From Candidatus Saccharimonadota bacterium (lineage in GTDB: Bacteria > Patescibacteriota > Gracilibacteria > Absconditabacterales > Absconditicoccaceae), in contig JAUIDC010000001.1 in assembly GCA_030429145.1 (NCBI GenBank), forward strand, positions 510,001 through 542,000: a DNA stretch of 32,000 nt, written 5' to 3'. The notes under the pieces were generated by a model. That model ran no database searches, had not been told where the DNA came from, and saw only the letters and a program-made list of their open reading frames with translations. Each line of letters opens with the position of its first letter. The first letter of the stretch is position 1. A program made the translations under genes and the position numbers. Below are positions 1 to 32,000 of the stretch, one piece after another.

Positions 1-2
1 AC

Positions 3-692
3 TATGCACCAAGTGGTCTGTCAGGCGGTACTCACAAGTATCGTGCAATCTATACCATGCCAACCGGCTGTTACACTCAAGATAAAGATACAACTAACGA
101 AGTGTCTATTAGTGTGACAGAAGCACAGGCTTTCACTGCTTCTTTAGCAGGTACTGATGCTTTTGTGCAAGCAGGTGTGTGGAAAGGGCTTTATACCCTT
201 ACATTACCTGTCGGTTTGACAAGCTATACTGTAAAATGGTATCGTATCATCAATGGTCAGCCTGTTCTACAGACTACCTTGAACGATATAAAAACTTGGG
301 TACGTGATCCTTTGGATAACGACCACCCAGACACTGTTTACGCAGTGGTGATACCAAAAGGGTGTTGGGACAAAGATTCTACACTTACCAATCAGGTCAT
401 TGTGACCGCTTCGGTAAGTGTAGCCGCACTTCCCAAGCTGTCTGATGACTACCGCATATATCCTAACCCTGCAACTACCCAGTTATTCATAACCGGGTTG
501 AAGCGTGATGATCGTATGATCATGACCAATGCAGTTGGACAACAAGTTCTACAGTACACGTTTGTACAGGAGAATAATCCTACACAAATTAATCTGTCTG
601 GACTTCCCAACGGCATCTATATGGTGAGATTCATCTCTCATGATGGACAACCATACGCAGGAGGCGGAGCAAAAATAATCAAACAAGAGTAA
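3..692 (+). CDS. Secreted protein, 5' truncated by the window edge, ending in a T9SS (Por) C-terminal sorting domain
   Basis: The frame is open to the window start and ends in TAA. The C-terminal ~80 aa (YRIYPNPATTQLFITGL...INLSGLPNGIYMVRFISHDGQ) fit the Por_Secre_tail pattern (YPNPa...L.sGiY.v). No in-frame TGA. Confidence 0.7.
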   Translation, partial: YAPSGLSGGTHKYRAIYTMPTGCYTQDKDTTNEVSISVTEAQAFTASLAGTDAFVQAGVWKGLYTLTLPVGLTSYTVKWYRIINGQPVLQTTLNDIKTWVRDPLDNDHPDTVYAVVIPKGCWDKDSTLTNQVIVTASVSVAALPKLSDDYRIYPNPATTQLFITGLKRDDRMIMTNAVGQQVLQYTFVQENNPTQINLSGLPNGIYMVRFISHDGQPYAGGGAKIIKQE

Positions 693-714
693 TTGATTTC
701 AATGAACATAACAC

Positions 715-745
715 AGCGCTCGGTATTGTCCCGAGCGCTTTTTTT
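715..745 (+). terminator. Rho-independent terminator
   Basis: Perfect 9-bp stem AGCGCTCGG / CCGAGCGCT with a 7-nt loop, followed by a T6 run, directly after the T9SS-CTD gene. Confidence 0.7.
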
Positions 746-882
746 GTTGGAGGAGTGTTTTTGTGCAAAAAATTATTGTAATGGAAGACCACTTCTTTAT
801 ATTGGTAGTTCGCGCAGAGAGAGAACTTTAAATGGTAAAATTCGATTAATTAACAACAAAAAGTACGAGAAATAGAATAAAT

Positions 883-1638
883 ATGCTAATTATCCTGCGT
901 CGAAATGCGAAGATGCACGCGTGCTGGGTTTTGATCCTGGCGGGCTGTGCAAAAACGGGATACGATGGAAAATATGGCGTTTCGCCTTTATCATCGCCCC
1001 AATTAATGCCCAATACAATAGGGAGTGAAATGAATCAACTTCCTAATGACATGGACTCTATCAACATTCATACTGTTAACGAAGATCAACCAGCAGAAAG
1101 TTATTCTGATAAAGCTGGTTCATATATTGATTCTTCACTTGCTCAGTCTATATTCCAAGATGTGTTTGCTCAGGGTGAAAACCTCTGGGGGAGCTATTTC
1201 ACTGACGGACAATTTGTGTATGCTCACATGGTTCGTCGGTATATAGAAAGCAAGTATAACATAGAGTGTAGAAAACTGTTCATATTTGGTGACATTACAG
1301 CAACCTCTTTACGGTATGATTGCTGTGCAACATGGAGTTATGATGTTGCCTGTGTCTTACTAGGGAAAGAAGGGCGTCTTTACGTCATCGATCCAAGGTT
1401 ATTTAACTCGGTAGTGTCAAAAGATGTTTGGATGCAAGCACATGTCTCACCAACAATGTGCGAGCCGTATCCGATCATCTCGACATCAGAGCTAGTCTCT
1501 GGGGAGAGTCTCTTCCCACTGGGTGGGCCATCACTAGGCTATAAAAAAGATCCTGACTATCAAGCTGCTGAAGCCTGGAAGGGCTACTATGCTGATAGCA
1601 CAGGGTGTGGCTGTGTGAATGCCCTCGCTGTAAAGTAA
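883..1638 (+). CDS. Lipoprotein homologous to protein-glutamine glutaminase (Chryseobacterium type), with catalytic residues substituted
   Basis: Lipobox signal peptide (MLIILRRNAKMHACWVLILAGC). The core FTDGQFVYAHMVRRY...CCATWSYDVACVLL...YVIDPRLF aligns with protein-glutaminase VDGCYARAHKMRQI...CCVAWSYHVAILV...RIIDPSLF (sequence recalled from memory). TAA stop. Confidence 0.6.
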   Translation: MLIILRRNAKMHACWVLILAGCAKTGYDGKYGVSPLSSPQLMPNTIGSEMNQLPNDMDSINIHTVNEDQPAESYSDKAGSYIDSSLAQSIFQDVFAQGENLWGSYFTDGQFVYAHMVRRYIESKYNIECRKLFIFGDITATSLRYDCCATWSYDVACVLLGKEGRLYVIDPRLFNSVVSKDVWMQAHVSPTMCEPYPIISTSELVSGESLFPLGGPSLGYKKDPDYQAAEAWKGYYADSTGCGCVNALAVK

Positions 1639-1657
1639 ACCATATTCTCTCTGCGCA

Positions 1658-1683
1658 AACGCCCCGCTTCCGGGGCGTTTTTC
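1658..1683 (+). terminator. Rho-independent terminator
   Basis: 9-bp GC-rich stem AACGCCCCG / CGGGGCGTT with tetraloop CTTC, followed by a T run. Confidence 0.75.
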
Positions 1684-1981
1684 TCTTGCTTTTTTAGAGT
1701 TGTTCCTTATAGTCTACGTCACGTTGTTAATTAATGAAAAAAATGCAGGTAACGACAGGATAAAGTTTGCCAATTTATAAACCTGAAATTGGCAGATAGG
1801 CATTATTTCATGGTGATAGGGTTTATAGTGTAAGCGCACTGGGTTTTCCCAGAGCGCTTTTTTTAAAATTCAAGTCTGGATATAGAATCTAAATTTTCTA
1901 TTCAATGGTCCTTATATATAGAGGAGGTGTTTGCACAGGAAGTTTCGTATTCATCGATCTTAAGTAGGCTTAGAGTTTCAT

Positions 1982-2398
1982 TTACTTTTTTTCATTGGGT
2001 CATTCTATTTCTATGTAGGGAGGTATAAGTGGTCGTTCGTCTATTTCTATCTTACAGTTGTTTAATAGATAGGAAGAGCGTTTGTTTTCTTGGTAACAGC
2101 GAGGTTTATAACCGAGCATTGCTAAGATTTCATTTGTAATGTCTAGGTTGCTTACCCATACTTCTGCTTCTTTGGTTCCGTCAATCACTTTCTCATCTAT
2201 AATCTCTTTCACACATAAGGTTGTTTTATGTCAGTCGGATCTTAATCTAATTCGCTTTTTTGGTTGAGGTGGTTTGAAATCATAGATATATCTTTGTTGA
2301 AGGAAAGAACCTCTATATTTGGCTCCCAATTGCTCTAGTCTGATTTTGATGAGTCTCACATCAATGTTTAATACTTTAATTTCAAACTCTGGCATCAT
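1982..2398 (-). CDS. CYTH-domain protein (class IV adenylate cyclase / triphosphatase-like), short form
   Basis: MMPEFEIKVLNIDV...RIRLRSDGHKTTLCVKE...LGYKPRCYQENKRSSYLL..CKIEIDE...PYIEIEG fits the CYTH pattern (EiE.K..., RiR, lt.K, lDev, EiE). There is one internal TGA (RSD-G-HKT). The standard-code stop at 2000-2002 is also TGA, so the true end is the TAA at 1982. Confidence 0.6.
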
Positions 2399-2431
2399 TT
2401 TTAAAGTCATTAAACATATAAAATTGAAATT

Positions 2432-2521
2432 ATATTATATTTAAGTGAGAGGTTTGCAAGACAAAGAACTATATATAATGCCATATTATATGCTGTAGAA
2501 TATATGGTGTCATATTATATG
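2432..2521. promoter_or_regulatory. Candidate operator repeats in the CYTH/XRE divergent intergenic region
   Basis: The exact 11-mer CATATTATATG occurs twice (2482-2492 and 2511-2521). Its 9-mer core ATATTATAT occurs a third time (2432-2440), immediately upstream of the XRE gene. Confidence 0.35.
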
Positions 2522-2554
2522 ATGCTTTTGTTGATTTGTATTATTAATGTCAAA

Positions 2555-2755
2555 ATGGGATTGAGAGAGAAAGTGGCAAAAAACATTAGAAAAAAGAGGT
2601 TAGAATTATGAATTTCTCAAGAATCTCTAGCTGTTTCATCGGGTCTACACAGGACTTATATGGGACTGATTGAAAGAGGTGTTGCCAATATTTCAATTGA
2701 TGTATTAGAAAAAGTAGCGAAAGCGTTAAATGTTCAGCCAAGAGAGCTTCTTTAA
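2555..2755 (+). CDS. XRE-family helix-turn-helix transcriptional regulator (66 aa)
   Basis: MGLREKVAKNIRKKRLELGISQESLAVSSGLHRTYMGLIERGVANISIDVLEKVAKALNVQPRELL is the canonical HTH_3/XRE pattern. The single in-frame TGA lies at the conserved Gly of '..lGlSQe.LA'. This gene is missed by the standard-code ORF track. Confidence 0.8.
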
Positions 2756-2851
2756 TTTTCCCAATTGCTTTCCAACCCTAAATCCCTATACTAAACCCCA
2801 CTGAGCTACAACTCAGTTTCTAGGATTTCATACTCCTATTTTAGTACGTTT

Positions 2852-3949
2852 TTGGCAGAAGCGATGAAGAAATTGAATTACACACTTTTGACATTCTATA
2901 AATTTGTAGATATTGCTGATCCGCAGAAAGAGGTAAAGGATCATCTGAAATTTTGTAAAGATATTGGTATGAAAGGTCGTATCTATATCGGTGAAGAGGG
3001 TATCAGTGCGACATTGACAGGAAATGATGGACAGGTGGCTGCATACAAGATGTATTTGCAGAATAGTCCATATTTCAAAGATATTCCAGATATTGATATC
3101 AAGGCAACGCGTGTAGACGACTACTATTTTGATCGCATGATCGTGAAGTATCGTAAAGAGATCGTTGCGCTTGGTACACAGGTGTCGCAAGGAGAGATCG
3201 AAAAGTATCGCAATGAGATGTCTCCGGAGGATTTCAAAAAGCTTATCGATAGCGGAGAACTCGATGACTGGGTGGTTATCGACATGCGCAATGACTATGA
3301 GTATAAACTTGGTCACTTTAAAAATGCTATCCCCGCATGAACAATAAACTTCCGTGAGGTGCCTGAACTCTTAGAGAAATATAAAGAGCTTTTTGGTGAA
3401 AAGAAAATCGTGCGATATTGTACTGGTGGAATTCGCTGTGAGAAGCTTTCTGCTATGGTCTCAAAAGCAGGATTTAAAGACGTCTATGCTCTCGAAGGAG
3501 GAGTTGTGAAATACGTGAATCAATACAACGACGGTAACTGGCTAGGTAATCTCTACACGTTCGACGGTCGTGTTTCGACTCGTATTGGTGATGATGAAAC
3601 TCATACAACTATTGGAGAGTGTATCTACTCGGGGCTGAAGACTGACAACTGTGAAAACTGTCGTTATAGCCCATGTAACGCGCGTATTATTTGTCGTAAA
3701 AAACAATATAAGCGTCATGTGGGATTCTGCTCTGAGGAGTGCTATGAGAATGCGAAGAAAGATTTATTGATAAAAGATTTGGATTGGGATAAGTTCGACT
3801 ATCAAGCAGTTCGTGATGCGATCAAAAAAGACCCATCGTTAGAGGCAGAGATGCAGCAGAAGGTTGCTGAACATCTGTCACAAGAGCTTGGTTCAGTCGT
3901 ATTTACACATAAGACCAGCCAGAAAGAAACCGTGATTTTCCAAGATTAA
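2852..3949 (+). CDS. trhO: tRNA uridine(34) hydroxylase TrhO (rhodanese-domain protein, YceA/UPF0176 family)
   Basis: N-terminal LLTFYKFVDI...GRIYIGEEGISATL and the rhodanese active-site loop YCTGGIRCEK. Two same-frame ORFs are joined by a TGA at 3338-3340 (NAIPA-G-TINFRE). The start could be ATG 2864 instead. Confidence 0.8.
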
Positions 3950-4175
3950 GAAAAAACCAACCTGGAATCAGATCGGTTTTTGTAAAGATTCTCTTTGTTG
4001 TATTCATTTGGTTTACTTTATTTGCAGCATACACTCTGTCTTCCCACAATCAGGACGAAAGGGGCAGAATCTTTCTAGGCAGGAATTTATTCATTAGGAT
4101 AACCACTATAATCATGTAATCGATGATTTCTACCTCAAATTTCTCTCCTATCGTTTACTATTTCAAAAAACTATT

Positions 4176-5315
4176 ATGCAAGAAAAAAAACACGACCCGT
4201 TAAAGGTCTTTTTGGTGGATATTGTGCCGCCAACTTTTCCTGCGGACCTTATTGAGCATCGTATGCAGGAGCTGGAATCACTTGTCACTACCTACAAAGG
4301 AGTAGTGGTTGTGAAGAAAATCCAGAAGCGTATGACGCCGGACTACCGTCTCTATATCGGAAAAGGAAAACTTGAAGAAATTCAAAACGAAATGAAGGCG
4401 ATCGGTGCCAATCTTTTGGTGATCGGAAATATTCTTAAACCTGCGCAAATATACAACATCTCGGAGATTCTCCGCAAAGATAAGATACAGGTGTGGGATC
4501 GTATAGACCTTATTTTGAAGATATTTGAGCGCCATGCTGCAAGTACGGAAGCAAGATTGCAGATTGAGTTAGCGGCTATTAAGCATATGGGGCCTCGTAT
4601 CTTTGGTATGGGTATGGAGCTTTCTCGTCAGTGAGGACGCTGAGGAGGTGGTTCTGGTGCTGCGCGTGGTCTTGGTGAGACGAATACAGAGCGTATGCGT
4701 CGTCACTTGAAAGACAAGGAGATCGCTATTAAGAAAAAACTAGAACAATACCAACAGACGAGAGAACTGCATCGTCATGCAAGAGCTCGTCATGGATTGC
4801 CAACAGTCGGTATCGTTGGATATACTAATGCTGGTAAGTCCCGCCTGATGCACGCTCTCACGAGCAAAGATATTCTCGTAGAGAACAAACTCTTTGCCAC
4901 ACTCGGTACGGCGGTTGGTAAGATGTATATCCCGCCAGAGGATGAGACGCAGCCTGTCGGGACAGAGATTTTGGTCAATGATACTATTGGCTTTATTCGT
5001 GATCTACCACCTGAGCTGATAGATGCTTTTTCGTCAACTCTGGAAGATAGTATCCACTCTGATCTGCTTTTGCATGTTGTTGATGCATCAGACGAGTACA
5101 TTGATGAGAAAATAGCTGTAGTGGATGAGATATTGGAAAAGATAGGCGCAAAACAATCAAAGCTCTATGTGTTCAATAAAATAGATCTCATTTCTGAGGA
5201 AAAACAGGCTTCTCTTCGTGAGAAATTTGCTGATTTGGCGCCGTTGTTTATCTCAGCCCAGGAGTGAAGAGGGTTGGATGAGCTCAAGAAGACTGTTGAG
5301 TCGACTATTTCGTAG
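4176..5315 (+). CDS. hflX: GTPase HflX
   Basis: N-terminal HflX domain plus G-domain motifs GIVGYTNAGKS, DTIGFI and NKID. In-frame TGAs at 4632, 4641 and 5265. The first two lie in the conserved LSRxGGGxGxRGxGE loop. TAG stop at 5313-5315. Confidence 0.85.
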
Positions 5316-5377
5316 TTTTCACTTGTAGTTGAGAGCGAAAAAGATACTACTAGGCAAAGCCCTATTTTGCTATAATT

Positions 5378-5959
5378 TTGACTATGCAGGACGATAATTC
5401 GCTCATAGAGAGGATACAAAATGGAGAGACAGAACTTTTTAGTGTGCTGTATGAAAAATACTGTCACAAAATTTTGCAGTTTCTGTTTTATAAGTGTAGC
5501 GATATGAGCCATGCAGAGGATCTTACAGGAGAGGTGTTTTTAAAGGCTTTTGATGCGATTGGTTGATTTCACCCAAAAAGGGAAAAAGCCTTCTCGTCAT
5601 GGCTCTATACGATCGCTACCAATACGTTCTTAGATAGTGTCAAAAAGAAAAAAGAGAGTTCATTAGATGATAAAGAGTTTATGATAGCGGATGACAGTGC
5701 TCCTGATATGACGCATAAGGCTCAGATAAATCAGCAAGCCCAAGAGGTATTAGCTTACTTGGAACATCTTGGTGAGGACAAGAAAGAGCTTTTTGTGATG
5801 CGTATCTGGCAGGATATGAGTCGAGAAGAGATAGAATCTGCTACAGGAAAGTCCAATGCTGCACTCAGAAAAGAGTATAGCAGACTGATACAGAAACTCG
5901 TGGAAAAGTTTGGCTATATGGCTGTTTTATGTGTTTTATTTCACCCATGGATCAGATAG
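5378..5959 (+). CDS. ECF-type RNA polymerase sigma-70 family factor
   Basis: Region 2 (AEDLTGEVFLKAF...FSSWLYTIATNTFLD) and region 4 (ELFVMRIWQDMSREEIESATGKSNAALRKEYSRLIQKL). Fragments are joined by a TGA at 5564-5566. Confidence 0.75.
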
Positions 5960-7071
5960 ACAAGATGAATGTAGAAAAGCTCTATGAGGAGTTCGTACAG
6001 TATGATCCATCTTTGGCAAAGGACAAAGATGCTCTTTTGCAGGTGATCAAAAAAATGCTTGCAGCTAAGCCGGAGATAGAAGTGAATGCACAGTGGAAAG
6101 AAAGCTTCGGAGAGCAGCTGCAGGAGTATGTGATGAGCAAAAAAGCTGCTGCGCCCGCAAAGTCAGCTCTTTCGTCATGGCTTGCAAAGCGAAGCTTATC
6201 TTTTGCATCTTTGCGGCTCGCCCTTCTCGTAGTCGGAGCTTCTTACTATCGATGGCAGATCGAAGTAAAGCCCAAACAAAAGGCTCCAGCTTCTCAGAAC
6301 AAAGCTAATCTTGCTATGAATACAACTGATGCGAATGGGGGAACGTGAGGAGAAATCCTGAGCGATGGACTAGGTAGCGATATACAAGATAATGATGCTG
6401 ATAACATTGCTCAACCTGCGACAGCACTCGTAGAGATCGCCCCTCCGACTGCTGGTGATGCTGCGGCAGAAGTAAGAGTAGCTTATGATAATGGTGCCGT
6501 CAATGCTGATGCAACTGCTCGTGTAGAGTTTTCTGATGACAAAACTATTGGGCTTCGTGCATCATGAACAGATGAGATGTCGACAGAAGTAGACATTGCT
6601 ACTACAAGTATAATGAAAGAAACTCCAAGAGATGAACTCCTTGGTGGAGTAAGAGGTGGCATATGAGGGTGAATAGATCCTGAGATGTGATCAGACGTTG
6701 CTGCCGTTCCTGCTACTACGGCTATGATTGCTCCTGATGAGATGAGTAATACTTCTGTGTTGTCTGCAGAAACAAAGGAGATTGCATTAGTAATTACTGA
6801 CAAGCAGGGAGTTCTCTTCGATACGCCAGCCTTGGAAATCGTTACTCAATATGGTATTTCGATTACTATTATCCCATACAACACTGCGCAGGCAGAGAAA
6901 TTAAAAAAGCAGTGATTTGCTATCACTGACTTTCTGATTAGTGGGTCTCAATGAGGAGTAGTCTATATTGATGCTTCAGAAGTTCGTATCAACCCGGACT
7001 CGTTGAGAGGGCTTATTGAGAAACATCAAGCTGATGGATATGCGTTCATAGAAATTTCTGCTACCCAATAA
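5947..7071 (+). CDS. Putative anti-sigma factor / single-pass membrane protein with a D/A/E-rich extracytoplasmic region
   Basis: It overlaps the sigma-factor stop, so translational coupling is likely. One TM segment (LRLALLVVGASYY). A same-frame ORF chain 5929..7071 is joined by 7 in-frame TGAs (6346, 6565, 6664, 6670, 6688, 6913, 6952). No recognisable catalytic domain. The start is ambiguous (5929, 5947 or 5962). Confidence 0.45.
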
Positions 7072-8260
7072 TCTCATCAACTGCTACAAAAAACTTGTCT
7101 ATATCATCTACGGTGTTATACAAATACAGGCTCATCCTACATGCGCCGTTTTTTTCTATATGCTGGAAAAATGGATGTGTACAATGTCCGCCACAACGTA
7201 TACAGATATTCTTTTGTGCCATACGTTCTCCTAGTTGTATATGGTTTGGAAATGATGGTATGACAAAAGAAAATACTCCAATTCTATCCTCGGCTGTTGT
7301 TGGTCAGAGAAGAGTTATCTTGTCTTTACGTTTAGCAAACTGTTCGAGAGCGTATTGTACAAGTGTGGACTCATATTGTTCTATGGCCTGGTAGCCTCAA
7401 ATCTTATTCATATATTCTATGGCTTTGAGTAATGACACGGCACCAATGATATGAGGCGTTCCTGGCTCAAATTTCTCCTCGCTTTTTTTAAGCTTGTAGT
7501 TGTCCGTGCTAACATCTTCGATACTACCGCCTCAGCCTATAGCAGGAGTCAGTTGTTCGTTTAGTTCTTTACCCAGATAGAGCATACCGATACCTGTGTC
7601 GGCCATCATCTTGTGTCCAGTTGCGATCAGCGCATCACATCAGATTTTTTTCACATCTACAGCGATATGTGGGAGCGCTTGTGAAGCATCTACAATCAAT
7701 AGAGTATCATCACGAAGTTTTTGAGAAATCTTTTTTATGTCATATATTTTTCACGTTACATTTGAAACCATTGAGAGAGAAACAACTTTTACATTGTCGC
7801 TATATTTTTTTTCAAAATCGACTTCGTCGAGATCATACTTTTCATCTATATTGATCCATTCTATTTCAATTCCTTCTAGCTTTGATGTCATTTGTCGAGG
7901 AACAATATTCGCATGATGCTCGGCAATGCCCAATAGTATTTTGTCACCCGCTTTTAGTTTTCCTGAAAGAGTAAGGGATTGGACGAGTATGTTAAATGCA
8001 TAGGTCGCATTATATGTATAAATGATCTCTGAGTGATGCGCATTGATGAGCGAAGCGAAAGCTCTCTTTGATGCCTCATACATTTCTTCTGACTGTTCAC
8101 TTATCTCATATGCTCCACGATGAATATTTGCATACGAGTTTTCCATAAAATCTTTCATACCATCTATAACCACTGAAGGCTTTTGTGCAGTCGCCGCACT
8201 GTCTAGGTAGATAAGATCAGGCTGCTTGGTGAACAACGGAAAGTCTTTTTTATAATTCAT
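7061..8260 (-). CDS. sufS: Cysteine desulfurase, SufS/NifS class V aminotransferase
   Basis: LDSAATAQKP, SNVTG, the PLP-lysine motif ATGHKM, and the catalytic loop RCGGHCTHP. I checked the frame codon by codon from 7751 to 7061. There are 5 in-frame TGAs (7751, 7640, 7532, 7397, 7304). TAG stop at 7061-7063. Confidence 0.85.
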
Positions 8261-8357
8261 ATGAGAGTGTTCTAGGATTAAATATTGATGTGGTTTTTTA
8301 CCTTTATTTTTATACTATGAGATCATTCAAATAGTATTTTATTCTTCTGAAATTGCA

Positions 8358-9209
8358 ATGCTTCGATATGGAAAGCCTGTGGCAGAAAAGATAGAGCAGA
8401 ATGTGAAACAATGGGTGGCTGACAACGAGATCCAATGGAGATACGTTGCTGCTATTATGATTGGGGAAGATCATCCAGGTAGTGCATACGTGCAGCGTAA
8501 GAAAAGTTTTGCGCAGAGGGTGTGATTGGATGTAAAAATTTTTGGTGATGAAAACAAGGAGTGGACAGAAGTAGACATCTTGCAAGTTATCGAAAAATGT
8601 AATCAAGATGATGAGTGTGTTGGTGTCATTGTGCAGCTACCATTGCCTGAATATCTTCATGATGCAAAGCAAAATATCTTAGATGCTATAGACCCTCATA
8701 AAGATATTGATGCGCTTGGTTCATGGCATCAGGAGAAAAAACTTTTGTTGCCTGCAACTCCACTAGCTGTGCTTCAAATGATTGGTCACTATGAGTACAA
8801 TGTGCAGTGAAAGAACATTGCTATGATAGGAGAGAGTAATCTTATTGGAAAGCCGTTGGCATTTGCTTTAGAGTATAAGTGAGCGTTGGTAAAAACATTT
8901 AATATCGAAAGTGATCAAGAAGAGATGAAAAAGTTTTGTCGCGATGAGGCAGACCTTATTATCTCTGCGACTGGACATATACATCTTGTTGATGAGAGCT
9001 TTGTTCGTGGTGATAACTCACAAGTAATTATAGATGTGGGTCGAGGGTATAAAGATAATAAACCTGTAGGAGATGTGCAGTGGGAAAATCTAGAAGATAA
9101 AGTAGCTGCTATCACTCCAGTGCCTTGAGGAGTGTGACCAGTGACAGTTGCATCATTGTTTGCTAATCTGATGCACGCAAAAAAAATTGCAGATAGAGAA
9201 CTTATTTAG
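8358..9209 (+). CDS. folD: Bifunctional methylenetetrahydrofolate dehydrogenase / methenyl-THF cyclohydrolase
   Basis: MLRYGKPVAEKI..., VGVIVQLPLP, DPHKDIDALG, and ITPVP-G-GV-G-PVTVA, where both TGAs (9126 and 9135) sit in the invariant PGGVGP motif. 5 in-frame TGAs in total. TAG stop. Confidence 0.85.
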
Positions 9210-9219
9210 TGACCAATAG

Positions 9220-9888
9220 ATGATGCATTATATCTATATTGATGAAGCAGGGAGATGACCAATTGCAGGACCGGTGTATGTCGGGATTGTTGTCGTTTCT
9301 ACAAAGAGTAATGCGCTTCGTCGATCGGATGATCTTATTTCTCTTCCATGATTTTCTGACGCATGTTTTGTAGGGTATGATGATAGTAAAGTTATTGCAG
9401 AAGCAAAAAGAGAAGAACTCTATGAGAAAATTTGTTCTGATAAAAATATTTCTTTTGCTTTTGGCTTTTCGAAGTCGACAGAAGTAGACAGTCGTGGAAT
9501 TGTTCGATCAATACGTACTGCGATTGCAAAAGCGTTGTGGAGCCACTTTGTATGAGAGCCATTTTCAATAAGAAAATTTCAAGCACGAATAAAGGAGTGT
9601 GCTTCAGAGCTTGTTCTTGTCGTTGATGGGAAAACTGATTTTTGAATGAGAAAACTATGGGGAGCGACAGTACAGCCTGTTGTTGATGGCGATGCAAAGA
9701 TACCCATGATTGGTGCAGCGAGTATCGTAGCAAAAGTAGAGCGTGATAGAAAGATGAGACAACTTCACAAGAAATTTCCACAGTATGAGTTTGATACACA
9801 CAAGTGATACGGCACAGAAAAACACTATGCTCTCATTAGACAACACGGCCTATGTAAAGAGCATAGGAAGAGCTGGATTTCTTTATAG
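9220..9888 (+). CDS. rnhB: Ribonuclease HII
   Basis: IDEAGR-G-PIAGPV (TGA at 9256), [25 protein letters not shown], and HK-G-YGTEKH. 5 in-frame TGAs, two of them in invariant Gly positions. Confidence 0.85.
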
Positions 9889-9932
9889 CATATGTCACAT
9901 ATGTTATCATAATTGTGTCTTTTTAGGATAAC

Positions 9933-18984: not shown

Positions 18985-19505
18985 TTTATCTCTTGAATGA
19001 TATTTTGAACCGCTTTTACTTCATAGTAGTGGCTGTCTCATTCATAGAAATGGCCAATGGTTTGTAATGATCCATTTGAAAAACACTGTGTCACTTCCTC
19101 TGGAGTCCCTGCAGGATCTTTTGTCTGTTGCACTATATGAATAGGTTGGTCGTAGGAAATCTCTTTGAGTGTCTTGGTCAGATCTCGTCCTAATGTCTCG
19201 GTGGCAAAGCGTATGGGAAACCCAGTAAACAGTACGAGGTCTGGTCTTAATTCAAAATGTTTCATTGCCTCGAGAGCAACAAGACATCCTGCAGATTTTG
19301 CGACAATTCCAATCTGTCTGTTATCCGGTAGAGAATCATATATTTTTTTTGCCTCATAACGGGTGTCTATTGACTTGCTTGTGTCCACCCGATGCTGATA
19401 GGTCCATGCGTTTACTTCAGAAAAATCAAAACTCAGAGCTCTGGCCAGCTCTTGTGTTCGCTCTTTGTTCGAGAGGCTATTGCCTCAGAGGAGGTAGAGG
19501 TGCAT
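18969..19505 (-). CDS. Alpha/beta-hydrolase-fold protein (small serine hydrolase, 178 aa)
   Basis: MHLYLLGGNS... (the oxyanion-type HG/GG region contains a TGA), a nucleophile-elbow-like AKSAG, and a C-terminal G-D-S-H region. Two in-frame TGAs (19476 and 19038). TAA stop at 18969. Confidence 0.5.
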
Positions 19506-19655
19506 GTGAAAGTGTCTTAAAACAACTATCTATGATATTAATGCTGTTCCTGTGATTTTAGGGAGAAACATCATGATAAGACTCAATGGCGAGAAATTCA
19601 AGTAAAAGCTCAAAATGATGATAACCATAAGTATACATAACTACTGGATATTGTG

Positions 19656-19683
19656 TTGAGTCGCCAATATCTTTGAATAGATT
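19656..19683 (+). promoter_or_regulatory. Possible promoter of the RiPP operon
   Basis: TTGAGT (19656-19661), a 16-nt spacer, then TAGATT (19678-19683), about 30 nt upstream of the precursor ATG. Weak match only. Confidence 0.3.
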
Positions 19684-19713
19684 AGAGATACTTTATCCTT
19701 AATCAATCTACTC

Positions 19714-19929
19714 ATGGTATTAAGACCACTTAACAATCCAAGCGATTCATTGGAAAAGGTTGTAGAAGATCTTAAAAAAAACTGAGTTGATGTTGTAGTA
19801 TACGAGGAAAAAAAAGAGATTGAAGATGTTTTTGCTTCTAAGTGTGACAATGGAGGGTCGTCTTCTGCAGCATGTGCCAATTCTCAGTCATGTGGAAGTT
19901 TCACTGAGGAAGTTACAAAAGCTGCATAA
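19714..19929 (+). CDS. Candidate RiPP precursor peptide (71 aa)
   Basis: MVLRPLNNPSDSLEKVVEDLKKN-G-VDVVVYEEKKEIEDVFASKCDNGGSSSAACANSQSCGSFTEEVTKAA. It has an acidic leader followed by a Cys/Ser/Gly-rich C-terminal segment with an internal GG. It lies immediately upstream of the peptidase/dehydrogenase/YcaO genes. One in-frame TGA (19783). TAA stop. Absent from the standard-code track, which shows only an antisense ORF here. Confidence 0.55.
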
Positions 19930-19944
19930 TTCGCAATTGCGATC

Positions 19945-19975
19945 AGGAGGCCTTTAGGCTTCCTTTTCTTTATTT
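19945..19975 (+). terminator. Attenuator / leaky terminator hairpin after the precursor gene
   Basis: 8-bp stem AGGAGGCC / GGCTTCCT (one G-U pair), loop TTTA, then the T-rich tract TTTCTTTATTT, positioned between the precursor and the first enzyme gene. Confidence 0.5.
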
Positions 19976-19994
19976 GTATTCATTTGCATCGTAG

Positions 19995-20741
19995 ATGGGA
20001 TATCCAAGATATAAAGAAAATCGAATGGTTGAAGCTACGCCAGGACAATGTAGTATAGCTGCCGTCATGTGAGTATTGAATTATTTTTGGTATACTGATT
20101 TCACGAAAAGAGATACGTGGGAAATGATGCAGATCATGAAAAAATGAGCGTATAGGTGGAATCAAGATGCTTTATTGACCGAGGAGGAGATAGCATTGAG
20201 GTTGGCTGAACACGGATTTGATATAAAGATTTTTTATTCTACGACAGAGGAAAAGCGAAGAGACTTTGTTGAGCACCCAACATGAGAGAAATATAAAGAA
20301 TTTTTGAAGCCTCAGTATCACAAATATGTAAAAGGTGATTATCGGGTAGATCCTAATAAGTGGGCAATTCATGAATGACATAGGAATACAGTCACAGACA
20401 CTTCTATTCACAAAAAACTTTTGCAAAATAAGAACGTCTCTATGGAGTGGTCTTCGTCAATAGGCAAACAGGTGAAAGCGTATCAAAATGATGGGGCCCT
20501 TTTTATTCTTTGACTTGACTCATATGTGTTGCACAAAAAGGAAAAGCCTGAGTGAGCTCCCCTTGGCTGACACATAGTCGTAACAACAGGCATAGAGGGT
20601 GGTCAGTTCAAAATTTTTGACCCGGGTCCTCCTTTGTGAAATGGATACCTTAAATCTCAGGACGTAGTAGAAGATGCAATAAAAGATCGGGGTGATTATA
20701 TGTTTATTCTCGTTAAAGAAAGGAATGCAGGAGCTGCTTAG
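19995..20741 (+). CDS. Standalone C39-like papain-fold cysteine peptidase (Peptidase_C39_2 type), putative leader peptidase
   Basis: Verified codon by codon: 248 aa with 8 in-frame TGAs (20070, 20145, 20283, 20376, 20511, 20553, 20568, 20637). Catalytic-type motifs are present: TPGQCSIAAVMGVLNYF (Cys codon 20049-20051) and GGHIVVTTGIEGGQFKIFDPG (His codon 20571-20573). TAG stop. Confidence 0.75.
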
Positions 20742-20772
20742 AATTAATAAGTTAGCTCACGTATATGCATAT

Positions 20773-21717
20773 ATGAACAGAATACATATTCGTACATATA
20801 AAAAGCATATTTCCGTGCCATTTAGTGAGTTAACTTATAGTACTCTCATAGAGTTGTGACAGATATATTGTTTTGAGAAATCAGAGGTGGAGTCGTCTCT
20901 AGGAAAACATGTAGTACGCCTCTTGTTAGAAGTAGGTTTCTTTATATCTGTACAGGATGGAAATAGTGGAGTTGAATCATGGGAGGCAGAGAGATATATG
21001 CATAATCCATCGCCCACTTTTACGCCTCTTGCGGATGCCCAGTTGAGATCTATATATAATTCATGAGAGTTATATATCGATTCACTGTGGTGAACTAGCC
21101 TAAAAGAGTATGAGTACATGCCGGTAGAGAGAGAAAATAGTAAATTAAATGACTATTTTGAGAACGTATGCTCTACAAGGTTTCTAAAGAAAGAAGATCT
21201 GCCAGAAGACATAAATGATATAGAACAACAAGGCTTGGCTTTGCTAAAAAATATTTTCTCTCCAAATGCACAAGGGCACTATAAGTATGGTAGTTGAGGT
21301 GGTTTATATTCTATTTTTCCTCTTTGCTTTACAAGACAAGATGTGCTATACTCTTATGATCATAGAAAAAAGAAATTTTTCTACAAAAAAATACCATGAC
21401 TTTATAACTGATTTATTCAAAATTGTCTTATAGGGGGTGCTGACAATGTGTTTTCAATGTATAATTTTTTTATCTTATTAGTTGCAGATACGAGAAGTGT
21501 ATATAAAAAATATGGTAATAGGGGGTTTAAACATTTTTATCTTGAGTCTTGAGCTATATGAGCTTTGATACGTTTGTTTTCCGCTGTTGCAGAGTACAAA
21601 CAAATAGAGTTGCAATGATATAGGGAAGAACCCATTTATAATGTATTGGAAGAGAGTCAGTTTTTCACTGGATTGGAAAATATTATGATAACTCATCTTT
21701 TAGCTTTGAGAATATAA
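20773..21717 (+). CDS. SagB-type (McbC-like) FMN-dependent azoline dehydrogenase, nitroreductase superfamily
   Basis: Verified codon by codon: 314 aa with 9 in-frame TGAs. Motifs are KYGS-G-GGLYSIFP (SagB PSGGGLYP-like, TGA at 21295) and RGFKHFYLES-G-AI-G-ALIRLFSAVAEY (lEaGh..Qn..L.A). TAA stop overlaps the next ATG (TAATG). Confidence 0.8.
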
Positions 21718-23237
21718 TGTTGTGGATAGTAGGTGATGAAATTCGTTGTTATGATAAAGAGAAGCAAAAGCTTTTGGAGGGTGATTCTAATGCTATTGCC
21801 GCGTATATAAGCTCTCATTTCGTAGAGTTATTTCAGAAAAATACTGTGGTAGATACATTTTGTTCAATAAACCAAGTGCTTGATGAGGATTGGCTTTTCT
21901 TTCATGTCATGAGAAAAAAGAGATTTATCGTTAGTGAAAAAATTGTAAGATATTATGGTGTTCAAAAAATAAAAGCTATCTTGGTAGACTTTGATCTTTG
22001 ACATTATAATAGAGAGTTAGAATGCGTACGCTTTTATGCAGAATGAGAAATATTCACAGAGTTTCAAACTATACATATTAAGGAAAAGAAAGATCTTTAT
22101 AGAGAAGGATTCCATACTCTCATACATCATCCTAGCAACTCTCAAATTTTTATAGCAGAGACTATTTTTTCATATGGATTAGGAAATTATAAAGGATGAA
22201 CAATCACGAATATAGGTTGATGAGTTGCTTCTACTCAGTCCTTGGCCAGAAAAAAATCTTTGTCAGAGGCCATAGAAAGATTAAATGGTAGCTTGGTTGT
22301 TTGAAGAGATTCTTCTGTATACAAAGATTGCGAACTGGATATGTCTTTCAGATGCCTCATTGAAAATCATGGTATCTATGTGTGACAAGAACTATTATGT
22401 AGAAAAGGAAAGACTCTCTTAGGAGGCAAAGCCCTCATTCCTGAAGAACTACTATTTTACCCATATGAAAAAGATAGATATGGTTATCCAGCTACATCTT
22501 CCGGTATGGCCACTCATGTAACCCTAAGGGAAGCCCTTGAAAACGCTCTTTTCGAAATAATAGAGAGAGATGCATTTTTGTTATTTCGATTGCTTAAGAA
22601 AGGTGGATATAAAATTGATCTATCCACTCTTAACGAGAATCACAAGGAGAGTATTGATAAGTTGGAAGCAGAATGACTTACTCTGAATATCATTTCCTTA
22701 CATTTTGACAATCCTGCGCCTGTCATATTATTGATGTGCAATAAAGGAAGAAGAACCATTATTGCACTTGGTGTTTCCTATTCTATACAAGAGGCTATAA
22801 GCAAGGCATTAAGAGAGATTTCCTATGCAAAGGTCTTTTTTACAAAGGAGCTAAAGAGTAATATAGAAGAATGAAGTGTACAGTTTCATACGCTTTCTTA
22901 TTTGCGTGAGAGTAGTTATCCGAAGGTGAGTTGGATATTAAAGTCCCCTGTTAAGACGCTTGGTTGGTTGGTAACTCAATTTCCAAGTTATAACCACTAT
23001 AGGCAAATTGCTCAACATTATCGCGCTATCGGAGTTGGGTTGTATTCCTATAGATACAGAAATATCATAAACGAAATATTTCATAGATTTACTGTCAGAG
23101 TGCTTTCTGATTCTTTATTACCTATTTATTTTAATAAAGAGATACCTAGGCACATTAAGGGAAGTAGAAGATTGGAAAAGCGGAAAGCAAAAATGAATGT
23201 AAAAAATCTAAATGAAGATGTTCATCCTTTGGGATAG
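21717..23237 (+). CDS. YcaO-domain cyclodehydratase (TOMM D-protein type) with a ~170-aa N-terminal extension
   Basis: 506 aa with 9 in-frame TGAs (21999, 22044, 22197, 22218, 22221, 22302, 22383, 22674, 22872). YcaO ATP/Mg motifs are present: IG-G-G-VASTQSLARKKSLSEAIERL (22257-22283), PATSSGMATHVTLREA (22491 onward) and ALFEIIERDAF (22545-22577). C-terminal ...DVHPLG. The frame was checked across 22002-22440. Confidence 0.85.
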
Positions 23238-23275
23238 AAAGATGGATCTGATGGAGAAAGATATTCTTAGTACGT

Positions 23276-23306
23276 AAAAAGCCGGACAGATATTCCGGCT
23301 TTTTTA
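23276..23306. terminator. Bidirectional rho-independent terminator
   Basis: AAAAA-AGCCGGA-cagatat-TCCGGCT-TTTTT, between the convergent YcaO gene and the 23326-23865 gene. Confidence 0.8.
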
Positions 23307-23325
23307 TTGTCTTTAAGAGAGCATC

Positions 23326-23865
23326 CTACCCAGTGTAGATTGGTCTTTTTTTTGCATCAAGGTAGGAACTTTGCTTTTCGTGAGGAGTTGGCTCAAGCTC
23401 CAACTGGAGCTTGTTTTCCCATTCTGATTCGGCCATCATGAAACTTCGTCGTGCTGGTGTCTCCTTGCAACGACACCCAAGCGTGTACATTACAGAGTTG
23501 TCCTCCATGTTATATTTATGTACTTTTGGGAGTTCATCACATAGTACACATGGGTACACTTGGTCTTCAGAGAGTAGGTTAAATAATTTCCTTACCCTTT
23601 TCAGTATCGCTTCGGAATTTGCAGGATCGCTATACATAGCAGGATTAGTTAAGTCCCTCGGAATGTAGTAGTACAAGAATTCCTTATTGTCAGGTCTGCG
23701 GAATTGCTCACTAATATCTCCGCAGGAACAATGAATTCCCATCTCCTTGAAAAGAGCTATTAGTGTTGCAAATTCACTTACTGCCGATTCATCCTCCTGA
23801 ACAAATGCAATAAGATGGTCCTTTAAAAGATCTTGCATCTTTTTTGTATCCATAGTTGTTTCCAT
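23326..23865 (-). CDS. Hypothetical Cys-rich protein (179 aa), possible zinc-binding
   Basis: Uninterrupted ORF with a TAG stop. Cys pairs are HCSCG, CVLCDE and GCRC. I recognise no family. Convergent with the RiPP operon. Confidence 0.5.
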   Translation of the reverse strand: METTMDTKKMQDLLKDHLIAFVQEDESAVSEFATLIALFKEMGIHCSCGDISEQFRRPDNKEFLYYYIPRDLTNPAMYSDPANSEAILKRVRKLFNLLSEDQVYPCVLCDELPKVHKYNMEDNSVMYTLGCRCKETPARRSFMMAESEWENKLQLELEPTPHEKQSSYLDAKKRPIYTG

Positions 23866-24021
23866 AATTTTTTCTTTTTAGAAGCAGATTTTAAACTTCC
23901 TTCTTAGTTTGTCAAGCCTTCTGTGATAGAGTTAGGAGTTTGAATTTGATAATATTCTTGCAATTTTCAACCTAAAACCTAGTATCTAACTCTAGGTTTT
24001 TATTATTGCAAAAGAGAGTAA

Positions 24022-25881
24022 ATGGTGCTTTCGTCAGACGAAATAAGGCAGAAATATATTGAGTATTTCCAGAAAAATGGACATGTAAATATCGAGGCTT
24101 CTGGGCTTTTGCCACAGGGAGATAGTTCGCTTCTCTTTGTGAACTCAGGGATGTTCCCATTGGTTCCATACCTGCTTGGTGCGGATCACCCGCAAGGAAA
24201 TAGACTCGTGAACTCACAGAGATGTTTCAGAACTGATGATATAGATGAGGTTGGTGACCAGAGACATACAACATGTTTTGAGATGCTCGGGAATTGGTCG
24301 CTTGGTGATTACTTCAAGAAAGAGCAAATACACTTTTGGTACACATTTCTTTTTGATGAACTCAAGATAGATCCTACTAAGATCTATCAGACTGTCTTCG
24401 GTGGTAGTGATACGGTGCCAGCTGATGAGGAAAGTATCAAGTACATCCAAGAGGAGTTTGCTGCTCGCGGTGTCACAGCTGAACTTGGACCAAAGACAAC
24501 TGGAGAGGGTGAAGTAGGACCAGGCGTAGAGTGCGATTTTTCAAAGCAAAGAATTTTCCAGTACGGTGCAGATAAAAATCGATGGCAGAGAGGGAACGTT
24601 GTTGGTGAGACAGGAGGTACGGACACTGAAACTTTCTATGATACGGGCAAGGAACACAATAAATCATTTGGTGAGCATTGTCATCCCAACTGTGACTGTG
24701 GACGTTTCATCGAAATCGGAAACAGTGTATTTATGCAATACAAACTTACTGAATCTGGACGAGAGAAGATCGAGCGTCAAAATGTCGACTTCGGTGGTGG
24801 TCTAGAGAGAATTACTATGGCGGTACAATGAACTGATAATGTCTTCAAGACTGATGTATTTCAGCCATATATCCAGCTGTTGGCAGATAAATATAATATC
24901 TCATATGAAGACAATGCAAAGGATGTGGAAGTCATAGTTGATCATATCAGAGCGGTTGCGTTACTCATTATGGATGGGGCGTTGCCATCTAATAAAGATC
25001 AGGGTTACTATCTTAGACGTCTTATCAGAAGAGTGGTAACAAAGCTGCAATTGCTCAATGTCGATAAGCAAGCAGTACATGATCTACTCGATAGCGTTAT
25101 AGAAAAACTTGGTGTCGGATATCCAGAGCTTAGAGAAAAAAATGATGAGATAAAAGCGGTTGTAGAAAAAGAAGTAAAATCGTTTTCACAGAATCTGAAA
25201 AAGGGATTGCAGTATTTTGAAAAGATGGTTGGTGATAAAAATGAGGTAGATGCAGAAAGTGCATTTATGCTACAGACTTCGTATGGCTTCCCGATTGAGC
25301 TTATCGAAGAGATAGGAAATGATAGGGGTATCAAAGTGGACGTGGAAGGCTACAAAGTAAAAGTCGAAGAACACAAAAACATTTCTCGTCAGGGAATGGA
25401 GAAGAAATTTAAGAGTGGACTTGGTGATAGCAGTGATCAAACCATAAAATATCATACTGCAACACATCTCTTACATCAAACTCTTCGCGAAGTGCTTGGT
25501 GGTCACGTACAACAAAAGGGGTCAAATATTACTGCAGAGAGGCTCAGATTCGACTTCTCACATCCTGCAGCGATGACGCCTGAACAGATCAAAGAGGTAG
25601 AAGACAAGGTAAACGCCATCGTGCAGAAAGGCTTTACTGTGAGTAGTCAAACTATGGAAACAGAAAAAGCATTTGCAGAAGGTGCGATTGGATTCTTTGG
25701 AGACAAGTATGGGCCGGAAGTGTCTGTCTATACAATCTCTGCGCCAGATGGATCGGTGGTGAGTAAAGAGATCTGTACTGGTCCGCATGTGGAAAGTAGC
25801 GACAACTTTGGTACATTTAAGATAACTTCTGAGTGATCGGTATCCGCTGGTGTGAGACGTATCAAAGCAATATTAGAATAA
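24022..25881 (+). CDS. alaS: Alanine--tRNA ligase, short form lacking the C-terminal C-Ala/DHHA1 region
   Basis: FVNSGMFPLVPYLLG, RCFRTDDIDEVGDQRHTTCFEMLGNWSLGDYFK, GGGLERITMAVQ-G-TDNVFKTDVF (TGA at 24829), the editing-domain motif HTATHLLHQTLREVLG...RLRFDFSH, and CTGPHV. A second TGA at 25834. The protein ends as GVRRIKAILE-TAA, for 619 aa in total. Confidence 0.9.
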
Positions 25882-25988
25882 TATCACAGGCAATGTAGTT
25901 GTCTAGCAGAAAAGCAGGAGGTAGCTCTTGTTTTTTTTTGTATGTTTTGTATGCTAGCGGTAATTTATTTGCATAATTTTTGTTTTGG

Positions 25989-27257
25989 ATGAACTATAAA
26001 AAATTAGCAGTGATGCTCGTTGCAGCATCAGCGCTTGTATTAGCTGGATGTGGCAATAGCGCAAAAGATATGAGCTTCGATGAAACCTATGATGCATTTT
26101 GGGATGCACATACAAGCGATGCAGTAGAGATGTTTACACACTTTGCTGATGCGCCAGCACTCTCTGAAGAGGGAACATATATGCTGAGTGGTTTTGTCAC
26201 TGGAGGTGTCGCGGCTAATGTGTCGATAGATGCAGTATCAGTTGTGACCAATGAGGGTCTCGATACAGATAGCGTGATCGGTATCAGTGGAAGCCTCACA
26301 CAGCCAGGACTCAACGATACAATTTCTTTCAATAGTGATATCCTCTTCAAGATGGTATCAGGTTTGTCGTATATTAATCTCTCGACACTCAACATCGGTT
26401 CAGAGCAGGGTAATCCGCAGATTAGTATGCTCGGTGCATTCTCTGCTATCCTTACAAATAAGTGGATTGCACTTGTAGGTTCGGGAACAGAAGAGTTGAC
26501 GACGCTCAAGGGTGTCAATCTCTCAAGTCTTTATATGGTTCCTGCTGCTGCAGTAGAGTCACTAAAGGAGTATCCTATTTTTGTAGAAACAAGCAAAGAG
26601 ATGGATGGCGATAAACCTGTCTATCATGTCGCTTTGAGTGCATCAGGACTCTATATGGTGGCAAAAGATATGCTTGAAAACGAGGCGGTAAAGGGATTCC
26701 TTCGCGGAGAGACATTTACCGATGAGGAGCTCATGGACTGGGCAAATACATTTGTTGCTAATGCATCATTCAAAGGAAGATTGATCGCTCATAGTAAGAA
26801 AGATGTAGAACTCACTATCGATATGCTTCGTCTTGATAACATGGAATATGTAACAGGAACAGTAGGTAAAGATGCAACAAAACTTGAAGTGATGGATGAT
26901 ACAGTTCAGCCTGCAGTCAATGTTGCAACACTTATGATAGAAGAGCAAAACGACAAGGTGAACTTTTCTCTTACAGCTCCAAGTCAGATGCTTAGCGTCG
27001 GAGGATGGGTTGATATGGAGAGTGTGGGTTCTGATGATCTTACATACTCGTTCTATGTATCTCTTTCTCATCCAGACTTTGCTGCTGACCTTGACGGTGC
27101 TGTAGCGATAGAAAAAACAGAGCCGGTCGTTGTAGAAACTCCATCAGCATACCAGACTGTTGATCAGCTTGTACAAGGATTCTGGGATATCCTCGGAGGT
27201 AGCGCTGGTGGCGATGATCTCGATGTGATGACTCTTGAAGAGAGTATGACTCAATAA
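25989..27257 (+). CDS. Lipoprotein, function unknown
   Basis: Signal peptide with lipobox (MNYKKLAVMLVAASALVLAGC). Uninterrupted ORF with a TAA stop. Confidence 0.55.
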   Translation: MNYKKLAVMLVAASALVLAGCGNSAKDMSFDETYDAFWDAHTSDAVEMFTHFADAPALSEEGTYMLSGFVTGGVAANVSIDAVSVVTNEGLDTDSVIGISGSLTQPGLNDTISFNSDILFKMVSGLSYINLSTLNIGSEQGNPQISMLGAFSAILTNKWIALVGSGTEELTTLKGVNLSSLYMVPAAAVESLKEYPIFVETSKEMDGDKPVYHVALSASGLYMVAKDMLENEAVKGFLRGETFTDEELMDWANTFVANASFKGRLIAHSKKDVELTIDMLRLDNMEYVTGTVGKDATKLEVMDDTVQPAVNVATLMIEEQNDKVNFSLTAPSQMLSVGGWVDMESVGSDDLTYSFYVSLSHPDFAADLDGAVAIEKTEPVVVETPSAYQTVDQLVQGFWDILGGSAGGDDLDVMTLEESMTQ

Positions 27258-27305
27258 TTAATAAAAAAGCTTTTTTATCTCAACTAAGGCGAAGATAGTT
27301 TTTTC

Positions 27306-28760
27306 ATGTCATTTCAAAATAAGAAGATCAAGTGATCACATACAGATAATTTGGATGAGTACTCATTGGAGAAGGCGCCAAAGGGCAAGAAGTTCTTTGT
27401 AGTGCTTATTACTGTTATCCTCTGTTTTGGCGTCGTGCTGTTTGCGCGAGGAGCGCTAAAGCCTTACTTTCAAGTAAGCATGCAGCGAGTCGGTCAGTGA
27501 GCAGTCAACATCATCAGTAATACCGCTGGCGTAGAGCCACAGAAAGATGATAGAGGTCATATCAATGCTCTTATCCTTGGGTATGGTGGTGACGAGCACG
27601 CAGGAGGATATCTTGCTGATAGTATCATGCTAGCGTCTCTTGATCCTGATCTTGGAGGTGTCACATTTTTATCTGTTCCAAGAGATCTGTACATAGAAAA
27701 GTCACTTGGTGGATACGGTAAAATCAATGGTGATTATGCTTCGCTTTACTATCACTATGAAAGAGATAAGGTGCAAGCTGCAAGTGGGTTTGCAAAGAAG
27801 ATTACGGAGATTACGGGAGTGCCGATTCAGTATTATTTTATGATAGATTTTCATGGTTTTGAAACGTTTATCGATAAGTTAGGAGGAGTGAAGATAGATG
27901 TTCCATACGATATCTATGATACTACTTATCCTGGGCCGAATAATAGCTATCAGACCTTTGCTATCTCTCAAGGAGAACAGCTAATGAGTGGCTCAACTGC
28001 TTTGAAGTATGCGAGAAGTAGACATACGACTTCTGACTTTGCTCGTAGTATGAGACAGCAGCAGATTGTGAAAGCTGTGCTTGAAAAGATTCTGACATTT
28101 GAAAATATTGCGACGCCAGGAAAGATCAAAAATCTTTACTCTGAGTTTACGGGAGTGGTGACGACAAATATCTCGCTCGATGAGATTATCGGAAGTATGA
28201 AATACGCACAAAACATTAAAAAATTCTCGTCGTTTCAATATGCGGTCTGTGCGAACTATCGCTGGGATCTCGCACAGCCAGGATGTTTACTCTATTATCC
28301 ACCGCTTGCTGCGTTCAATGCGTCAGTGGAGGTGCCAGTAGAGGCAACGCCAGCAAATGTATCTGCATACAATGCAATGCACTCGTTTGCAGAGCAGGTG
28401 GTCTACAATCAAGGCTATCTGATCGAAAATCCTGCTGTACGTATTCTCAATGGCGTAGACACGGGAACAACTTCTCTTGGGAATAGAACTATCGCAAGCA
28501 ATACAGCGATGGACTTTACGAAGATGGGTATCAGAGTGTGGGACGTTGGGAATAGTGAAACATCATATCCACAAACAACTATTCTTATCAATGGAACAGG
28601 AGACTACACACACACCATCAATGAAATGAAGAAAATCATCGATATACCGCAGGTGGCATCGTGAACTTTTGCGCCAGACGGGCCAGAACTTACGTTGATC
28701 TTAGGAAGCGACTACTTGTCGGTAGTGCAGCAAGAAAAACCATTGTTTCTACAATACTAA
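27306..28760 (+). CDS. LytR-CpsA-Psr (LCP) family cell-envelope phosphotransferase
   Basis: N-terminal TM segment, then INALILGYGGDEHAGGYLADSIMLASL...FLSVPRDLY...GKINGDYA...ALKYARSRH...DFARSMRQQQIVKAV (LCP core). Fragments are joined by TGAs at 27333, 27498 and 28662. TAA stop at 28758-28760. Confidence 0.8.
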
Positions 28761-28827
28761 CTTAGGTTTGTACTTGTAGAACATTTCTCTATAGTGAAAT
28801 CAATAACTTTTATTTCTGACAGATCTC

Positions 28828-29274
28828 ATGAGAGTATTTGTGCCGAGAAATATTCAAAAAGGACGGTTTAGGATGAACTTTCAGATTGGGCCACTCAATG
28901 TGACGCTCATTCAGCTCATCGTCCTTGCAGTTGGTATGGCCTTGGCCCTCGTGATACGAAATGCGATGGTAAGGGGAGGAGCAACGAGACTCACTGCAGC
29001 CGTGTTTGCTATACCAGTGTTTGTTATCTTTGTGGTCATTGCTTTTTTCAATGTGTCAGAGATGGGACTGGTGCAGTATCTTGCGAAAGTTATCAGAACA
29101 AATTTGCTTGATACAACGAAGAAATATCAAGATGACTATGAGCGTATCGACCCAGTAGATATTGCGTTGAAGAAGGCGGATCTAGAAATTAGTCAGAAAA
29201 AAGCACATACGAAGAAGACAGATACTGTCGATGAAGATAAGTTGGAGAAGCTGAAAGAGGATAGCATCTTCTAA
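28828..29274 (+). CDS. PrgI-family membrane protein (T4SS-associated small protein common in CPR)
   Basis: MRVFVPRNIQKG...IGPLNVTLIQLIVLAVG followed by a second TM segment and a charged tail. This matches the PrgI pattern (M..f.VPqfi...ki.GpltlrQf). Confidence 0.6.
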   Translation: MRVFVPRNIQKGRFRMNFQIGPLNVTLIQLIVLAVGMALALVIRNAMVRGGATRLTAAVFAIPVFVIFVVIAFFNVSEMGLVQYLAKVIRTNLLDTTKKYQDDYERIDPVDIALKKADLEISQKKAHTKKTDTVDEDKLEKLKEDSIF

Positions 29275-29292
29275 AACTGTTTATACAATGAT

Positions 29293-30252
29293 ATGATTGC
29301 TATGAGTTATAGTCCTGTAGGATGGCTGGTGTTGGTATTGGTTGTCGTTGCAGCTATACTCTTTTTTCGTTATCCACGAAAGAAGATCGATGTCTATCCT
29401 CGAAAGATGACTGAGGGGAAGTTATATTATGCACAATCTTTGATCTGGCTTTTTTCAGTCATACTTCTTGCGTTGTGGTCGTTCAATGTGTCACGAATAA
29501 GCACTGTGCAGCCCGTGAAGAGCTCTGCAAGTCATGTACTTTTTGTGTTAGATGGATCGCTTTCGATGAGCGCGGATGATGTTGCACCAAGTAGGTTTAA
29601 GAGATCTCTCCAACTGATTCATCAGCTAGTGGAAGAAGGCTCGGACAGCACGTATGAACTCATTGTCTTTTCTGGGCTGCCAGTTATTCGTATGCCATGG
29701 ACGTCAGATAGTACGTGATTTATGAAAGTTCTTTCATGAATGCAGCTTGGAGATTTTCCTCCGACAGATAACTTTTTAGGAACGGCGCTTGGTGATGCGT
29801 TACTCTTGTCTATTCACCAGTTTCAGCAGATTCCACAGGAGAGCTCTCGTTCGCTTGTCGTTATCAGTGACGGAGATAGTAACAAGTGATACGATCCGTA
29901 TAAGCTTCTCACATTGCTCCAACAACAAAACATCTCTGTCTATTTTATTGCTCTGGGTGAAGAGTGATATGAGGTCGGAAAAGATGCTCTTTGATTGCCT
30001 GTGATAACCTCATTTGATACCAATCTCATGCAACAGTTCACTGATCAGACGGCGGGAAGACTCTATCGTAATCCAGGTGGTGATGAGATGGCGTCGTTGG
30101 CAGAGCTTCTTTCCCGTGGGGAGCAAGAACTCGTTGAGTATGCAGTAGAGAGGAAAAGATTGAATACATATTTGCTACCATGGCTTCTTGTATCGCTCTC
30201 GATCTTACTACTGCTACAATTGAGAAGGCTAGTTTACATAAAGAGAAAATAA
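29293..30252 (+). CDS. von Willebrand factor A domain membrane protein (BatA/BatB-like)
   Basis: Two N-terminal TM segments, the MIDAS motif VLDGSLSMSADD, VVISDGDSN, and a C-terminal TM segment. Same-frame fragments are joined by 5 TGAs (29716, 29737, 29887, 29965, 29992). Confidence 0.65.
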
Positions 30253-30292
30253 CAACCTTGTTATTGGCGCTAGATTTGCTATAGTTTGCCCT

Positions 30293-31279
30293 ATGAAAGA
30301 TAACATATTTTTGTTTACAGGAGATAGCCCATTTTTGCTCTGGGAGGAGCTAAAAAAATGGAAGAGATCGTTTGCTGAGAAATATGGAGAGCAGTATATT
30401 TTTTCATTTTCTTCGGACAATTTTGACATACCAACGATCATAGATAATACGTTTTCATGAGGCCTCTTTGTAAACAAAAAGCTCGTTGTGATCTTCTGAG
30501 TGCCATGAGATAAAGTGAGTGACAATAAAATCTCTGCCGCGAAGTTGGAACAGTTTGAAAAAGGATTTATCCAGCGTATTGATTATCTATCTCCTGATAC
30601 TATCGTGGTGTTTGTTTCGTATGATCCTGATAAGAGATTGAAGCTCTACAAGGCTTTGAGTGAGATCGCGCAAGTGAAAGAATTTAAGACGCCGAATGCG
30701 CCAGGTCTGAAGAAATTCCTTGGAGGATTGCTGGGTGAGCTCGTCTCAGGTGAGGATGTGGATTACATCGTCAGTATTGTCGGTAACGACATGTTCCGTT
30801 TGGCGCATGAGGCTGACAAGTTGAAAACATATGCGAAGTTTCACAACATGGAGAAAGTGAACAGAGAGGTGATAGATAACGTCGTCTATACCGAGACAGA
30901 TGCCAATAACTTCGCAGTACTCGATACCATGTTAACCGATAAACAAAAGACCCTTGAGACTATTGATATTATCTCTGAAAATATGGTAGACCGAAATGAG
31001 TTTGTCGGAATGCTGTATTGGTGACTGAAGCATATGTTACAGACGCTCGATCTCTATGAACAGGGAGAGAAGGACAGCAAACAAATAGCTTCGAAGATAG
31101 GCGTGCACTTCTTTCCGATCATCAAAGATCTGAAGATTATCGACAAGATCAAAGCAAAGAAAACAAAACTCATTGAGATGTTTGATGAACTCATGAGCCT
31201 CGACATGTCTATCAAAAAATGACAATTTCCAGCAGAAGGTTTCTATACTGAGGTAAAGAAAATTATAGCAAAATTGTAA
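30293..31279 (+). CDS. holA: DNA polymerase III subunit delta
   Basis: N-terminal IFLFTGDSPFLLWEELKKWK (the lyllyGee.fl pattern), about 330 aa, helical C-terminal domain. Same-frame fragments are joined by 5 TGAs (30458, 30497, 30506, 31022, 31220). TAA stop at 31277-31279. Confidence 0.55.
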
Positions 31280-31282
31280 ATA

Positions 31283-31567
31283 TTACTTCGTCCTTATGTC
31301 TTTCATACTATAACGAAAATCGCTAGCAGCAAGTTCCTTATTGATTGCATCAAGGATCTGCTGTTTTTCTTTATAGAGAGCAATGTTTGTCTCTCTTGGG
31401 AGATCTTTGAGAAATAGAATATTGTGTCTGATATATCATTCGGTATTGCTGAAATTGACTCCTGGAAATTTTTTTCTGAGTACACGGAAGCAGGAGCTCA
31501 CGATATTGATCGAGCTTCCCATTGATTTCGATAGCGAGCTTTTCTTCAGTAGTTTTTTGATTTCCAT
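31283..31567 (-). CDS. Hypothetical small protein; frame uncertain
   Basis: A code-25 ORF (one TGA at 31436) encodes MEIKKLL...FPGVNFSNTEGYIRHNILFLKDLPRETNIALYKEKQQILDAINKELAASDFRYSMKDIRTK. A competing 80-aa ORF in another frame (31371-31613) meets it at an A7 run (31466-31472). Confidence 0.25.
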
Positions 31568-31652
31568 CTGCTGTTTTTCGGTAATGAATATTCTTTGACA
31601 AAGCTATATGCAATGAGTATACACAGAAGATGTTTATTTGCCATTTGAAATA

Positions 31653-32000
31653 ATGTCGATAGTAAAAAAAATAGCCACATGGTCTATGATGCTAGGAGTT
31701 CTCTCTTTGCCTCTCTTTACCTTTGCCGTGCAAAATAGCTTTGAGATTATCCCTGAGTCAGAGAAGGATGTCTCTCAAGATGTGGATGAGGTTGGAAAGT
31801 CATGAGGGAGTGTTCGAGATAAGCTCAATCAAAAAGCTCAAGAGTATGAAGACAAGTGAGATCTCGGTGCGCAGTTTGCAAGCGGAGCGTTCACTTGGAA
31901 TACACTTTTGAATTACGTTGTCTATCTTGTAAGATTTTTGTCGCAGATAGCGCTCGTTATTGGTGCGGGTATGATCGTTGTGTCGGGGTACAAGTACGCA
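31653..32000 (+). CDS. Secreted/membrane protein, 3' truncated by the window edge; possibly TrbC/VirB2-like pilin
   Basis: Signal peptide (MSIVKKIATWSMMLGVLSLPLFTFA), a short acidic region, then a hydrophobic segment (WNTLLNYVVYLVRFLSQIALVIGAGMIVV). Two in-frame TGAs (31803 and 31857). Open to the window end. The ORF track lists only an out-of-frame ORF here. Confidence 0.4.

Follow-up and report, generated by a model that had tools for sequence, protein, structure and literature searches.

With TGA read as glycine, positions 19656–23306 of the window (the 32,000-nucleotide stretch of DNA analysed here) carry four packed, co-directional genes on the plus strand. The first (19714–19929; one TGA codon) encodes a candidate precursor peptide of 71 aa, composed of a leader, a core (CDNGGSSSAACANSQSCGS) and a tail, FTEEVTKAA. 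It is followed by a stem-loop and T-run (19945–19974, plus strand), a putative attenuator or partial terminator, and by genes for a candidate papain-fold (C39-like) cysteine peptidase (19995–20741; 248 aa, eight TGA codons), an RRE-like domain fused to an FMN azoline dehydrogenase of the SagB/McbC/BmdC type (20725–21717; 330 aa, nine TGA codons) and a YcaO-domain, ATP-dependent cyclodehydratase (21717–23237; 506 aa, nine TGA codons). The YcaO start codon shares bases with the dehydrogenase stop in the sequence TAATG. A bidirectional intrinsic terminator (23276–23304), with an 11-bp stem between an A-run and a T-run (A5-stem-T6), ends the operon ahead of a convergent gene (23326–23865, minus strand), while a divergent intergenic region (19506–19713) separates the precursor gene from an alpha/beta hydrolase-like gene (18969–19505, minus strand). 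Apart from the start of the dehydrogenase, the four genes, the TAATG overlap and the bracketing elements are as an earlier note on this DNA had described them. A consensus promoter scan of the upstream intergenic region gave no match above chance, so its presumed promoter function follows from position only.

The operon becomes visible with TGA read as glycine, the 3.6 kb being apparently empty under the standard code. Table 11 yields ORFs of 41–111 aa in 19656–23306, and the longest stop-free run (120 codons) is close to chance, the shuffle mean being 95. The earlier note had rightly called these ORFs short and scattered, but not rightly mostly antisense, as 10 lie in sense and 10 in antisense. 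With TAA and TAG as the only stops, the four genes jointly occupy 98% of 19714–23237, and the longest stop-free run reaches 531 codons, whereas none of 500 shuffles exceeds 279. TGA terminates none of the 27 large complete ORFs listed for the window; their stops are all TAA or TAG. Furthermore, in-frame TGA codons of housekeeping genes fall on glycine positions: residue 270 of AlaRS aligns with a glycine of PDB 9jc7, and conserved glycines are affected in RNase HII (DEAGR[G]P) and FolD (PVP[G]GV[G]P). In the protein families of the cluster, columns that hold TGA are GGN 308 times and TGG once in other members. The housekeeping positions and this ratio identify code 25 and not code 4 (TGA = Trp). 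TGA thus encodes glycine in the source genome, as had been proposed.

The assignment of the first gene to a Cys/Ser/Gly-rich precursor is confirmed by ten homologous peptides in related loci. All 11 share the leader motif L..L.(E/D)LKK.G(V/I).(V/I), followed by a Gly/Ser/Cys-rich core that is in most cases preceded by Gly-Gly or Ala-Gly in the alignment, and the lone TGA of the window gene corresponds to an invariant leader glycine, encoded by GGN in six other loci. The window core is less Gly-rich than those of its relatives and none of its Cys residues follows a Gly, which counts against the azol(in)e-peptide reading of the cluster given below. An addition to the earlier reading is a terminator-like hairpin between the peptide and peptidase genes (19945–19964), which in a stem-loop scan has an 8-bp stem with five G-C pairs and is followed by TTTCTTTATT. 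A hairpin with a T-run lies 3′ of the precursor gene in all nine loci checked; the hairpin sequences differ, and their folds have z-scores between −2.5 and −7.1.

The peptidase gene adjoins the precursor gene in all loci. Its earlier C39-like designation holds up, though weakly: Cys19, His193 and Asp209 are invariant in eight sequences (31–52% identity), within the invariant motifs Cys19-Ser20, Gly192-His193 and Asp209-x-Gly-Pro. The family match itself does not reach threshold (Peptidase_C39_2, E = 0.0015, 19.5 bits, gathering score 24), although it recurs in five of the eight divergent members, and searches of PDB sequences and NCBIfam gave no match. This sub-threshold C39 identity is the weakest part of the cluster assignment. 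Conceivably, the papain-like protein has a function other than, or in addition to, leader removal: it might trim the conserved C-terminal follower (...E-x-K-A-A) or recognise it for cyanobactin-like head-to-tail cyclisation. Cysteine-protease folds such as sortases and asparaginyl endopeptidases are able to catalyse transpeptidation, seven of the 11 precursors carry an acidic stretch and a (K/L/M)AA end downstream of the Cys/Ser/Gly core, two peptidase paralogues stand in tandem in locus L011, and full-length structural comparison places the cyanobactin oxidase ThcOx among the nearest relatives of the dehydrogenase. Yet the precursors of four loci (L002, L006, L032 and L033) lack the KAA tail while the peptidase is retained, and the fold itself draws no PDB or NCBIfam sequence support; we consider such a role unlikely.

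For the dehydrogenase, which ends at 21717, TAA/TAG stops allow candidate starts at 20692, 20725 and 20773. The start is most likely 20725, 48 nt upstream of the previously proposed 20773, giving 330 aa and a 17-nt overlap with the peptidase stop: database protein P0006 begins there, homologue N-termini (M-x-RINK/RYN...) align with the 16 added residues, and these residues form the confidently modelled first beta-strand. The SagB-type identity claimed for this protein is not carried by the single sequence, which has no Pfam match and scores below the TIGR03605 cut-off (E = 1.3e-4; 21.5 bits versus 78.4), but it is upheld by the family and the structural model. Specifically, a four-sequence profile matches the SagB-like nitroreductase 3eo7 (3e-8), the thiazoline oxidase BmdC (1e-5) and McbC (0.26); 13 of the 25 family members match TIGR03605; the catalytic pair Lys262-Tyr263 is invariant in all 25, and Ser150-x-Arg152 nearly so. 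The AlphaFold2 model (pLDDT 87.2) has BmdC (5e-10), ThcOx (2e-8) and McbC (6e-5) as best PDB matches and comprises an N-terminal part of four beta-strands and three helices (residues 4–70), a low-confidence linker (130–160) and a nitroreductase fold. Both the catalytic role of the Lys-Tyr dyad in azoline dehydrogenases (PMC6395948) and the RRE-like plus oxidase architecture of BmdC and ThcOx (PMC8795117) have been described. The RRE-like domain is predicted to be the sole recognisable leader-binding domain in the cluster. In other systems, RRE domains attached to a dehydrogenase are suspected of being vestigial (PMC7470986), and this one may be as well, which counts against a leader-binding role.

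Translated with TGA as glycine, the last gene matches the YcaO family significantly, as claimed (PF02624, E = 7e-22; 78.5 bits, gathering score 25.7). Its motifs S-E-x-I-E-R (183–188) and E-x-I-E-R-D (280–285) are invariant and align with the solved structure MJ1094, and the family profile matches the solved YcaOs MJ1094, MusD, TruD, LynD and McbD. The N-terminal extension of about 90–150 aa is conserved in the family; the structure model of the YcaO is poor (pLDDT 45.5). TOMM YcaOs need a Pro-rich C-terminal motif, and its reduction here to H-P-L-G counts against azoline formation. So does a second feature: characterised azoline-forming YcaOs normally require an E1-like (SagC/McbB, TIGR03882) or ocin-ThiF-like partner, and none was found in the cluster, the window or the Pfam-annotated neighbourhoods of L001, L002 and L032.

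Such a gene content would also suit a RiPP cluster in which the YcaO performs backbone thioamidation or amidine (macrolactamidine) formation and azoles are not the final product; to our knowledge, thioamitide and bottromycin-type YcaOs are the cases that work without either partner. MJ1094, an archaeal thioamidation-type protein, is the best PDB sequence match, and TIGR03604 (SagD family) scores below its cut-off (E = 1.3e-25; 90 versus 219), with the McrA-thioamidation model TIGR03266 second (E = 1.2e-12). TIGR03604 is still the top NCBIfam model, however, no TfuA gene is present, and the cores are Cys- and Ser-rich, as in linear azol(in)e-containing peptides (LAPs). Moreover, an azoline-specific oxidase with an invariant Lys-Tyr dyad is adjacent to the YcaO and co-conserved in every locus, and we know of no part played by azoline oxidases in thioamide or amidine pathways. 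These other chemistries are, in our judgement, improbable.

At least 13 further loci carry this gene set, all of them from TGA-recoded Patescibacteria (Absconditabacterales and relatives); the earlier note had suggested looking for the block in other Gracilibacteria/Absconditabacteria. The three enzyme genes are adjacent in L001/L008, L002-5/L020-21, L006-7/L024, L009, L010, L011/L022, L012, L018, L019, L023, L025, L032 and L033, and fragmented in L026 and L030. Because the enzymes stay adjacent although identities to the window proteins are only 26–52% (four loci aligned), the whole gene set appears to be kept by selection. An exhaustive phmmer search of 1.84 billion representatives with the dehydrogenase returned only 25 proteins. 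In 23 of them Trp occupies Gly positions, because the gene caller translated TGA as Trp; the loci of the remaining two likewise use in-frame TGA. The cluster appears confined to TGA-recoded genomes. Its low GC content (35.2%, versus 40.5–41.3% in the flanks) and the neighbouring genes, which differ between loci, suggest a small mobile unit. Two loci count against intact function: L001 has no detectable precursor and a peptidase gene without ATG, and L009 has a stop within the YcaO gene. The window cluster could alternatively be what is left, in decay or unexpressed, of a horizontal acquisition so recent that the frames have simply not yet closed. This would fit the GC difference and the defects in L001, L009, L026 and L030, but is very improbable, as four frames with a 531-codon open run are intact over 3.5 kb, catalytic residues are retained, a gene set common to such divergent homologues implies long-term purifying selection, and fragmentation may stem from assembly quality (coverage of L009 is 1x per its record).

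We therefore read the locus, with a probability of roughly 75%, as an intact operon for a LAP (a TOMM-type RiPP) in a tiny symbiotic bacterium with TGA = Gly, which belongs to the Patescibacteria and, within them, to the Gracilibacteria/Absconditabacteria branch. The cluster is real, and from it we infer the azol(in)e chemistry and the product. The hairpin 3′ of the precursor gene would halt part of the transcripts, so that the 71-aa precursor would be transcribed in excess over the enzymes. Its leader, predicted to be an amphipathic stretch followed by a strand-like G-V-x-V-x-V, would dock onto the winged-helix RRE-like domain that the dehydrogenase carries at its N-terminus, with the YcaO N-terminal extension as a possible second binding site. 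The YcaO, assigned to its family by sequence, would use ATP to cyclodehydrate core Cys, and probably some core Ser, to thiazolines or oxazolines, and the FMN dehydrogenase, through the Lys-Tyr dyad of its predicted fold, would oxidise these azolines to azoles. The papain-like Cys/His/Asp enzyme would then cut off the leader, with cleavage perhaps on the C-terminal side of the conserved Gly-Gly or Ala-Gly, and possibly also remove the conserved ...KAA follower. In composition the product would be close to microcin B17, the likeness being clearest for relatives with GGGGGSCSGACGQGGGGGC cores, and it would most likely be an antibacterial or host-directed toxin. The lack of a recognisable transporter or immunity gene adjoining the operon counts against the LAP reading. 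The cluster departs from canonical TOMM/LAP systems in its missing E1-like/ThiF-like partner, the RRE-like domain on its dehydrogenase and the KAA follower of many precursors. We found no characterised cluster of this kind from a code-25 organism in a non-exhaustive literature search.

Compared with C39/C39_2 double-glycine leader peptidases (PCAT or standalone), the window peptidase has the same Cys...His...Asp order, its Cys begins a hydrophobic stretch (PGQCSIAAVMGVLNYF), a GGH-hydrophobic strand is followed after 16 residues by D-P-G-P, and Pfam C39_2 is the recurrent best match of its family, though sub-threshold. It differs in a ~70–95-residue insertion between the Cys and His regions, in having no ABC transporter fusion, unlike PCATs, and in a substrate leader without canonical double-glycine spacing. 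With partner-independent YcaOs (bottromycin BotC/BotCD, archaeal McrA-thioamidation) the cluster shares the absence of a nearby E1-like/ThiF-like gene, but no azoline dehydrogenase of the window type acts on multiple Cys/Ser in them, and the window YcaO has the additional conserved N-terminal region.

Streptolysin S (SagBCD) and generic TOMM clusters have the same order of precursor gene and then enzyme genes, and in NCBIfam the two enzymes score best against models of the SagB and SagD families, albeit far under the curated cut-offs; SagC (TIGR03882/03603), a CaaX-type SagE protease and the ABC transporter of Sag-type clusters are absent here. Microcin B17 (McbBCD/McbA) likewise combines a YcaO and an FMN dehydrogenase with a Lys-Tyr dyad with a Gly/Ser/Cys-rich core, which the relatives' cores resemble, and McbC and McbD are matched by the family profiles and the dehydrogenase model, at very low sequence similarity (E = 0.26 and 9e-4). 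It has the E1-like, RRE-bearing McbB and export/immunity genes (McbEFG) that the window cluster does not, and its leader peptidase is the host TldD/E, whereas the one here is cluster-encoded and papain-like. McbC is without an N-terminal domain (PMC8795117), whereas the window dehydrogenase has an RRE-like one. The best full-length structural matches (370–380 aligned columns) are BmdC of the bacillamide NRPS and the ThcOx/PatG oxidase domain of cyanobactins. The substrate of BmdC is a dipeptide bound to an NRPS, and the RRE of this enzyme is regarded as a relic (PMC8795117); ThcOx contains two RRE-like domains and operates alongside an E1-YcaO heterocyclase with an RRE of its own. Unlike in those systems, no other recognisable RRE-bearing protein is encoded here and a cognate leader peptide is present, while the size of BmdC (~330 aa) and the order of wHTH domain, long linker and nitroreductase-fold oxidase are the same as in the window dehydrogenase.

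Under the standard bacterial code, positions 19656–23306 of the window hold no ORF longer than 111 aa, with ten short ORFs on each strand, and the longest stop-free run is 120 codons, which is what shuffled sequence gives (mean 95). The 3.6-kb segment is therefore hidden under this code, as the earlier note stated; the accompanying description of its ORFs as mostly antisense does not hold. Once stops are limited to TAA and TAG, four closely spaced genes emerge on the + strand and together span 98% of 19714–23237: a precursor gene (19714–19929, 71 aa), a peptidase gene (19995–20741, 248 aa), a dehydrogenase gene (20725–21717, 330 aa), and a YcaO gene (21717–23237, 506 aa). The longest open run then reaches 531 codons, compared with at most 279 in 500 shuffles, which supports the four packed, co-directional genes originally proposed for a reading of TGA as Gly. 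In-frame TGA occurs 27 times across the four genes.

TAA or TAG ends all 27 large complete ORFs listed for the window, most of which hold in-frame TGA. In the window AlaRS, a TGA codon (bracketed in ERITMAVQ[G]) aligns with a Gly of PDB 9jc7, and TGA falls at universally conserved Gly residues of RNase HII (DEAGR[G]P) and FolD (PVP[G]GV[G]P). Furthermore, in alignments of the three protein families of the cluster, the TGA positions of one member correspond to GGN in the others 308 times and to TGG once. Together, the ORF ends, the conserved Gly positions and the GGN count establish that TGA encodes Gly (translation table 25) in the window, verifying the recoding claimed from the sequence. Code 4, in which TGA encodes Trp, is ruled out by the same 308-to-1 count and by the conserved Gly residues of AlaRS, FolD, and RNase HII. 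Neither a tRNA, whether of the suppressor or the Gly-UCA kind, nor an Rfam family was found within the window.

The public protein collection stores the proteins of these recoded genomes with Trp at TGA (table 4), such that YGSGGGFYS appears as YWSWWWFYS. In particular, the database proteins P0001 and P0006 are the window YcaO and dehydrogenase, respectively, with Trp at every TGA. Translation of Gly codons as Trp lowers the scores to family models and hampers word-based searches. The cluster is thus lost to pipelines that use the wrong code, either vanishing (table 11) or being mistranslated, which exemplifies a systematic blind spot in genome mining. Heterologous expression requires recoding of every TGA.

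The product of 21717–23237 can be assigned unambiguously to the YcaO family by profile and motif matches. The PF02624 HMM, run on the table-25 translation, matches it with E = 7e-22 and 78.5 bits, threefold the gathering score of 25.7, confirming the proposed gene. A family profile matches five solved YcaOs (MJ1094, MusD, TruD, LynD, and McbD). Specifically, S183-E184-x-x-E187-R188 and E280-x-x-E283-R284-D285 are invariant in seven family members and align with MJ1094; S-x3-E-x2-E-R and E-x2-E-R-D are the ATP/Mg-binding acidic motifs of the YcaO family. The best NCBIfam match is TIGR03604 (SagD family), at 90.1 bits, below the cut-off of 219.25, and the alignment reaches the model end. TOMM cyclodehydratases need a Pro-rich C-terminal motif of the PxPxP type, which appears cut down here to H-P-L-G; the C-termini of the family read (H/Q)-P-(L/F/V/M)-G, where Pro504 and Gly506 are the sole invariant residues. 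No E1-like or ocin-ThiF-like domain was detected on the YcaO N-terminus (NCBIfam, E ≤ 1; PDB sequences, E ≤ 10), the N-terminal 90–150 residues match nothing in NCBIfam, their profile has no match in PDB sequences, and hhalign found no similarity between the N-terminal regions of the YcaO and the dehydrogenase. An AlphaFold2 model of the YcaO from five sequences (pLDDT 45.5) is too poor for reading.

The window dehydrogenase has no Pfam match and scores 21.5 bits against TIGR03605 (E = 1.3e-4), under the cut-off of 78.4. The SagB-type assignment made for it is thus not carried by the single-sequence score, but its identity as a predicted FMN-binding azoline dehydrogenase is secured by profile, family matches, catalytic dyad and model. 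Thirteen of the 25 family members match TIGR03605 (best E = 1.5e-7), and a four-sequence profile retrieves the SagB-like nitroreductase 3eo7 with E = 3e-8, BmdC, a thiazoline oxidase, with 1e-5, and McbC with 0.26. K262-Y263 is invariant in all 25 sequences and aligns with the K-Y of 'PKYG' in BmdC; the Lys-Tyr pair deprotonates the azoline in McbC (PMC6395948). Where the oxidase domain begins, S150-x-R152 is nearly invariant. An AlphaFold2 model built from the 25 sequences (pLDDT 87.2, pTM 0.83) predicts a nitroreductase fold nearest to known azoline oxidases: a Foldseek search of the PDB ranks BmdC (5e-10), ThcOx (2e-8), and McbC (6e-5) ahead of generic nitroreductases.

The dehydrogenase model is composed of two domains joined by a low-confidence linker of ~40 residues. 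The N-terminal ~75 residues, modelled at pLDDT 92–96, comprise four strands (4–7, 12–16, 19–23, and 28–32) and three helices (35–45, 52–59, and 61–70), a predicted winged-helix layout like that of a RiPP recognition element (RRE). The full-length model aligns with the RREL-Ox proteins BmdC and ThcOx over 370–380 columns, and its match to LynD is weak. The N-terminal region gave no sequence-level RRE match, and its profile search of PDB sequences was empty. BmdC, which consists of an RRE-like domain, a wrapping loop and an oxidase domain (PMC8795117), has the same size and architecture as the window dehydrogenase. The first strand of the N-terminal domain is encoded upstream of position 20773, where the earlier note had placed the start codon. 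Consistent with this strand, the database protein and the N-termini of homologues point instead to the ATG at 20725, from which the gene would encode 330 aa and overlap the peptidase stop.

Eleven homologous precursors were recovered, each encoded directly upstream of a peptidase gene. All share the leader L..L.(E/D)LKK.G(V/I).(V/I).(I/V)(E), followed by a short spacer and a Gly/Ser/Cys-rich core (CRGGGGGSCSGACGQGGGGGC in loci L009 and L023, SGGSGQGGGGGSGGGSGGGC in L006, and CDNGGSSSAACANSQSCGS in the window). Gly-Gly or Ala-Gly stands ahead of most cores, and seven of the 11 precursors bear an acidic tail ending in (K/L/M)AA, which in the window reads FTEEVTKAA. The invariant leader Gly has a TGA codon in five loci, the window among them, and GGN in six, and core Gly codons are often TGA as well. 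This shared leader and core mark the 71-aa product as a genuine precursor, the role first proposed for it. In each of the nine loci examined, a stem-loop with a T-run lies 3′ of the precursor gene (19945–19964 in the window), with differing sequences and fold z-scores of −2.5 to −7.1; a hairpin in this position is a common arrangement for making more precursor than enzyme.

The peptidase is the least certain of the four genes. Its score against PF13529 (Peptidase_C39_2) is sub-threshold (19.5 bits versus 24, E = 0.0015), as it is in five of eight members, 31–52% identical, for which this family is the best match; PF03412 is matched by one of the eight (0.019), and peptidase profiles found no match in PDB sequences or NCBIfam. 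C19, H193, and D209 are invariant in eight sequences; in L032, Glu takes the place of D209. Specifically, Cys19 lies within P-G-x-C-S and heads a hydrophobic stretch, Gly192-His193 and Asp209-x-Gly-Pro are invariant, and the His-to-Asp spacing is 16 residues, which we take to fit that of the ComA peptidase domain. The order of these putative catalytic residues is that expected of a papain-fold C39-type enzyme, so that the C39-like label stands on the triad and falls short on the family score. The enzyme would cut off the leader, possibly after Gly-Gly or Ala-Gly, and perhaps also a C-terminal follower. Another role, follower processing or peptide cyclisation, is suggested by the conserved KAA tail and by L011, where two peptidase paralogues stand in tandem, and we consider this unlikely beside leader removal by a C39-type enzyme.

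A search with the YcaO retrieved four relatives of 32–36% identity; further loci came from scans of GTDB genomes and JGI metagenomes, two more were reached via dehydrogenase homologues, and the gene sets of the loci were called by local HMM searches of table-25 ORFs. The block recurs in other Gracilibacteria/Absconditabacteria genomes, where the earlier note had pointed. Peptidase, dehydrogenase, and YcaO genes are adjacent in L001/L008 (an Absconditabacterales MAG), L002-5/L020-21, L006-7/L024, L009 (Absconditabacterales), L010, L011/L022, L012 (labelled Peribacteria), L018, L019, L023, L025, L032, and L033, and L026 and L030 hold the same gene set in fragmented form. The order is peptidase-YcaO-dehydrogenase in L006, and the YcaO gene also precedes the dehydrogenase gene in L010. 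When 1.84 billion representative proteins were searched exhaustively by phmmer with the dehydrogenase as query, only 25 sequences were retrieved, of which 23 bear the Trp-for-Gly signature of recoded genomes and the other two come from loci with in-frame TGA; hence, no cluster member was seen outside TGA-recoded genomes in this set or in the loci examined. The cluster thus appears to belong to a small family restricted to one lineage. Its neighbours differ from locus to locus and its GC content in the window (35.2%) is below that of the flanks (40.5–41.3%), indicating that it behaves as a mobile unit moving among same-code genomes.

The window holds the minimal four-gene version of the cluster, whereas an extended subgroup (L011, L012, L018, L019, L022, L026, and L030) also encodes two further proteins, one with CxxxCxxC and one that is methyltransferase-like. 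The two extra genes follow YcaO (7354–9475 in L011, 7366–9515 in L012, and likewise in L018, L019, and L022). The first encodes 373–379 aa with a CxxxCxxC motif (FGCTKGCFFCGC) like that of a radical-SAM enzyme, and the second 335–343 aa with a methyltransferase-like VFEVGCGGG motif; neither protein has a Pfam match at E ≤ 0.01.

Among the flanking genes of the window, the hydrolase, the 179-aa Cys-rich protein and the TraG-like ATPase were not found near other clusters, and the sole recurring neighbour is an RNHCP-domain (zinc-ribbon) gene (16150–16473, + strand), 3.2 kb upstream of the cluster. Close relatives of it (E ~1e-45) lie just downstream of extended clusters in L011 (10049–10378) and L022 (6559–6888), and also in L026 and L030; this may reflect a conserved neighbour or coincidence. 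In L001 (GCA_038211735; 8100–8470), the peptidase gene reads ...ATA GAC TAC..., with no ATG, GTG, or TTG at the homologues' start position, and a precursor gene could not be detected in the 10 kb to either side; this cluster may be decaying. Another locus, L013 (Patescibacteria bacterium KatS3mg091, 5821–8608), encodes a distant, shorter YcaO of 406 aa and a dehydrogenase of 250 aa that lacks the N-terminal domain, with family-HMM E-values of 9e-11 and 1e-15, followed by a 260-aa gene. It may be an azole-peptide cluster of another type, from a different CPR lineage.

The surroundings of the cluster in the window are ordinary chromosome, with genes for an HflX-like GTPase, a sigma factor, a cysteine desulfurase-type aminotransferase, FolD, RNase HII, an NhaA-type antiporter, the RNHCP protein, a TraG/VirD4-like ATPase, AlaRS, LytR, and DNA polymerase III delta. 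The TraG/VirD4-like coupling ATPase (16510–18960, + strand, 816 aa), which matches TrwB_AAD_bind, DUF87, and TraG-D_C, lies between the RNHCP gene and the upstream neighbour of the cluster. The ATP synthase operon (11726–15576) contains a, c, b, a gene at the delta position with no Pfam match, and alpha; no gamma, beta, or epsilon gene lies downstream of alpha, where a small membrane protein and the RNHCP-domain gene are found. The F-type c subunit (12596–13048, + strand, 150 aa) is a tandem duplication of two helical hairpins of ~75 aa each (local self-alignment score 167), both of which retain the ion-binding Glu (VESAAIYG and IESIAIYG). The protein encoded at 57–692 (+ strand) has at its end a C-terminal sorting domain of type IX secretion (Por_Secre_tail, E = 7e-11), a domain characteristic of Bacteroidota that is not expected in Patescibacteria, and 883–1638 (+ strand) encodes a Gln_deamidase_2 domain. 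Both genes have zero TGA codons and a slightly higher GC content (43–44%), and horizontal acquisition or an assembly join is possible.

As judged from sequence and models, the operon encodes a conserved leader-core(-follower) peptide and a Cys/His/Asp protein, together with a YcaO of the ATP-dependent kind and an azoline oxidase of the FMN type that has both a Lys-Tyr dyad and an RRE-like domain. We estimate the probability of a functional azol(in)e RiPP cluster at about 0.75 and regard each single step of recognition and cleavage as considerably less certain. In the proposed pathway, the leader would dock on the RRE-like domain and/or the conserved N-terminal extension of the YcaO, the YcaO would cyclodehydrate Cys and Ser residues, and the oxidase would aromatise the azolines, yielding, after leader removal, a microcin B17-type linear azole peptide. 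No ThiF/E1-family partner was found in the cluster, among the 32-kb window proteins or, as far as annotated, around the clusters of L001, L002, and L032. Thioamide or amidine formation by the YcaO would fit this missing partner but leaves the co-conserved azoline oxidase and the absence of TfuA unexplained, and is quite improbable. With frames intact, catalytic residues kept and conservation deep, the cluster is hardly a decaying relic.

Within the azol(in)e reading, we put forward only tentatively, with the odds against it, a fuller account: an azole-peptide synthetase that dispenses with the E1-like/ThiF-like partner and recognises its substrate via the dehydrogenase RRE and/or a new YcaO N-terminal domain; a precursor with both a leader and a ...KAA follower, processed by a standalone, possibly cyclising papain-like enzyme; and, as the product, a toxin resembling microcin B17 that TGA-recoded Patescibacteria with an episymbiotic or predatory way of life would direct at hosts or competitors. 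In this account, the dense TGA-Gly codons, present even in the peptide core, would restrict expression to same-code organisms and thereby act as a genetic firewall around an antibiotic gene cluster. No transporter or immunity gene is adjacent to the operon.

Patescibacteria/CPR bacteria have tiny genomes and are thought to be poor in specialised metabolism, and some Gracilibacteria/Absconditabacteria members kill their hosts. A conserved, selected RiPP operon in these lineages is a candidate effector in host or competitor interaction. Microcin B17 is a DNA-gyrase poison, and the resemblance of the Gly-rich Cys/Ser cores to it makes the products plausible antibacterial leads. AntiSMASH YcaO-type hits are reported in CPR generally by one survey (PMC12153355). 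The open-access literature searched yielded no description of this YcaO/RiPP family in Gracilibacteria, Absconditabacteria, or code 25, and no RiPP cluster that has been characterised in any code-25 organism, in agreement with the earlier note, whose author knew of none.

Leader removal in known systems is usually carried out by CaaX, TldD/E, or transporter-fused proteases, in place of which the cluster has a predicted standalone papain-like peptidase. Characterised azoline-forming YcaOs work with an RRE-bearing E1-like or ocin-ThiF-like protein (PMC6395948, PMC7470986), whereas the window cluster has no recognisable partner of this kind at the locus, and so provides a natural test of whether such YcaOs can dispense with it. 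Dehydrogenase-fused RREs are known from cyanobactin, LAP, and thiopeptide clusters, where they are suspected to be vestigial (PMC7470986); here, the fused domain is the sole recognisable RRE of the cluster, which also tests whether such domains can function. Given these departures and the sub-threshold scores to three curated family models, we count the cluster as a variant of the known azol(in)e systems and not simply as another member.

Follow-up and report, generated by a model that had tools for sequence, protein, structure and literature searches.

An open reading frame of 71 codons in the window, by which we mean the whole 32,000-nucleotide stretch of DNA analysed here, very probably encodes a ribosomal precursor from which a RiPP of the TOMM/LAP type, a linear azol(in)e-containing peptide, is made. 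It heads an operon of four genes, A-P-B-D, and the host bacterium uses genetic code 25. We infer azole formation on this peptide from the enzyme families encoded beside it. The operon spans about 3.5 kb, with P and B overlapping by 17 nt and B and D by 1 nt, and its features are as follows.

19656 to 19683, + strand: weak candidate promoter TTGAGT-16 nt-TAGATT (8/12 matches; low confidence), its -10 element ending 30 nt before the ATG of gene A
19714 to 19929, + strand: gene A, probable precursor peptide of 71 aa under code 25; stop codon TAA at 19927 to 19929
19714 to 19839, + strand: leader region, residues 1 to ~42; helix-like SLEKVVEDLKKNG, then strand-like VDVVVYE, then EIEDVFAS
19783 to 19785, + strand: in-frame TGA, codon 24 of gene A, read as Gly
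19840 to 19899, + strand: probable core, residues 43 to ~62, KCDNGGSSSAACANSQSCGS; Cys44, Cys54, Cys60 and 7 Ser, and the Gly-Gly pair of codons 47-48 (19852 to 19857)
19900 to 19926, + strand: acidic C-terminal tail or follower FTEEVTKAA, ending in -AA
19945 to 19975, + strand: intrinsic-terminator-like hairpin between A and P; stem 19945 to 19964, T-tract 19965 to 19975
19995 to 20741, + strand: gene P, 248 aa, papain-fold, C39-like; 8 TGA codons
20725 to 21717, + strand: gene B, 330 aa, SagB/McbC/BmdC-type nitroreductase-fold oxidase with an N-terminal extension of ~175 aa
21717 to 23237, + strand: gene D, 506 aa, YcaO cyclodehydratase with an N-terminal extension of ~170 aa; overlaps the stop codon of B by 1 nt
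23276 to 23304, + strand: terminator-like hairpin of 11 bp that closes the operon

A recoded precursor gene and its family

Under the standard code, or translation table 11, gene A is broken and missing from the ORF list. In a four-way YcaO alignment TGA stood opposite GGN-encoded Gly 39 times, opposite another TGA 44 times and opposite TGG-encoded Trp 0 times, and long-ORF coverage doubled once TGA was counted as sense. The genome uses code 25, of the Absconditabacteria/Gracilibacteria type; bacteria of both groups are uncultivated and combine an altered genetic code with a small genome, about 1 Mb in size. AlaRS was also tried as a probe of TGA meaning and set aside, one of its TGA codons lying opposite a variable Met and the other outside the alignment; the YcaO alignment was used instead. 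A tRNA scan of the whole window returned 0 tRNAs, hence no suppressor or Gly-tRNA(UCA) evidence from the window. The original prediction gave the 71-residue peptide as the exact translation of 19714 to 19929, which stands, but passed over the TGA at codon 24, which has to be read as Gly for the frame to hold. In the precursor-family alignment this TGA falls in the invariant Gly column of the leader motif L..G[IV]x[IV]. The product is also present as a called gene of 71 aa (P0010) in a public protein collection.

A 71-codon open frame alone is not beyond chance, because 168 small ORFs lie in 14 to 28 kb of the window; gene A is lifted above chance by its conservation across loci. Homologous small ORFs were found directly upstream of the same enzyme set (P, B and D) in 8 other independent loci, and the order and orientation of A then P were fixed in 9/9. 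When the window peptide was compared with 2,605 six-frame segments of the other loci, the top matches were the equivalent upstream ORFs (E = 6e-7 and 4e-3). An HMM built from three members then matched the equivalent ORF in four further, unseen loci (3e-11, 3e-10 and 2e-8; 4e-13), and besides these HMM-recovered loci two more complete clusters with a precursor ORF were found. An exhaustive profile search of 1.84 billion representatives gave 27 matches at E <= 1e-3, and of these matches about 20 were peptides of 43 to 91 aa. These ~20 distinct members, with identities of 20 to 40%, all lack annotation; NCBIfam precursor models had 0 matches to any of them, and searches of the literature and of family models returned no paper and no curated model describing the family. 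One orthologous cluster, L001/L008, had no precursor within 10 kb.

The family alignment has the form expected in the original prediction, a conserved leader followed by a variable Cys/Ser/Gly-rich core, beside orthologous YcaO genes and with ORF, position and orientation kept. The leader motif was present in 20/20 members, as was a first Cys at residue 35 to 46. The junction [LF]-A-[ST]-[KQ]-C was conserved and its Cys opens the core Cys series, whereas the rest of the core varied; Cys-x-x-Cys occurred in 8/20 relatives. We infer a leader/core boundary at about residue 42. The two-part division first proposed missed a third part: an -AA terminus with an acidic stretch ahead of it, found in 11/20 members. 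The other small ORFs near the cluster are neither conserved nor intergenic. TOMM/LAP precursors are described (PMC2674419) as peptides of 50 to 70 aa whose leaders are homologous from one cluster to another and whose C-terminal part is of low complexity and rich in Cys, Ser and Thr; the gene A product has 71 aa, a shared leader motif and a variable Cys/Ser/Gly core. The window core, with three Cys only, is less repetitive than typical LAP cores.

Transcription, enzymes and processing

The hairpin predicted between A and P is real, with an 8-bp stem (5 G-C), a 4-nt loop and the tail TTTCTTTATT. Its folding energy is -17.1 kcal/mol (z = -3.8), and 0/200 shuffles fold as well. A hairpin with a T-run follows the precursor stop in 8/9 loci, with unrelated sequences; locus L019 has no hairpin after its precursor stop. 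An Rfam search over 19400 to 20100 returned a single chance miRNA match (E = 0.89). Promoters were scanned at a cut-off of 9/12 matches to consensus, a crude scan whose consensus may not be that of the host. At that cut-off there was no + strand promoter in 19000 to 21333. Canonical sites are nonetheless used in this genome, for example the 12/12 promoter at 15636 to 15663, right after a terminator. The candidate upstream of gene A was not used as evidence, because it reaches 8/12 in the window and is not consistently strong across loci, a strong equivalent (11/12) being present in L013 only. Both marks of an attenuator are present, a G+C-rich, terminator-type stem-loop with T-tract between precursor and enzyme genes and no promoter match of at least 9/12 downstream. 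P, B and D are likely expressed by read-through, since no promoter of their own fits in the 19 nt left before the ATG of P, and the element at 19945 to 19975 would then act as a "leaky" terminator.

Gene D matched PF02624 above cut-off (7.4e-22), and its best curated match was the SagD family model TIGR03604 (1.3e-25, below the curated cut-off). Profile matches included MusD, TruD, LynD and McbD. D thus provides the YcaO gene beside the precursor that marks a TOMM/LAP cluster; its AF2 model (pLDDT 41) is too poor to judge the N-terminal domain. The FMN-dependent azoline dehydrogenase of such a cluster is probably B, which carries the invariant Lys-Tyr pair K262-Y263 (KYGN). B matched TIGR03605 at 1.3e-4, a sub-threshold score of 21.5 bits against the curated SagB cut-off of 78.4, and the B family profile matched the SagB-like nitroreductase 3eo7 (2.9e-9), the thiazoline oxidase BmdC (2e-4) and McbC among PDB entries. 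By eye, the N-terminus of B gives the impression of a beta-beta-beta-alpha-alpha-alpha order.

Most azoline-forming YcaOs need an E1-like, ocin-ThiF-like or RRE partner. Searched with Pfam, NCBIfam and PDB profiles, P, B, D and the N-terminal extensions of B and D gave no match to any of the three, the E1-like C protein included, although the N-terminus of B or D could still hold a divergent RRE. From its position in the gene order, P had been a candidate for a McbB-like E1 scaffold; it gave no E1/ThiF signal and had papain/C39-like fold matches only.

The earlier reading of the 19995 to 20741 product as C39-like is borne out at the level of fold. C19, H193 and D209 are invariant among 7 orthologues, and Pfam C39_2 matched 5/7 members (best 1.2e-3), below its cut-off (19.5 vs 24 bits). 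The top Foldseek matches were all papain-fold or C39-like: 3erv (C39-like), PCAT1, ComA, AvrRpt2 and phytochelatin synthase, with E of at least 2.9e-3. The model of P has a pLDDT of 68.6, with the Cys19 segment below 50; it was built from a database version with W at the TGA positions, which probably reduced its quality. Modelled fold and conserved triad support placing P in the papain/C39-like group (clan CA), whereas membership in a curated family and peptidase activity are not supported.

In the pathway that we propose, the gene A leader would bind to the enzymes, the N-terminal domains of B or D being possible docking sites. D would use ATP to cyclodehydrate Cys44, Cys54 and Cys60, perhaps together with some Ser, and B would then oxidise the resulting azolines to azoles. 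P would cut off the leader and/or the tail, probably at a site upstream of Cys44 and not at Gly47-Gly48. The hairpin and T-tract would end most transcripts after A, leaving P, B and D to read-through, and most transcripts ending there would yield more precursor mRNA than enzyme mRNA.

The Gly-Gly pair had been put forward as a speculative cleavage site, with a 23-aa core, and on this point the original prediction is not supported. Were P, as a C39-like enzyme, to cut Gly47-Gly48 as a double-glycine site, the core released would be SSSAACANSQSCGSFTEEVTKAA. C39 enzymes cut after GG, the triad of P is intact, and C-x-[NH]-G-G-S is common to the subfamily of the window peptide, L013, L002, P0044 and P0045. 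Against this, GG lies near that position, no more than 3 residues past the Cys of the junction, in only 10/20 members; it is absent from the complete clusters L019/P0040 and L021/P0051, and also from P0042, P0050 and P0037, all of which keep the same P enzyme; and in Gly-rich members it is plain core composition. The preceding residues, EDVFASKCDN, do not fit LSxxELxxIxGG (hydrophobic at -4, -7 and -12), and the conserved helix-like motif, some 25 residues upstream of the pair, is out of register with it. P stands alone, with no ABC exporter fused to it, and the flanking genes tested include no ABC transporter. Ahead of GG stands a conserved Cys that forms one run with the Cys-x-x series of the core, and for that reason the Gly-Gly is probably inside the core; a cut there would leave Cys44, one of only three in the peptide, on the "leader" side and so discard a modifiable residue. 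We consider such a cut improbable. The hairpin, in turn, could stop transcription completely or form a 3' end that stabilises the mRNA, with A monocistronic and P-B-D transcribed independently or from a non-canonical promoter of their own. It resembles in kind and strength the hairpins that end other transcription units in the window, the spacer of L006 (162 nt) could house a promoter, and the crude scan used a consensus that may not be these bacteria's own. However, in six out of seven loci the A-P spacer is 52 to 73 nt long, most of it hairpin and T-run, the best promoter-like match in the window spacer is 6/12, and A precedes P in the same orientation at every locus, so that full uncoupling seems unlikely, if far from negligible.

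As to chemistry, the YcaO might make a thioamide, an amidine or an azoline only, or P might form amide bonds or act as a transpeptidase, and either would make the product something other than a classical linear polyazole. The searches turned up no E1-like partner, and partner-independent YcaOs are known, as in amidine formation in bottromycin. CtaG, CcbD and AziU3, papain-fold enzymes that form amides, are among the Foldseek matches of P, and the conserved -AA tail could serve as a further recognition element. We give this a slim chance, because a SagB/McbC-type oxidase with the Lys-Tyr motif is encoded in every cluster, which points to azoline-to-azole chemistry; moreover, no TfuA-like gene is present and the SagD family is the best curated match of D. 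Barely credible, in our view, is an ORF that encodes no modified peptide at all, whether a small structural, regulatory or immunity protein travelling with the cluster or a chance frame. Modification of the peptide is indeed argued indirectly, and the window core is just modestly Cys-rich. However, a chance ORF would lose frame and motif across some 20 sequences as divergent as these, and the first-gene position before the enzymes is fixed. An invariant leader motif with a hypervariable, low-complexity C-terminal half, here rich in Cys, Ser and Gly, is the hallmark of RiPP precursors (PMC2674419). There is, finally, a small chance that A-P-B-D represents a type of RiPP cluster not described before and limited to CPR bacteria with recoded TGA. 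In it an azoline-forming YcaO would need no E1-like or RRE partner of a known kind, the leader would be recognised by P, which is conserved in all the clusters, or by the new N-terminal domains of B or D, and the acidic -AA tail would be a second recognition or processing element (e.g., in tail removal or transpeptidation). If that were true, these bacteria, with their small genomes and an episymbiotic or predatory way of life, could use the product as a weapon or in dealing with a host.

Standard pipelines, in which TGA is taken as stop or Trp, leave all genes of the cluster, precursor included, broken or mistranslated. Retention of a conserved, 3.5-kb operon of peptide-antibiotic type in reduced genomes suggests that its product matters, in competition or in interaction with host cells. 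In the gene A family, about 20 natural variants of the core share one leader scaffold; the cluster is a possible case of YcaO heterocyclisation without a canonical partner protein, and P is a predicted stand-alone C39-like enzyme.

Relation to known peptide systems

The closest parallels lie with azole-forming clusters. As in the sag system, the gene order starts with a small precursor gene and goes on to a SagB-type dehydrogenase and a SagD-type YcaO, and a conserved leader precedes a variable Cys/Ser/Gly-rich core. The sag system has a terminator between sagA and sagB, and A-P-B-D likewise has one between precursor and enzyme genes. Unlike sag, A-P-B-D has no detectable SagC/E1-like partner and no ABC transporter genes, and its protease is stand-alone and papain/C39-like where SagE is of the CaaX type. 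Its leader is unrelated to known leaders, with no NCBIfam precursor-model match, an acidic tail ending in -AA is conserved, and the host uses code 25, with a TGA-encoded Gly inside the peptide itself.

With microcin B17 (mcbABCD) the operon shares the order precursor, one protein, dehydrogenase, YcaO, and McbC and McbD are among the profile matches of B and D, both marginal (0.28 and 5e-3). The Gly-rich relatives L009 (GGGGGSCSGACGQGGGGGC) and L012 (GGGGGSCGGSCGQGSGSGGSG) presumably resemble the McbA core. The window core is not Gly-rich, though, which sets the peptide itself outside the microcin B17 family; in addition, P, which takes the place of McbB, is papain/C39-like and not E1-like, the leader is unrelated, and the cluster has no mcbEFG-type export or immunity genes.

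Strict Cys-x-x repeats, as in heterocycloanthracin and sonorensin, are present in P0040 (seven Cys at spacing 3), P0042 and P0051. A conserved leader, variable core length and a conserved motif at the extreme C-terminus are common to both groups (Haft 2009, PMC2674419). In the window peptide, by contrast, the Cys spacings are 10 and 6, not 3, and the leader model TIGR03601 is unmatched, which keeps it apart from the heterocycloanthracin family. Heterocycloanthracin clusters encode a fused cyclodehydratase and an ocin-ThiF-like protein, and their precursor genes often lie at a distance from these (PMC2674419, PMC4603692), whereas gene A adjoins its enzymes and no ocin-ThiF-like partner was found.

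P shares its fold and Cys-His-Asp triad with the C39 domains of ABC transporters (ComA, PCAT1, LahT), and we take its spacings, 16 from His to Asp and 6 from the Gln-equivalent E13 to Cys, to be those of ComA. It differs from these domains in standing alone, in having ~95 extra residues between Cys and His, and in its Glu at the oxyanion Gln position. The double-glycine systems that such domains serve are distinguished by a conserved GG at the boundary, an LSxxELxxIxGG leader and a C39 domain fused to an ABC transporter; the gene A family has a GG that is not conserved, a leader of another register and no ABC transporter. Our verdict is that A-P-B-D would be a new variant among the linear azole-containing peptide systems, restricted to CPR bacteria.

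The small ORF, its genetic code, and the operon

The peptide put forward in the original prediction matches the translation of 19714-19929 exactly; it is 71 residues long, carries Cys at 44, 54, and 60 and Gly-Gly at codons 47-48, and ends at a TAA stop (19927-19929). Codon 24 (19783-19785) is a TGA, which had been taken as Gly without comment, and under the standard code the ORF is absent from the table-11 listing. Reading TGA as sense raised the summed length of ORFs of at least 100 codons from 31 kb to 66 kb and opened long ORFs in three stretches that table 11 leaves as fragments (19995-20741, 20683-21717, 21642-23237). In a codon-tracked alignment of four YcaO orthologues, TGA was paired with GGN-Gly 39 times, with another TGA 44 times, and with TGG-Trp in no case. 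Given the doubled ORF coverage and this codon pairing, TGA encodes Gly in this genome (translation table 25). This code is known from Absconditabacteria (SR1) and Gracilibacteria, and the nearest relatives are labelled Candidatus Absconditabacterales at NCBI.

Code 25 spans the window (1-32000), and table-11 ORF lists break up most of its genes. The public protein collection (P-numbers) carries Trp at every TGA position of window proteins (e.g., P0001, P0006, P0010); P0001, its copy of the window YcaO, is the same protein with W at its nine TGA positions. In Gly-rich precursor cores of relatives (contigs L006, 358-570, and L012, 3842-4069; P0035), a large share of Gly residues are TGA codons, eight of them in the L006 core. 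Pipelines that treat TGA as stop shorten the precursor peptide (e.g., P0045, P0046, P0018), and those that treat it as Trp yield a spurious Trp-rich one.

Genes of the operon
19714-19929, +, A: small precursor ORF
19995-20741, +, P: 248 aa; sub-threshold Peptidase_C39_2 match
20725-21717, +, B: 330 aa; weak SagB match
21717-23237, +, D: 506 aa; YcaO (PF02624, 7e-22; SagD-family TIGR03604, 1e-25)
23276-23304: terminator-like hairpin ending the operon

Gene B shares 17 nt with P and 1 nt with D. An alpha/beta-hydrolase-like gene lies upstream in divergent orientation, and the wider flanks are housekeeping (AlaRS, LytR, a TraG/VirD4-like ATPase, and ATP synthase alpha, the last assigned by sequence without a Pfam test). 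The flanking genes tested included no ABC transporter and no obvious immunity gene. An 816-aa protein with four TGA codons read through and signatures of TrwB/TraG-type type IV coupling proteins and HerA-like ATPases is encoded at 16510-18960 (+), directly upstream of the operon region. Convergent with the operon, a 179-aa ORF at 23326-23877 (-) had no family match; it contains Cys pairs (CSCG, CVLC, GCRC) and no TGA, where neighboring genes have 8-9 each.

Conservation and anatomy of the precursor family

Contigs with YcaO homologues share one layout, with the small ORF, P, B, and D on one strand. Code-25 translation of the small ORFs revealed a common leader motif in the window (LEKVVEDLKKNgVDV), L002 (ENIVQELKDAGIEV), and L006 (LEALLEDLAAEgIEI), and in all three peptides the junction contains a Cys and the C-terminal half is rich in Ser, Gly, and Cys. 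When the window peptide alone was searched without bias against 2605 six-frame segments of other loci, the L002 and L006 ORFs were the best matches (E = 6e-7 and 4e-3), with nothing further below E = 5. A scan of species-representative genomes supplied loci that had not gone into a three-sequence HMM, and the HMM recovered their equivalent ORF (L009, 3e-11; L012, 3e-10; L011, 2e-8), as well as the L013 ORF (4e-13). Among 1.84 billion representative proteins, a profile search gave 27 matches at E <= 1e-3, about 20 of which were peptides of 43-91 aa; P0040 and P0051 led to contigs L019 and L021, each with the full A-P-B-D set in a genome where TGA is recoded.

Near the window's cluster no other small ORF was conserved or intergenic, so the better-conserved rival that would have refuted the original prediction did not emerge there. 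Because the upstream small ORF is kept beside orthologous clusters and has no such rival, gene A is a real gene. One orthologous P-B-D cluster in an Absconditabacterales MAG (L001 8348-11500, the same as L008) had no precursor within 10 kb; it may have been lost or be encoded elsewhere in that genome. The P gene of L001 apparently misses its first 10 conserved codons. Separately, the L011-type precursor (protein cluster P0013/P0020) is seen across hundreds of contigs (P0020 on 351 of them), some of ~1 Mb, as 39 near-identical variants that differ by scattered single substitutions only, and comes from an abundant, widely sampled organism.

Features of the precursor family (20 full-length members)
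Leader motif L..G[IV]x[IV]: 20/20
First Cys at residue 35-46: 20/20
GG at most 3 residues after first Cys: 10/20
Cys-x-x-Cys spacing: 8/20
-AA C-terminus: 11/20

The leader motif, a variable segment after the first Cys, and an acidic -AA end make the precursor tripartite, with leader, core, and tail. The invariant Gly of the leader motif is encoded by TGA in the window, and [LF]-A-[ST]-[KQ] usually directly precedes the first Cys, after which the sequence is hypervariable. Some members carry strict Cys-x-x repeats (P0040, CSACKGCSRCASCSSCSGCS), the Gly-rich Ser/Cys tracts of L009, L012, and L006 resemble the microcin B17 core, and the window core (CDNGGSSSAACANSQSCGS), like some other members, is of mixed type. 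The -AA end is found in the window (19921-19926), L009, L011, L012, P0034, P0035, P0037, P0039, P0040, P0042, and P0051 as KAA, LAA, MAA, IAA, or EAA, preceded by an acidic stretch (window FTEEVTKAA, L012 DIFETELQKAA, P0051 PETFEEEKMAA). It resembles the -LAA with which the SsrA degradation tag terminates, and might act in recognition or as a degron on unprocessed peptide. The family members match no NCBIfam or Pfam model, and the sole source name found was 'hypothetical protein'.

The Gly-Gly had been tentatively read as a C39-type cleavage site that would leave a 23-aa core. C-x-[NH]-G-G-S is common to one subfamily, including the window, and the GG is absent from P0042, P0050, P0037, and the complete clusters L019 and L021, which keep the same P enzyme. 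In repeat-type members the Cys-x-x series begins with the junction Cys, which is therefore part of the core. In the window this residue is Cys44, and a cut after Gly48 would leave it in the discarded portion. Since only 10 of the 20 members have the GG, it is dispensed with beside the same enzyme, Cys44 would be cast off, and the preceding residues depart from the double-glycine leader consensus, the GG most likely belongs to the interior of the core, and leader and core probably meet immediately ahead of Cys44.

Downstream hairpin and expression

The predicted hairpin is real: the 19945-19964 stem (8 bp, 5 G-C; -17.1 kcal/mol, z = -3.8) precedes the tail TTTCTTTATT, and in 8 of the 9 loci the stop codon of the precursor is followed by a hairpin plus T-run, with unrelated sequences. 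In L021 the hairpin overlaps the stop codon; L019, the exception, has a T-rich tract and no hairpin. In six of the seven loci measured, A and P lie 52-73 nt apart, and the hairpin element takes up most of this spacer. Similar hairpins occur at many gene ends across the window. One, at 15605-15628, directly precedes a perfect TTGACA-16-TATAAT promoter (12/12, 15636-15663, +), indicating that the organism uses canonical sigma-70-type signals. The candidate promoter of A is weak (TTGAGT-16-TAGATT, 8/12), and a consensus scan found no + strand promoter of at least 9/12 within 19000-21333, the best in the A-P spacer scoring 6/12. Because the hairpin fills most of the spacer and the scan found no such promoter downstream of A, the simplest reading is that P-B-D would be expressed by read-through past the hairpin. 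Overall, then, the precursor and terminator of the original prediction held, while the Gly-Gly site and 23-aa core were wrong or unsupported.

Enzymes and comparison with known systems

Cys19, His193, and Asp209 of P are invariant in seven orthologues, five of which reach Pfam C39_2, all below threshold; P had no PDB sequence match. Foldseek with its AF2 model (pTM 0.73, pLDDT 68.6) returned papain-fold proteins only: the C39-like peptidase 3erv (2.9e-3), phytochelatin synthase, PeiR, the PCAT1 and ComA C39 domains, AvrRpt2, and the amide-forming CtaG, CcbD, and AziU3. Nothing E1-like was among these matches, which rules against P as an E1-like protein. A 245-aa P homologue (46% identity) at L016 8001-8738 (also L017, L018) is neighbored by a NUDIX hydrolase and an unknown protein of 175 aa, and that locus has neither a YcaO nor a SagB gene; thus, the P family is not confined to these peptide clusters. 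The B family profile matched the SagB-like nitroreductase 3eo7 (2.9e-9), the thiazoline oxidase BmdC (2e-4), and, marginally, McbC (0.28), and Lys262-Tyr263 is invariant. The D profile matched MJ1094, MusD, TruD, LynD, and McbD. No E1-like or RRE domain was detectable in P, B, or D, including the ~170-aa N-terminal extensions of B and D. Two extra genes follow D in L011 (7354-9475) and L012 (7366-9515), judged by motif only, one with a radical-SAM-type CxxxCxxC (GCTKGCFFCGC) and the other with methyltransferase motif I (VGCGGG); they may encode additional tailoring enzymes.

Of the hallmarks of linear azol(in)e-containing peptide (TOMM/LAP) systems (Haft 2009, PMC2674419; Cox et al. 2015, PMC4603692), this system has the precursor, YcaO, and dehydrogenase, with no detectable C/F partner protein. 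It falls outside four known families: microcin B17, as it has no McbB-like partner; heterocycloanthracin, from which it differs in cyclodehydratase architecture and in having no TIGR03601 leader; streptolysin S, which has another leader and another protease; and double-glycine peptides, since the GG is not conserved and the C39-like protein is not fused to an ABC transporter. Literature searches turned up no description of YcaO peptides from these lineages; a CPR survey (PMC12153355) does no more than tally the YcaO clusters that antiSMASH detected. The system is of moderate interest for its recoded host, apparently missing partner protein, stand-alone C39-like enzyme, and conserved -AA tail, and represents a previously undescribed form, restricted to one lineage, of a known system type.
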